Source of the DNA: a virus
Taxonomy: Duplodnaviria > Caudoviricetes
IMG/VR virus record: IMGVR_UViG_3300049060_000034
Coordinates: 2,743 to 66,742 of that record
Length of the DNA: 64,000 nt
Reading direction: 5' to 3' (one strand)
Shown here: positions 1-64,000 of the stretch, one piece after another
Layout: the number at the start of each line of letters is the position of its first letter
How positions within the stretch are numbered: position 1 is the first letter of the stretch
The notes under the pieces: generated by a model
What the model was told of the DNA's origin: nothing
Databases searched by the model: none
The model's input: only the letters and a program-made list of their open reading frames with translations
Translations under genes and position numbers: made by a program

Positions 1-944
1 TTGTAGAGGTTGCCCCCGCCCTCTGATCCCAGGCCCAAGGTCCCCTGAGCCAACTGCCCGAGGTTACCTGCGGCGCCACCGGCCAGACCCAGGGCTTGGA
101 GGGCAGACTGCAACTGCTGCAACCCGACGTTGGACTTGGCCCCGAAATCGGCGATGCCCAACTGCTTACTCTGTTGTCCCGCCCCAATAGTTCCCAGGCC
201 ACGCTGCCCAATGTCTCCGGCGATCTGGGCTCTGGTCCCCAAGGCCCCTCTGGTCCCTTCCGCCCCTTGGAAGAAGTTGTTGAGGGCCATCCCCCCGTAA
301 TCCTTCCTGCCTTGCGCCCCCAGCGAGGTCAGATCCCTCTGCCTCTGGACATCGGCGTTGGCCAACGTGGACACTCGGCCTCCACCCCTCGGAGCGAAGT
401 TGGCGATGTTCTCCGACGCCGACTTGAATCCCTGGTTGACGTTGGCGAAGTCCCCAGCCATCAGCTTCTGGAGGGTCGCCTGTGACGGGAGGAACTTCTC
501 TATGGCCCTAGCCCCGTCTTGCATGAACGGTCGGTACGCCTGCTCAAGGTCCGCCAACCCAGTCATAGCGCCCAACTGTTCGGCGAAGGACTTCCTGAGC
601 ATCTCGTTGCCGAAGCCCATCAACTGATCACCCTCGGCGTTGAACTTGCTTTGGCTAGACGTGGCGTCAGCCAGCATCTGCCGGTAGTCCTTCAGCATCG
701 GCTCGAACTGTCCAGTCGCCTGATTGAAGACCGTGTTGATGGCGTTCGTGGCCATAGGGAACAGTTGCTGTCCCTGGGACAGGGCAAACTCCAACCCCCT
801 GCGCTGGGCGTCCATCAAAGGACGTTGCGCATCCAACATTTCCCTGGCCAACTTCTCCTGTCTCTTGGCCGCGCCCTTACCCTGAATCCCTCCTATGATG
901 GAAGATCCGACTCCAATTGCGGCGGGGACTGCTGCTGCTGCCAT
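1..944 (-). CDS. Internal virion/ejection (DNA-entry) protein, runs off window edge
   Basis: Hand-translated open frame from ATG at 944 (MAAAAVPAAIGVGSSIIGGIQGK...), Gly/Ala/Gln-rich, no stop to base 1; lies after a GNAT gene as in podovirus core-protein clusters; absent from the ORF track. Confidence 0.6.
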   Translation of the reverse strand, partial: MAAAAVPAAIGVGSSIIGGIQGKGAAKRQEKLAREMLDAQRPLMDAQRRGLEFALSQGQQLFPMATNAINTVFNQATGQFEPMLKDYRQMLADATSSQSKFNAEGDQLMGFGNEMLRKSFAEQLGAMTGLADLEQAYRPFMQDGARAIEKFLPSQATLQKLMAGDFANVNQGFKSASENIANFAPRGGGRVSTLANADVQRQRDLTSLGAQGRKDYGGMALNNFFQGAEGTRGALGTRAQIAGDIGQRGLGTIGAGQQSKQLGIADFGAKSNVGLQQLQSALQALGLAGGAAGNLGQLAQGTLGLGSEGGGNLY

Positions 945-1363
945 GATTCTAAACTCCTTTCAAGCGTCGTACCGTCGTACACTTTATACCACAAAGGACG
1001 TTCGCCTTTCACGTATCCTCTGATTCTACAAATCCTTTCCGCAGCCGCATTAGTGGGCTGATTCCATACACTAATCCTCTCACCCGACCCCCAGGCCAAT
1101 ACCTCCAGATAGCCCTCCATAGCGTCGGCCATCATCTCCCAGATGCCCTTGCCCTGGTAATCCTTCTTGATCCAGATCGGCTCCATATGAAGTTGCATCT
1201 GACAGACCACTATCCCGACCACCTTCCCAGTTTCGGTGTCGATGGCGGCCACTACCTTCGACCAGTCAGGGCTGAGCATGGGAATATTTTCCCGCTCACA
1301 AAATTCCTCCAGCAAGTAATATTGTTCCGGATCTAACATCCTAATTATTACGTTGTCGGTCAT
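893..1363 (-). CDS. GNAT-family acetyltransferase-like protein
   Basis: IKKDYQGKGIW resembles the acetyl-CoA-binding motif; position before the ejection protein gene. Confidence 0.65.
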   Translation of the reverse strand: MTDNVIIRMLDPEQYYLLEEFCERENIPMLSPDWSKVVAAIDTETGKVVGIVVCQMQLHMEPIWIKKDYQGKGIWEMMADAMEGYLEVLAWGSGERISVWNQPTNAAAERICRIRGYVKGERPLWYKVYDGTTLERSLESWQQQQSPPQLESDLPS

Positions 1364-1752
1364 GTTTCTATTCCTATTAACGCTATCCTGAAACTCAACG
1401 TCGGAGTTGTAGAGGGCACTGGTGTTGCCGCAGCGACAACCTTGACTCCGATGTTAGTTAGTTCGGGGACTCTAGTGAAAGAGGGATTCACTGTTAGGGT
1501 TCTCAATTGTCCCGCGATACCACTTATACTTTGGGTACTACAAATGTTATCAAGTGCGGGGAAGTTAGTCCCGATACTAATCGTGCAAGGGGTCTGAACG
1601 TTCACCGACTGGGTTGTGGCCGCTCTTACATCGAGAGCGAAGAAGCTATCTAATTGAGATTCCCTACTTTGAGTAATCAAAGTATTGCCGGTCAAGGTTC
1701 CATCAACCGCAGTCTCGGACATATAGACTATAGTTCTGGTATAGTTAGACAA
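1360..1752 (-). CDS. Hypothetical virion protein
   Basis: Tightly packed in the structural operon, Thr/Ser/beta-rich. Confidence 0.5.
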   Translation of the reverse strand: MSNYTRTIVYMSETAVDGTLTGNTLITQSRESQLDSFFALDVRAATTQSVNVQTPCTISIGTNFPALDNICSTQSISGIAGQLRTLTVNPSFTRVPELTNIGVKVVAAATPVPSTTPTLSFRIALIGIET

Positions 1753-2515
1753 GTTTCACCGTCCGTGGTTTGCAGAGTTTGATGATACTCAGATTCTGTG
1801 TAACATCATCATTTGCTGTAGCTTCAGCTTGTACCAACATAGTTACAGCAGTGGTGTTAAGATTCGATACTGTCAATGAATTATTACGCGCTAAATGTCG
1901 TTGACTACTACCTGACTGAACTCCTGCGCCATCTAACTGATTCAAGAACCCAAAGACTACATGAGCCTCACCAAAAATGTTGGTGGGTGATCTTCTAGTA
2001 TAGGTCCCTTCCACTCTCCACCATCCCGTATCCACATCTATCAGTCCGGTGTTTTCAACTACCTGAGCGTCGATACCAATCTGTAATCTTTTGTCGTTAT
2101 CGTTTGTAGCAAGATTGCCCGCATATAAGTACCATACGGAGTCTCCATCATTGGCTAAAGAGTTAGCAGGTAAAGAGAAGCTATGTAGAGAATCAAGACC
2201 CGCTCCCACATTACCTATAGTAGTTATATCTGTATATGGAAATATACTCTCAACCGGATTGGTATAACTAACTATAACTCCATCAGAACTAATTCTTATG
2301 AATCCATCCTGACCTCCATCATCTCTATAAGGGATGGTGATGATTCCTGGCTGAGGGTTCTGCCTCAGAGCCATATCCCCAACCTGATTCGGCACATTGC
2401 TCCTTACTCTATCTAGCTCCGTAGTTAGATAGTTCACCCTATCCGCCAAGTCACGAATGATCCTGGCAGTCTGAGAGTCCATCCCCGACAAGTTGGGCGT
2501 GTACAGATTAGGCAT
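1745..2515 (-). CDS. Tail fibre/virion-associated protein
   Basis: N-terminal coiled coil then beta-rich domain; lower GC than neighbours. Confidence 0.45.
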   Translation of the reverse strand: MPNLYTPNLSGMDSQTARIIRDLADRVNYLTTELDRVRSNVPNQVGDMALRQNPQPGIITIPYRDDGGQDGFIRISSDGVIVSYTNPVESIFPYTDITTIGNVGAGLDSLHSFSLPANSLANDGDSVWYLYAGNLATNDNDKRLQIGIDAQVVENTGLIDVDTGWWRVEGTYTRRSPTNIFGEAHVVFGFLNQLDGAGVQSGSSQRHLARNNSLTVSNLNTTAVTMLVQAEATANDDVTQNLSIIKLCKPRTVKLV

Positions 2516-2844
2516 TAGATTGTGTACGCCGAAATCCTTGCAGTCTCGGCCCCAGCGGCCCCAGCCAGATAGATGTCCTTCAAGCTAATCTGGTTATGGG
2601 ACGTGGCCCTCAAGACGTACTCCCTCCTGCCGTCCGCGTCAGCGAACAAGAATCCAGAGTCTGTCGCCAAGTTGACCGTCCCTGATTTGAAGACCAGATG
2701 GAAGGCGACTCCCGATCCCCACTGAATGTGGACCTCGGCTACCCGCCCCGTAAATAGGGTCCCCAATTGATTAGGGGTGGCCGTCTCGATCAAAGTGTAA
2801 AGGTCCGACCCCGTCGTCGCCAAAGTAACTGTAGCTGCTATCAT
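2515..2844 (-). CDS. Small virion protein, paralogue of the C-terminal domain of 2854..4209
   Basis: ATVTLAT...FTGRVA...FHLVFKSGTVNLATDSGFLFAD aligns by eye with the C-terminus of the upstream ORF. Confidence 0.6.
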   Translation of the reverse strand: MIAATVTLATTGSDLYTLIETATPNQLGTLFTGRVAEVHIQWGSGVAFHLVFKSGTVNLATDSGFLFADADGRREYVLRATSHNQISLKDIYLAGAAGAETARISAYTI

Positions 2845-2853
2845 TTCGTCTCC

Positions 2854-4209
2854 TTAGATTATGTGAACCGTGATCTTCGCCGTCTCCCCGCCCACAGAGC
2901 CCGCCAAATAAACCTCGGCCAGGGACAACTGGTTGTTGTCCCTGGCCTCATACTGCCAGTGCTTCTTGCCGTTTACGTCGGCGAATTCGAAGCCGGAATC
3001 CGTCGTAAGATTAACCGTTCCTTCCTTATACACCAAGTGAAAAGTTCCACTCTGATGCTGGATCGAAAGATCGGCCACCCTCCCCTGAAACGTCCGGGGA
3101 AATGTCCCCAGGGTTTCTTCCATCAATACGTACACGGGCTTACCTACGGTGGCCAACGTGACCGTGGCCGTCATCAGCGTGTTGAAGGCGATCTCTGTGA
3201 CTGCCCCACCCGTAAGCGTGGGAATCCCGAACGCCTCCGCCGAAGGAATCCCAGTAGCCGTGATGGTTTGATCTCCTCCGGCGACGGAGATCACTGGCGT
3301 CCCGAACGCTTCCGCGCTGGGTATTCCCGTGGCGCTAATGTTTAACTCTAGCGCAGGAGTTCCAAACGCTTCCCCACTAGCGATGCCGGTCGTGTCGATG
3401 TTCAACTGGACCGACGGGGTTCCGAAAGCCTCAGCCGATGCAATGCCAGTCGTGTCAATGTTGAGTTGAAGACTGGACGTTCCGAACGCTTCAGCAGATG
3501 CGATTCCAGTAGCAGTAATGGTCTGAGTCCCAGCAGCCGCAGGGAGGACCTCTAATGCTACCCAGTTCCAAGCAGCGGCCCCAGTCCCACCAGCGTCGAA
3601 GTTCATCGTGACCGTCGAGCCAGAGGTGGGAGTATTCGCCGCTTTGTATAGGGAGATTACAGAGATCGCTCCCGAGTAATCCGCCCCATCTTCAGTATCT
3701 GTCGAGGTCGGTGTGCCTAGCTGGTTCCAGCAGGTTGCGCAACCAAATCCCCTAGAGTTATCCGCCGAAGAAGTGTAAGCGTTGGGAGTGATGTTGTTGG
3801 TGGTACTACTTCCTTCACCAACGTTCCCTATCGGGTCACCCCCGATGTCCGCTCCCGTAACAACCTCGACCTTGACACTGATACGATTGGTCGATCCGTT
3901 CCCAGCAGTCCTTCTAACGCTCACCGTCCTGGATGCGCTAGTAGGCTGTTCCGCCGTCCAGATCGAGGCGTGGCCCGCCTCCGCCCCCGCGTCTCCGGGA
4001 TCTCTCTCGACTCTATTCGTCCATGTCAAACCTCCGCTGTCACTAACAGAGATGGTTATGTCCGCAGAGGAGCCATTCGTGTCCGCAGACACATGAACTA
4101 CCAACAGCGAATTGGCCGGAGCAGTAAACGACGCAGACGTAATGTCCACGTTGTTCGCTGGAGTCCCGGTAAACCTAATAGGACTGGAGGCATCTATTGC
4201 GATGGCCAT
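2854..4209 (-). CDS. Virion fibre/appendage protein with five about-20-aa TGI(A/P)SxEAFG repeats
   Basis: Repeats visible in the translation (about 3221-3525); beta-rich N-terminal domain. Confidence 0.55.
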   Translation of the reverse strand: MAIAIDASSPIRFTGTPANNVDITSASFTAPANSLLVVHVSADTNGSSADITISVSDSGGLTWTNRVERDPGDAGAEAGHASIWTAEQPTSASRTVSVRRTAGNGSTNRISVKVEVVTGADIGGDPIGNVGEGSSTTNNITPNAYTSSADNSRGFGCATCWNQLGTPTSTDTEDGADYSGAISVISLYKAANTPTSGSTVTMNFDAGGTGAAAWNWVALEVLPAAAGTQTITATGIASAEAFGTSSLQLNIDTTGIASAEAFGTPSVQLNIDTTGIASGEAFGTPALELNISATGIPSAEAFGTPVISVAGGDQTITATGIPSAEAFGIPTLTGGAVTEIAFNTLMTATVTLATVGKPVYVLMEETLGTFPRTFQGRVADLSIQHQSGTFHLVYKEGTVNLTTDSGFEFADVNGKKHWQYEARDNNQLSLAEVYLAGSVGGETAKITVHII

Positions 4210-4220
4210 CGGTCACCGCC

Positions 4221-4628
4221 TTACAGTTTGAAGATGCGGTTGGCCCCGTTGTCCCAGATCACATCAATGTTATTGCCGTTGGGGGTGATCGGCAGACCCG
4301 TAGCTGTATCAATGTAGGCTATCAGTCTGGACGTGGCTTGGTTGCCAGTGTCCTGCCATATAACCATAGCCTCACAAGGATCTCCAGTGACAGAAGTAAA
4401 GGTGAAGTCATTGGCGTCAGCCACTCCGTTCGTCACGGTCTTGCCCGCCAAGTTCCCGCTGGTGGCCACCTTCGCGGCCCCGGCTATGATGCTTGCGAAT
4501 TGATCCGTAGCCAGATTGACAGTGTAGTCAGCCGTGTCGATCAGATAAACCTTGATGTCGTTGGCGGACCAGTCCAAGTCCCCATCCAGGAACGCCTGCC
4601 TCGCCAAATCGTAAAGCGCGTTAGCCAT
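4221..4628 (-). CDS. Conserved phage virion/minor tail protein
   Basis: MANALYD...DIKVYLIDT...LAGKTVTNGVADAND...LIAYIDTATGLPITPNG, a type recurring in phage tail regions (recollection). Confidence 0.55.
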   Translation of the reverse strand: MANALYDLARQAFLDGDLDWSANDIKVYLIDTADYTVNLATDQFASIIAGAAKVATSGNLAGKTVTNGVADANDFTFTSVTGDPCEAMVIWQDTGNQATSRLIAYIDTATGLPITPNGNNIDVIWDNGANRIFKL

Positions 4629-7600
4629 TATATTTTTGCTCCTCCGTTAGATCGACTGACGTCTCCGAACGGCTTGATTGTGTTATAGGCGTCTCCTCTT
4701 CCCCAGGCTCCTGCCTTGATTTCAATGTCGGCGAGCCACAGTCCGAAGGGTTGGGAGGAAGTGAATCGGAACTTGTGGTACTTCGCTTTGATCGCTTGCG
4801 TAGGTAAGTAAGAGCGGACCCGAGCACCGCCCCCGTGCGGAATGGTATAAACATTGGTGACTCCGTCCGTTATTACAGACATTGTAATATTCGCAGTCGA
4901 GCGATGTGCGATCATCACTTCCCTAATATGGGAATAGAATGGCAAATCGAAAGAAGTGACCTGGGTTTCCCAAGTGGTAGCCTGCTCAGGCTCTGGTTCC
5001 CAGATCCACTCTATTCCCATATTTCTCCAGAGGTCCCCGTCGGTCCCCCTAAGTCTGAATTCGTGCGCCACGACCGGGTTCGTCAAACTGTAGGCGATCA
5101 CTTGTTCCCCGTTCGAGTTGAAGGTGAACGCCTCCACGGCCACAGCCGACCCGTCGATCTCCACCTGGAATGACTTGGTCAGTCCGAGCGTATCCCCACG
5201 CAGTCTGAACCCTTGCAGGTACTTCGCGCCGTTATAACCACCGCCGTCCCAATCAGTAGCGCGATTAACCTGTTCTTCCGCCTTGACGAGTCCGGCAGGC
5301 TCCCAAGCATATAGTCTTGGAGTTCCCGCAGATCCATCATTCCATGTAAGGTCAAGAGCCACTCCTCTAACGATTCTTCCGCTACCCGAATTGATGTCTC
5401 GAACATGCTGGTCCCTCACACTGCCGGTTATGACGTCCAGTACATCGTTGCTAGTGTTGCTCTCATAGCGAGCCGTCGGGGTGATGGTGGCCGAGCCGGG
5501 GTTGACGTCGATCACCAAATCTCCCACCTGCTTGGTCCCACGGATGTCATCCCAGATCTCCTCCCGATCCCACAGACGACAGGCTATGGGCGCGCTAGCG
5601 TCCGTGAAGGACGTCGAGAAGTTGCGAACCCTTCCGGTCTCACATCCCAAGATCAGGAAGTCGGTGTTGGTAGCTTGGATCTCCCTGGCCACTCGTATGA
5701 TGGGGAAGGCAGGGGACAGATCGACCGTCCACCCCCTGGTCAGGAAAGAGTAATAGAGGGTATAGCGTAGGGTGTCTAGGCCCTTGTAGTTGAAGTAAAG
5801 CCCGTCATAGGTGTACGTCAGGGAGATCTCGTCTTCCTGCGTGAAGTCCACTGCGGAGACCGGCGCGGAGAAGGCGGTGTTGACTCCGTCCTTTCGGAAG
5901 AGGGGCGACAGGGAGTCGTCCGTCAGACTCTCCAGGGCGTTGCCGTCGGTTCTGTAGATCCCATCATGGGACACGAAGTAGATGCCGTCCCCAACGGCGA
6001 GGCCGTATCGAGCAGCCACACCTTTACCCATTCCGGTCTCTTGAGGATAGAAGGAGGACCCGCCTCCTGTTTCTCCCCCAGTAAAGGAGGGCAAGATCCT
6101 CCAACTTCTCCTGTCGCTAAAGCAGAACACGATCCCGTCGAGGATGCAACCGTTCATCAGCTTCTCGGAAGGAGAACACAGTTCCAGGAAGTTAACATCC
6201 GACGCCGACTCTGGATCATTGCCGTTGGTCCAGATCAGGAAGCCCGGATTGAGAGGATCTCCCACTCCGAAGAAGAACTCTCCTCCGGCTCCACTGTAAG
6301 GACCAAATACGGCGGGGAGTCCTTGCGAATCCAACAACGGTTCCGGCATGAACCAAGACACGTTGGTCTGGGTCCCCCCATTCTCGTTGATCTCAACTCG
6401 GGTGGTCGAGGTCGGGTTGGTGTAGATGCTGTAGAACTTACCATTGATTATGATCTGTGACCCGCGCACCCATTGGACATTGAAGTTGTCCCCTCCCGTG
6501 CGGATCACGGTCGTGCCCACAACGTTACAGGTGCCAGTACGGGGGAGGTCGGGCCTCGGCCACGGCTTGAAGCGGTCCATTTGGACAATCGGATTCCTTC
6601 GAGCCGTCGAGTCCGGAATGTCATCCTGGAATATGGACGAGGACGCGGGCGTGACCGTGCCTATGTAGTGATAGTCTCCCAGTGTGCCGCCGATACGGAA
6701 CACGTCCAACACGTCCGCCTGCGTGTCCGTGTAGGCTGGCATCGTCACCTTCACCAGTCTGCGGCGACTGAGAATAGGAGATCTCGTAGGAGGCGAAGGA
6801 TTCGAGACGCTGCCAGTAGTAGTATTCCTGGCCCGATAAACATAGTTATAACCAGGAAGGTCGTGCGTGTCCGGCCCATGTGTGCCTCCCACCCAAATGT
6901 CGTCAATCCCGTAGGCCACTGCGGACGTGGTCTGAAAAGAAATCTGGAACGCGGCCACGTTGGCCCACGTCCGAGTCTCGTCGGTCCCGACTCGTTGGAA
7001 GGCGGAGATCGGAAGGAACAACTCGGTCCACTGGTTGTCACCCGAGTCGGCGGGCAGCGAGACGGGAGCCAAGTCCTGCCCTATCTCGAACCCCGGCCCC
7101 AGAGCCCGGTTGATGTCGTCGAGAGTGGTCCTCTGAAGGTTGCCCAGCGCGTCGATCTGCTGCCTGCTCAACTCCAACCCCCGCTTGGCCAACTGGCTGC
7201 GGACGAAGTCGTCTATCTGGGTCCGCTGAATCTCCACCTGCTGGGCGGAGATGGCCTGCGAAGTTCGGGCCACAGCCCCCTGCAAGTCAGGTTGACGCAG
7301 AGCTATGAAGTAGTAGTTGCGGGTGAAGTCGTTCGTCGTCGCGTCCACGTCGAAGCGGATCTGCACCTCCGTCAGGAAGTTGAACTGTCCCCTGATTCCA
7401 ACGTGGACGAAGTCGTCTGACTGGATCGGACGGTTCACACCCAGTCCGCCCTCCGAGATGTTAGCCACTGCCAAATTTAGCGCGGCAGTCTTCGAAGCAG
7501 TAGCCAGTCCGGCAGCCGTCGGCGTGAACTGCACGAAGTCAGCTACGATGGTGTTAGTGGCTACGTAGGTAGCTTCGAGGAAGCATCTGAATGACGCTGC

Positions 7601-8539
7601 TCCAGCCACTGCTTGAGTTGCAGAGAAGGTGCCCACGGTTGAGGTTCTGAAAGAAGGTATTCCATCAGGTCCCTCTGTAACGGAGATAACACGAACGTAC
7701 TCGGAGGAGTTGAGTCTAACAATAGCGTTTCTAACCAGTCCTGTAGACGGGGCTGTGAGCACAATCGTGCAAGGTCCTGTTGATCCTGAGTCATAATTGA
7801 TAGCTGCTATGGTAGTGGTGGCAATCGTCGGCAACACCTCGTCCACCAAAGTCTCCTCCGTCCCATTGAACGTAAGGAACATTCCGGCGTTGATGTTGGC
7901 TGCCGACGTAGGTATCACGGAAGCCATGTTGGGCGCGGCGGCGTCATACAAGATGGCGAGAATAGTTGTATTGACCCGCGACGTATCCGCGAAGGCTCCG
8001 CCTACTCCTCCGGCTGTGAACCCGGTGATGGCGTTACAGTTATCGACGAGAGCGTAGCTAAGCCCCTGCGTGTCAACGACTGGAGGGCTAAGTGGAGCAG
8101 CGAGTCCCCATTCCGTTCTGGCTCCTGTGGTCGAGAATTTACTGTTACGAGTATCGCTCCCAATGAAGAGGAATGGGTTAGTTGATCTATCGGGTCTGGA
8201 TATGACAGCCGAATATTTTTTACCACTAAAGCCGGTGTCGGCGACGGACAAGGCGTTGTGAGAGGCGTTATCGACGTAGACGTTTCCGTTAGCCGTACCG
8301 ACCAATCTACGAAAGGTTCCTGCGGAATTGTCATTGATCCTCCCAAGGAAGTAAACGTTAGCAGTATCGGCGGTGGTATAGAGGGCGGTCATTCCGGGCC
8401 GCTGTCTCCATTCGCCGAGGATGTAGCTACGAAGATTCTCCCCGTACTGGAACCACTCCGGAGTCAGACGGTCCCCAGGCAGAGTAATGTTCATTCCCCG
8501 CTTGACAAGGATTTGTGGTTTGCGATTGTACTCTGCCAT
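4628..8539 (-). CDS. Tail nozzle/tubular protein B-like (1303 aa)
   Basis: Large beta-rich protein after adaptor-like genes in a podovirus-type gene order. Confidence 0.55.
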   Translation of the reverse strand: MAEYNRKPQILVKRGMNITLPGDRLTPEWFQYGENLRSYILGEWRQRPGMTALYTTADTANVYFLGRINDNSAGTFRRLVGTANGNVYVDNASHNALSVADTGFSGKKYSAVISRPDRSTNPFLFIGSDTRNSKFSTTGARTEWGLAAPLSPPVVDTQGLSYALVDNCNAITGFTAGGVGGAFADTSRVNTTILAILYDAAAPNMASVIPTSAANINAGMFLTFNGTEETLVDEVLPTIATTTIAAINYDSGSTGPCTIVLTAPSTGLVRNAIVRLNSSEYVRVISVTEGPDGIPSFRTSTVGTFSATQAVAGAASFRCFLEATYVATNTIVADFVQFTPTAAGLATASKTAALNLAVANISEGGLGVNRPIQSDDFVHVGIRGQFNFLTEVQIRFDVDATTNDFTRNYYFIALRQPDLQGAVARTSQAISAQQVEIQRTQIDDFVRSQLAKRGLELSRQQIDALGNLQRTTLDDINRALGPGFEIGQDLAPVSLPADSGDNQWTELFLPISAFQRVGTDETRTWANVAAFQISFQTTSAVAYGIDDIWVGGTHGPDTHDLPGYNYVYRARNTTTGSVSNPSPPTRSPILSRRRLVKVTMPAYTDTQADVLDVFRIGGTLGDYHYIGTVTPASSSIFQDDIPDSTARRNPIVQMDRFKPWPRPDLPRTGTCNVVGTTVIRTGGDNFNVQWVRGSQIIINGKFYSIYTNPTSTTRVEINENGGTQTNVSWFMPEPLLDSQGLPAVFGPYSGAGGEFFFGVGDPLNPGFLIWTNGNDPESASDVNFLELCSPSEKLMNGCILDGIVFCFSDRRSWRILPSFTGGETGGGSSFYPQETGMGKGVAARYGLAVGDGIYFVSHDGIYRTDGNALESLTDDSLSPLFRKDGVNTAFSAPVSAVDFTQEDEISLTYTYDGLYFNYKGLDTLRYTLYYSFLTRGWTVDLSPAFPIIRVAREIQATNTDFLILGCETGRVRNFSTSFTDASAPIACRLWDREEIWDDIRGTKQVGDLVIDVNPGSATITPTARYESNTSNDVLDVITGSVRDQHVRDINSGSGRIVRGVALDLTWNDGSAGTPRLYAWEPAGLVKAEEQVNRATDWDGGGYNGAKYLQGFRLRGDTLGLTKSFQVEIDGSAVAVEAFTFNSNGEQVIAYSLTNPVVAHEFRLRGTDGDLWRNMGIEWIWEPEPEQATTWETQVTSFDLPFYSHIREVMIAHRSTANITMSVITDGVTNVYTIPHGGGARVRSYLPTQAIKAKYHKFRFTSSQPFGLWLADIEIKAGAWGRGDAYNTIKPFGDVSRSNGGAKI

Positions 8540-9912
8540 TATGCCTCCACAAGTTGTCGATCTTCCTGAGCCGCCGCCACAGCCTGCTGTTTACGAAGAG
8601 GTCTAAACCATCTCTCCTGTAGGCTTGGAAGCTGGCTAGCTTGATAGAGAGGGCTCTGCGCCGCCATCTGTTGTCGGTAGTCTAAGGCCGCCGCCAGGGC
8701 CGACTCATATCTGGGCATGCTTATCTCGAACTCTGCTCCCTGCGACTTGACCAACGCCACATGCTGAGCGTAGTCGTAGATTGCCTGTATATGTTCACGT
8801 CCCACTTGAATGAAGTCACCATCCGCAACGGGGACCGGGGCCTTGCGAATCGCTTCGAAGGTCATCGCATAGACCCCGTTAGGTATTGGCCGCACCCCAA
8901 TCGTGTTCCAATTTAGTTGAGCTACGGAGCGGGGGGTCCCCGTAGTCTGCTTCCATGTTGGCCTAACTTGATCCCATTGAGCGACCGTGGAGATGGGTCC
9001 TCTTGGACCATCATCATTCTGCCATAAGATGGAGAGATAATTAGCCATTGCTTCCAATCCGTCCATATAACGTCGCTCTGCGTATTGTTCCATGGCGGGG
9101 CATCGGGCCAATCCGTCTCCTCCGAATAAGTCGGCCAATACTCGATATTTGAGTACGACTCCTGCATCATCCGGAACTCCTATTGAAGTGGCTACGTTCA
9201 CTGGATCAAGAGCGCCACCAGTCTTGACCCCTTGGATCTCCAGCACTGACAGAACCGGCGGAGGAGGCCACAGATCCACTGTCAATTGTGGAGAGTAAGA
9301 GACGCTATAAGCCTTAGGTCTGTTGGTTCCAGGTTGAACCGTCTGCCTAACTGTGGTGTGCAGTTGGATCTGATCAATGGACCAAAGAGGTACCGCGCCC
9401 TGATTTTGTGGAGTGATGTCCGCCCTCAAAATTCTTATGTGATCCGAGGGAAGGATGACTCGACTGGTGGTCGCGTTGACGGTGTAGCCTTGAGCGATGC
9501 AGGCGGTCAACTTCAGAAACTCATCCCGACTCTCAGTCAGGATGGTGGAGATCTCCTCCAATGAGAACATCTCCGTACCCACCCATCCCCCTGGCCAGGA
9601 CGAAATCTGCGGCTCCATCAGAGCGTAGTTGATGTCGTTGATTAGTTCGCGGTCGGTGACACTCAGGCCCTGGATCAGTTCGGTCTCGGATTGATTAAAG
9701 AGACTGTTCTCCAGGTAATAGAAAGGTTGGTTGTTGACGGTCTCGATCTTGCCGGTTTCCCGGAAGTACATCGCCGTCAACCCCCACCACCTTAGCGCCT
9801 CGACTATGTAACGGCCCAGTTCGTGGTCCGTGAAGAACACTTTACCTGGGTCGCCAAGGTCATTGGCGAGCCGTTGCTTGGCCTGCGCGAAGGTGGTGTG
9901 GTTGTACGGCAT
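8539..9912 (-). CDS. Head-tail adaptor/tail tubular protein A-like
   Basis: MPYNHTTFAQAKQRLANDLGD...W start and gene order before the nozzle. Confidence 0.45.
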   Translation of the reverse strand: MPYNHTTFAQAKQRLANDLGDPGKVFFTDHELGRYIVEALRWWGLTAMYFRETGKIETVNNQPFYYLENSLFNQSETELIQGLSVTDRELINDINYALMEPQISSWPGGWVGTEMFSLEEISTILTESRDEFLKLTACIAQGYTVNATTSRVILPSDHIRILRADITPQNQGAVPLWSIDQIQLHTTVRQTVQPGTNRPKAYSVSYSPQLTVDLWPPPPVLSVLEIQGVKTGGALDPVNVATSIGVPDDAGVVLKYRVLADLFGGDGLARCPAMEQYAERRYMDGLEAMANYLSILWQNDDGPRGPISTVAQWDQVRPTWKQTTGTPRSVAQLNWNTIGVRPIPNGVYAMTFEAIRKAPVPVADGDFIQVGREHIQAIYDYAQHVALVKSQGAEFEISMPRYESALAAALDYRQQMAAQSPLYQASQLPSLQERWFRPLRKQQAVAAAQEDRQLVEA

Positions 9913-9921
9913 AGTTAATCA

Positions 9922-10419
9922 TTAGAAGCGGAAGCCCAAACCAGATTGGAAGGTCCGCTCAGCCGGAGCGAGGAACTCGCCGGTTCTCTTGAACCCTACT
10001 GCCAATGGGCGGACGTAGAAGTTCCCGAAATTTAGATCACCTCCGATAAGAACTTCTCGACTAAACACCCCAGAACCATTGGCTCTATCGAGACCTGCGC
10101 TGAATCTGGCGAACGGTTCGAAGATCGAATAGTGGTAACTGACCTGTCCATTCAAGTAGTAAGTATCTACGTCGGTCGTGAAGTTGCGCTTGTAAGTGAC
10201 TCCTGCCGAAGCCCTTACAGGCCCAATCTTTCCGACTGTGCCCATCGCCTCTGCGGCAATGTTAGGACGATAGGTCGTCCCTTCCGTACCGAAGTTGCCG
10301 GGAGCAAGTCCCTTGACTTCGCTGGCGGTGGCGAACACGCCCACCTTAAATCGGAAATCCTGGGCAGTCGCAGTGACGGTTCCCAAGATTAGAAACAGAG
10401 CGATCAAAAAGGTTTTCAT
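9922..10419 (-). CDS. Outer-membrane beta-barrel protein with signal peptide
   Basis: Start MKTFLIALFLILGTVTATAQ after a TAGGAG RBS; alternating amphipathic strands; C-terminal GLGFRF (terminal Phe typical of OMPs). Confidence 0.65.
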   Translation of the reverse strand: MKTFLIALFLILGTVTATAQDFRFKVGVFATASEVKGLAPGNFGTEGTTYRPNIAAEAMGTVGKIGPVRASAGVTYKRNFTTDVDTYYLNGQVSYHYSIFEPFARFSAGLDRANGSGVFSREVLIGGDLNFGNFYVRPLAVGFKRTGEFLAPAERTFQSGLGFRF

Positions 10420-10438
10420 TCGTACTCCTATATTAGGG

Positions 10439-10663
10439 TTAGTCCAAGTTCTCATCCCGCAATGCTTTAGGTTCTTTGGGTGGAAATCTGTACGTGATCT
10501 CTCGCTTCACAAAATACGTGAGCGTCCATCCCAATGCTGGGAACAAGATAATCATAAGGGCCTGAACAAGCAAGTCACCTGTACTCATGAGCCCTAGAAT
10601 GAGCCCCACCACTCCCCATCCAGTTGTGTCCCTGTTCTGGTCCATCATTGTTCTCGTCGGCAT
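10439..10663 (-). CDS. Holin-like small membrane protein
   Basis: Two hydrophobic segments and a charged C-tail; GGAG RBS before ATG at 10663. Confidence 0.45.
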   Translation of the reverse strand: MPTRTMMDQNRDTTGWGVVGLILGLMSTGDLLVQALMIILFPALGWTLTYFVKREITYRFPPKEPKALRDENLD

Positions 10664-10684
10664 AATCACTCCTTGGGGGAGCGG

Positions 10685-11284
10685 TTAACAGGTAATGACT
10701 CTCCAATCGCTTAGCGTTACAAGAAGAACGGGATTATCTATCCCTATGCTGACATCTGCACTGGCAGATCCGGTACTGCCACCGATACCACTTTCGGCAT
10801 CAGTGCTTGTCTGAGCCTGACATTGGGCCCCAGTTATGCTGGCGAATGTGTTGGGAGTGAAAGTGGTGATCTCCGTATTTCCGTCAGAAAAACTATCATT
10901 GTCGGAAACGGGTCCTGGGCCAGTCAAACTGATCCCCGCCCCTAGGGAGAATCCAATACTACCACTCACTCCACCAAATATATCTCCAGACGCATTGGTA
11001 TTGGCGCTGCAACTTCCATCGCTGTCTACGCTCCCACTAGCATTACCACCGGCGCTCCAAGTGAACTGGCCCCGAATCAACTGAATATCATTGGGGCCAA
11101 ATCCCTGCAAACTGGTAGGATAGTTAAACCATCTAGCCGTATCACTGGTACTTTGTGGAGCCCCACCATTCGAACTGCTACAGTTATTCGAATCAGATCC
11201 TCCAGCCGAATTGATCGTACTCCAGGCGGTCCCACCACCGAAAGGGCTTGTCGTAGAGCCGGGAGTTAAAGTTACGATTCTCAT
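10685..11284 (-). CDS. Gly/Ser-rich virion protein
   Basis: Composition and position after the tail fibre gene. Confidence 0.4.
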   Translation of the reverse strand: MRIVTLTPGSTTSPFGGGTAWSTINSAGGSDSNNCSSSNGGAPQSTSDTARWFNYPTSLQGFGPNDIQLIRGQFTWSAGGNASGSVDSDGSCSANTNASGDIFGGVSGSIGFSLGAGISLTGPGPVSDNDSFSDGNTEITTFTPNTFASITGAQCQAQTSTDAESGIGGSTGSASADVSIGIDNPVLLVTLSDWRVITC

Positions 11285-13149
11285 TACGGATTCGTCCTCT
11301 TCATGGTCCCTATGACCGATATGGTTACCGCTCTCTCGCTCACGGTCCCTGATCTGGCGCTGATGTAATAAGAGAGCGTGTCCCCTTCTTGTAAGCCGAT
11401 GGTGGCATTAGTCGAATAGACAGTGTTGATAGTGTTGTTCGTGTTGTCCAGAGTAATAGGACCAAAGTCCGTAAAGCCAGACGGACCTCTTCTACGAATC
11501 GTGAACGATACGCTCCCCCCTGAAGTGTGAGATCCCTGACTGTAATAAGCTTTGATCTTGGTTCCAGTCATTAGCCCTGAAGCCAAAGGTCCAATGTTCA
11601 CGGCGGGTCTATCTTCCGTACTGGTGGTCGAAGCCGAAGGGTCGAACTCAAACCAGTTATACGTGAACGGCAGCGTGGCGTTGTCCAGCGTGTTCTTCGA
11701 CACCACTTGATTAGTCGCGGACGGAGTGGTGGTTGGCATCGTCGGGATCTGAGTGAAGTTCATGATCCCGGTAGCCACGTCCAAGGTAACCTGATTCACC
11801 GACGTGGTACCGAATCTTAGTACGCTAGCTTCGTGATCAATCTTTGCGTCAGTGCCTGCGGTGTCGTCGAAGACAATAGATGGATTGGCGTTGTTTATAG
11901 TCAGTCCACCAACTATGGTGACTAAATTGTTGGTCGTGTCGATGTTTAGAGGGGTGGTTCCCAACGTGTCGTTTATAAGCGACAGATTGCTACCACTCAG
12001 CAGCAGCCTAGCCTGTTTCGAATCGTTAGTGTCGATCAGCGTGATCTGCGGGGCCAAGTTACTGATCGTGACGTTCGCAGGAGTAGACACCACCCCAGTG
12101 CCTTTGGGAGTCAAGCTAATGCTTATGTTCGCATCGGTTCCGATAGCAGCAATTCCAGGCACACCTCCCGCCGCAGCGTTGGCGATCTGAAGGTTGTTGA
12201 CCGCAGTGCCCACCGCGTTGAGGGTGATGATGGCGTTGCCGTTCGAATCCTTAATGTTGGTCGTGATTCGAGGCGACGTAGCTCTCAGAACACTGTCCGT
12301 CCAAGTGACCTGGGTTCCATCACTGCTGGTGCCAGTGACTCCGCCGAAGGCCCCGGCGTTGTTGTACTGGAGGGACAGGTTGGGAGACGCAGGTGTACCT
12401 CCGCCTCCACCCCCTGCCGCTTGCCAAGTACCATCGCCTCGCAGGAATAGGTCATCATCCCCGGCTTGGGGTTGTGGCACTAGACCGGCGGTTCCGGCTG
12501 CGATGGCGCTCGCTCCGACCATGATCGGAAGTCTGGCCACCGGGACAGTGCCGGAACTGAAGATGTTGGTAGCGTTGAACTGCCCGCCGCCTACGGCCCC
12601 TTCGTGATTGTGAATGGCTGAGGCGAACGAAGCGATACCTGGGGAAAGGTAAGTGCCGCCGTTCAAAGTCCGCCCCGTAAATTCCAAGAAGGTGGCCAGC
12701 CCAATGGTCGGATTACCCGACACCCCGTTACCGTTGGTGACGACAGTTTCGTTGGTTACCCCAGTTATAGTTCGGGGAGTGACCGTGTTGGGAGCCGTCC
12801 TGGCGAGCATGCCGTTGGCCCCCGGATCATTGAGGGCCCCCGACTGACCAACGGTAAAGTTGAACAGCGTGAAGGGCGTGGTTATGCCCCCGCCACTGAA
12901 TCTCACATCGTACGATCCGTCGTCGGCCCAGAAGAACCAATAGCCGTCAGCGGAAGCGATGAAGGGGTTCGCTTTAGGCGTTCCCCCCACATCGGAAAAG
13001 ATGGAGGCCGGAGTACTCGTCCCGGCTAGGAACACGTCCACTGTGCAGCCAGGAAAGCTGCGCTGGACCTTGGTGGTGGATACTCGTCCGTCTGTGGTGA
13101 CGGTGTATCCGCCTTGTTCCGCGAATCCTTGGATGATTGCTCTGGCCAT
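11284..13149 (-). CDS. Tail fibre/tailspike protein
   Basis: N-terminal VDVFLAGT...IFSD...NPF...DGYWFFWADDGSYDV resembles tailspike head-binding domains; Gly/Thr/Asn-rich shaft. Confidence 0.65.
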   Translation of the reverse strand: MARAIIQGFAEQGGYTVTTDGRVSTTKVQRSFPGCTVDVFLAGTSTPASIFSDVGGTPKANPFIASADGYWFFWADDGSYDVRFSGGGITTPFTLFNFTVGQSGALNDPGANGMLARTAPNTVTPRTITGVTNETVVTNGNGVSGNPTIGLATFLEFTGRTLNGGTYLSPGIASFASAIHNHEGAVGGGQFNATNIFSSGTVPVARLPIMVGASAIAAGTAGLVPQPQAGDDDLFLRGDGTWQAAGGGGGGTPASPNLSLQYNNAGAFGGVTGTSSDGTQVTWTDSVLRATSPRITTNIKDSNGNAIITLNAVGTAVNNLQIANAAAGGVPGIAAIGTDANISISLTPKGTGVVSTPANVTISNLAPQITLIDTNDSKQARLLLSGSNLSLINDTLGTTPLNIDTTNNLVTIVGGLTINNANPSIVFDDTAGTDAKIDHEASVLRFGTTSVNQVTLDVATGIMNFTQIPTMPTTTPSATNQVVSKNTLDNATLPFTYNWFEFDPSASTTSTEDRPAVNIGPLASGLMTGTKIKAYYSQGSHTSGGSVSFTIRRRGPSGFTDFGPITLDNTNNTINTVYSTNATIGLQEGDTLSYYISARSGTVSERAVTISVIGTMKRTNP

Positions 13150-13159
13150 CCCTCACTCC

Positions 13160-13531
13160 TTATCCAACCATGTCACCCCACGGACCGCTCCAGGGGCTGG
13201 AGATCTTAGCTCCGCCTCCCGAGACCGGGCCGGTACCGTCTCCACCCCTAACACCAGGAATGGTCGGGGCCGTGTCCATCGGAGTTACAAGACCTCCCCC
13301 AGCCGAGGGGTTGCCCGTCATCGAGTCCCTTGCCACGATGGGAATCGGACTCGGCGACTGCATGTGCCCGCCGAAAGGACCATTACGTTCTCCGCCTTTC
13401 TGCGACGCTCCTCCGCCCGGACTGATTTCGTAAGGACATGGTTCGAGAGGACCTACGATCCCCCCTCCGTGTTGATTGCCGAGGCCCCCACCGGGACCCG
13501 CTCCGTATGCGTATTCTCTGCCTTCAGGCAT
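13160..13531 (-). CDS. Gly/Pro-rich hypothetical protein
   Basis: AGGAGG RBS; packed in the operon. Confidence 0.5.
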   Translation of the reverse strand: MPEGREYAYGAGPGGGLGNQHGGGIVGPLEPCPYEISPGGGASQKGGERNGPFGGHMQSPSPIPIVARDSMTGNPSAGGGLVTPMDTAPTIPGVRGGDGTGPVSGGGAKISSPWSGPWGDMVG

Positions 13532-13542
13532 AATTGCCTCCT

Positions 13543-13593
13543 TTAATATCTAGGTTTAGGTTTCGGTTTAGGCTTTGGTTTCCGTTTAGCCAT
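13543..13593 (-). CDS. 16-aa basic microprotein MAKRKPKPKPKPKPRY
   Basis: AAGGAG RBS fused to the upstream stop; fills the gap between two genes; varied synonymous Lys/Pro codons. Confidence 0.55.
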   Translation of the reverse strand: MAKRKPKPKPKPKPRY

Positions 13594-13601
13594 GTTGCTC
13601 C

Positions 13602-14813
13602 TTATCTCCACCACCCCGGTATGGCGTGGCTTTGAGCGAAGTTACTGTCTGTAGGCCAACCCGGTCCAGGCCGTCTCGGACGAGTACGACCCTGCAAGGT
13701 AGCCACCTCTTCATCCCTACGCATCGCCTGATCGAGCAGGCCCAAAGGTCTGCCCGGCTGGCCTTCAGTAGAGTACTTCGACTTGGCCGCGCCCATCAAG
13801 GAGAGGTAGGACTGTCGCTTTCGCGGGTCCGCATCGTTAGCTGCCCCCCACTCGTAAGCGAGGTATCGAGCCCGCAGAAGCAATAGTTCCTCTGTAATTT
13901 GCGGAGGAAGCGCATCTTCGTCCGCCGAGAACGCCGTGCCAAGCCTCCAAATTGTAACCGTATATGCTCTTGAGACGGTGGGACCCGGCCACAACTCCCA
14001 CACAGGTAGTCCTGCCACCGGGTCAAAATGGTGGAAGAAGAGTTGATAAGGCTCAGTCGTAGAAGACCTTTGAGGGTCTCGTCTATCGAGTTCGTCGATT
14101 GGCAGTATGTCCCATCCGAATTCATAGCCAGTAATCGGGTCCATCAGATGGTCGATCCGATGAAAGTCCGTCGTTAGGGGCGAATAGTAAACTCTATAAA
14201 GGAGAGCCGACGCGCTGGCGTTGGTACTCTCCGTAAAGTTGCGGGCCAGGGTGATCGTCGATCCCCAACTGACCGTGGCCCCAGTGACCGTGGTGGACGC
14301 GTTGTCCGTCGTGGTCACTTGGGTGGGATTCACGAAGGAGGCTATCGTTGTTTGAAGATTTGCGCCACTGGTCCCTGCCCCAGCGACGACGATGAGCCTC
14401 CCTACGTGATCGACGGCGAAAGCGCCAGTGGCGCTGTTCAAGACGTTCGACGCTGAGTTGATCGCCCCATCGGTCACCTTCAGCGCGTTCGTCGCCGCGA
14501 TCTCATAAATGGGCCCCCCGCTCAGGCCGAACCGGAGTTGGCGCTGAGTGATCGGAGGATTGTTTAGTCCGGCCACCGAGACCAGACTGGCGTGGTTGAG
14601 AGTAACAGTGGGGGAGAACTGTGTCACCCCCACTCCAGTCAAGCTGATCGAGGCCGGAGCAAGCCAATATTCCTGAGCCAACAAGAAGGACCATTGGTCA
14701 TTGGCCTCCCTGATGTCCCTCCAAGCGTCGTTGATGAAGTCCTCCGCCTGTTCTGGCGAAAGGCTTGGCACCCACTGACGGAGCTTGTTGGTGTAGATCA
14801 GGAAATTGGACAT
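13602..14813 (-). CDS. Head-tail connector-like protein
   Basis: FINDAWRDI...WSFL N-terminal pattern typical of adaptor proteins; gene order. Confidence 0.45.
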   Translation of the reverse strand: MSNFLIYTNKLRQWVPSLSPEQAEDFINDAWRDIREANDQWSFLLAQEYWLAPASISLTGVGVTQFSPTVTLNHASLVSVAGLNNPPITQRQLRFGLSGGPIYEIAATNALKVTDGAINSASNVLNSATGAFAVDHVGRLIVVAGAGTSGANLQTTIASFVNPTQVTTTDNASTTVTGATVSWGSTITLARNFTESTNASASALLYRVYYSPLTTDFHRIDHLMDPITGYEFGWDILPIDELDRRDPQRSSTTEPYQLFFHHFDPVAGLPVWELWPGPTVSRAYTVTIWRLGTAFSADEDALPPQITEELLLLRARYLAYEWGAANDADPRKRQSYLSLMGAAKSKYSTEGQPGRPLGLLDQAMRRDEEVATLQGRTRPRRPGPGWPTDSNFAQSHAIPGWWR

Positions 14814-14815
14814 GC

Positions 14816-15154
14816 TTAGAATCCAAGAAACAGCATCGTGTAAACGTTAGCGGAAGGGTTCTCAGTCGAGTCCACTTCCGGCAACGGCCCTTCGGCGGCG
14901 CTCTGTTCAATCGCCTGAATCGACCCGGTGATCGGGTTGAATATGGGAATGAAGTACGTGGTGGCGGCGGCGCCTGCGGCAGTCTTTACCGCGACACAGC
15001 TAGCCCCAAGTATCTGAACAAAGCCTACGTCGTCCGGGAAAATAAGTTCACCGGCAGTGAGGTACGAGGTGTCGAACTGAACGTCGATTAAGACGCCCCG
15101 AAGACGACCGGCCTCGAACTCACTACCTTTAACTCTGGTTAGTGTGAGAGCCAT
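14816..15154 (-). CDS. Small structural protein
   Basis: Follows the decoration gene in the operon. Confidence 0.45.
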   Translation of the reverse strand: MALTLTRVKGSEFEAGRLRGVLIDVQFDTSYLTAGELIFPDDVGFVQILGASCVAVKTAAGAAATTYFIPIFNPITGSIQAIEQSAAEGPLPEVDSTENPSANVYTMLFLGF

Positions 15155-15157
15155 TGA

Positions 15158-15829
15158 TTACCCCCTTCCGACGTTCGGATAGAAGCCGAACGGGTTGAGA
15201 AGAACTCTACGGACAGTGTCCGAAGCCGGAGTCTCATAAGCTAGGCCGATAACCAACTTAGCCCCACCGTTGGTGGCAAAGGTGGTGCCCGCGTCGGCGA
15301 CGGCGTCAGCCTCGTTGGCAGTCAGGGTAGCCTGGATAACGACGTTACCCAGAACAGCCGAGGCCACGGTACCGTACCGGACGCTGGCCAGACCCGCCAC
15401 CTGAATCCAGCCGAACTTGCCTTGAGCGTTGGCGACGGCAGTATCCGCATTGACCACAATGCCAGCCCGGAAGGGCAGGGTGGCGCTGGGAGTGTTAGTT
15501 ACCGTGAAGGTGTTGAGACCGTTGTTGGCCAGAGTATCCCAATGGACAATCTCCCCGCGCTGGATGTTACCACCCGTGGCGGTGAGAGTACTGGCGAACT
15601 TAACCAACTGGTACACGCCCTGATGCAACGTTCCCACAGTAGTCTTCGAAGCCTTGTTGGCCGAATCGAAGCTGTGGACAACAGTCGTACCGATCAGACC
15701 GGGAAACCGAGACCCGCCAGCAGTGGCCAACACAGGAGCCGTGTCCTCACCTCCGATGAAACCGAAGTAACCCGAATTGAGGAACCCGTCGGGACTGACC
15801 CAAGGGTTGTTAGTAGACCTGCGATACAT
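15158..15829 (-). CDS. Capsid decoration/cement-like protein
   Basis: Immediately after the major capsid gene; GWIQVAGLASV beta-rich fold. Confidence 0.5.
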   Translation of the reverse strand: MYRRSTNNPWVSPDGFLNSGYFGFIGGEDTAPVLATAGGSRFPGLIGTTVVHSFDSANKASKTTVGTLHQGVYQLVKFASTLTATGGNIQRGEIVHWDTLANNGLNTFTVTNTPSATLPFRAGIVVNADTAVANAQGKFGWIQVAGLASVRYGTVASAVLGNVVIQATLTANEADAVADAGTTFATNGGAKLVIGLAYETPASDTVRRVLLNPFGFYPNVGRG

Positions 15830-15846
15830 AGTCTTTCCTTCCGTAT

Positions 15847-15911
15847 AAAAGAGCTAAAGGAGGTGGCCCCACAGTGATACGGTTGTGAGAGCCGAAGCCG
15901 CTGCCACCTCC
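15847..15911 (-). terminator. Hairpin plus U-rich tail after the capsid gene (terminator/attenuator)
   Basis: GGAGGTGGC/GCCACCTCC stem (15859-15867, 15903-15911) followed on the minus strand by TTTAGCTCTTTT. Confidence 0.5.
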
Positions 15912-15925
15912 ATCCCCGCAAGGAA

Positions 15926-17080
15926 TTAGCTGTTGAAGCCGTACCCGTGGATGTTAAGACGGTTCGCAGCCGGGTTCTCAAGGTTGATAGCCGCCAGCGA
16001 TTGGCCCGAAACGCGGGTGTTGTCCTGACCGGGTTTGAATCCGGTCCAGCCAAACTGGAACTCTTCGTCATCGGAAATGCGAAGAATCCAGGTGTCGGTG
16101 TTGAGCATGAAGATAACTTCACGCGGTTGAAGGGTGACGTTGGCCGCAGGGAAGTTACCTCTGGTGGCCGCGCCCGGATCTGTGTAAGCGAAGTCGGCAG
16201 TAAGCCAGTTCCCGAGGATCGGGTCGGAGTCGCCGGTTCCGCCGTCAGCCGTCGAAGCCGAAGGACAGTAGTCGTCCTTGGTCAGCCTCATGCGGTTGAG
16301 CAGGATGCCCTCGTAGCCGTAGCGGGGGTCGGTCTCCTGGGCGAACCGTTGCTGGACCTGGAGGGTGTTCTTGATGAGGGTCATGCCCCTCTTCGAAGTA
16401 ACACCAAGATCCGGCGAAAGGTTACCCTGGGAAGCTATCTGGTACATGTCCTCAAGCTTCTCGTAGGTGATCTTTCCGGCAGTGCCGTTGGAGTTGCCGA
16501 GCCAGTAGGGCTTCGAGTTGAGCGCCTTGCCGATGGCCCCGTTGCGGGCCTGAGCGCCGTAGTTCGGGAAGATGTTGCCGTCCCACGAAGGGAGGATGCC
16601 GTCGTTGAGGGCCTCACTGAGGCCGTTGATCTCAAGGGAGCGGTCGTCAACGACGCCGCCACCTGAAGTTTGCCCGTGTCTCCAAGCCGAGATGGCGATG
16701 ATCGTGGTCATGGTCATCATCGCGTTCTTCATGTCAGCGTCGAGCAAACTGAACACCGCGTTGGTGCCCTTGTTGCGGACCTGGATCTCCTCCTTGAATT
16801 CCGTGACGTTGACTTCGTAGTACTTCTCACGGAATTGCAGGGCGGCAATCGTGTCCACCTTGTCGATGTTAAACGCAGAACCCGGCGAATAAGCTCCGCC
16901 GATCATCGGACGGAACAGGTACGGGTACTGCATGAAGGTCATACCCGAGAAGGTGATCAGGGCCTTGTCTCGGATGTACGAGAAGAACGGGATGGCACGG
17001 AAGAAGGAGTCAGTGATTTGGCGGGGCCAGATCTCCTCCTTAGTGACAGCGGTCAATGCGGTTACAATTGGGTCCGCCAT
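15926..17080 (-). CDS. Major capsid protein
   Basis: 384 aa after the scaffold gene; INGLSEAL, LEDMYQIAS-x-GNLSPDLGVT pattern consistent with HK97-fold capsid proteins. Confidence 0.8.
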   Translation of the reverse strand: MADPIVTALTAVTKEEIWPRQITDSFFRAIPFFSYIRDKALITFSGMTFMQYPYLFRPMIGGAYSPGSAFNIDKVDTIAALQFREKYYEVNVTEFKEEIQVRNKGTNAVFSLLDADMKNAMMTMTTIIAISAWRHGQTSGGGVVDDRSLEINGLSEALNDGILPSWDGNIFPNYGAQARNGAIGKALNSKPYWLGNSNGTAGKITYEKLEDMYQIASQGNLSPDLGVTSKRGMTLIKNTLQVQQRFAQETDPRYGYEGILLNRMRLTKDDYCPSASTADGGTGDSDPILGNWLTADFAYTDPGAATRGNFPAANVTLQPREVIFMLNTDTWILRISDDEEFQFGWTGFKPGQDNTRVSGQSLAAINLENPAANRLNIHGYGFNS

Positions 17081-17127
17081 TTCAAGCTCCTTTGGTTAAA
17101 ACATGCCGCCACCTAGACGACATAGTG

Positions 17128-18141
17128 TTAATCAGATTTATAAACTTGGGAGAACTTCCTACCTTGGTCGGTAGTTGGATTCCCATTGACGTCGAAATGC
17201 TGGTTAAACATTTCAGTTGCCTTAGCCACGCGGTCTCTGGACATGGCCAACTCCGACCTCTTCTCCGGTGGGACGAATTCCGTCGAACCTGGAGCGGGGG
17301 CCTTGTCGTGGGCATGCGGTTGGGCATGAGCCAAGGCTCTGGACTGTGAATAGTTCTCAAGAAGGGGAGTGAGACCGTTCTGGGGTTTGCCGAAGGGAGA
17401 GCCGGTAACACGGCTCGGGTCCATGGCAAACTCTTTCATGAGTTCAGCCCTCATCTCTTCTTTAAGCTTGGCCATTTCGGCCAGTCTGTTAGCTTCAAAG
17501 ATCTGTTGACGCTTAGTATCTACCGCATACTTGATGCGCCAATGTTGCTCGGGATCTTCCCCCGTATCGAGGTAGTGACCTACAAGGTCGTCCTCCAGGG
17601 GTTCCCCGAACAGCTTCATGTGCTGGGCTTGGACGCGGGACACTTTGCTTTGCAGTAGGGCGAAGTCTCGAAGCGCGGCTCCTGCCGTCTCCACTGTCAT
17701 AAACCTGCCCGACTGTTGCTGCTGTTGCTGATCCTGCCTCGGCGGGGTCGAGTAGTTAGGGGCCGTCGATCTGGGGATCTGAGGGACCTGGACCTGATCG
17801 TAGATCTGGTAGTCCTTCAAAGCCTGTTCATAAGCGGCGAGTTTGGCCGCCATCTCCGGAAGGGCGTCAAGCTTGCTCAACTCTCCCTGCACTTGGTTCT
17901 GCCACTGTTCGAGTCGGGCGCGGTCGGATTGAAGCTTCTGGTATTCTTGCTGAAGCTTCTGTTCGTAGGCTCGCTTCTCGTCAGCTAGCTGTTTGGTCTT
18001 GTTGGTATAGTCGGCTCCCCGGAGTAGGTCACTTTGAAGGTTCCCCTCGAAGTGCCGAATGTATTCGTCTCTGAGTTCACGCTGGACACGACCTTTGGCG
18101 ATCAGGTCATCCACTGCGCGTTCAATAGCTTCGTTAGCCAT
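17128..18141 (-). CDS. Capsid scaffolding protein
   Basis: Coiled coil containing DYTNKTKQLA, directly before the capsid gene. Confidence 0.7.
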   Translation of the reverse strand: MANEAIERAVDDLIAKGRVQRELRDEYIRHFEGNLQSDLLRGADYTNKTKQLADEKRAYEQKLQQEYQKLQSDRARLEQWQNQVQGELSKLDALPEMAAKLAAYEQALKDYQIYDQVQVPQIPRSTAPNYSTPPRQDQQQQQQSGRFMTVETAGAALRDFALLQSKVSRVQAQHMKLFGEPLEDDLVGHYLDTGEDPEQHWRIKYAVDTKRQQIFEANRLAEMAKLKEEMRAELMKEFAMDPSRVTGSPFGKPQNGLTPLLENYSQSRALAHAQPHAHDKAPAPGSTEFVPPEKRSELAMSRDRVAKATEMFNQHFDVNGNPTTDQGRKFSQVYKSD

Positions 18142-18238
18142 TCGACTCCTTTGGACTCCCCAGGGGGTTGGTGTTGTTCGGGAGCTACCCTCACGCGACT
18201 CCCTCCAGGGGTTGGTTTACAGGTTTGGTGTCATGGGA

Positions 18239-18595
18239 TTACATCATCATGTCCGCCCCCGGCATCGCGCTGGGCTGCGGAGTCATGGTGACAAGAACTT
18301 GTTGTCTCCACTGGTCGAGAGCTTCCATCATCTGCGAGGCGACTTGTTCCGAGCCCGGAAACATCCTGGCCAAATCAGCTATTAGCTGGGCCAGTTGATC
18401 GAACTGGTTGAGTCCCATTTGCAAAGGATCAATAGCGCCCGCCATTGGCGGAGGTCCACCCGCTCCTAAGAGTGAAGCAAGATCGCCCCCAGGCCCTGGT
18501 CCCGTTGGCCCACCCGGTTGGGGCGGGGGCATCGGTCCAGGCATGGGAGAGCCCATCTGGTCATTCGCTCCTGGCATTAAAGGTAGTACCGGCAT
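18239..18595 (-). CDS. Pro/Gly/Met-rich hypothetical protein
   Basis: AGGAG RBS before ATG 18595 (MPVLPLMPG); the longer track start runs through the promoter. Confidence 0.55.
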   Translation of the reverse strand: MPVLPLMPGANDQMGSPMPGPMPPPQPGGPTGPGPGGDLASLLGAGGPPPMAGAIDPLQMGLNQFDQLAQLIADLARMFPGSEQVASQMMEALDQWRQQVLVTMTPQPSAMPGADMMM

Positions 18596-18679
18596 ATCGT
18601 CTCTCCTAATGGTCTGGGGAGGCTGCCCTCCCCAAACCGTTCTAAAGTAAGGAGGAACAATGCTTTTGTCCCCGTGCGC

Positions 18680-18708
18680 GTTATAATGACACACAACTTT
18701 AATGTCAA
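18680..18708 (-). promoter_or_regulatory. sigma70-type promoter for the scaffold/capsid operon
   Basis: TTGACA-17-TATAAC on the minus strand. Confidence 0.65.
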
Positions 18709-18762
18709 TAGGACACACGAATATGGTTAAAAAGAATAAATGAAGACAGATAGAAATAACTA

Positions 18763-18791
18763 TTGACATCTGTCTGAGGTCTGCCTATACT
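18763..18791 (+). promoter_or_regulatory. sigma70-type promoter for the RHH/ncRNA/RF/Ro60-like cassette (likely leaderless mRNA)
   Basis: TTGACA-17-TATACT; the GTG start lies 5 nt after the -10 box. Confidence 0.7.
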
Positions 18792-18796
18792 CCGCC

Positions 18797-18994
18797 GTGA
18801 CATTGAGACGAACAACATTGTGGATCGACGAAGAGAACTGGAGGCGACTTCAAGCGTACGCCGAAACCACTGATCACAGCGCCTCCCACCATTTGCGTGA
18901 GGCGGTTCGTCTGTATCTGAAAGTTATCGAGCTTGAACTGCTCGACAAGATCTTTGAAGATCAGAGGCCAGAAGACGAGGATACATGCATATAG
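18797..18994 (+). CDS. Ribbon-helix-helix (CopG/Arc-like) DNA-binding protein
   Basis: RRTTLWIDEENWRRLQAYAETTDHSASHHLREAVRLYL fits the RHH strand-helix-helix pattern. Confidence 0.75.
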   Translation: MTLRRTTLWIDEENWRRLQAYAETTDHSASHHLREAVRLYLKVIELELLDKIFEDQRPEDEDTCI

Positions 18995-19086
18995 CTCATT
19001 TAGCAGAGCAATCGGCTACTAACCGATGGGTAGCGGGTGCGAATCCCGCTATGCAACAACCAATCCCTCTCTTCGCTTTGCTTCTG
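18962..19086 (+). ncRNA. Y-like RNA 1, enclosing a complete tRNA-like domain
   Basis: CAGAGGC/GCTTCTG outer helix, CA opposite GCTTT, GAAGA(C)GAGG/CCTCTCTTC inner helix. Confidence 0.65.
18985..19057 (+). tRNA. tRNA-like domain with ACT anticodon (Ser-reading, no long variable arm)
   Basis: TAGCTCA D-arm, ATCGG-CTACTAA-CCGAT anticodon arm, GCGGG-TGCGAAT-CCCGC T-arm; 1:72 mismatch; no CCA. Confidence 0.6.
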
Positions 19087-19198
19087 TACAAGTTAGATCT
19101 GCCCTTAGAAAGGTTACATGCAAACTGATAATGATCGGGCCTCGGCCCCTTCTGATCTGTTAGACTAAACACCTCTCTATTCTCTGCGGGTCTTTAAG

Positions 19199-19314
19199 TT
19201 AAGGATTCGGTCGTTCTTTAACTGCCAGACACCTCTTGGCTTTGGCGTCTGGATGAATCGAACTCGACAATCTTTTTGTATCTCAGGGCTACGCGGCCCA
19301 ACCCGAATCCTTAA
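19199..19314 (+). ncRNA. Structured RNA of unknown class
   Basis: Perfect 12-bp closing stem TTAAGGATTCGG/CCGAATCCTTAA with two internal hairpins. Confidence 0.5.
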
Positions 19315-19320
19315 ACAAGT

Positions 19321-19446
19321 TGATTGCCATCGGCAGGCTTACATGCATCAGTTTTAGGGACTGAAACAAGCCGGTTCGACTCCGGCCACCCCCGTCACTT
19401 GTGGGGGTGTAGCAAAACGGACAACGCCTACTGAGCTATGCGATCA
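19321..19446 (+). ncRNA. YrlA-like Y RNA with permuted tRNA domain (UAG loop)
   Basis: TGATTGC-CA / GCTAT-GCGATCA motif; order is anticodon-like arm, T-arm, acceptor hairpin CACCCCC/GGGGGTG, D-arm. Confidence 0.7.
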
Positions 19447-19455
19447 TCGTTTTGG

Positions 19456-19524
19456 TGCGGATGGGCCAGTGCCCAGTTGGGGCTCATAATCCCGACAGGC
19501 GCGGTGCGACTCCGTGATCCGCAA
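19456..19524 (+). tRNA. tRNA-Met/Ile2(CAT)-like with reduced D-arm
   Basis: TGCGGAT/ATCCGCA acceptor, CTCATAA loop, TGCGACT T-loop. Confidence 0.5.
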
Positions 19525-28408: not shown

Positions 28409-28778
28409 CTTTTACCTCTACTAGGCCATCCCTAACTCTAAGAGTCATGGGTCCCGGTCCTAGAACTTTAGTGACTCGGAGTCCTGTGATCCTAGTTATT
28501 ATTCCAGGTAACGTTTCAGGGATTTGTCCCTGATACATTGGTTGTAGGAGCACTGGCGTAGCCACCTCTGTGGCGATGTCTAGTCGCCAATATCCGTCTT
28601 CAACATCGTTTCGGTCTCTTAGGAGACTGAATATGACGTTTCTCCAATCGAAATCGTAGGCTACCTGTTTCATCTTATTTCGTTCAATGACCTCTCTGTC
28701 ACTATGATATTCATGAAACTTACAGTCTGGGGAACATCCTCGATACGAGGTACCACATTCTTTCAGGTGGTATTTCAT
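28323..28778 (-). CDS. Hypothetical protein
   Basis: Start overlaps the upstream stop; Cys/His-rich N-terminus. Confidence 0.45.
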   Translation of the reverse strand: MKYHLKECGTSYRGCSPDCKFHEYHSDREVIERNKMKQVAYDFDWRNVIFSLLRDRNDVEDGYWRLDIATEVATPVLLQPMYQGQIPETLPGIITRITGLRVTKVLGPGPMTLRVRDGLVEVKDGSDTDQRGHEESGGGPGGDPGSIEAGF

Positions 28779-29629
28779 TTCCTATCCTTGAATTTTACGT
28801 TGGGGGCCCCGATCTTGCTGATTCCTCTGGGTGGGAGGGGGGCCTTAGGCGGCTCTTTGGGTACTTCGGGGACTGTGGCCACGACGGATTCGCCGTTGTA
28901 CATGTAGCCGTCATGCTGGTCGTCGAGGGAGATTTCGGGATGATCCTGTGGGAGGGTGATAGGTTGGCCACCTTCTCCTACCGCCATCAGGATTTCTTTG
29001 GTCCCGATCACTATCTCGCCGTCTATTTCGATCTCGGCGGGGACCTCACGGGGCTCTCTGTTGTCCTTGCCACTGCCCACGTCGATGGTGCGGGCGATCT
29101 TCTTTTCACCCCGAAGCTCTCGAATGTCCACTTTTCCGATTGTTCCGTCCGGTCGGACGTACTCGGCCTCGACTGGCATGCCAAATAGGCGGCGGTCGGT
29201 GTCTGGAGTGTCGGTGGGGATCTTCTCTTCTTCGAGGGAGGCGATCACTATCCCGCGACCTGATTCGCCAAACTGGAGATTGATGCGTATGTTGCGCTCC
29301 AAATCCAGTTCAACCTCAGCATTTACCACGTAACTGTGGTCTTCGAGTTGCTCAACTCGGGTCTTCACGTTCCATCCGACCTTCGGATAGGTGATGTGGA
29401 CCTTGCCAAGGCGTGTTTGGCGGGAAAATACGGTGCGGACGTTCTTTCGTAGTTCTTCGGCCAAGTCGGCCACTTGGTCACTTAGGAGCCCGATGTTGCC
29501 CAAAAGTCGGTCTGTGAGCGTCAAAAGGTGCGTTTCGACCGCTTCTCGGACTTCCAGCCCATTTAGGGGGCGGGCTTGTCGTGCTTTCAATGATCCACCA
29601 ATGTATCTCGGTGGTACAGCTATCGGCAT
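28775..29629 (-). CDS. Hypothetical protein, first gene of the minus-strand arm
   Basis: AGGAGG RBS before ATG 29629. Confidence 0.6.
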   Translation of the reverse strand: MPIAVPPRYIGGSLKARQARPLNGLEVREAVETHLLTLTDRLLGNIGLLSDQVADLAEELRKNVRTVFSRQTRLGKVHITYPKVGWNVKTRVEQLEDHSYVVNAEVELDLERNIRINLQFGESGRGIVIASLEEEKIPTDTPDTDRRLFGMPVEAEYVRPDGTIGKVDIRELRGEKKIARTIDVGSGKDNREPREVPAEIEIDGEIVIGTKEILMAVGEGGQPITLPQDHPEISLDDQHDGYMYNGESVVATVPEVPKEPPKAPLPPRGISKIGAPNVKFKDRK

Positions 29630-29950
29630 AAATTCCTCCTTACAGGCGCGTTCTATACCAGAAAAGAGACAGACATGCAAGATTATTGTGGATTTTTGCC
29701 GAAAAATGTGCTAGCGTTAAGCGTAGCCAAAGCAGCCAATATATAATAAGGATAAGACCTGTTATGATCATTGTTACAAGTTTCACAAACTTGGTGGGGG
29801 AAAACTAACAAAAACAAAAATATTTGGGCAAAAATTGAAAATTTGGGTGTGGAGTCAAAGCGCGGGGGGAAGAGATGGGGGCCAGCCCCGATGACAATCA
29901 CCCCGACTAAGGACATCCGAGCGATTATCAACTATCATTAACTTATATAC

Positions 29951-29981
29951 ATTATACTATGAACGCCCCCCACCCTGTCAA
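29951..29981 (-). promoter_or_regulatory. Possible sigma70 promoter
   Basis: TTGACA-19-TATAAT (long spacer; an alternative TAGTAT gives 16). Confidence 0.35.
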
Positions 29982-30019
29982 CCCCCTAAATTATTAAAAT
30001 ATGGCGCGGCCCACAGTGG

Positions 30020-30209
30020 CGACCTGGACGCCCCCTACGACCTGGACGCCTTCAGCAGCGGACATTATGAACTGACAATGTGATGATACGATCCTCTTAT
30101 GATCTTATGATCTTATGACAATATGATCTTATCCTCTCATCCTCTTATGATCTTATTCCCTTATTCCCTTATGGCGCGACCTGGACGACGGCCCCACACG
30201 ACCTGGACG
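30020..30209. repeat. Four CGACCTGGACG direct repeats flanking an octamer array
   Basis: Copies at 30020, 30038, 30177, 30199. Confidence 0.85.
30093..30172. repeat. Ten in-register tandem 8-mers (consensus NNNCTTAT)
   Basis: cctcttat gatcttat gatcttat gacaatat gatcttat cctctcat cctcttat gatcttat tcccttat tcccttat. Confidence 0.9.
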
Positions 30210-30406
30210 AGGCTGCTAACGTCCTCCCAGATTGCGAACGTCAGCGGGGCAAAGGAGGACATCCCCCAATGGTACTCCGATGCTATGGAGTAGAACACCG
30301 CGCAACGCCCTTGCTGGACGAATCGAAACGGCACTATCCTCCCACCCCTCCTCTTTTCTCAACCCCTGAAAATTATCTTGACGCTGCTAACATCCTCCCA
30401 AGAGTA

Positions 30407-30434
30407 TTGACAGCCCCGACCCTTCTGTTATAAT
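30407..30434 (+). promoter_or_regulatory. Strong early sigma70 promoter
   Basis: TTGACA-16-TATAAT with extended -10 TGn. Confidence 0.75.
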
Positions 30435-31033
30435 GCCCCTTCAATCGAACTCGGCCCGCCGCCTACTTTGGCCCACGCGAGCCCGACCCGATTGATTGTG
30501 TTGTGGCCCGGTAAGTCACCCTTGATTGTGCGCGAGCCACAGCAGCGGGAACGCCCCCCGCATAACTGATACACGCGCGACCCGTACGCGATCCTACCGC
30601 ATACGCGCCCGCCTTTGAGGACAGAACCGAACCACCGCGCCGGACTCTTGCCCGTTGCCCATTGTGGCCCGCTGAGGGGCGAGAGATGCGAGGAACCCCC
30701 TAGCTTGCTAGGCAGGCCCGCAACCACCTTGAGCCCGCACGACCCGCGTTCATCCCACTGCCTGACAAAGAAAGCCGAGGAAGCGCCCTAAATAAGCGCC
30801 TACCCAAATTGGCAAGAACCGGACGCCCACGCGATGAGACGTGAGCGCACCCGCCTAGCATTATGTGATTGGAGATGCTAGGACGACGGCCCCCCAAATC
30901 GCGCCGCCCTTGCTGCTAAGCTGGCCATTCGTGGCTAGTGAAGCCCTCAGCAGAACCCACATGCTACTCTCACCACCTGTTCTTTAGTGTTGAATGATGC
31001 GCCTCTGCCCGATTCGAGGAAGGAGAACGCATC

Positions 31034-32707
31034 ATGGAAGACCTTAACAAGGTAGACGACACGCCCACCCAGGAGCAAACAGAAGAGACGACGCCCGCCG
31101 CCGACGCGACCGAAGCGCCCGCCCAGGCTAACGGCCCCCAACTTGGAAAGCAACTCAACAAGCGACCCAAGAAAGGACAGCCCGCCGCCCAGGCTAGCGA
31201 ACCCGCCGCCGAGGAAGAGAGCGCCGCCGATCCTGCGCCCGCTCCGAACGTGGAACAGACAGCGCCCACCACTGCGCCGCAACTCTCACAAAGCGCCCTA
31301 GCAATCAAGACCGCCTTACAATTCGGACGACCCAAAGAGGAAGACCGACCGGGCAAGCGCGCAACCGCGACCAGCACCAGAACGGAGGCTACACTAGCCG
31401 CCGAGACGATAGCCGGACGCCACCAGCACCCCGAACAGAAGGCCGAAGCCCTAACGGCTGAAGGCAAAATGTACGGAAAGCTTGCTAAAGAGAGCGCCTT
31501 AAAGGCTGAGGCATATTTGAGAGAACGCGCCCAGGAGCTTGCAATTGAGAAACGGACACATACGCCCACTGAGATTCAACAGGCTATTGAGCTTGCTATG
31601 AACCGTCACCAACGCCAACTCAAATTGGCCGAGGATTCACCGGACGCCGTAATCAGAGCGGAGATTCTGGACAAGGCGCAGCGCGAATTAAGCGCCGACC
31701 TCTTGAAAGCATCCGACAACGCCCACCCCGAATATATGATAACATCCGTCGGACCCAACGGAGAAGTAGCCAGAAAGCCCGTGAAGACCGCACTAGGCGA
31801 CACGGCGCGCCAAGCCTTGCTGATTCTGGCCGTTGCTCCACCGGAGAAGATTGACGAGATCATAAGAGAAAGCCGCAAAGGCAACGGAGCGGATAGCCGG
31901 AAAGCTTTCTACGATCCGAAAGGATTCGGCGCGACATCGCCCCTGCTAACTGGCGGAGATGAGCTTGTGATGTCATACGACATCATACAAGGCCTAACCT
32001 ACGACCGGAAAGGCGAAACGATTGAACGCATACGCTTCGCCCAACTGACCGCCGACTACGCATTAGCAGGAGATTGGAACGGCGCCGGTCGCTGTGTTGA
32101 CGTTTTGACCGGAAAGGCGCCCGTCAAAAAAGGTAACGTTGAAGTATTGACGTTCCCCAAAGACACGCCGATTGAGCTTGTCTACCACATGGTACAAGCC
32201 GCAGTATGGAAAGGACACGCGCTGGCCTGTCGCGCCGAGGCTGATCGAATCCGCAAGGAAAACGACCAGAAGAAGAAGCGCGACGGACTGTCGCTGGCCA
32301 ACCCCCAACCGGACGAAACCCGACGCAAGACCGAAGAAGCGCGGAAAGGACAGAAGACCGAGCCCACACCCGAAGCGACGCCCGCCCCGACCGACGAGGA
32401 ACGAGCAGACGCGCAGAGGAAAGAGGCAATCCATAACGCCAAGGTGGAACTTGTGCACATCACCAAGAACCACGACCCGAAAGACCCTTGGCCCAAGGAT
32501 AAAATCCGCGCCCTTTGCCTGTCAATAGCGCGCCATCATCCCGACTACGCCGACAAGGCTTCACGTAGGAAGATCATGGAGCGCAACCCCAACACGGACG
32601 ACAAGACCGCATTAACCGCCGAGCAATTCACAGGCTTTGCCATCGCAATGGGCCGCGAACTGCTCAACGTTGACGCCAACATGAAACCCGAAACCACAAC
32701 CGCCTAA
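31034..32707 (+). CDS. Large early hypothetical protein (557 aa), disordered acidic N-terminus
   Basis: GGAGAA RBS; first long ORF after the early promoter. Confidence 0.65.
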   Translation: MEDLNKVDDTPTQEQTEETTPAADATEAPAQANGPQLGKQLNKRPKKGQPAAQASEPAAEEESAADPAPAPNVEQTAPTTAPQLSQSALAIKTALQFGRPKEEDRPGKRATATSTRTEATLAAETIAGRHQHPEQKAEALTAEGKMYGKLAKESALKAEAYLRERAQELAIEKRTHTPTEIQQAIELAMNRHQRQLKLAEDSPDAVIRAEILDKAQRELSADLLKASDNAHPEYMITSVGPNGEVARKPVKTALGDTARQALLILAVAPPEKIDEIIRESRKGNGADSRKAFYDPKGFGATSPLLTGGDELVMSYDIIQGLTYDRKGETIERIRFAQLTADYALAGDWNGAGRCVDVLTGKAPVKKGNVEVLTFPKDTPIELVYHMVQAAVWKGHALACRAEADRIRKENDQKKKRDGLSLANPQPDETRRKTEEARKGQKTEPTPEATPAPTDEERADAQRKEAIHNAKVELVHITKNHDPKDPWPKDKIRALCLSIARHHPDYADKASRRKIMERNPNTDDKTALTAEQFTGFAIAMGRELLNVDANMKPETTTA

Positions 32708-32779
32708 CGCCTTTGATCGTAGACCGAGGCGCATCATTGAGCCCTAAAGACCACACAAGGAGAGAACAGCATGAAACGT

Positions 32780-32894
32780 GTTAGCTAACGTTAGTTTAAT
32801 GTTAGCTAACATCGGCGCGCCTCCGATTCGCTACGGCGAAATCGGAAGATTAAAATGTGCCATAGTTATTAAACGTTTGCTAACGTTAGCTAAC
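32780..32894. promoter_or_regulatory. Cluster of GTTAGCTAAC palindromes (operator-like)
   Basis: Perfect copies at 32780, 32801, 32885 plus half-sites. Confidence 0.55.
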
Positions 32895-32938
32895 AGGTTG
32901 GCCTCCGCTTATGGGGCGGCAGGCTTTGTTAGGCTTTT

Positions 32939-33012
32939 CATAGGGAAATTTTCCCTATGTTGGGCTCGATTCGCGGCCTTACTCTCCATCTTCTTATAAA
33001 TGGAGAGTAAGG
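32939..33012. promoter_or_regulatory. Bipartite palindromic element, copy 1
   Basis: CATAGGGAAATTTTCCCTATG plus CCTTACTCTCCAT-N10-ATGGAGAGTAAGG. Confidence 0.7.
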
Positions 33013-33034
33013 CTGTTTCATTTGGGAGTGGCTA

Positions 33035-33586
33035 ATGACCAAGCTTATCATCTGTAAAACAGGCTATGAGTTTGGTACTGGCCCCGTTGATAAAGAGATT
33101 AAGCGTTGGGAGCGTCAGCTTCACAGCGTGGAGTCTCAACAGGCCCGTATGACGCCTGAGCGCGCCAAGACAATTGCCATGCTCAGGCAGAAAATCAATG
33201 ACCTCAACGCTTGGCGTACTGAGATCATTGCCAATACGCGCCCATGGGAATTGGATGAGATGGCGGACAAAGAAGTGGAAGCCGTCTTCTATTCCGAACG
33301 GGACCGCGCTACCAAACGCAAAGTCAAAGAGGGGAATAAGCTATTAAACTCCAAATACCGGAGCGCAAGAGGGCATAAACAAGTGGACGCCGCCATAGGC
33401 AAGAACTTCATCAAGCCTAAGGGGCCTACTGTGCCCAACACTGCGTATAAGGTGGACAGGGGCAACGGCTTCATTCCTGGAACCGATGTCAGACAGAGGG
33501 ACCCTCTACCTAGAAAATTTGAGCGCCCCGCACGAAGTGGTCCCAAAACAGGGGGCAGGCGTGGTCACTTCAGATCACGCTATTGA
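33035..33586 (+). CDS. Basic hypothetical protein
   Basis: GGGAGT RBS; Lys/Arg-rich C-terminus. Confidence 0.6.
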   Translation: MTKLIICKTGYEFGTGPVDKEIKRWERQLHSVESQQARMTPERAKTIAMLRQKINDLNAWRTEIIANTRPWELDEMADKEVEAVFYSERDRATKRKVKEGNKLLNSKYRSARGHKQVDAAIGKNFIKPKGPTVPNTAYKVDRGNGFIPGTDVRQRDPLPRKFERPARSGPKTGGRRGHFRSRY

Positions 33587-33613
33587 CTGAACAATCAAAA
33601 CTGGAGTAGCAGC

Positions 33614-34057
33614 ATGGAAACAACAAACGTTTGCACGAAGTGTCGCTTCGCTACGGATAGCGACGACCTCATGGAAGCCCACCTTCTCATCCACAAGGCC
33701 CGTATTCTCAAATTCGAGCCCTTGAAGACACACATTTCCAAGGCCCTTGGCGAATCAAGGACGCAGGAAGATACCAAGAACTGGGAAGAGGCCCTTACCT
33801 TGGTACAGGCCCTGATTGACCCTTGCCCGGAATGTAATCTCATGGTCTGCCGTTGTAAGGGGACCTTGGACGCCTTCGACCTCATGGAGCCCGTGCCTTG
33901 TTGCACGACGGATAACTTGTGCGAAGGGCATAGGGCTAAGATGGCCCCGGATTTGTTGGACAAAATAGACGCCGCCTCTTCGAAAGAAGAAAAGGACCAA
34001 ATCATTGGCGACTACATAGTCGACGCCTACAGGCGCGGAGAATGGAGTTTGCCATGA
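33614..34057 (+). CDS. Cys-rich (zinc-binding) hypothetical protein
   Basis: CxxC...H...H and further Cys pairs. Confidence 0.6.
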   Translation: METTNVCTKCRFATDSDDLMEAHLLIHKARILKFEPLKTHISKALGESRTQEDTKNWEEALTLVQALIDPCPECNLMVCRCKGTLDAFDLMEPVPCCTTDNLCEGHRAKMAPDLLDKIDAASSKEEKDQIIGDYIVDAYRRGEWSLP

Positions 34058-34401
34058 CCAGAAAACTCTCCCGTGACCTTAGCAACCGAATAAGGAACGT
34101 CATCGGCTGCGCTTTGAAGGATCTCTATCCAGGAATTGAGATGCTCACCTTTATTTGGCTAGGCCAAAAGATCATGCAGTTCCTGTTGGATTGTTGCGAA
34201 GATGAGTTCCTCAAAGAATGTGAATACGAGGAGGAGCCCGTGGCCTTCGACGCCTGCTTCAATCGTGAAGCGGTAATCTCTTACCTAAACGACAACAAGG
34301 GCTGGATCTATGAGCAAGCCCCAGCCTTAAAGGACCTTGAGGATTTCGACGGCAAGAAACGCATTAACCTTATGGTGGGTCAGATGTTACTTGCGAAGTA
34401 A
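34054..34401 (+). CDS. Hypothetical protein
   Basis: ATGA overlap with the upstream stop. Confidence 0.55.
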   Translation: MTRKLSRDLSNRIRNVIGCALKDLYPGIEMLTFIWLGQKIMQFLLDCCEDEFLKECEYEEEPVAFDACFNREAVISYLNDNKGWIYEQAPALKDLEDFDGKKRINLMVGQMLLAK

Positions 34402-34497
34402 CTGAGCTATTGCGAATAGGGGGCGATGTTAGTCGCCCCACTTTCGGAGTGGCTGAGAGGTCGCTTCATAGTAAGGTATCACAATCATCAATGGACA

Positions 34498-34531
34498 GAG
34501 GCCCTTGGAAACTTGGGCCTCTTTTTTTTTT
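34498..34531 (+). terminator. Intrinsic terminator
   Basis: GAGGCCC/GGGCCTC stem followed by T10. Confidence 0.7.
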
Positions 34532-34560
34532 CTCCACTCAAACGAACAGGAGCAACTCCC

Positions 34561-34821
34561 ATGCTTAGGTTTCTCAAGTTTGGTGACGAACTGATCAACC
34601 CCGATCTGATCGTCGCCGCTGAATTCAAGAAGCCCGACGCGGACGGCGCAGGATGCGAGCTAGTAATAGACTTCGCCGCCCCTGCGTTCGAGGCTCGGCC
34701 AATAGAGCACTCTTCATGCTATAGAAAATCTTTCTTTGATGAAGACGCCAAGATCATATACGCCCACCTCTGCAAAGAGGCGGTCGAACTGACACCCCGT
34801 AGAAAGAGGGACGCCGGTTAA
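34561..34821 (+). CDS. Hypothetical protein
   Basis: AGGAG RBS before ATG 34561; the longer track start crosses the terminator. Confidence 0.55.
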   Translation: MLRFLKFGDELINPDLIVAAEFKKPDADGAGCELVIDFAAPAFEARPIEHSSCYRKSFFDEDAKIIYAHLCKEAVELTPRRKRDAG

Positions 34822-34861
34822 GACATCCCTGAGTATAAACCCCCAACAGGAGTGACCCTCA

Positions 34862-35101
34862 ATGCCTAACGAATGTGGTTACGAGGCCGTGGTCTGGGTG
34901 ATTAGGGAAGGAATAGCTGTCATGCAGTTCGGCATGAAAACATTCAACCCAGGCAGGGCCGTTGATTACGCCTTCTCAGCCTCTGAGTTGTTTAGGAAGA
35001 CGTCAACCGAAAGCGGATACGTCACAGTTTCAGACCTCTCCAACGGAAGAGAACTTGAGAGGATAGACTTTAACCAGACAGCCAAGGCCGCCGCTTGTTA
35101 G
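34862..35101 (+). CDS. Hypothetical protein
   Basis: AGGAG RBS. Confidence 0.55.
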   Translation: MPNECGYEAVVWVIREGIAVMQFGMKTFNPGRAVDYAFSASELFRKTSTESGYVTVSDLSNGRELERIDFNQTAKAAAC

Positions 35102-35225
35102 CGGTCCTTGCGGGAGGAGCCCTGACTTTTAGGTGTTGTTGTTGTTAGGGCCCTTCCCGGAGGGACTTATCCTCCACTCGGGTAAGCCGAGTTGATTGTT
35201 TAGTCAAGATTGAAAGCAACACTCA

Positions 35226-35257
35226 GGGGCGTGTCCGTAAGAGCGCCCCACTTTTTT
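35226..35257 (+). terminator. Intrinsic terminator
   Basis: GGGGC...GCCCC stem followed by a T-tract. Confidence 0.55.
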
Positions 35258-35329
35258 CTCGTTTCATGTTAACCATTCAAGGTGGTAGTTAGTGACAGGG
35301 CTACCTCCCCCTAGTTAGGAGACACGGAC

Positions 35330-35677
35330 ATGAAAGCCGCTGTCAATTGGCAAACTATCCAGACGTTCTTAGAGAAAGAACTAGAGAAGGGTCCCCAGCA
35401 AGGAGATCTGCTATACAACTCCCTCGTAGTTCTCTATCAAATGCTCTTAGGCTATCTGGCTCTTACGAAGTATTTGGAGCCACCCGAAAACCGAGGCATG
35501 CGAGGCTGTCCATGGTGCAAAGAGGAATTCAAGCCTCTCTACGCGCACACAGTAGCTTGCTCAGATGAATGCGAGCGTCTTTGGAGGCTCTACCCGTCCA
35601 CTGTGACTAAGGAGTTACACGACAAGGCGGTCGCGGAGGTACTCCGAATGAACGCTGAGGAAAGGGCCCAGTCCTAA
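35330..35677 (+). CDS. Hypothetical protein with CxxC...CxxxC
   Basis: AGGAG RBS; CPWCKEEF...CSDEC. Confidence 0.6.
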   Translation: MKAAVNWQTIQTFLEKELEKGPQQGDLLYNSLVVLYQMLLGYLALTKYLEPPENRGMRGCPWCKEEFKPLYAHTVACSDECERLWRLYPSTVTKELHDKAVAEVLRMNAEERAQS

Positions 35678-35918
35678 TCAATACGGGCGGGCTGGGCCTG
35701 CAACGGACATTGTACAACAGGGCGTCTTTGCCGTTGCCGGTCTGGCCCAACGTCTTCATTGGGCCTTTCCGGGAGAGACAAAGCGTCTACTCCGTATGTA
35801 ACCCTAGAGGGGCCAGGGAATGATCCCAACTTTCGAAGAAAGGATCAACTCCTATTGAAAATCCCGGACGGCCCCTCTTGCACTCCTATATGTTATTTTA
35901 TATCTCCACATTGGCCTT

Positions 35919-36314
35919 ATGCCTAGACTAGTACTCATTCGTGGCAAGGATGGGGCTGGGAAGACTACCCTAGCGGAGATGGTGTATGTTCCCCAAGGAT
36001 TCGTACACTATGAGGAGGACCACTTCTTCTACAACAGGGGAGGTGGTCGTCGCTACGCTTACGACCCAGCTTTAAGATCACTTGCCTCAAAGTGGTGCCG
36101 CGATCACGTATTCAAGGCCCTCTCCGCAGGGCGCGACGTGGTCGTGAGTAACTTCTTTAATTGCAGGAGAACGGTCGAGCCATATAGGGCGCTCGCCAGG
36201 GCGCTCAAAGCCGACCTACAGATAATCACCTTAACGACTCAGTTCGAGTCACTTCACATCACCAATAAAGCATTGTTAGAGCAACGCAACGCGTCCTTTC
36301 AAAAGGAAGTCTGA
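35919..36314 (+). CDS. P-loop kinase/ATPase (AAA_33/PNK-like)
   Basis: LVLIRGKDGAGKTT, DVVVSNFF. Confidence 0.75.
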   Translation: MPRLVLIRGKDGAGKTTLAEMVYVPQGFVHYEEDHFFYNRGGGRRYAYDPALRSLASKWCRDHVFKALSAGRDVVVSNFFNCRRTVEPYRALARALKADLQIITLTTQFESLHITNKALLEQRNASFQKEV

Positions 36315-36598
36315 TGTCTCTATCCAAGATGATTGAGAGAGACAACTGGATGGACCCTGACATATGGACCCTGTATGAACAATCTTGGAACGAATACAAG
36401 GCCATACGCGAAGCCCACCACTTATACGGGAGTGAGGCCGCTCAAGCCAAGGTCTACCTACTGGAGTTGATTCTTACAATGAATCATGGGAAGCAATACC
36501 TCAGAGAGGGGGAGCCTCCCAGAGTTACGATGAGGGACGTCATAGCCTACCACGAAATGCTGGACAGGAAATACAGATCGCAGAACGGGGCGGAGTAG
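36314..36598 (+). CDS. Hypothetical protein
   Basis: Translationally coupled ORF. Confidence 0.55.
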   Translation: MSLSKMIERDNWMDPDIWTLYEQSWNEYKAIREAHHLYGSEAAQAKVYLLELILTMNHGKQYLREGEPPRVTMRDVIAYHEMLDRKYRSQNGAE

Positions 36599-36733
36599 AG
36601 CCCGCCCGCCACTGCCCGTAGGGGTCAGTTGTTGATCTCCTTTCTTACTGACTCCCTCGGGGAGCGGTTGTTACCGTTCCGTACAACTCTACAACAAGGG
36701 GAGGCTGTCCTCCCCTATATCATAGGAGCTATT

Positions 36734-37009
36734 ATGGCGGTACTAACTATGCCCAGAGAGGACGCCGGGGCCAAATCCCAGGACAAATCTTTGAGTGAAA
36801 AAATCGTCAAACGCGCCCTAGCTAGCCACAATACGGCTAAGGCCGCCGCCGACTCCATCAATGATGAGTGTGGCGGAGGCAGGTTTAGGGCCAATCATCA
36901 GGACAAGTTCGACACTTCCCAAGAAAGATACGTCAAGTCCAAAGATTACGCCGAGAAAGCTAAGGATGGCAGATGGGTTGTCCTGATCGACAATGCCGAC
37001 AAGAAGTAG
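36734..37009 (+). CDS. Hypothetical protein
   Basis: AGGAG RBS before ATG 36734. Confidence 0.5.
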   Translation: MAVLTMPREDAGAKSQDKSLSEKIVKRALASHNTAKAAADSINDECGGGRFRANHQDKFDTSQERYVKSKDYAEKAKDGRWVVLIDNADKK

Positions 37010-37568
37010 GCTTTTACGCCGAAATAAACCCGATGACGTTCGGCAAGTGGCGTATTGATTGGACGGACGGAGTGGTCATCGAGAACAACTGGTGATACGA
37101 CTCCGAAGAGGGCGCCCGTGAGGCGCTAAGGAATTGGGAAGCTAACGGTTTCCAGGGAGAGCCCGAGGGCTGGTACCGCAACCCGAATGGTGGAAGAAGA
37201 CGTCCGGGAGGCGATCCGGCCCAAGAGTTTATCAGGTGGTAACCGTTGCAGGCAAGCCGAGGGACAGTAAGCTTTGACTTCCCCTTGGCTAGCCTGGAGC
37301 GGTGGGGACCGCCCCATAACCGCTAACTATATTATTTATTGGTTCTATTTCAATAAAGATGAGGGACGCGGTTATTTCGGTTAGCAGGGGGCGGTCGGAC
37401 GCCATGCCGACCGTCGCCTTGAGGGCAGGGTGACGACATTAGGGCTGTCAGCGCATGCTGAACTGAGACGGCTCGAAAGCACGTCTCCTACCCTCAAGGG
37501 GGCGGTACGTATGCTGCCCCATTTTGGATTAACCTTGAACATTCGTTGGGGGGCCGTGGGTCACGCGC

Positions 37569-37829
37569 GTGTACCTGCGATCCCCCTTCTTTCTTAACGT
37601 TGTAGAGTCAGTGGAGTTTGAGATGTTAATCAGCAAAGACGCCCTGGACCCTAAGCAGTGCGATAACAAGTCCTGCCGAAGGGTTATATCCCTGGAAGAA
37701 GGAGTCCAAGACGACGAATTCTTCTTTTGCATTGATTGCTACCAACTATCCTCTGCCATAGCATGGCTTTTCATGATGGGTAGAGGGTACGACGTTCCAA
37801 CGTCCCTTGTGGGCTTTTACGTCGCTTAG
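37569..37829 (+). CDS. Hypothetical Cys-containing protein
   Basis: ORF track; CxxxxC...CxxC. Confidence 0.4.
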   Translation: MYLRSPFFLNVVESVEFEMLISKDALDPKQCDNKSCRRVISLEEGVQDDEFFFCIDCYQLSSAIAWLFMMGRGYDVPTSLVGFYVA

Positions 37830-37837
37830 GAGGCGTT

Positions 37838-38131
37838 ATGGACGTGACTGTTAGTGAATTATTCAGACGGTTCGCGGCCTTAGTGGCTGCTGGCCAAGGT
37901 CACATCAAAGTGACGGCTTTGATATTGCCAAGCTCTAAGATGGAAGATCTTGCGATCTTCTATGGTTATTGTAAAGAGCATGAGTGCGTCGAATTACATA
38001 TTATAGACCCGGAGGGGTTGTTAGAGGAGAAGGAAGAGGAGCAACACCATAGCATGGATGAGAGGACCCCTTTCGAGTCCATGTTGGAAACAGACGCCGC
38101 CGAATTTTGGAAGAAGTTCGGCATCGACTGA
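37838..38131 (+). CDS. Hypothetical protein
   Basis: AGGAGG RBS. Confidence 0.55.
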   Translation: MDVTVSELFRRFAALVAAGQGHIKVTALILPSSKMEDLAIFYGYCKEHECVELHIIDPEGLLEEKEEEQHHSMDERTPFESMLETDAAEFWKKFGID

Positions 38132-38266
38132 CCGTTGCCCGTAGGCCAAGATCATCCCGACTTTGGCCCTCGGGGAGTGGTCAAGCGACCGTAAACTCCG
38201 GCTATTTCAAGACACTTCTCAATGCAGGGGAGGTGACAAAATAGCAATTGAACGGTTTAGAATCGA

Positions 38267-38590
38267 ATGCTCACAACGCCCGCGTTCCTAGGTCGCGGGC
38301 TATTTTTTCGGAGAGATATGGAGAAGATTGGCACATTCGGCTACAAGGACGTGGTTTTAGTTGACGACGAAGCTGTATGCGATTGTGGAGTAGTAACCCA
38401 TTACAGAATCCACGATCCATCTACGAATGAGATGTGGGTGTGCTGTTCGATTTGTTTGCAGGGCGTTATGGACGAGAACGAGAGACGAAGACACGCCCAG
38501 GCTGGCATGCAGAATTGCTTGACTGTGGCAATATCACTTGTGTTGGTATTCATAGTCATACTCATTTTGGCCTACCTCGGTAAAATATAG
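38267..38590 (+). CDS. Zinc-ribbon + C-terminal TM protein
   Basis: CDCG...CSIC and hydrophobic tail; true start possibly ATG 38318. Confidence 0.55.
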   Translation: MLTTPAFLGRGLFFRRDMEKIGTFGYKDVVLVDDEAVCDCGVVTHYRIHDPSTNEMWVCCSICLQGVMDENERRRHAQAGMQNCLTVAISLVLVFIVILILAYLGKI

Positions 38591-38599
38591 GAGGGAGTT

Positions 38600-38794
38600 A
38601 TGGACGACTTCATTAGGGACCCCGTCAGTAGCACGCTACTGCTGTGGGTTTGTTACATGCTACTAGCAGGGCTGGGGACAGTGTTAGCCATATTCATCAT
38701 AGGCTACCCTGCCCTCGCCCTAAAATGGGTGATCGACTGGATAAAGCGCGGGCAGGAGGCCGCTAGGGAGCGTAGACAGTCCGTACCTGAATAA
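38600..38794 (+). CDS. Small membrane protein
   Basis: GGAGGGAG RBS; hydrophobic core. Confidence 0.55.
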   Translation: MDDFIRDPVSSTLLLWVCYMLLAGLGTVLAIFIIGYPALALKWVIDWIKRGQEAARERRQSVPE

Positions 38795-39278
38795 GACCCT
38801 TCCGCACCTGTTGGGGGACAGAGTGCGACCCTGGTACTATCTAACGAGGATACGAGGTCTAGGGCCGGGAGGGTCTTATTGAGTGACGCAGGTTGCTCAG
38901 TTTGTAGTGTCATAAAGTTGAAGACTCCAACTAGTCTTTGTTGGGAGGAAAACTTGGACCCAGTTAAAAAATTAATATGGATCTCGAAGATCAAAGAGAG
39001 GGGCGGGCCAGTGCTCACCTTTTTCTGCTTATGGTTTGCCATAATGGGCATAGGTAAGTTGATCGGGATCTTAATAGAATACCTGTTCATGGAGGGAGGT
39101 AACAACCCTTGATATGAGCCTTCTTCATTCACTTAAATCAGAATCGCAATAACACTGGAAGGGTAGTGGGCAGTTGTGGCGTAAGCTAAGCGTGGGCACG
39201 AAAAAAATAAACAATCCACACTTGTAATGAGTCCCACGCGGCAGACCGCCCTAAGCCCACTCCCTCCCGGAGTTCATC

Positions 39279-39689
39279 ATGATTAACTACAAAGTTCATT
39301 ACAACGACAGTCACTATTGTGACGAGTGCGGGGCGAAGAGTACGATGCATCGCATCATATGCATACAGAGCGGGGCGTTCTTGTGCGCCAGTTGTCTGAA
39401 GAAATTCAGCTCGTACATGAGAATGGCTTTCACGGGCACATTCCCCTACGGGGCCAAGTGGGCCCTGGAGAGGTACGAATTCGAGCGGTATCTTAACCCC
39501 GCGTCCATCACCGGCAGTTCGTTCGACCCCAAAAATATCACCCAGAGTTTGTTCGACGCGATGGACGTCGAAATGGAGGATCTGAAGCGTCTCATGGACG
39601 AGAAGAAAATGCTCATCAAGACCTTGAGACACTTCGTGGCGGATTACGCCGCATTCAAAAAGGCGTTCCTTGAGTTTATGAACCAATGA
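39279..39689 (+). CDS. Zinc-finger hypothetical protein
   Basis: CDECG...CASC; GGAG RBS. Confidence 0.55.
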   Translation: MINYKVHYNDSHYCDECGAKSTMHRIICIQSGAFLCASCLKKFSSYMRMAFTGTFPYGAKWALERYEFERYLNPASITGSSFDPKNITQSLFDAMDVEMEDLKRLMDEKKMLIKTLRHFVADYAAFKKAFLEFMNQ

Positions 39690-39958
39690 GCGATACAGTC
39701 GTGAAACTAATATTCTGTCCTAATTGCAGCGACGTGGTGAGACTGATCGAAGTCAAGAGGTACTGTTTCTGCGCGAGGGCGTACGGGCAGTACCTTCAAG
39801 ACGGTCTCAACGCAGAGATAGGAGGGATAGCTGTCCCTTTGGGCTTCGCCAATCCCTCATTCAAACATGCTCTTGAAAACCAACCCGAGGAGGGCGCGGG
39901 CTTCGTCTTCGAAGCGTTCGTCATCCCCAAAAAGTGTGACACCATAACCAAAGTATAA
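39686..39958 (+). CDS. Cys-rich hypothetical protein
   Basis: CPNCSD...CFCARAYG; ATGA overlap. Confidence 0.55.
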   Translation: MSDTVVKLIFCPNCSDVVRLIEVKRYCFCARAYGQYLQDGLNAEIGGIAVPLGFANPSFKHALENQPEEGAGFVFEAFVIPKKCDTITKV

Positions 39959-39982
39959 ACCGACATAGAAGGAGGGAGGCCC

Positions 39983-40552
39983 ATGGCCAAGGAGGACTTC
40001 GTCCGTTTCAAGGACAGCGGAGGCGCGTTCTTGATTGTGGACAAGGTGGTGGCCGTAGAGTACGGCTACAAGGAGGGCTCTCATGAGGTGGACCGCCACC
40101 TCTTAGAGGCCATCCGTAATAGACAAAAGGAACACAATGAGCAAAAGGCGGCTAGGAGGATTCGTCGTGCGGCTAAGCCTGATTCTAGGCTTATTGGCCG
40201 CGTTCGTCATAGCCTTGACGTTGCAGTCTTGCAGCGATCAAATGATGACCAGAAGGTACGGAGGGAAGATGACCTACAATCTCTCTCCGGGGCAGAAGTT
40301 GGAGGGCATGACCTGGAAGGGGGACAATCTGTACTTCCTCTCTCGCCCGTTCAGGGAGGGGGAGAAGCCGGAGACTCATACCTTCCAGGAGTCGTCAGTA
40401 CATGGAGTTTGGGAGGGGACAGTGATAGTTGTGGAACACCCTTCTCCGTCGGCGAAGCCCTCGCCAACCTCCACTCCTTCACCTTCCATTTCCCCCTCTG
40501 CTGGCCAAGGGGGCAAGAAGGCTTAGATGATAATCAAAATTTCTCTCAGTAA
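39983..40552 (+). CDS. Hypothetical protein (extent uncertain, overlaps next ORF)
   Basis: Strong GGAGG RBS; the distal part overlaps 40137..40526. Confidence 0.3.
   Translation: MAKEDFVRFKDSGGAFLIVDKVVAVEYGYKEGSHEVDRHLLEAIRNRQKEHNEQKAARRIRRAAKPDSRLIGRVRHSLDVAVLQRSNDDQKVRREDDLQSLSGAEVGGHDLEGGQSVLPLSPVQGGGEAGDSYLPGVVSTWSLGGDSDSCGTPFSVGEALANLHSFTFHFPLCWPRGQEGLDDNQNFSQ
40137..40526 (+). CDS. Lipoprotein/membrane-anchored protein
   Basis: Hydrophobic N-terminus ending LTLQSC; Pro/Ser tail. Confidence 0.55.
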   Translation: MSKRRLGGFVVRLSLILGLLAAFVIALTLQSCSDQMMTRRYGGKMTYNLSPGQKLEGMTWKGDNLYFLSRPFREGEKPETHTFQESSVHGVWEGTVIVVEHPSPSAKPSPTSTPSPSISPSAGQGGKKA

Positions 40553-40749
40553 CGTGAAATGGTTCTTCGTCGGAATGATTGTGACGTTTGCCGCTGCAAT
40601 CGCCGTGATCAAACTGGGGGCGAACTAAATTTGTGGCCCACCCTGGTTTCCGCCTCATTGATTGGTGGGGTCGGCAGACGGCGCGTCTCGCTGGAGACCA
40701 ACGGCGATAGCCGGGGGTGGGCCTTCCCATTAACATAAGGAGTTGTATT

Positions 40750-41052
40750 ATGCCAAGAGGTAGACCAAGATTTGTAATGCCCAAAGGTAAGAAGGCCAAG
40801 GGCAAAGTGAAGGGCAAGATCCCCCTCAAGCGAATGTTGAACGAGGACAAGGTCCGACACATCGAGGACAACAGAGAGGGCAGGGCAGGCTTCAGCCTGT
40901 GTGGATGCGTTATGCATAAGGAGTGGGGTAGGACGCCCCTCGACCCGCTTGAGGAGTTGGACCTGGGGGCCGATGACGCCATTGAGTACATGATCAATGC
41001 GCTCCACGGCTGTCAGAAGTGCCTGAAGTCCTGGATCAAAAGATTTCTTTAA
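40750..41052 (+). CDS. Basic Cys-containing hypothetical protein
   Basis: AAGGAG RBS before ATG 40750. Confidence 0.55.
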   Translation: MPRGRPRFVMPKGKKAKGKVKGKIPLKRMLNEDKVRHIEDNREGRAGFSLCGCVMHKEWGRTPLDPLEELDLGADDAIEYMINALHGCQKCLKSWIKRFL

Positions 41053-41273
41053 AGCTTATGGCCCGCCGATCCTGGCGCCCCACGCGGGGAACAACGCTAG
41101 ATGAGCGTTCGGCTGGGCCACCATTTATGGTCCGTCTCTTAAGGGATAGGGAGGGGAGGGAGTCCTCTCTGTTCCGCGCAGGAGGCGGACCGCCAAGCTA
41201 TGGGGGAGCGCCCGCGAGTGATCAGGCATCGGGCGCGGGGTTTCGTGAATCACCCCCCTCCTCCCCCATAGAC

Positions 41274-41356
41274 GGCCCCGTAGCCTAATGGAAGCGTACG
41301 CGATAGGCACTCGTTTCCTAAACGAGAAGATATGGGTTCGAATCCCATCGGGGTCT
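41274..41356 (+). tRNA. tRNA-Arg(CCT) with enlarged D-loop
   Basis: GGCCCCG/CGGGGTC, CTCGT-TTCCTAA-ACGAG, TTCGAAT T-loop. Confidence 0.8.
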
Positions 41357-41366
41357 TGGAGGTAAT

Positions 41367-41609
41367 ATGTTGAATTGGGAAGTAACAGAAGATTTGATTA
41401 AACTAAACGGAGAAGCTTTAGCCTTTAGATCACAACACGATCCAAAGCTAACTGGGGCAGGTATGCCGAATCCGTATTACTGGTATGTGGTGTCGGGACT
41501 AGACACTGAGAAACACACCAAAGTCAATACTGCCATAATGAGGGCTCCCGAAAATGCCGACGCTCCTGAGATCTTGAAATTCATAAGAGAGGAGTTTCTA
41601 AAATCGTAA
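41367..41609 (+). CDS. Hypothetical protein
   Basis: GGAGG RBS. Confidence 0.55.
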   Translation: MLNWEVTEDLIKLNGEALAFRSQHDPKLTGAGMPNPYYWYVVSGLDTEKHTKVNTAIMRAPENADAPEILKFIREEFLKS

Positions 41610-41826
41610 TGTCATTAAAGATAGGACAAACTCTCAACGGACCTGTTCGTGTTAACATATGGATTTAGACACCATCAAAGCTTTGATCAATTGTTGCGAG
41701 TCTAAAGGAGAGTTAGATGTTCTAAGGACGTTACTCAAACGTCTTGAACCGGCAGACTGGTTCATAGACGCGCTACTCTTCGATAGGCTTGAGTTACTAA
41801 CCAAGTAACAAAGAAGGAGAATAACT

Positions 41827-42042
41827 GTGCCCAAAGTCAAAGAGGCAAAGAAGAGTGATGGCATCCATCTACAGATGCCGCTTAAGAAAGACAAGAGTTT
41901 CAAGAGGTTCCACAAAGACATGGAGATAGCTAGGTTCTACAAACATAGAGTTGACCCGATAGCAGTGCTACTGCCACTGCTAGCAGTAGGAGCGTTGATC
42001 TATGGAATTGTAGACGCCTTCAGTAAATTTTGGATACCTTAA
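41827..42042 (+). CDS. Small protein with C-terminal TM segment
   Basis: AAGGAG RBS, GTG start. Confidence 0.55.
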   Translation: MPKVKEAKKSDGIHLQMPLKKDKSFKRFHKDMEIARFYKHRVDPIAVLLPLLAVGALIYGIVDAFSKFWIP

Positions 42043-42049
42043 ATATTAA

Positions 42050-42131
42050 GCCGTCGCTTGCACTGGGATGCTAGGCGGATTGTAAATCCGTTGTCTTCGG
42101 GCTAGGTGGGTTCGATTCCTTACCGACGGCA
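42050..42131 (+). tRNA. tRNA-Tyr(GTA)
   Basis: GCCGTCG/CGACGGC, TTGTAAA loop, long variable arm with TTCG. Confidence 0.8.
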
Positions 42132-42213
42132 TAGTCCCTCGTTAGCTCTCCCATTTGCCAAGGCAAGGGAGTTCTAAACCTCTCGGCAATGTGGTGAACC
42201 GCGGGGGACTTAT

Positions 42214-42285
42214 AGCTGGTGGCAGGTTGGATCTGGGAAGGGCTCATAATCCTTCGTTAAGTGGGTTCGATTCCCATACGAGCAA
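42214..42285 (+). tRNA. tRNA-Met/Ile2(CAT)
   Basis: AAGGG-CTCATAA-TCCTT, GTGGG-TTCGATT-CCCAT; two acceptor mismatches. Confidence 0.65.
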
Positions 42286-42286
42286 T

Positions 42287-42358
42287 GTGACCGTAGCTCA
42301 ACTGGTAGAGCGCCGGATTGTGGCTCCGTAGGAGGGAGTTCAAGTCTCCCCGGTCACC
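42287..42358 (+). tRNA. tRNA-His(GTG)
   Basis: GTGACCG/CGGTCAC, C73, TTGTGGC loop. Confidence 0.85.
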
Positions 42359-42360
42359 TA

Positions 42361-42630
42361 GGTCGTACATGTGCGGCCTTCCGTCGGCTGTCATAACGCA
42401 GTCATACAGGCCCAATCGCCCGAAAGGACTGTGCCTGATAAGCTTAGTGAGTAGGGCTTAAGGGGGCAGGGGGCCCTGCTCCATACGTGCGTCAGTGCCA
42501 ACGACCCGTAGCCTAGTACCTGGACCCCGTAGCACCCTAGAGGTGACGTCACTAGAAGGAACGGTCTCTTCAGGGAACACCTCAGTGTCAAGTGCGAGTA
42601 CCCACAGGAGTCTAAACAGGGCCCTCTCAC
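42361..42630 (+). ncRNA. Structured leader/ncRNA of unknown class
   Basis: ORF-free on the plus strand; multiple helices including crossing ones. Confidence 0.4.
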
Positions 42631-42665
42631 TTATTATTCAAGCTTAACTTTTATAGGAGACTAAC

Positions 42666-43397
42666 ATGCAGTTACATCAGCTACTGACTCTTGTGACTGG
42701 AATCAAGAACAGGAACTACAAAGAAGTAACAGAGATCAGTAGGTTATTTCAGAAGCCTGACCTGTTCTCCGGCCATTCCAGAGTCTACACCCCAAAGAAC
42801 ACGGGAGACGAGACGTTCCCGGACGACAGCAAAAATCCCCAATTCAACGTCAGAGACTTGTTGGAGCGGGTCCGCAAGCTGGAGACGGAGATCTGGGATT
42901 CGAGGGCGGCCAGAGACTACGCCAACATGGAAGCTACGGCGGACGTCGTGATCAACGACGTGGTCGTGATCAAGGACGCGCCCGTGACTTGGCTCCTGGA
43001 CATGGAGAAGCAGATGAATGACCTGAGGAAGGTCATCGAGTTGATCCCCGTCCTTGACAGCGCCCAAGTCTGGACCGAGGATACCAACAGTGGAATCTGG
43101 CGGTCCGAAGTCACCAGGACCCACAAGACCAAGAAGGTGGACAAGGTGGTGGTTCTGCTCGAACAGACCCAACATCAACAGGGCAAAGCCGAGATCCGAC
43201 CTGAAGACGTCACCATCGGGTATTGGAATCAGACGAACTTCTCCGGCGCCCTACCTTCCACCGTCAAGAAGCGAATGCTAGAGCGCGTCAACGCCCTTGC
43301 GGACGCCTTCAAGCTGGCACGTGGGCAGGCCAATAAAGTGGAAGTCAAATTGCAGGACGTTGGCAAGGCCCTCTTTGACTACATATTCCACGAATAG
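42666..43397 (+). CDS. Conserved-looking helical protein of unknown function (243 aa)
   Basis: AGGAG RBS, clear phage-like codon usage; flanked by tRNA-like RNAs. Confidence 0.8.
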   Translation: MQLHQLLTLVTGIKNRNYKEVTEISRLFQKPDLFSGHSRVYTPKNTGDETFPDDSKNPQFNVRDLLERVRKLETEIWDSRAARDYANMEATADVVINDVVVIKDAPVTWLLDMEKQMNDLRKVIELIPVLDSAQVWTEDTNSGIWRSEVTRTHKTKKVDKVVVLLEQTQHQQGKAEIRPEDVTIGYWNQTNFSGALPSTVKKRMLERVNALADAFKLARGQANKVEVKLQDVGKALFDYIFHE

Positions 43398-43403
43398 AGT
43401 TAT

Positions 43404-43470
43404 GGAGACCATAAGTGCTGGCGGAGTCACCTCTACGGAGTAGAGGTAAGGCCGGGTACGGTCTCCACCA
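43404..43470 (+). ncRNA. 67-nt tRNA-like mini-RNA ending in ACCA
   Basis: GGAGACC/GGTCTCC plus A-CCA; no canonical D or T loops. Confidence 0.55.
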
Positions 43471-43601
43471 AATTATGGGGAGGGACGTCTGGAAGGAACC
43501 TGTCCACACTTAGTCACTGTGTGGGCCGCCGCCGACCGGATGTAGTGATTCCCTTCCCCGCCAAGTTCCGCAAGCTGAGACTCAAGCGGAAGTTCACAAT
43601 C

Positions 43602-43728
43602 CAACCGTTGCAGGTTCGAGTCCTGCCCTCCGCTCCACTTAATCAACAACTGGAGGTGGTCCCGCCTATTATTAGGGGCTCCCTCCATTATGCGGGGGTG
43701 GCGTAATGGGTAAACGCGGACGGTGTTG
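43602..43728 (+). ncRNA. Permuted tRNA-like unit 1 (T-arm, acceptor 3' + CCA, spacer hairpin, acceptor 5', D-arm)
   Basis: GCAGG-TTCGAGT-CCTGC-CCTCCGC-T-CCA; downstream GCGGGGG (43692) pairs 7/7 with one G-U. Confidence 0.6.
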
Positions 43729-43813
43729 AGCCGTCTGGTTGGTTTTTAAACTTAAGCTCTAACGGAGTAATCTCAACTTGTGGTTGTTCCCGGATCGACC
43801 TCCGGTCACCAAT

Positions 43814-43955
43814 CTGTCGTAGGCGCGGGTTAGAATCCCGCCTCCCGCTCCAAGGGGAGATCTGTTCAACTAGAAGTCGAGCGACTTCTTACGTTTCAGA
43901 ATGATAAAGCAGGTCTCTCCTTGATGCGGGAGTGGTCTAGTGTACAGGACGACGG
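43814..43955 (+). ncRNA. Permuted tRNA-like unit 2
   Basis: GCGGG-TTAGAAT-CCCGC-CTCCCGC-T-CCA; downstream GCGGGAG (43926) pairs 7/7 Watson-Crick; closing CTGTCGT/ACGACGG. Confidence 0.65.
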
Positions 43956-44070
43956 CATTCAAGCTAAAGGATCGGATTAAACGCCATCGGGAACTGTTCA
44001 ACCACGGGAGCAATATTGCTTTGCTGAAAACAAAGCGGTTACCTTTTAAGTAACAAATTGCAAACTTGTG

Positions 44071-44106
44071 GGGGCGGGGTCACAGGATACGTGGCCTCGC
44101 CTTTTT
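44071..44106 (+). terminator. Terminator-like hairpin
   Basis: GGGCGGGG...CCTCGCCC followed by TTTTT. Confidence 0.5.
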
Positions 44107-44177
44107 CCCTAGTAACTCAGTGGTAGAGTACGACGCTGTTAACGTCGGAGTCCCTGGTTCGAATCCAGGCTAGGGAG
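44106..44177 (+). tRNA. tRNA-Asn(GTT)
   Basis: Canonical cloverleaf, CGACG-CTGTTAA-CGTCG. Confidence 0.9.
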
Positions 44178-44308
44178 TGGGCCGCCCGCCGAACCTAGTG
44201 CCGGTCACTTGTCGAGGTGGCTGTCCGGACTATATCCTCGATTCATTCCGGTCAGTGTTAGGTCTCGACGGCCCAGTAACAACAACTAACTAACAAAGGA
44301 GACCACCT

Positions 44309-44497
44309 ATGGCATGTGTAGATGGAAAGCCACACCGATGGAGGGATTACCCTCATAAGAGCGATTGTAAGCAGTGCAAAGGATGTGGGAAGATTGTGGA
44401 GAAATACACCCTATTCAAGATCCTATTGGCGATCCTGATAATAGGAGGACTGATAGCTGTGTTCTGGTTCTACGGAGAGCCACCGCCAGCCCAGTAA
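44309..44497 (+). CDS. Small zinc-ribbon + TM protein
   Basis: AAGGAG RBS; C...H...CKQCKGC; hydrophobic tail. Confidence 0.6.
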   Translation: MACVDGKPHRWRDYPHKSDCKQCKGCGKIVEKYTLFKILLAILIIGGLIAVFWFYGEPPPAQ

Positions 44498-44504
44498 CAC
44501 GGCA

Positions 44505-44578
44505 GGCTCCGTAGCTCAATTGGATAGAGCAAGGGAATTCTAATCCCTAGGTTGAGGGTTCGAATCCTTCCGGAGTCA
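44505..44578 (+). tRNA. tRNA-Arg(TCT)
   Basis: Canonical cloverleaf, AGGGA-ATTCTAA-TCCCT. Confidence 0.9.
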
Positions 44579-44819
44579 ATTGGCCAGGGACGACAGCAGG
44601 GAGGGAACGGGGCACTTCTCCCTGCCCTGGCCTTAACATTCGGGGTCGTAGGTCTGATGCTTAAAGGCTAATCCAGCCGACCCGATAGGTCACGAAGCAC
44701 CGAGCTTGGGAAGGCTCACACCCGTCGTGACCGTAACAGGAAGGGACCCGCCCACCGTGGGAAACGGTCGCACACAAAATAGCGGGCGGGCCCCCTTCCC
44801 CACGTAAGAAGAGAGATTC

Positions 44820-44921
44820 ATGACTGACAAAAAGAAAACATTTCTGGCTATACTAGCCCTCTTGGCAGGCGCTGCCGTGATCGCGGCGCTGACCACTGAT
44901 CTGTTTACTCGAATTCCATAA
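44820..44921 (+). CDS. 33-aa single-TM microprotein
   Basis: MTDKKKTFLAILALLAGAAVIAALTTDLFTRIP; hand-translated. Confidence 0.45.
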   Translation: MTDKKKTFLAILALLAGAAVIAALTTDLFTRIP

Positions 44922-45203
44922 CAGTTATGGGAGTAGACGACGGCCCGTACTTTAACCAGAGATTCAGCGGGTCGCCGAAAATCTATCTACTCCCCCCACT
45001 ATGGCCGCGTGAGACGATTAGCGTCCTACCCCGTCGCAGAATATCGGGAGAAGGAGTACCTAGTACTCCACGCGATTGGGGCCGTAAGTTCCCTATACGT
45101 GATGTAACCCGAGGGAGACAGCTTTCCAGGGATTGGGCCAACGGCCTTGTCCCGTCGCTGCCCGGAATCAACCGGAGGCGCGGCCATTTTTCAGGAGGCG
45201 ACA

Positions 45204-45311
45204 ATGCCAGATCCGAATCTAGTACTGATATGTTCCACCATAACCATGTTAGGTAAGTATGCGCTGATAGGATTTGTAGTGTACTTAGTCTACAAATGGT
45301 GGAGTGAGTAA
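45204..45311 (+). CDS. 35-aa single-TM microprotein
   Basis: AGGAGG RBS; MPDPNLVLICSTITMLGKYALIGFVVYLVYKWWSE. Confidence 0.55.
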   Translation: MPDPNLVLICSTITMLGKYALIGFVVYLVYKWWSE

Positions 45312-45336
45312 CCAACAAACAAACAAAGGAGACCAC

Positions 45337-45807
45337 ATGAAAAGAATAATCAAGATAGCGTTCATCACCCTGATAATACTGTGCACTATGTGGTGCCAGT
45401 CAACGGCCAAAGGTAAGAAGGTTAAGGTCTACATGGACCTTCACGACCACGGTTACAACGAGAGCTTCTCGTTCCACCTGATGGAGCACATGAGGCTCGT
45501 TGACGAGGACGACAAGAGTTACGAATTCGAATGGGTCAAGAGGGCGACCGACGCCGAGTTCATCATGACGTTCATGGTGGACAAGAACAAGCTGCCAGTC
45601 ATGGTCCGAGGACACAACGGCTCTTATAATTCATGTTACCAATTCATAGCCGTCGTCCACCTGTGGAAGAAGGGAAGTGGTAAGACCCATGAGATGTTAA
45701 ACCTACAAATGAACTGCGATCTCGATGGCATTGCCGAACAGGCGGTGAAGGCTATGGAGGTCGCCATGGGACTTAAGACGGAGAACTATGCAGTACAGAA
45801 GCAATGA
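45337..45807 (+). CDS. Secreted/periplasmic protein
   Basis: AAGGAG RBS; signal peptide MKRIIKIAFITLIILC. Confidence 0.6.
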   Translation: MKRIIKIAFITLIILCTMWCQSTAKGKKVKVYMDLHDHGYNESFSFHLMEHMRLVDEDDKSYEFEWVKRATDAEFIMTFMVDKNKLPVMVRGHNGSYNSCYQFIAVVHLWKKGSGKTHEMLNLQMNCDLDGIAEQAVKAMEVAMGLKTENYAVQKQ

Positions 45808-46300
45808 AGACCTATCTCAACTTATCATAAAGGGATTCTTCACGCCGAAAGTTCGTGAATCCAAGTGGACTTTTGTGGTACAAGGCAAGCGAGGTTTCGC
45901 CGCCTGCGCCTTGGGCATGGCTTACATCGGCCTGTTGGGTGACGCTCGACAGGCAGCCAGGGAACTTCTCGCACTGGGTATGTGGACTGACCCGCACAAG
46001 TGGCTGGCCGAGCGGCTTAACATACCAACCAAGTTAGCCACCGACATATCCGCCATGCACCTTGGCGGCTCATCGGCATTAGAGATAGCCGCCTTCGTGG
46101 CGGGCCTTCCCCAACCGGAGACTTACGAATGGACGCGGAAACCAAGCGCCTCCTCGCTGAGTACCTCTTTCAACAGGCCGAGGACGAACGTCTGGACGAG
46201 GATGAGTGGATGGATTGGATCGACCGCATCGAGGATGACGTTTGGGGTTTTTTCTCGGATGTGGCTGAGGGAGACGTCGAGTCAGCCGAACTCCGCCTAA
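45788..46300 (+). CDS. Hypothetical protein
   Basis: GGAG RBS; C-terminus overlaps next ORF. Confidence 0.5.
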   Translation: MQYRSNEDLSQLIIKGFFTPKVRESKWTFVVQGKRGFAACALGMAYIGLLGDARQAARELLALGMWTDPHKWLAERLNIPTKLATDISAMHLGGSSALEIAAFVAGLPQPETYEWTRKPSASSLSTSFNRPRTNVWTRMSGWIGSTASRMTFGVFSRMWLRETSSQPNSA

Positions 46301-46323
46301 TAAGGATAAGGACATATGGCTAG
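46129..46323 (+). CDS. Small acidic protein
   Basis: GGAG RBS; Asp/Glu/Trp-rich. Confidence 0.5.
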   Translation: MDAETKRLLAEYLFQQAEDERLDEDEWMDWIDRIEDDVWGFFSDVAEGDVESAELRLIRIRTYG

Positions 46324-46522
46324 TCTAAATAAGAAAGTGGACGGTAGAATATTGGCCATCGCAATCATCTCCACGACCATAGTAGTGGGGAATATATTCC
46401 TCCTGTCATGGTCGTGGGGACACAACCCAGTATGGGTGTCTATCATCACCACTCTTGTCGCCTTTAACTCTCTGTTCGCTTGGGTAGTGGCCATCGCTTT
46501 GATGACAGACAGTGAGACGTGA
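46316..46522 (+). CDS. Two-TM membrane protein
   Basis: Two hydrophobic segments; AAGGA RBS. Confidence 0.55.
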   Translation: MASLNKKVDGRILAIAIISTTIVVGNIFLLSWSWGHNPVWVSIITTLVAFNSLFAWVVAIALMTDSET

Positions 46523-46902
46523 GGTATATGAAGAAAAGAATCAGTGACGACTTAGTAGCATTGAGATTCAACAACAACTACGACGACGAGTTCAACGTCG
46601 AGGGCGTGTTAATCGTCGAGCGTACTTGGTGGGAGAACCACAAGAAGGACGCCCTCTCCTTGTTCGGCCCCCACACCAGGGAGGGTTCGTTCGGGACCAA
46701 CGAGGCGGTGGTCTTCGACAACGCGGATGATTATCTCAACAGCTTCTCCGAGATCAACGCCTCGCAGGACGAGATCATGACTCTGAAGAAACTCATAGGA
46801 GATCAAGTGGGTATAGTCTCGCTTCTTGAGTTCGATGAGGATGAGGATGAGGAGGACGAGGAGTGGTCCGAGGAGGAAGAGAAGGAGTATAACGGTAACT
46901 AA
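46519..46902 (+). CDS. Acidic hypothetical protein
   Basis: Poly-D/E C-terminus. Confidence 0.55.
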   Translation: MRYMKKRISDDLVALRFNNNYDDEFNVEGVLIVERTWWENHKKDALSLFGPHTREGSFGTNEAVVFDNADDYLNSFSEINASQDEIMTLKKLIGDQVGIVSLLEFDEDEDEEDEEWSEEEEKEYNGN

Positions 46903-46909
46903 GGTTTAT

Positions 46910-47164
46910 GGCCCGTGACTTAACCCCTCCCACGTTTTAGCGTGTGGTCTACCTTTGGTGGGAGGGCCCACGGGTCGCCACTTCTGGTCCGTGACTTGAC
47001 CCCCTTGTGGTTTCGTAGGGGTGTGAGGCTAAGCCACCCTAGCCTTTCCCATGAGGGCACACGGACCTCCAGTTATGGCTCGGACTTAACCCCCTGCTTT
47101 TAAGGCCAACTGCGGTTTTCGTGAAGCTTACCGCAGTAGTCCTCCTTCCCAGGGGCCCCGAGCC
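46910..47164 (+). ncRNA. Three tandem hairpin RNAs with a shared ACTTRAC / C(C/A) internal loop
   Basis: 46910-46976, 46986-47067, 47077-47164; covarying closing helices. Confidence 0.7.
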
Positions 47165-47643
47165 TCCAGTTGTGGTCGTACGAGGCGTTCGATTGAACGC
47201 AAATGGGATAAGACCGGACCGCTCGGAGCAGGGCGGGTATGGATTGAAGCACGCATCCCAAGGGTACCCACTTAGTAATGCTCTTATGGTGGGTGAAGCT
47301 AACCGGCCTTCGGCGTGCGGAGGTCGAGATGCAAGATTCCTGATAAATTCTGGTCCTTGTACGACCACTCAAGATGGTCCAGGGCACAATTCATCCCGGA
47401 GTCAACGTTCCCAACGGACGGTAACGGCTCCGGCCCCTGGGCCCGCAGTTGATGACCCGTGCCGGTCGAAAGGCCGGATGCCCAGTTCCCTTTTTTCTGG
47501 GCGTTACCCGACTAACCGAGTGATTTAGGGACACGGGTCATCTTTATGGGAGTTCCGGGTAGACACACAGGGCCGGTAGTACATCAAGTTGTGTCTCTTG
47601 ACAGGTACTAGCAGGAGGTGTCACTCCTGCGACTCCCCGCCCA

Positions 47644-47716
47644 GGGCCTATAGTTCAACTGGATAGAGCGCAGCCGTGCGAAGGCTGAGATCGAGGTTCG
47701 AATCCTCATAGGCCCA
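47644..47716 (+). tRNA. tRNA-Arg(GCG)
   Basis: GGGCCTA/TAGGCCC, CAGCC-GTGCGAA-GGCTG, TTCGAAT; Arg-type D-loop AACTGGATA. Confidence 0.8.
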
Positions 47717-47746
47717 TGTCCACTCACACTAACAAGGAGAACCCCA

Positions 47747-48151
47747 ATGGCAAATCAGTACATAGTCGTAGACGCGACTCGTAGCACCTACTATTTCGAC
47801 GAAGAGAGTTTTTATAATTTCGTTAACGAAGTGGATGAGGAGGACGATGATGATAAGATGGAATACATCTTTCTCGATCAGTTCCCTCTTCCAGACGATA
47901 ACTCGTCTCTTGACGATGACGATGACAAAGACTATGGCCGTGACGAGGACGGTCGCCCCATGGGAAATTATTGCCCCTTCTCAAATCTGTGGCCTTCGAA
48001 CGCCTTGTTCGTTCTCAAGAACGGGGCGACGTTCGTTCCAGGCAAGAAGCAGGCCACCAAGACAATAACGATCACGGAATATTGTGAGCCCGCCCCAAAG
48101 CCCAAGCGCACCCGGACTCCTGCCCAGAAGCAAGCCCGACGGAGGAGATGA
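47747..48151 (+). CDS. Acidic protein with basic C-tail
   Basis: AAGGAG RBS. Confidence 0.6.
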   Translation: MANQYIVVDATRSTYYFDEESFYNFVNEVDEEDDDDKMEYIFLDQFPLPDDNSSLDDDDDKDYGRDEDGRPMGNYCPFSNLWPSNALFVLKNGATFVPGKKQATKTITITEYCEPAPKPKRTRTPAQKQARRRR

Positions 48152-48431
48152 TTTGCTGCAACTGCGGCGGAGTATATAATCCGTATGGGATTTCTGAGGA
48201 GCAGGAAGGGTTCTGTTCCCGATGGTGCCTGGACAGGTATCTTAAACAGATTGACACTTGGTTCGAGCATCTTCGAGCCAAGATGAAAGCTTACCCGCCC
48301 GCCCGCAAGGGTCTCGACGGGTAGTAAGGCTGGGTCGGGGAACATGTCGCTGTATCCGTAAGGACAGTGGGTAGGTCAGGCTTATAAACCAAACGACTTG
48401 CTCGTCATGTATTGATCCTTCCCAGTCTTAG

Positions 48432-48504
48432 GGGACAGTAGCTCAGTTGGTAGAGCAATGGACTGAAAATCCATGTGTCGGTGGTTCAATTCCATCCTGT
48501 CCCA
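48432..48504 (+). tRNA. tRNA-Phe(GAA)
   Basis: Canonical cloverleaf, ATGGA-CTGAAAA-TCCAT. Confidence 0.9.
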
Positions 48505-48518
48505 TTGGAGGATGCGGT

Positions 48519-48743
48519 ATGAGAAAGTTTAAGATGGTCCTGTGGCTGGCCATGATATTCGTGGCTTGGTTCGTGTCATTGATGTCGATCTTGATCAACG
48601 TGGCCACGGCGGTCGTAGTCGTAGCGTTAGGGGCCCATCTCGTCATAAAGATTGTAGTCGTGGTAGCGGCGACTACCAGCGCGTTGGCTTGCGCCCAGCT
48701 TGCCGACCGACTGTTGCAAGTCAAAGAGCCCGACTTCGATTAG
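48519..48743 (+). CDS. Hydrophobic membrane protein
   Basis: GGAGG RBS before ATG 48519. Confidence 0.5.
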   Translation: MRKFKMVLWLAMIFVAWFVSLMSILINVATAVVVVALGAHLVIKIVVVVAATTSALACAQLADRLLQVKEPDFD

Positions 48744-48771
48744 GGGCGGGGATGCTTGCTTACCCGCCGAC

Positions 48772-48844
48772 GCGCCGGTCGTCTAAACGGTAGGACGTCG
48801 GTCAGTTAAACCGACATGTGCGGGTTCGAAACCCGTCCGGCGCA
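48772..48844 (+). tRNA. tRNA-Asn(GTT)-like with A33
   Basis: GCGCCGG/CCGGCGC, TCGGT-CAGTTAA-ACCGA, TTCGAAA. Confidence 0.65.
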
Positions 48845-48965
48845 ATAGGGTCAGGTAACTAGTTTGTTTGTCAAATCACACCCGTTCGACGGTAATAGCC
48901 TGACCCTTCTTCTCCACTCCCCTGAGTGGCAACACCAATCATTTTCAATCATAGGAGAAAGCATC

Positions 48966-49424
48966 ATGGGAAAACATGACGCCAAGGCTGCCGTTGCTAC
49001 GGCGCCCGACACTACCCCGGACGAGACTAAGGTCGAAACTCCGGCAACTGAAACCCCCGCGCCCGAGGCCCCAGCCGAAACTCCGGCTGAGACCCCGGCT
49101 GCCCAAGACAACAAGACCCTCGGCGAGATCATCGCCAACGCCCCCGAGGGCGCCGTCACTTCGACGACCGCCAAGATGCCGAAAGAAGTGGCATCTCTCA
49201 TCGGCACTCGCAGGTCGGTGGCCTTGAAACTCGGGGCCGTCCTGGGTTTGATGAGGGACCTCAAGGTGGACCTTCTTCAACTCATCGCCGAAGAAGCCAA
49301 GACGCTGAGGCCAGCCGAGAGGGATTCGTACTATTCCTTCGTCAAGTCCGGCGACTCCATCGAGAAGATGTCCAAGGAATGCATTCAGATCCTGACCGGC
49401 TCGTTCAAGCAGGAGCAGGACTAG
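48966..49424 (+). CDS. Hypothetical protein with PAET-rich disordered N-terminus
   Basis: AGGAG RBS before ATG 48966. Confidence 0.65.
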   Translation: MGKHDAKAAVATAPDTTPDETKVETPATETPAPEAPAETPAETPAAQDNKTLGEIIANAPEGAVTSTTAKMPKEVASLIGTRRSVALKLGAVLGLMRDLKVDLLQLIAEEAKTLRPAERDSYYSFVKSGDSIEKMSKECIQILTGSFKQEQD

Positions 49425-49744
49425 GTTACTCCTCCCAGGAGAGGGCCTTCGCGGCCCAGACATGGGCGTAAGCTCAAGTCACCACAGGCCCGGCCTCACC
49501 GGGCCTTTAACATCCACTCACTCCCCCACACTGCCCCCAGAGCGGAAGGGAGAATAACCGGGGGCCTATTGTGGCCCTGATTGGAGGTGGGAAATGGACT
49601 GGAAAGGGACTGAGCCACTTCCACCAACTCCCAAAAATAGCGGTCCGCTGTGGCTAATACTAGGCGCGGCGACTGTTATAGTTTGCGGTTGCCTTCTGTT
49701 CCTTGCGAACTCCTAACAGATAGGCGACGGATTGGGGGGAATAG

Positions 49745-50110
49745 GTGCGACATCGTCACACCAAAAATAAATTCCCTCGCCGTCCGTTTAAGACGAAGAC
49801 CGAATCCGGTGAAACGGTAACAGTCTATTATGAGAAGAATCCCAACGCCATGTATAGCCGGGAGAACGTTGAGTCTCTCGGCTTTCGGGCGCTCCTTCTC
49901 AAACAGTACGACTACCGAGTGCGGGGTACTGGAAAAAATCACTACCGTAAACTGCTGGACATCAAAGACCAGTGGGAATCGGGTGGCATGTCCCCGCCAC
50001 GGTACGTCCCGGCAAAAGGGTTCCTTATGCTGGGGCGGGTACTCGACTTTAGCAAAGGCGAGGTTGAGTTCAGACACAAGGACCACACCTCTCTACCACA
50101 ACTGCTGTGA
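49745..50110 (+). CDS. Basic hypothetical protein
   Basis: GTG start, GGGGGA RBS. Confidence 0.5.
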   Translation: MRHRHTKNKFPRRPFKTKTESGETVTVYYEKNPNAMYSRENVESLGFRALLLKQYDYRVRGTGKNHYRKLLDIKDQWESGGMSPPRYVPAKGFLMLGRVLDFSKGEVEFRHKDHTSLPQLL

Positions 50111-50266
50111 TAGGGGGGAGCAGGAGGGCCGTCCATGGGGCGGCATATTTATACCCAAGTGTATCATAACTATCAGGATACCCAGGGATGCGGTGGGGCC
50201 TTCGGGCCCCATCGTCATGGGAAGTTGGCCCGCTGAACGAGACCCATCTTTAAGAGAGGAATTACA

Positions 50267-50518
50267 ATGAGTGACGAAGTGAGGAACGGAGCGCCCTATG
50301 ATTTGATGCTTTCGTTCCCCGATCAAAACAAAGACTCCTTGATCTATACTTTTCCAGAGGCCGATGAACTCGTCACTGCGGTCGGGACGTTAGCCCTCAA
50401 GCACATCAAGGAGAACATCCGCAAAGGCAATGGACGCAGGATCGTGTTCGAGATTGTGGCCACCCCGCCTGAAGAGGAGGCCCCCCATGCTAGACCTGAT
50501 CCTGAGTGTACTGAGTAA
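50267..50518 (+). CDS. Hypothetical protein
   Basis: GAGG RBS. Confidence 0.55.
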   Translation: MSDEVRNGAPYDLMLSFPDQNKDSLIYTFPEADELVTAVGTLALKHIKENIRKGNGRRIVFEIVATPPEEEAPHARPDPECTE

Positions 50519-50621
50519 GACCCTTCTCCTACTACTGTGCCTGTTGCTATTCATAGGCCCCTTCGTAGGTCTCTTTGTGAAGAGACCCGACGACGACAAA
50601 GATAAGGAGGGAGATCAATGA
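50487..50621 (+). CDS. Small TM protein
   Basis: GAGGAGG RBS; hydrophobic. Confidence 0.45.
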   Translation: MLDLILSVLSKTLLLLLCLLLFIGPFVGLFVKRPDDDKDKEGDQ

Positions 50622-50706
50622 GGACAGTGTTGACCATGATAAGTGTGTCCTTCATGTTACTCTGTGTATCAGCCCTTCTTCTGTTAAAGTTCACAAGGAG
50701 GAATGA

Positions 50707-50988
50707 ATGATATATTCATACATCTTTGGCGCTGTCTTGGGCCTGTTCTTTTTGATCGGGTGCGTGAGGACGGCGCTATGTTGGCCCGCCGTCCGATTCG
50801 AGATGACGAGGCAGAGTCAGGAGCCTTCGATATTCGGCTACAGGGCTGCCGTACATTGGATACTGCCTCGGCCCCTATGTTATCTCATCTACTCCAGCGC
50901 ATGGATCATGTGGCGGAGGGAGTATAGGGACATGCGGGCCTCTTCGAAACTTGAGAGGCTCAGTGCAAAAACTAGAAATAACTCTTGA
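50707..50988 (+). CDS. Membrane protein
   Basis: AGGAGG RBS; hydrophobic segments. Confidence 0.5.
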   Translation: MIYSYIFGAVLGLFFLIGCVRTALCWPAVRFEMTRQSQEPSIFGYRAAVHWILPRPLCYLIYSSAWIMWRREYRDMRASSKLERLSAKTRNNS

Positions 50989-51556
50989 GGAGGCCATGCG
51001 TAGGGCATCGGGGATGCTCGTCAGGCGTGGCTACCAAGCGTCCGACAAGTGGACCAACAAGTATTACGAGGACAAAGAGAAGATGCCCTTGTGGTCGATG
51101 GCCCTTGTTGGACTGCCTAATACAAGGGTACTCCTTTGGCAAGGGAAGGATTATTGGCGGGCGGTCATCTGTGTACGGGTCGGTAAGGACGGCGAGTTTC
51201 CGCTTGCCGAAGCCATTATCACCCGGAACGGCATGACTAACAGGTTCATAAAGGCCAAGACCTTTCCCACCTTCGACAACATTGCCAAGGGCATACAGGA
51301 GACCGTTGATCAGGTGGCTAGGTGGAACTGGTCCTCCGCCTCGCCTTACGCCCACATAGCCCTGGCTCGGCTGTCCAATTACTTCATAGAACAGGGAGTG
51401 AATCGGAAAGCCATGGCCGTCAACAACGCCATCATCAGGGGCGAGATATTAGGAGCCACCATTAGTGAAGCCCTGAGTATGATTCAGGAGAAGTACGCCA
51501 AGTCCCGAGAGGATAGGTTGGCGTCGGCCCTGATTTGGGGGGAGGTCTACCGATGA
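50951..51556 (+). CDS. Hypothetical protein
   Basis: Long ORF in the coding direction; start uncertain. Confidence 0.55.
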   Translation: MRGSVQKLEITLEEAMRRASGMLVRRGYQASDKWTNKYYEDKEKMPLWSMALVGLPNTRVLLWQGKDYWRAVICVRVGKDGEFPLAEAIITRNGMTNRFIKAKTFPTFDNIAKGIQETVDQVARWNWSSASPYAHIALARLSNYFIEQGVNRKAMAVNNAIIRGEILGATISEALSMIQEKYAKSREDRLASALIWGEVYR

Positions 51557-52089
51557 GAGAAGTTGACGCGCTCAGAGCACTGATCGAGGAGAAGGAGAAT
51601 CAACTCCAACTCCAGACGGCTGAGATACGAACCATATCGGGAAGTTTAGAGGCCGAGTTAGTGAACGTGCAGAGGGCGGCGGATCAACTCAGGTCCTTGA
51701 GGGCCGAGTACGCTGACCTCAACAAACGTCACATCGACCACATGGAAAATCATGCGCGCCTCCGTGGGCGCTACGACCGGAAAGTGGCAGAGCTAGATCA
51801 GAGGCGGCGCGATCATGAGGCGATGCAGGCCCTGAATGAAATTCTGGTCAAGGACAACCTTGATCTCAGACAGAAAATCCAATCTTACACATTACAAGTG
51901 GAGCAACTCCAATCCCAGGTCAACTACTGGGAGAAGGAATCTGACTCCAACTGGAGACGGTACGAAGCGGTGGCAGTCGAGTACCGGAAGTTAGCAGCCA
52001 CGACGGAAGGGCTAACTCCTCAGAAGGAGGAGTCCTTATGTCAAAACGAAACGGTGACAGCATCTCCCTCCACCCCAAGTACGGATTAA
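51553..52089 (+). CDS. Coiled-coil protein
   Basis: GGAGG RBS; heptad pattern. Confidence 0.6.
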   Translation: MREVDALRALIEEKENQLQLQTAEIRTISGSLEAELVNVQRAADQLRSLRAEYADLNKRHIDHMENHARLRGRYDRKVAELDQRRRDHEAMQALNEILVKDNLDLRQKIQSYTLQVEQLQSQVNYWEKESDSNWRRYEAVAVEYRKLAATTEGLTPQKEESLCQNETVTASPSTPSTD

Positions 52090-52457
52090 ACCCCTCCGTG
52101 GGTATGTGCTTCTGGTGTGGAGAAGACACTGGGGAGATATTGCTGTACGGAAATCACATAAAGACGGAAGCGCCTATGAGGTCTGTGGCTTCGTACGCTC
52201 CTTGTGAGAAGTGCGCCGCCAAGTGGGAACAGGGGTTCGTCTTCATCGAAGCGGACACCCAACCCTTGGCGGAAGGACAGCCGGAGATCAGTCCGGGCGC
52301 TTACCCCACCGGCAACTACGCCGTCATAAATCCGGAAGCCGCCGTGAAGATAATGGGATTAGAGAGGAGCCGACAGGGCGCGTCTCTAATCAGTCGGGAG
52401 CAGTTCAAACTGCTGACCGAAAAAACTTCTGCGGAACTTCCAAATGACGACGGCTAA
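52038..52457 (+). CDS. Zinc-binding hypothetical protein
   Basis: AGGAGG RBS; CFWCG...CEKC. Confidence 0.65.
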   Translation: MSKRNGDSISLHPKYGLNPSVGMCFWCGEDTGEILLYGNHIKTEAPMRSVASYAPCEKCAAKWEQGFVFIEADTQPLAEGQPEISPGAYPTGNYAVINPEAAVKIMGLERSRQGASLISREQFKLLTEKTSAELPNDDG

Positions 52458-52485
52458 GGTTATAAAGGGGAAGTCGTTAAAAGTT

Positions 52486-52510
52486 GGGGGTCCTTTCGGG
52501 GACCCCCTTT
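52486..52510 (+). terminator. Terminator-like hairpin
   Basis: GGGGGTCC-TTTCG-GGACCCCC-TTT. Confidence 0.6.
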
Positions 52511-52541
52511 AGGTCAGGTAAATTGCTATGGAGAAAACCCT

Positions 52542-53243
52542 ATGAGCAATTATAGCGACTCCTCGGATAACTTCAAGCTTATTGAGGCGGCAAGAGTCGC
52601 CGGTGTATCAGTCCGTAATACCCGGATATTCTCCATGTTGTTGAATCAACTGGGGATAGACAACACCTTCCACGAATTTATTCTCGGTCTGATGGCAGCG
52701 GAGAATTGGGATTTAGTGGAAGGAATGCAAGAGGTCCCGTACAAGCGGATAGCTCGCAAGCTGGCCGCTGACGATGGACCTACCTTCCAGAAGGTCTACG
52801 AAAGAATTAAGAAGAACAAGCCTGAGTTCTTTAAGTGGCAAGAGAATCAGAGCTTTACCTTCATTGAATCAGAGACCACGCCCTACAGCGCGGGATCAAA
52901 AAAGACACACACCCTATATAGTTTTCCTTACTATCAGATCGTTCTAAAATTATTTAACCTTCCGGAAGGTCTTACAGAGAAGGAGCTTAGGCTCCGAGTC
53001 TACCAAGAAGCCCTTAAAATTAAGGGTGATGCCACGCCTGCCAAGAAGCGCCAGAAACGCCGTCGAAAGCCGGAATCCCTGGCGCGATCCATCCGCAAGA
53101 TGGTCAATGACCTAGTGGAAGAGGCCGGATCATTAGATCAGGCCGCCATCTTTGTCCAGGAGGCCGACCAAGCGTCGGACGGGGGCATAACCGTTCATGC
53201 TTTAGCAAATGCCCTTGTTGAGTCTAAAAGACTTGCAGTTTGA
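52542..53243 (+). CDS. Hypothetical DNA-binding/replication-initiator-like protein
   Basis: GGAG RBS; possible helix-turn-helix (VPYKRIARKLA); function inferred only. Confidence 0.45.
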   Translation: MSNYSDSSDNFKLIEAARVAGVSVRNTRIFSMLLNQLGIDNTFHEFILGLMAAENWDLVEGMQEVPYKRIARKLAADDGPTFQKVYERIKKNKPEFFKWQENQSFTFIESETTPYSAGSKKTHTLYSFPYYQIVLKLFNLPEGLTEKELRLRVYQEALKIKGDATPAKKRQKRRRKPESLARSIRKMVNDLVEEAGSLDQAAIFVQEADQASDGGITVHALANALVESKRLAV

Positions 53244-53253
53244 TGAGGAAAAA

Positions 53254-53329
53254 CATAGGGAAATTTTCCCTATCTCATCACCCTTATTACGGGGCTTACC
53301 CTCCATTATCTATATAATGGAGAGTAAGC
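53254..53329. promoter_or_regulatory. Bipartite palindromic element, copy 2
   Basis: CATAGGGAAATTTTCCCTAT identical to 32939; second inverted repeat overlapping TATAAT (53313). Confidence 0.7.
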
Positions 53330-53347
53330 AAACCTGAGGACATTAGA

Positions 53348-54172
53348 ATGGCAAGAAGATACGGGACCGCCACGGCAACAGCAACTTCCCAAATTATTCC
53401 CACAGCCGCTTTCGAGTGGATCACGGTCGAAAAGGCCAAAGTTCTCCTGGACCGGAACGTCCTAAACCGACGGTACCGGCCCAAGACTGCGGCCAAGTAC
53501 GCCCGAGATCTGGTCGCCGATAAGTGGATTACCACTCATGAGGGAATCGGGATCGACGTGGACGGCAACGTGTTCGACGGTCAGCACCGTCTCAACGCAA
53601 TCATCCTAGCGGACAAACCCATGTTCCTGCTCGTCGTCAGAAACCTGCCAAGGGAGGCGCGACTCGCGGTCGATCAAGGCATCCAACGGACCATCGACGA
53701 CGTGCTCAATAACAACGGCATCCCGGTCACCAAGCGGGAAGTCGGCATCTGCAAACTCATCCTAGGCCCAGGACCTTTTCGGTACACCAGGGCCGAGACC
53801 ATTGACATTTTCAAGCGGCATGAGGAGGCGATCCGGGCCACCAACGAGATGTTCTACGCCAGCAAGTGGCGTCTGACTCAGGCGTCGGTGATGGCGCCCT
53901 TCGCCAGGGCGTGGTACACCTACGACAAGAGAGAGTTGTCGAGGTTCGTCCGCGCCCTGCTAGAAGGCAGCTACCAGAGCACCGACGAGGCCCCGGCAAT
54001 CGCCCTCAGAGACTTTCTTAAAGAGAAGGTTCAGAAGACTTGCGGCGGGTCAGCCAAGAAAGAGATCTATTTCAAGACCGAGAGGGCGCTGTTTGCGTTC
54101 CTGAACGGCGAAAGAATAGGCAGGCTACACGCCGCGCCTCACGAAATGTTCCCACTGCCTGCGGACAAATAA
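53348..54172 (+). CDS. ParB-like/DGQHR-motif protein
   Basis: THEGIGIDVDGNVFDGQHRLNAII. Confidence 0.75.
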   Translation: MARRYGTATATATSQIIPTAAFEWITVEKAKVLLDRNVLNRRYRPKTAAKYARDLVADKWITTHEGIGIDVDGNVFDGQHRLNAIILADKPMFLLVVRNLPREARLAVDQGIQRTIDDVLNNNGIPVTKREVGICKLILGPGPFRYTRAETIDIFKRHEEAIRATNEMFYASKWRLTQASVMAPFARAWYTYDKRELSRFVRALLEGSYQSTDEAPAIALRDFLKEKVQKTCGGSAKKEIYFKTERALFAFLNGERIGRLHAAPHEMFPLPADK

Positions 54173-54182
54173 TTCACCTGAC

Positions 54183-54761
54183 ATGCTAGACAGCTTCCTC
54201 CAGAGAAGCCGGGCCAAACTGGCCGTGGCAGAACTCCTCGGTTTCTTGGACCGGTGGATCAGGAGGAGATTAAGGGAGATCACTGACGGAGAGCTATGGA
54301 TGATCAGCCGGGATTTCCACCAGAGATGTCGGGATCTGGTCACAGACGGCGACCCCAAGAAGACTCCTTCGATGGGTGCTCTGTACCGAATGTGGGCGGA
54401 GCACCCATTCAAAAAATATCTGGACGAGGAACAGACTCGGAGAGTAGACGAGATGGAGCGGTCCGACCCGGAGAGGTATTGGGGCATGCACTACCATTAC
54501 AATTTCTCCAAAGAAGAGGCGGACGATTTCATCGACTGGTGTTATAGTAAGGGAAGGTGCTTCCACAAAAATCCGGGATGTCACACCCTGAAGGAGCACA
54601 TAGAGATGTGGAAGAAGACTCGGAGGAAGATCCTGCCGGTGATGCCTCCCCTTCCCAAATCCAGTTTGCCGAGCAACGTATATGGACAGCGACCGTCGGG
54701 CCAAGTCGTTTCTCTTGGAAAAGCTCCAGCGGAAGCGGAGAAGGAAACGAACCGTCCGTAG
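54183..54761 (+). CDS. Hypothetical protein
   Basis: ORF track; coding direction. Confidence 0.5.
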   Translation: MLDSFLQRSRAKLAVAELLGFLDRWIRRRLREITDGELWMISRDFHQRCRDLVTDGDPKKTPSMGALYRMWAEHPFKKYLDEEQTRRVDEMERSDPERYWGMHYHYNFSKEEADDFIDWCYSKGRCFHKNPGCHTLKEHIEMWKKTRRKILPVMPPLPKSSLPSNVYGQRPSGQVVSLGKAPAEAEKETNRP

Positions 54762-54979
54762 GAGCGAAGAGAGGAAGGCGAAGGCCCTTTCAAAATCGAA
54801 GACCGTGAAGTCCAAGAGGGAAAGGAAGGACCGTCGAAGGCGGTTGTCGAAGGGCTTATGCACCCGATGTGGTAAGTACCCTCCGAAGGAAGGCCGTCGC
54901 AGATGCGACGAATGTAGTGAGAAGGGATTACAGTACATGACTGAGACTCGCTACCGACAGTCGATCACGGAGGACGACA

Positions 54980-55201
54980 ATGATCGGTAACACCGACCCC
55001 GTCCTTGTACGTTTAGAGATTGAATTCAAGATCATAGCGGGCGAACTGAGCATTTTCGAGCAGAACGCCTTGGATCTTGAACTGGAGAAGCTGATCACAA
55101 TGTGGGGTGATCAAGCTATACAGGCCAGACTTATGGTCCTGCTGCACAAGTTGGAGAATCCTACATATGCAAAAGAGAACACTCCCAGACGGAACCGTTG
55201 A
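54980..55201 (+). CDS. Hypothetical protein
   Basis: GGAGG RBS. Confidence 0.5.
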   Translation: MIGNTDPVLVRLEIEFKIIAGELSIFEQNALDLELEKLITMWGDQAIQARLMVLLHKLENPTYAKENTPRRNR

Positions 55202-55646
55202 AGTTTGGGATAACGGCCTACTTGATTGGAGGCCGATGAGGCTCGCCGACGGCCAATATCCTGAGTGGCCCATACAGCCCACGAAGTTGTTGTTCCTGTG
55301 TCCCGAGTGTAAGTCTCACGTCCAGAAGGTAACCTACTTCACAGCTTGGGAGATCGAGGACGTGGACCCAGATGACGGGATGGAGGAGGACGGCGTGGTG
55401 GACGGCGAGAAGATGGACATCAACGAGATTGTCTACAGGTGCGCCGCCGCCTCCTGCGGATGGGAGGCCGGACAAGAATGGTGGGACAAGATCGACGATG
55501 GAGAAATCGAAGAAACAAAAGACCAAATCAAAGTCGTCGCGTTCGACATCGAAACGCCGGTCAAGCCTCCCGTTCAGCTTGACCTCTGGCCACCAAAAGA
55601 AACCTTCAGCGGCTGGTTCAGGCTCGGAGGATCGGACCAGAGTTAA
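55167..55646 (+). CDS. Zinc-ribbon acidic protein
   Basis: GGAG RBS; CPEC...CAAASC. Confidence 0.55.
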   Translation: MQKRTLPDGTVEVWDNGLLDWRPMRLADGQYPEWPIQPTKLLFLCPECKSHVQKVTYFTAWEIEDVDPDDGMEEDGVVDGEKMDINEIVYRCAAASCGWEAGQEWWDKIDDGEIEETKDQIKVVAFDIETPVKPPVQLDLWPPKETFSGWFRLGGSDQS

Positions 55647-55872
55647 CGGCTACTTCATAGAGGCCCTGAGGGGTGAGGCTTTCGGGCCCCACCCCGGCCT
55701 CGCGGACGTGCGGCTCAAGTTGTACTTGTACAACTCGATAGCGAAGAGGGAGATTAGGCTCCCTGGTAAGCAGATCGACCTGCTGATCGGCTCGCCCGGA
55801 GAGGTCGATGAACTGCTTAAGGTGATCCGCAAGGCAATCGAAGATTGGATTCGCGGGTACACCACGGTGTGA
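55372..55872 (+). CDS. Hypothetical protein (only the last about 80 codons look coding; start uncertain)
   Basis: C-terminal part fills the gap before the nuclease gene. Confidence 0.3.
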   Translation: MTGWRRTAWWTARRWTSTRLSTGAPPPPADGRPDKNGGTRSTMEKSKKQKTKSKSSRSTSKRRSSLPFSLTSGHQKKPSAAGSGSEDRTRVNGYFIEALRGEAFGPHPGLADVRLKLYLYNSIAKREIRLPGKQIDLLIGSPGEVDELLKVIRKAIEDWIRGYTTV

Positions 55873-55884
55873 TATATTCCTGGA

Positions 55885-57147
55885 ATGGAAGAAGATCTCA
55901 TTCAGGTATACAGGCTCGGGGAAGCGCCCATAGTGGTCCCCCGCAGCCAGATAGTCTGGACGGACCGTAGCCGAATGGCCTGCCCCTGCCCCAGGAAGCG
56001 ATTCCTGGAGTCGGAGTACGCGGGCACCGGCTACATTACGACCGCCAGAAACGAAGACCTCACCATAGGTGGGGCAGTCCACGAAGGGGTAGACCTCCTT
56101 CTTCAGGGCGGGAGTCTTGACAAGGCTCTGACTGTCGCTGAGGAGTGTTACGTAGGGGCTCACCCCTGGGGGGACTGGCTGCTTCCGGAACAGAAGGAAG
56201 TTCTCAATGGAGACGGACTACACCTAGTCAAGGCCCTCATCTACGCCTTCCACTCCTGTTACCTTCAACGGTACTTGGAACAATACGAAGTCCTAGACGT
56301 CGAAGAGGAGATCAACTGGCTCCTCCACCACGACAAGAGGGTGGACCGATATTACGTGTTCATGTCCCGCCCGGATGCGGTCCTCCGCGACCGTAAGACC
56401 GGACGCATCTGGCACGTCAGTCACAAGACGGCCAAGAAGTTCGACGACGTGGTCATGGCCCGGCTAGAAGTGGACCTTCAGCGATTCGCCGAGGGACTGG
56501 CCGTCGAGGCCAAGTACGGTGAGCCCATCGAAGGTACGTACTACAACTACTTCATAAAGGGCGACCGTCGTAGGGACGAGGCCACGGGGTGTGACCGTTA
56601 CACCACGGGACTCATTAGGCCCTACATATTCCGTCAGTCCGGGGGGGACTTGACGCCAGAGATGGTTTCGTTCGCATGGGAGTGGAATCATTTGGAGATC
56701 GCCACCGGCAAGGTCAGCAAGAAGCGTCTCGGCAAAGGCTGGGAGAAGGCCGACATCCATAGAGAGATGGACTTCATGACCTACCTGGGATGGCTCGAAC
56801 AGAAGTGGGTCCAGCGCGAGGGCAACGACTACCTCTTAGACTCCATAGCGGGGATGATCCCCGTATTTTGGGAAGAGGAACACGCCCGAAGATGGATGTG
56901 GGGAGCGGCCATGGACGAACGTACATGGTTCTACAAGATGGTCATTGTGGGCGAGAAGCCCAACCTCGATCACGAAACGGTGGTCGAGAAGATTCCTCTT
57001 GCCTCGTCCCACTGCTTCTCTTACAATCACCGATGCGCCTACTTCGACGTGTGTTGGCGCGGGAGACATCCAGATACCCTTCTGAATGAGGGCTCCTTGT
57101 CAATTCGGGAGCCGAACCATCTTCAAGAGTTTTATTCTGAATTGTGA
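55885..57147 (+). CDS. PD-(D/E)XK exonuclease, Cas4/AddB-like with probable Fe-S staple
   Basis: SRPDAVLRD...HKTAK; N-terminal Cys and C-terminal C-x6-C-x5-C. Confidence 0.75.
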   Translation: MEEDLIQVYRLGEAPIVVPRSQIVWTDRSRMACPCPRKRFLESEYAGTGYITTARNEDLTIGGAVHEGVDLLLQGGSLDKALTVAEECYVGAHPWGDWLLPEQKEVLNGDGLHLVKALIYAFHSCYLQRYLEQYEVLDVEEEINWLLHHDKRVDRYYVFMSRPDAVLRDRKTGRIWHVSHKTAKKFDDVVMARLEVDLQRFAEGLAVEAKYGEPIEGTYYNYFIKGDRRRDEATGCDRYTTGLIRPYIFRQSGGDLTPEMVSFAWEWNHLEIATGKVSKKRLGKGWEKADIHREMDFMTYLGWLEQKWVQREGNDYLLDSIAGMIPVFWEEEHARRWMWGAAMDERTWFYKMVIVGEKPNLDHETVVEKIPLASSHCFSYNHRCAYFDVCWRGRHPDTLLNEGSLSIREPNHLQEFYSEL

Positions 57148-58193
57148 CTAAACCTCCAGTAGTAGTTCCGCCGAGGGTGGCCCCGCCCCCTCAGGCGGCC
57201 AGATCGCCGCTAGTCGTAACGCCGAAGGCGGAGTTTCCCGCCCCCGAATTCAAGGGGGAGCTACAGCCCACGATCATCCCTGCGGACTTCGCGGGGGTCA
57301 ATCTGGTCACCGGCATCCGTGGTCACGGGAAGACTAGCTACGGACTGAAGACTGACAACCCCTCTAACATTCTGATGTTGGACTACGAGGACAAGGGTGG
57401 GTTGTTGGCCGAACCACTAGGAGTGGGCGGATACTTCCAGGTGATGACCGAAGTCATCGGTCAGATGGGAGACAAGTTTGAGTTACAGGCAGTGTACGAC
57501 CGTACACTGCAAATCCTCAACGCAGTACCCAAGGACAGGTTCACGACGTTGTTCATCGACAACGCCCAGGACCTCCAGGACGGATCATCTCAACTGATCC
57601 GCAACAATCCTGACGTCGCCAGACGGTACGGCGTGAGGCCGGAGAATGCCGAGAGCGGCAGCTACGGGGGCGCTTTACCTGGAGTGAAGCACCTCGTCAA
57701 GAATATGTTCCACTTGGCAAATTCCAAGGGGATCAAAGTCATCGTCGTCACCTTCCAACTCAAGGGAGCTTGGAGGGACGGCAAACCACTGAGCGGTAAG
57801 TTCAAGATGACAGATGTGTCAATTTGGCACGAACGGTCCATTTTGACGCTGGCCATGATCGAGCCGATGCCCCAGCATTTTCCGATCCCGAGAGCCCTCA
57901 TCATGAAGGAGCAACTCTCCAAGATGATCTGGGTCCCCGGCGACACGGAGAAGCCCGGCTACACCAAGCAGATCAGGCGAATGCCGATGGCCCTGCCCAA
58001 GGCTGAACCGCAATACGTATATGAATATCTGAAGGAAGGCCACTATGCTGACTTCGCCAATCCAAAGCCCGGCGAGATGGCCACGGCTGAAGAGTTGTTC
58101 CCGTTCACTCCTACGTTCGGCAAGGAACAATTGTTGATGATGGAGAGGATGGTCAGAGCCCAACAGGCTTTGGCCGCTGAGGGTGACGACTAA
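57144..58193 (+). CDS. AAA_24/Sak4-like recombinase ATPase
   Basis: GIRGHGKTS Walker A, LFIDNAQ Walker B; between exonuclease and SSB-like gene. Confidence 0.7.
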   Translation: MTKPPVVVPPRVAPPPQAARSPLVVTPKAEFPAPEFKGELQPTIIPADFAGVNLVTGIRGHGKTSYGLKTDNPSNILMLDYEDKGGLLAEPLGVGGYFQVMTEVIGQMGDKFELQAVYDRTLQILNAVPKDRFTTLFIDNAQDLQDGSSQLIRNNPDVARRYGVRPENAESGSYGGALPGVKHLVKNMFHLANSKGIKVIVVTFQLKGAWRDGKPLSGKFKMTDVSIWHERSILTLAMIEPMPQHFPIPRALIMKEQLSKMIWVPGDTEKPGYTKQIRRMPMALPKAEPQYVYEYLKEGHYADFANPKPGEMATAEELFPFTPTFGKEQLLMMERMVRAQQALAAEGDD

Positions 58194-58433
58194 ATGAGGC
58201 GCATAACAGTTGAAGTGGGACAGGAGAACGAGGCCATTGGGGTGTACGTACAGAACATGGAACCGTACGACTCCATTGTAGCCTTGCTATACACGGCCCT
58301 AGCCCTCCTAGAAGGTCGTGCTCAAGTATCGTTCGGCGATGGTTCACCCTTGACTGATGGAGAGGAACAAGACAATATGTCCTCCTCAACAGTAGGAAGC
58401 TACGTCGGACCAGGAGGACAGCGTGACAACTAA
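58194..58433 (+). CDS. Hypothetical protein
   Basis: Packed ORF. Confidence 0.5.
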   Translation: MRRITVEVGQENEAIGVYVQNMEPYDSIVALLYTALALLEGRAQVSFGDGSPLTDGEEQDNMSSSTVGSYVGPGGQRDN

Positions 58434-58698
58434 GGTAATGGTTCGAGAGCGAATAGCCTCGACCGAGAAAGACCCTCACGCCTGGATGAAGAATCAGGCC
58501 AGGGGCAGGAGGGACGGCGGGGGCAAGGTCAAGAAACCCCAGACAGCACTGTGGGCCTGTTCCGCTGTTAAGGGGGTGTGCACTCAAAAGCCTCATCCCC
58601 GCATCGGGTGCGCCGTACACGGCTCCAAAGAGGAGGCCGAACGCTGCAACCGAAGGGCCGAGAAGTTGGCCCAAGAAGCACTGGAAACAAATGCCTAA
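58423..58698 (+). CDS. Cys/His basic protein
   Basis: AGGAGG RBS; C...C...H...C...H. Confidence 0.55.
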   Translation: MTTKVMVRERIASTEKDPHAWMKNQARGRRDGGGKVKKPQTALWACSAVKGVCTQKPHPRIGCAVHGSKEEAERCNRRAEKLAQEALETNA

Positions 58699-58963
58699 AG
58701 GTCCTAAAGTTTCAATAACTCACAAAGGAATCAAGTACCAATTCTCAGTAGAGCAATATGAGCTACTGGCGAAAGGTACGGTCAAGGCCGACAGGCCCCT
58801 CGAATGGGAAACTGAAGTGAGGGTTCGCGGCCTTACGAAGAGAGGTCTCTTCGTTAAGAGGAAGGGATCGTTCGTAAGAACGATCCTCGGGTCGGCGGTT
58901 GTCCAAGAGTACAACAACCGAACCAAGAGTAAGGAAGCCGCCAAAGCTGCGGCCAAGGAGTAG
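58691..58963 (+). CDS. Basic hypothetical protein
   Basis: Overlapping start/stop. Confidence 0.55.
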   Translation: MPKGPKVSITHKGIKYQFSVEQYELLAKGTVKADRPLEWETEVRVRGLTKRGLFVKRKGSFVRTILGSAVVQEYNNRTKSKEAAKAAAKE

Positions 58964-58964
58964 C

Positions 58965-59738
58965 ATGTCTCAGTACGTTGATGAGGGCGAGGAAACCCAA
59001 TCAGTCCCCACGTTTGACATTAACGACCCAGAGTCGTTAGCTCAACTCCAGGAGATCGTTCCGGATATTGATCCGGACGACATACCCAAACAAACTAGAC
59101 CGGCTCCTCCGCCAGACGGAGTCCACTGGGTCAAGGTAAGACTCAGGGGAGACAAGTCCGAGCCTGTCTACTATAAGAACCTCAGGGTAGATCCCGACAC
59201 CGGGAAACTCACTTGCGATTCCGTGATCGCAATTCTAACCGTCCGTGTGGTTGATGGTCAGACTGGAGCCGAACTCGGCTTTCTTAAAGACTGGTACGCC
59301 TCTACCACTACTCCCAAAGTCTCTCCTGGGCAACCACCCAAGGGAGCGGCGCTAACCGCCATCTGCAAGATGGCTGGCAAACCGATCCGGCTGGGCGCGT
59401 CCCTGCCAGAGATCAAGGCCCATGTGGAGAGGGTCTTCGCCGAAGCCGGTGAAGAAGGTATCCTCGTCCTCGTCAAGACGCAATGGCTGAAGTCCGTACC
59501 CAAGGCCAAGGACGAAAACGGCCTTGTGACCTACGTCTACAAAGATGTGGGCGGCAAACAGGTCAAGGACTACGAGCCCGAGATCAAGGGCATGAAGAAG
59601 ATCCTTGAACTCGCTGCCAAGCAGGGCATCCCGGAGGACATGGCCCACCTGTGGTACGATCCCGTAACTGGGGACGAACGCACAGTCCAGGCCCAGGTAC
59701 AGAGCATAGAAGATCCCGCTAAGTACCAGATCAGCTAG
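58965..59738 (+). CDS. Single-stranded DNA-binding-like protein
   Basis: AAGGAG RBS before ATG 58965; beta-rich PDGVHWVKV; context after the Sak4-like gene. Confidence 0.5.
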   Translation: MSQYVDEGEETQSVPTFDINDPESLAQLQEIVPDIDPDDIPKQTRPAPPPDGVHWVKVRLRGDKSEPVYYKNLRVDPDTGKLTCDSVIAILTVRVVDGQTGAELGFLKDWYASTTTPKVSPGQPPKGAALTAICKMAGKPIRLGASLPEIKAHVERVFAEAGEEGILVLVKTQWLKSVPKAKDENGLVTYVYKDVGGKQVKDYEPEIKGMKKILELAAKQGIPEDMAHLWYDPVTGDERTVQAQVQSIEDPAKYQIS

Positions 59739-59743
59739 GCTAA

Positions 59744-59772
59744 GGGGGGAGGGAAACCTCCCCCACTCTTTT
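59744..59772 (+). terminator. Terminator-like hairpin
   Basis: GGGGGAGG-GAAA-CCTCCCCC followed by CTCTTTT. Confidence 0.6.
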
Positions 59773-59778
59773 ACTAAT

Positions 59779-60129
59779 ATGTCAGGATGGATAGGCGTAG
59801 ATTTAGACGGAACTTTGGCCCACTACGAAGGGTGGAACAACGGTTCAATCGGTGAGCCCATCCCGGCCATGATGGAACGAGTCCAGAAGTGGTTGAGAGA
59901 TGGGAAGGAGGTCCGTATATTTACGGCGCGGGCTAGTGATCCAACACAGAAACAGTATGTTGAACACTGGCTGCACGACAACGGCTTATCAGGGCTTGAA
60001 GTCACCAACGTCAAAGACTTCAGGATGATCGAGCTTTGGGACGACCGGGCAGTACAGGTCATTCCCAACACAGGTCAGGCCCTGCAAGAAAACACCATAG
60101 TCGTAAATGATCTACGTAGAGTCAAGTGA
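59779..60129 (+). CDS. HAD-superfamily phosphatase-like protein
   Basis: WIGVDLDGTLA, IFTAR, KDF...LWDDRA. Confidence 0.75.
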   Translation: MSGWIGVDLDGTLAHYEGWNNGSIGEPIPAMMERVQKWLRDGKEVRIFTARASDPTQKQYVEHWLHDNGLSGLEVTNVKDFRMIELWDDRAVQVIPNTGQALQENTIVVNDLRRVK

Positions 60130-63065
60130 TTCCACTAAATGTCCTACCGAACGGACTCCCAACGACCTGCTCGGGCTGCCCCCTGAGCGACAACTCAAGG
60201 TGTGGTTACTTCTCAAAGATAACCGGGCAAGGTCATTCGGGAGTAATGATTGTAGGTGAGGCCAGCGGTGAACACGAAGCCCAAGAGGGCCGACCATTCA
60301 TCGAGTGGGCTCCATCAGGTTCCATTTTGGAGAAAGCCATCAAGCTGACTGGCTCATCGCGGAACGACTTCTGGCTCACGAACATCGTGAGGTGTCGCCC
60401 GCCCAATAACTTCTTAGCAGGAGCGTCGTACGAACATGCTGCCATTGAGCACTGCTCTCAGTATCTCAATAGAGCCATCCGTGAGCTTAGACCCCGAGCT
60501 ATACTCGCTCTTGGATCAGTTCCTCTTAGAGAACTTACCGGCTTTCATTCAGGAAAAAGATCCATCAGTTACGTGCGAGGTTACGCACTTTCAGGTCCCA
60601 TGGGGATCACGACGATACCAAGTTACCATCCGGCGTTTATTGCCAGAGGTAACACCAGACTGATTGGGCTCTTGATCAAAGACATCATGTCCGCCAAGTC
60701 CGCCGCCGCAGGACGTCTCCGTCCAGTCATTGATCCGACTATGGAGATGCAGGCGGAGGAAGGCGTATATGCCTTGGAGGCCCTCTACGAAGAGGCACGA
60801 CGTGACCCACAGTTATGGATCGCGTACGACATAGAGACGGAAACATCCGTCGAGGGCGAAGAAGATGCAATCATCGAATTCGAAGATAACCATTCCTCCT
60901 CCGTCGAGGCAGACCTTCTTGGAGGCGAACAAGAGGATCGTCATCATGATGATGAAGTGGGTCCAGGAGGAGAACTGGAAGGCGCCGTTGACTCGCGGCG
61001 AAATGATGGACATTCTGACCTGGACACAAGGCGCGCCAGTATACTGTCAATTCAGTTCGCCCTCAGCGACACCAGAGGAGTCTACGGAGACTGGTCAGAC
61101 CGACGAGTTAGAGAACTGGCCCAGAGAATTCTAGCCCTTCCCAATGCGAAGATCGGCTGGAACAATAGTTTATTTGACGACCCAATACTGAGACGTCACG
61201 GAGTAGTAATCAATGGCGACATCCACGATGGTATTCTCATGCGCCGCGCCCTACAGCCTGACCTCCCCGCCGGACTTCAACAAGTGGCGGTGGACTATGG
61301 ATGGGGCTTTCCGTGGAAGCATCACTCTGGAAGTAATGCAGTCCTTTACGGGGTTGCTGACGTTTGCAGTCTCGTTAAGATTGCAATGCGGTTGCCATCC
61401 GAACTGGACAAGTTCGGAATGTGGGAAGGATACAATCGTTTCATTCGACAGATTCGAGAGAAGGTTCTCGAACCCTGGGAACGCCGGGGCATACCAATGT
61501 CGAAGGTGCGGTTGGACGAGTTCAGAAGGTGGCTGAGCATAGAAGTGGACAGGATGACCCAAGAGCTAGTCTCCCAGGTCCCGGAAGAACTTCATGGGCG
61601 GCATCCCAAAGAAGGGTATAAGTCCGCCCCTGATGTGGTCCGCCAATTCATAACGGACTTCCTCCCCCACTTCTTCGAGCCCACCGAGAAGACGTACAAG
61701 AACGGGAAGACCAAGCTGGTCAAAAGCAAGACGAAGGTTAGTGACGTCTACAAGATGTTAGTAACAGGGGAATTGCCTGAGAACCTTGCCTCGTTACTGA
61801 TATGGTGTCCTAACCTCCGTCTGGGAGATTTCGGCGGCGAGCCCAGGCTCTACGAAGAGATCCCGTTCAACCCTCGGTCATCCAAACAGATGATCGAGTA
61901 CATAAAGTTTAAAGGCTACGAGGTACCCAAAACCTTTAAGGACAATAAGGAAACAACCTCGGATAAGCTGATGAAACGACTGGAAGTATCGACGGGGGAC
62001 CCCGTGATCAAATTGTCCAGGGAGATCCGGGTCGTCGAGAAAATGCAGTCGAGCTACACCGGCAAAGTGGACGAGCAAGGTGTGGCAAGGGGGGGATGGA
62101 TACCCGACTCCGACGGGAGGCTCCGTACGAGAGCACTGACAAAGTCCACTTGGCAGTTCGCGTCAGTCTCCCCCAACGTATTCACCATGCCCAAGAGGCG
62201 TGGAGATTTGGCCAAGCGGTTCCGAAGCTGCATGGCCGCCGAGAGTGGACACGTCCTTGTGGAGTTTGATTACAAGGCGTTCCACGACTTGACCACAGCC
62301 GCCCTGGCGGGGGATGAACGTAAGTGGAGGACCGCTCGCATCGACCCCCACTCTTACGTCGCCGGGTGGCTGGTCAAGTATCCCGGAATCGAACGGGCTC
62401 TGGAGATGTCGGACTCCGATCTCCAAGAGTACCTACTGGAGATTAAGAAGCGGCACAAGAAGGTGCGCGATGAACAGGCGAAGCCGTTGAACCACGGCAC
62501 GAACTTCGGACAAAGTTACCGGCGCCTGTTTTTTGAGAACGAGGAATACTTTGAAAGTGAATCACAGGCCAAGCAGCTTTTGCTACTGCTCAAGCGCGTT
62601 TACCCCAAGACTTTCGTCTGGCAAGAAGAACTCCTTGAGTCTCTTGACACTGGCCGTGGAAGAACCCCCCACCTCCAGTCAGTCTGGGGAGCCCGCCGAT
62701 GGTTCTGGGACGTCTGGATCTGGAAGAAGAATTTCAGAGGAGAGTGGTACAAAGCAAAGGGGCAAGACGCGGAGAAAGCGTTAGCCTTTCTGCCAGCGAA
62801 CCACGCTCACGGAATGTTCCGCCTTAAGATGTTGGAGATGGCGGAGTTGGGATGGTTGGATCGGTATGAACTGGTCAACTTCCCACATGACGCCCTCGTC
62901 TTCCATCCTCCAAAGGAACTGGCCGACGAGTGTATGGCCAACGTCAAAGAGTGGATGGAGGCTCCCGTCATCGAACTCAGGCACGACGTCCTTTGCCCTG
63001 AAGGATTCTCCTGCGGCGTGGACGTCCAAATCGGACCCGACCTTGGGTCAATGGAGGAGTTGTAA
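60126..63065 (+). CDS. Family-4 uracil-DNA glycosylase fused to family A DNA polymerase (3'-5' exonuclease + polymerase)
   Basis: UDG: CSGCPL, VGEASG, TNIVRCRPP, YHPA; exonuclease: YDIET, WNNSLFD; polymerase: FDYKAFH, AKPLNHGTNFG, PHDALVF. Confidence 0.9.
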   Translation: MIPLNVLPNGLPTTCSGCPLSDNSRCGYFSKITGQGHSGVMIVGEASGEHEAQEGRPFIEWAPSGSILEKAIKLTGSSRNDFWLTNIVRCRPPNNFLAGASYEHAAIEHCSQYLNRAIRELRPRAILALGSVPLRELTGFHSGKRSISYVRGYALSGPMGITTIPSYHPAFIARGNTRLIGLLIKDIMSAKSAAAGRLRPVIDPTMEMQAEEGVYALEALYEEARRDPQLWIAYDIETETSVEGEEDAIIEFEDNHSSSVEADLLGGEQEDRHHDDEVGPGGELEGAVDSRRNDGHSDLDTRRASILSIQFALSDTRGVYGDWSDRRVRELAQRILALPNAKIGWNNSLFDDPILRRHGVVINGDIHDGILMRRALQPDLPAGLQQVAVDYGWGFPWKHHSGSNAVLYGVADVCSLVKIAMRLPSELDKFGMWEGYNRFIRQIREKVLEPWERRGIPMSKVRLDEFRRWLSIEVDRMTQELVSQVPEELHGRHPKEGYKSAPDVVRQFITDFLPHFFEPTEKTYKNGKTKLVKSKTKVSDVYKMLVTGELPENLASLLIWCPNLRLGDFGGEPRLYEEIPFNPRSSKQMIEYIKFKGYEVPKTFKDNKETTSDKLMKRLEVSTGDPVIKLSREIRVVEKMQSSYTGKVDEQGVARGGWIPDSDGRLRTRALTKSTWQFASVSPNVFTMPKRRGDLAKRFRSCMAAESGHVLVEFDYKAFHDLTTAALAGDERKWRTARIDPHSYVAGWLVKYPGIERALEMSDSDLQEYLLEIKKRHKKVRDEQAKPLNHGTNFGQSYRRLFFENEEYFESESQAKQLLLLLKRVYPKTFVWQEELLESLDTGRGRTPHLQSVWGARRWFWDVWIWKKNFRGEWYKAKGQDAEKALAFLPANHAHGMFRLKMLEMAELGWLDRYELVNFPHDALVFHPPKELADECMANVKEWMEAPVIELRHDVLCPEGFSCGVDVQIGPDLGSMEEL

Positions 63066-63532
63066 TGAGTGTACAGAAAGTTCCTTGCCGTAGTGGCTGT
63101 GGAGGAATGTTCCATCCAGCCGGTCGAGCCTATCACGAAAAGTTTTGCACCGGAGCCGGGTATCTGCCAATGCGTGGCCCTCGCAGTAAAGGGCAACTAA
63201 AGATAGCGCCAACCGACAAACGTTTGGAGAAGGTTCTATGCAGAAAAGGATGCGGCAGATATTACTGCGCCGCAGGCTTACACCACCATGAGAAGTTCTG
63301 TGACGGTCCCGGCTTTGAGGGCCGCGCCCTCAAGAGGGCAGCCAAGCGGAACAAGGAGGAGGTAAGGTACACCGGCGAGGAGGAGATGGCCTACGAGTTG
63401 TTCTGTGACGACGCGGCTATGTACACCGCCGTACTGCACCTGTTGGAGGCCCGAGACGGTAAAGACGTCTTAGAAAATTTGAGGGCCGCCAAATCGATGA
63501 TCGACATAAAGATCAGGTTCCTAGAGAAGTAA
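63065..63532 (+). CDS. Tandem zinc-finger protein
   Basis: Two CRxGCG...H.HEKFC units. Confidence 0.7.
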   Translation: MSVQKVPCRSGCGGMFHPAGRAYHEKFCTGAGYLPMRGPRSKGQLKIAPTDKRLEKVLCRKGCGRYYCAAGLHHHEKFCDGPGFEGRALKRAAKRNKEEVRYTGEEEMAYELFCDDAAMYTAVLHLLEARDGKDVLENLRAAKSMIDIKIRFLEK

Positions 63533-63726
63533 TGCCCGAACAGATTACCATCGCAAAAGAAGAGATGCCGCCCGATAGGTTCGAGATACAAATAGAGAAT
63601 CAATTCGGAACTACCGTGCGCATCAAAGTTACCCGAAACTTGCTAGAAACCCTCAACGATGGAGTTAAAGCTGGCGACCTAGACAGTCTGTTGAACGACG
63701 AAGTTGTTGGAGTCAAGCTAGCCTAA
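63532..63726 (+). CDS. Hypothetical protein
   Basis: Overlapping start/stop. Confidence 0.5.
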   Translation: MPEQITIAKEEMPPDRFEIQIENQFGTTVRIKVTRNLLETLNDGVKAGDLDSLLNDEVVGVKLA

Positions 63727-63740
63727 CCAAAGGAGACATT

Positions 63741-64000
63741 ATGCCACACACAAAAGGAGAATGCCGCTATTGCGGCAAGGTTATGGACGCGAGGGGCCTC
63801 GGCCCACATGAGAGGACTCACCCGCAGTTCAAGCCTAGGACCAAGGAAGAGAGGATCAACCGGGCCAAGGACACGGGCATGACCGGCATGACCAAAGGAG
63901 CTAGGCTCCAGGCCGTAAGGGAAAGGGTCCGGGCTAGCGCGGCTTCAAGGGCCATGCAAACACAGTACCCGGTGGCCACACCCCCACCCCCGCCCCTTCC
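63741..64000 (+). CDS. C2H2-type zinc-finger protein, runs off window edge
   Basis: AAGGAG RBS; CRYCGK...HERTH; hand-translated. Confidence 0.6.
   Translation, partial: MPHTKGECRYCGKVMDARGLGPHERTHPQFKPRTKEERINRAKDTGMTGMTKGARLQAVRERVRASAASRAMQTQYPVATPPPPPL

What the first reader, a model, noticed from the sequence alone, without database searches (positions are those of the whole stretch)
18962..19086. A whole tRNA with a rare ACU anticodon nested in a Y-like stem that overlaps the RHH gene's last codons
Seen: the cloverleaf (18985-19057) has loop CU-ACU-AA, no Ser-type long variable arm, a TGCGAAT T-loop and no CCA. It sits inside the motif-bearing stem, whose 5' strand is the final 33 nt of the RHH ORF (stop at 18994). 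Known: A34 anticodons other than Arg(ACG) are very rare in bacteria. Inference: either a tRNA mimic displayed by Ro60, or a precursor whose folding or release is coupled to translation of the regulator, which would give autoregulation.
Basis: partly seen in the sequence, partly recalled or inferred. Interest (0 to 1): 0.7.

Follow-up and report, generated by a model that had tools for sequence, protein, structure and literature searches.

The report
tRNA-shaped cargo in Ro60-type RNA scaffold
A phage carries a perfectly folded tRNA look-alike clamped in a conserved stem beside a divergent Ro60-like gene; relatives keep the stem and the cloverleaf but change or delete the anticodon, so it is most likely a Y-RNA-type tRNA mimic, not a decoder.

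Summary
ARAGORN and Rfam both call a 73-nt tRNA at 18985-19057 (anticodon ACU, 51.8 bits). It sits in a two-helix stem (18962-18980 / 19066-19086) with an asymmetric internal loop (CA opposite GCUUU). The last 33 nt of a probable RHH ORF run through the stem's 5' strand, and the stop codon is U8-A9-G10 of the tRNA.

Three other RNAs in the window share the same stem base. So do tRNA-like units upstream of homologous genes in dozens of IMG/VR phages. The 533-aa gene 1.1 kb downstream has no Pfam TROVE hit but folds as Ro60; the 12 best PDB matches are all Ro60/TROVE.

Four orthologues keep the acceptor and D arms almost unchanged and the other arms by compensatory changes. Their anticodons are ACU, UCA, UAU, a 4-nt UUGA, or the arm is deleted. 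Of 16 motif-linked tRNAs, 9 have impossible or stop anticodons, against 3 of 162 ordinary ones.

Best reading: a Y-RNA-like unit with a non-permuted tRNA as cargo, not a decoder. Binding by the Ro60-like protein is inferred, not shown.

The RHH overlap is confined to one lineage (3 phages), and there the sequence is constrained at the RNA level. Coupling to translation is possible but unsupported.

The parts
18763..18791 (+). sigma-70-like promoter TTGACA-17-TATACT for the RHH/RNA-array transcript
   Evidence: 11 of 12 matches. The same layout of -10 hexamer, 5 nt, then GTG start is seen in L001 and L002, suggesting a leaderless mRNA.
18797..18994 (+). probable ribbon-helix-helix regulator ORF (65 aa); its last 33 nt lie inside the RNA unit
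   Evidence: Pfam RHH_1 E 3e-3 and RHH_3 E 1.4e-2, both below the cut-off. NCBIfam RelB-like antitoxin E 1.4e-5. Homologous ORFs sit in L001 and L002.
18962..18968 (+). outer helix, 5' strand (CAGAGGC)
   Evidence: Folds. A-U here is G-C in L001, a compensatory change.
18969..18970 (+). 5' side of the conserved asymmetric internal loop (CA)
   Evidence: Present in all four window units and in L001 and L002.
18971..18980 (+). inner helix, 5' strand (C18976 bulged)
   Evidence: The helix sequence differs in L001, L002, L007 and L064, but pairing is kept.
18982..18987 (+). UACAUG junction motif, spanning the last 3 linker nt and tRNA positions 1-3
   Evidence: On the gene's strand, the motif occurs 1.40 times per kb in the 2 kb upstream of Ro60-like genes, against 0.21 per kb elsewhere.
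18985..19057 (+). tRNA-shaped domain, anticodon ACU at 19018-19020
   Evidence: ARAGORN. Rfam tRNA 51.8 bits. Compensatory changes in the anticodon and T stems among orthologues.
19058..19065 (+). single-stranded 3' linker AACCAAUC, holding an out-of-register ACCA
   Evidence: Sequence. Relatives have an in-register NCCA in 8 of 19 units.
19066..19074 (+). inner helix, 3' strand
19075..19079 (+). 3' side of the internal loop (GCUUU)
   Evidence: It reads GCUUU, GCUAU, GCUUU and GCUUC in the four window units.
19080..19086 (+). outer helix, 3' strand (GCUUCUG)
19321..19790 (+). three further units on the same scaffold (19321-19446, 19527-19632, about 19637-19790) with other cargos. Two are permuted tRNA-like domains of the YrlA type.
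   Evidence: same base architecture. (a T arm followed by a closed acceptor hairpin at 19370-19411 and 19693-19735).
19823..19846 (+). terminator-like hairpin between the RNA array and the protein genes
19857..20228 (+). GGQ (RF-1 domain) protein of PrfH/ArfB type. The ORF is open from 19836.
   Evidence: Pfam RF-1 E 8e-14. phrog_3122. NCBIfam PrfH E 2e-13. Conserved in L002.
20203..21765 (+). divergent Ro60-like protein (HEAT ring plus vWA domain with a DxSxS MIDAS motif). The ORF is open from 20164.
   Evidence: AF2 model pLDDT 80.7. Foldseek ranks 1-12 are all Ro60/TROVE, E 2e-10 to 3e-7. phrog_850 'RNA-binding protein'. No Pfam TROVE hit. The database gene call is 520 aa.

Best explanation
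The 125-nt stretch 18962-19086 is the first unit of a phage array of Y-RNA-like non-coding RNAs. The array is transcribed from the promoter at 18763-18791 together with the RHH mRNA.

Each unit has a constant base: outer helix, CA/GCUWY asymmetric loop, inner helix, then UACAUG. This base is most likely the docking site of the co-encoded Ro60-like ring protein. Each unit also has a variable cargo. Here the cargo is a complete tRNA-derived cloverleaf in normal (non-permuted) topology, whose acceptor stem continues into the scaffold.

The cloverleaf is selected for shape, chiefly the acceptor/T-arm half, and not for decoding. It would act as a tRNA mimic that brings a tRNA-recognising partner to the Ro60-like particle, or shields the RNA from nucleases. 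Candidate partners are RNase P, the CCA-adding enzyme, modification enzymes, PNPase and host tRNA-targeting nucleases.

Shown: the structure, its conservation and covariation, its linkage to the Ro60-fold gene, and the free variation of the anticodon.

Inferred: binding by the Ro60-like protein, non-aminoacylation, and the identity of the partner.
For: (1) It is a genuine cloverleaf.

(2) The same base architecture occurs in all four window units and in 5 of 5 orthologues with different helix sequences. Across 19 units, cognate flanks pair far better than non-cognate ones (p 9e-13). Flanks of ordinary tRNAs in the same loci average -15.0 kcal/mol, against -26.2.

(3) The neighbouring gene has a Ro60 fold. 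The UACAUG units pile up on its strand within 2 kb upstream in 30 of 40 loci, about 6.7-fold enriched.

(4) Orthologues share the identical 20-nt motif-plus-5'-acceptor/D segment TACATGCATATAGCTCATTT. Their anticodons are ACU, UCA, UAU or a 4-nt UUGA, and in L002 the D/anticodon arms are deleted, leaving a 41-nt minihelix. The anticodon and T stems change by compensation: 8 of 19 pairs changed on both sides.

(5) Family-wide, 9 of 16 motif-linked tRNAs have A34 (other than ACG), stop, 2-nt or 4-nt anticodons, against 3 of 162 ordinary tRNAs (Fisher p 6e-9). G34 occurs in 0 of 19, against 46 of 159.

(6) An encoded CCA is present in 8 of 19 units, against 137 of 159 ordinary tRNAs. That is far above chance yet relaxed.

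(7) For this copy: an A1/A72 mismatch, G18 and U55 both replaced, no long variable arm for Ser identity, and no A20 for Arg identity. AGU makes up only 55 of 504 Ser codons in 16 long ORFs. The phage has no deaminase gene.

(8) There is precedent. Bacterial Y RNAs carry tRNA-like domains, and D. radiodurans Yrn1 has the non-permuted orientation (PMC4201824). Phage Ro60 binds phage-encoded Y-like RNAs (PMC12135203).
Against: No experiment or transcript data exist; binding is inferred from linkage alone.

The motif-linked tRNAs score as well as ordinary tRNAs on the Rfam tRNA model (48-65 bits). They keep C32, U33, A37 and A38, and many encode CCA. Some could therefore be excised and charged.

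The known bacterial Ro60-binding motif GNCGAAN0-1G is absent from the stem. No Rfam family other than tRNA reached its gathering score, and apart from the tRNA match the permissive scan listed only weak sub-threshold matches to other families.

The protein fails Pfam TROVE and profile-to-PDB sequence searches.
Confidence: 0.6

Rival explanations
1. It is a working phage tRNA that reads AGU. The flanking stem is only a processing or stability element of the precursor, and the tRNA is released by RNase P and 3' trimming.
For: The cloverleaf is excellent (51.8 bits). All arms are maintained by compensatory change. The loop context C32-U33...A37-A38 is canonical. Relatives often encode NCCA. The body resembles tRNA-Asn genes of cultured phages (about 81% over 60 nt). 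The phage carries several other tRNAs.
Against: The anticodon differs in every orthologue. The variants include an opal-suppressor type in L001, whose Ro60-like ORF is uninterrupted in the standard code, plus 8-nt and 6-nt loops and a complete arm deletion.

A34 in a split codon box has no known bacterial decoder. G34 is absent from 19 units.

This copy has an A1/A72 mismatch, altered G18/U55 and no in-register CCA. It has no Ser-type long arm and no A20.

AGU is a minor codon.
Confidence: 0.15
2. In this lineage the unit doubles as a translation-coupled switch for the RHH regulator. Ribosomes finishing the ORF melt the stem. Any 5' maturation of the RNA removes the stop codon (18992-18994) or the last 11 codons, turning the RHH message into a non-stop mRNA. 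The co-encoded GGQ (PrfH/ArfB-like) factor might resolve that message.
For: The overlap and the TCI-stop ending are conserved in the window, L001 and L002. The stop codon is tRNA positions 8-10, from direct reading of the sequence. The GGQ gene is present in the window and L002. The RHH appears to be leaderless and at the extreme 5' end of the same transcript.
Against: Of the motif-linked tRNA units, only three have the RHH overlap: the window, L001 and L002. L007 and L064 orthologues have no ORF there.

The overlapped nucleotides are 85-88% identical, against 56-57% for the ORF body, and are read in two different frames. The constraint is therefore on the RNA, and the peptide tail is a by-product.

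No GGQ gene was found on the 9.7-kb L001 contig.
Confidence: 0.15
3. The stems are generic excision cassettes, for example double-strand-specific nuclease sites as around rRNAs. They cut a polycistronic RNA into units and have no role for the Ro60-like protein.
For: The units are tandem and each is bracketed by a helix of about 16 bp. The arrays sit in or near tRNA gene clusters in many loci.
Against: A conserved asymmetric loop plus the UACAUG sequence, set between freely covarying helices, looks like a specific protein site rather than generic duplex. There is strict strand and distance linkage to the Ro60-like gene. The helices are short and interrupted.
Confidence: 0.07
4. It is a decaying tRNA pseudogene with fortuitously complementary flanks.
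For: The unusual anticodon, the 1:72 mismatch, the altered elbow nucleotides and the absence of an in-register CCA.
Against: Compensatory evolution in all stems. The conserved scaffold in orthologues. The family-wide statistics.
Confidence: 0.03

Closest known systems
D. radiodurans Yrn1 (Y RNA bound by Rsr/Ro60; Chen et al. 2014, PMC4201824)
   Same: It is encoded upstream of the Ro60 gene on the same strand. The Ro60-binding stem is formed by the 5' and 3' ends, and the tRNA-like domain has the non-permuted orientation with a closed 'anticodon arm'. It is made in a polycistronic precursor together with other Y RNAs and a tRNA.
   Different: Yrn1 is only partly tRNA-like: it has a 6-nt 'anticodon' loop, no variable arm and an incomplete D arm. 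The phage unit is a full cloverleaf scoring 51.8 bits on the tRNA model. The stem motif also differs: CA/GCUUU plus UACAUG, rather than the GGUCCGA/GNCGAA-type sequence. The partner protein is too divergent for Pfam TROVE.
YrlA RNAs of Salmonella, Mycobacterium and mycobacteriophages (Chen et al. 2014; bioRxiv 10.1101/312249)
   Same: Y RNAs next to Ro60 with a tRNA-mimicking domain. D and T arms are highly conserved. M. smegmatis YrlA is cut by RNase P and receives CCA. Two other units of this window (19321-19446 and about 19637-19790) have the YrlA-type permuted layout.
   Different: In YrlA the acceptor stem is closed and the RNA ends leave at the anticodon position. Here the acceptor is open and the anticodon arm is closed. 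The GNCGAAN0-1G motif is absent. No Rfam family other than tRNA reached its gathering score, and apart from the tRNA match the permissive scan listed only weak sub-threshold matches to other families.
Thermus phage phiLo Ro60 with Yrl1/Yrl2 (PMC12135203; PDB 9KOP, 9L5Y)
   Same: A phage-encoded Ro60 with Y-like RNAs encoded just upstream. It is the best structural match to the window's protein.
   Different: Per that paper, the phiLo RNAs were picked by the CGAA motif, and no whole-tRNA cargo is described. Aligned identity to the window's protein is only 15-16%.
Ordinary phage tRNA genes (tRNA-Asn type)
   Same: The body is about 81% identical over about 60 nt to annotated phage tRNA-Asn genes. 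L001 and L002 carry a normal tRNA-Asn(GUU) right after the unit.
   Different: Non-canonical and non-conserved anticodon, a 1:72 mismatch, no in-register CCA, and enclosure in the conserved scaffold.

Membership tests
tRNA (Rfam RF00005), structural membership | Cloverleaf scoring above the family's gathering score | tested here: met
   51.8 bits against a gathering score of 29, full-length match. ARAGORN also calls it.
Functional (decoding) bacterial/phage tRNA | The anticodon is one used by bacterial decoders and is conserved among orthologues | tested here: not met
   ACU has A34 in a split codon box. Orthologues have UCA, UAU or a 4-nt UUGA, or lack the arm. 9 of 16 motif-linked units are odd, against 3 of 162 ordinary tRNAs.
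Functional (decoding) bacterial/phage tRNA | Paired 1:72, G18/U55 elbow contacts, and an in-register CCA as in the phages' other tRNAs | tested here: not met
   A1/A72 mismatch, D-loop AUUUAGCA and T-loop UGCGAAU. CCA is 2 nt out of register. 137 of 159 ordinary tRNAs in these loci encode CCA.
Functional (decoding) bacterial/phage tRNA | Aminoacylation and use on the ribosome | not testable with these tools
   This needs acid-gel or charging assays. Sequence shows no long variable arm (Ser identity) and no A20 (Arg identity); this inference rests on established identity rules.
Y RNA (Ro60-associated ncRNA), broad sense | Encoded within about 4 kb of a Ro60 gene on the same strand | tested here: met
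   The Ro60-fold gene at 20203-21765 (+) starts about 1.1 kb downstream. The UACAUG motif is enriched upstream of homologues.
Y RNA (Ro60-associated ncRNA), broad sense | Terminal stem with a conserved bulged or looped helix formed by the 5' and 3' ends | tested here: met
   The motif sequence differs from known ones.
Y RNA (Ro60-associated ncRNA), broad sense | Physical binding to Ro60 | not testable with these tools
   This needs EMSA or co-immunoprecipitation.
YrlA family | GNCGAAN0-1G motif near the 5' end | tested here: not met
   The motif is absent from 18962-18984. The only CGAA lies in the T-loop.
YrlA family | Permuted tRNA-like domain (T arm, closed acceptor stem-loop, D arm) | tested here: not met
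   This unit has normal tRNA connectivity. The neighbouring units do have the permuted layout.
YrlA family | Match to a curated RNA family model | tested here: not met
   cmscan of 17500-21500 against all 4227 Rfam families at E up to 10: only tRNA passed its gathering score, and apart from the tRNA match only weak sub-threshold matches to other families (tmRNA pieces, a frameshift site, a miRNA, a riboswitch, a snoRNA) were listed.
Ro60/TROVE proteins (for the partner gene) | HEAT-repeat ring plus C-terminal vWA domain with MIDAS | tested here: met
   The AF2 model (pLDDT 80.7) matches 9KOP, 9L5Y, 1YVP and 2NVO over about 510-585 aligned columns, TM 0.46-0.63. A DxSxS motif is seen in the translation.
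Ro60/TROVE proteins (for the partner gene) | Sequence match to Pfam TROVE (PF05731) | tested here: not met
   No hit at E up to 10. No hit in the six-frame search of the phage. No PDB sequence hit, even with a 32-sequence profile.

The most novel reading that the evidence does not exclude
A phage-specific Ro60-like particle displays a set of tRNA-shaped domains (whole and permuted) on one scaffold. The anticodon loops are free to diversify, and the domains serve as baits or adaptors for host tRNA-targeting or tRNA-processing enzymes. In this lineage, maturation of the first unit also cuts the stop codon off the mRNA of the cassette's own RHH regulator. That makes a non-stop message handled by the co-encoded GGQ (PrfH/ArfB-like) factor, which would be an RNA-processing-coupled regulatory loop.
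Probability: 0.1. Interest if true: 0.85.

Novelty: new variant of a known kind. Interest (0 to 1): 0.65.

Why it matters
What the tRNA-like domain of bacterial Y RNAs is for remains an open question; Chen et al. 2014 say the interactors are unknown.

This phage family offers a natural experiment. One scaffold carries whole tRNAs, permuted tRNAs and plain hairpins. The whole-tRNA cargo keeps shape but not anticodon, and one relative keeps only the acceptor/T minihelix. This points to the upper half of the L-shape as the functional part.

It also defines a new stem motif and a large Ro60-like protein family that standard domain models miss: more than 600 homologues, almost all viral. That gives direct handles for binding and structural work on how phages use Ro60-type particles.

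Tried and rejected
The closest loci studied are therefore at 56-57% identity.

2. A metagenome scan with the single protein found nothing. The 20-mer DNA scan gave one new orthologue, L064.

3. The 16-mer DNA scan of IMG/VR mostly hit an unrelated coding sequence. Only 3 of 17 hits were true units.

4. RNAalifold on a MAFFT alignment recovered the cloverleaf but not the flanking stem, because the flanks misalign. I used per-sequence folds and a cognate/non-cognate duplex test instead. No covariance model was built.

5. A34-to-inosine editing by a phage enzyme was considered. There is no cytidine/adenosine deaminase domain in the phage.

6. An opal-suppressor or recoding role was considered because L001 has UCA. 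There is no sign of in-frame stops in the matched genes.

7. tmRNA and permuted-tmRNA readings of the neighbouring T-arm hits fall far below threshold.

8. An attP/integration-site reading was considered. It is a whole tRNA, not a 3' fragment, and no integrase was seen nearby.

9. A crude automatic census of scaffold units was too noisy to quote beyond order of magnitude: 124 UACAU[GA] sites, 16 with whole-tRNA cargo.

10. The genome-contig scan gave only four full-length relatives, all on short MAG contigs, so no host could be assigned.

Full report
WHAT IS THERE

The window is most of a 66.7-kb IMG/VR phage record. ARAGORN finds a 73-nt tRNA at 18985-19057 with anticodon ACT. The Rfam tRNA model matches it end to end at 51.8 bits, E 2e-9.

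Read from that alignment:
- the anticodon loop is CU-ACU-AA on a 5-bp stem;
- the variable loop has 5 nt;
- the T-loop is UGCGAAU and the D-loop AUUUAGCA, so both partners of the usual G18-U55 contact are replaced;
- positions 1 and 72 are A/A.

There is no CCA at 74-76, but an ACCA sits 2 nt further on (19059-19062).

Folding 18962-19086 gives the cloverleaf inside a stem (z -4.5):
- outer helix 18962-18968 / 19080-19086;
- internal loop CA (18969-18970) opposite GCUUU (19075-19079);
- inner helix 18971-18980 / 19066-19074.

ORF 18797-18994 is 65 aa. It gives weak but consistent RHH_1, RHH_3 and RelB-like hits. It ends in TAG at 18992-18994, which is U8-A9-G10 of the tRNA.

CONTEXT

A near-consensus promoter lies at 18763-18791, and a terminator-like hairpin at 19823-19846. 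Between them lie the RHH ORF and four RNAs with the same base: outer helix, 2-nt CA, inner helix with a 1-nt bulge, and a 5-nt GCUWY loop on the return strand. Two of the others carry a T arm followed directly by a closed acceptor-like hairpin, which is the permuted YrlA layout.

Downstream come two protein genes:
- a GGQ/RF-1-domain protein, whose best NCBIfam match is PrfH, with ArfB also matched;
- a 533-aa ORF, 520 aa as called in the protein database.

The 533-aa ORF has no Pfam hit at all, and the phage has no TROVE match in six frames. It does have a DxSxS motif and a PHROG 'RNA-binding protein' hit. An AlphaFold model built on 32 homologues (pLDDT 80.7) matches only Ro60/TROVE structures in ranks 1-12. 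These include Thermus phage phiLo Ro60, Xenopus and human Ro60, and D. radiodurans Rsr, at E 2e-10 to 3e-7 and TM 0.46-0.63. It is a divergent Ro60-like protein.

The family has more than 600 homologues. It has one hit among deposited phage genomes, an unannotated 595-kb uncultured phage. It has only four full-length hits in 185,579 species genomes, all on short MAG contigs.

RELATIVES

Forty-six IMG/VR loci encode homologues. UACAUG is 6.7-fold enriched on the gene's strand in the 2 kb upstream, and 30 of 40 loci have two or more copies. The sites head tandem units with the same base architecture.

Four orthologues of this particular unit share the identical 20-nt motif-plus-5'-acceptor/D segment. 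These are L001, L002, L007 and L064. All fold with an outer helix, an asymmetric loop and an inner helix. The helix sequences differ; for example the inner helix begins GAAGA, GAAAAG, GACAAG or AGUGAUC, each with its complement.

Across 19 motif-linked tRNA units:
- 5' and 3' flanks of the same unit pair at a mean of -26.2 kcal/mol, against -13.1 for flanks of different units;
- the cognate partner ranks first in 17 of 19 (p 9e-13);
- flanks of 156 ordinary tRNAs in the same loci average -15.0.

DECODER OR MIMIC?

Among the orthologues the anticodon and T stems are fully re-written but stay paired: 8 of 19 pairs changed on both sides. The loop keeps C32, U33, A37 and A38. The triplet, however, is ACU, UCA, UAU or a 4-nt UUGA. 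In L002 the D and anticodon arms are gone, leaving a 41-nt acceptor/T minihelix in an intact scaffold.

Family-wide:
- 9 of 16 non-redundant motif-linked tRNAs have A34 other than ACG, a stop anticodon, or a 2- or 4-nt 'anticodon', against 3 of 162 other tRNAs (Fisher p 6e-9);
- G34 occurs in 0 of 19, against 46 of 159;
- their tRNA-model scores (48-65 bits) are as good as those of ordinary tRNAs;
- an in-register NCCA is present in 8 of 19, far above chance but well below the 137 of 159 of ordinary tRNAs.

The body looks derived from a tRNA-Asn-type gene. L001 and L002 have a normal tRNA-Asn(GUU) right behind the unit.

For this copy:
- AGU is a minor serine codon, 55 of 504 in 16 long ORFs;
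- there is no phage deaminase;
- by the established identity rules the RNA has neither the long arm SerRS needs nor the A20 ArgRS needs (inference).

Selection thus acts on tRNA shape, not on a codon assignment. The L002 deletion points to the acceptor/T half as the essential part.

THE RHH OVERLAP

Homologous RHH ORFs precede the unit in L001 and L002 and end in the same T-C-I-stop. The 33 overlapped nucleotides are 85-88% identical, against 56-57% for the ORF body. A 1-nt indel means GAGGCC is read as (CA)G-AGG-CC(A) in the window and as GAG-GCC in L001 and L002. The constraint is therefore on the RNA.

L007 and L064 orthologues have no ORF there, and no other motif-linked unit has an RHH relative upstream.

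Two things follow from the geometry alone, by inference. A terminating ribosome must melt the 5' strand. Any 5' maturation of the unit removes the stop codon from the RHH message. The presence of a GGQ rescue-type factor in the window and L002 makes a coupling conceivable. It is not a family feature and it is untested.

COMPARISON WITH WHAT IS KNOWN

Bacterial Y RNAs near Ro60 mimic tRNA (PMC4201824). YrlA has a permuted layout and a GNCGAAN0-1G motif. D. radiodurans Yrn1 has the other orientation, with a closed anticodon-like arm, but is only partly tRNA-like. M. smegmatis YrlA is cut by RNase P and receives CCA. Phage Ro60 with Y-like RNAs is documented for mycobacteriophages and for Thermus phage phiLo.

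The present unit works like these. It differs in four ways:
- the cargo is a complete, normally connected cloverleaf;
- the stem motif is new (CA/GCUWY plus UACAUG);
- no Rfam family other than tRNA reaches its gathering score;
- the protein escapes TROVE models.

Full-text searches found no description of this arrangement.

I class it as a new variant of a known kind. A search of earlier findings by sequence found no look-alike on other DNA.

LIMITS

No covariance model of the scaffold was built.

Noticed in passing
window 19456-19524 (+): ARAGORN calls a 69-nt tRNA-Met(CAU) between units 2 and 3. It does not reach the Rfam tRNA gathering score. By eye, a similar element with a CU-CAU-AA loop lies at about 1340-1410 of L001.
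   Followed up: partly
window 19087-19320 (+): A 230-nt structured segment (z -3.6) with a UACAUG at 19115 and a 12-bp long-range helix (about 19199-19210 / 19303-19314). It fills the place where L001 and L002 have a normal tRNA-Asn(GUU). Its nature is unknown.
   Followed up: partly
window 41274-41356 and 47644-47716 (+): Two further unusual tRNAs lie outside the cassette. tRNA-Pro(AGG) has A34 and a 13-nt insertion in the D-loop (Rfam 60 bits). The other is tRNA-Arg(GCG).
   Followed up: no
window 19857-20228 (+); L002:2960-3286: A small GGQ-only release-factor-like protein. Its best NCBIfam match is PrfH, the partner of RtcB2 in ribosome repair, with ArfB weaker. It is conserved next to the RNA array in L002, which links a ribosome-rescue-type factor to a Ro60-like cassette.
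   Followed up: partly
window 18786-18799; L001 about 690-708; L002 about 2005-2024: In all three phages the RHH start GTG lies 5 nt after the -10 hexamer. The regulator is probably translated from a leaderless GUG-start mRNA.
   Followed up: partly
window 44105-44178 and 44505-44578 (+): The flanks of tRNA-Asn and tRNA-Arg(UCU) pair unusually well (-28.5 and -27.2 kcal/mol, against a mean of -15 for ordinary tRNAs). They may also sit in scaffold stems.
   Followed up: no
L009:5789-5860 and 6430-6505: In this locus the motif-linked tRNAs (anticodons AUC and the ochre-type UUA) lie downstream of the Ro60-like gene rather than upstream.
   Followed up: no
L018, L013, L022 (about 2000-3500): More distant relatives carry 6-7 tandem units with the loop variant (U)ACUG ... 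CGACUACAG. Their Ro60-like genes are embedded in clusters of 10-20 ordinary tRNA genes.
   Followed up: partly
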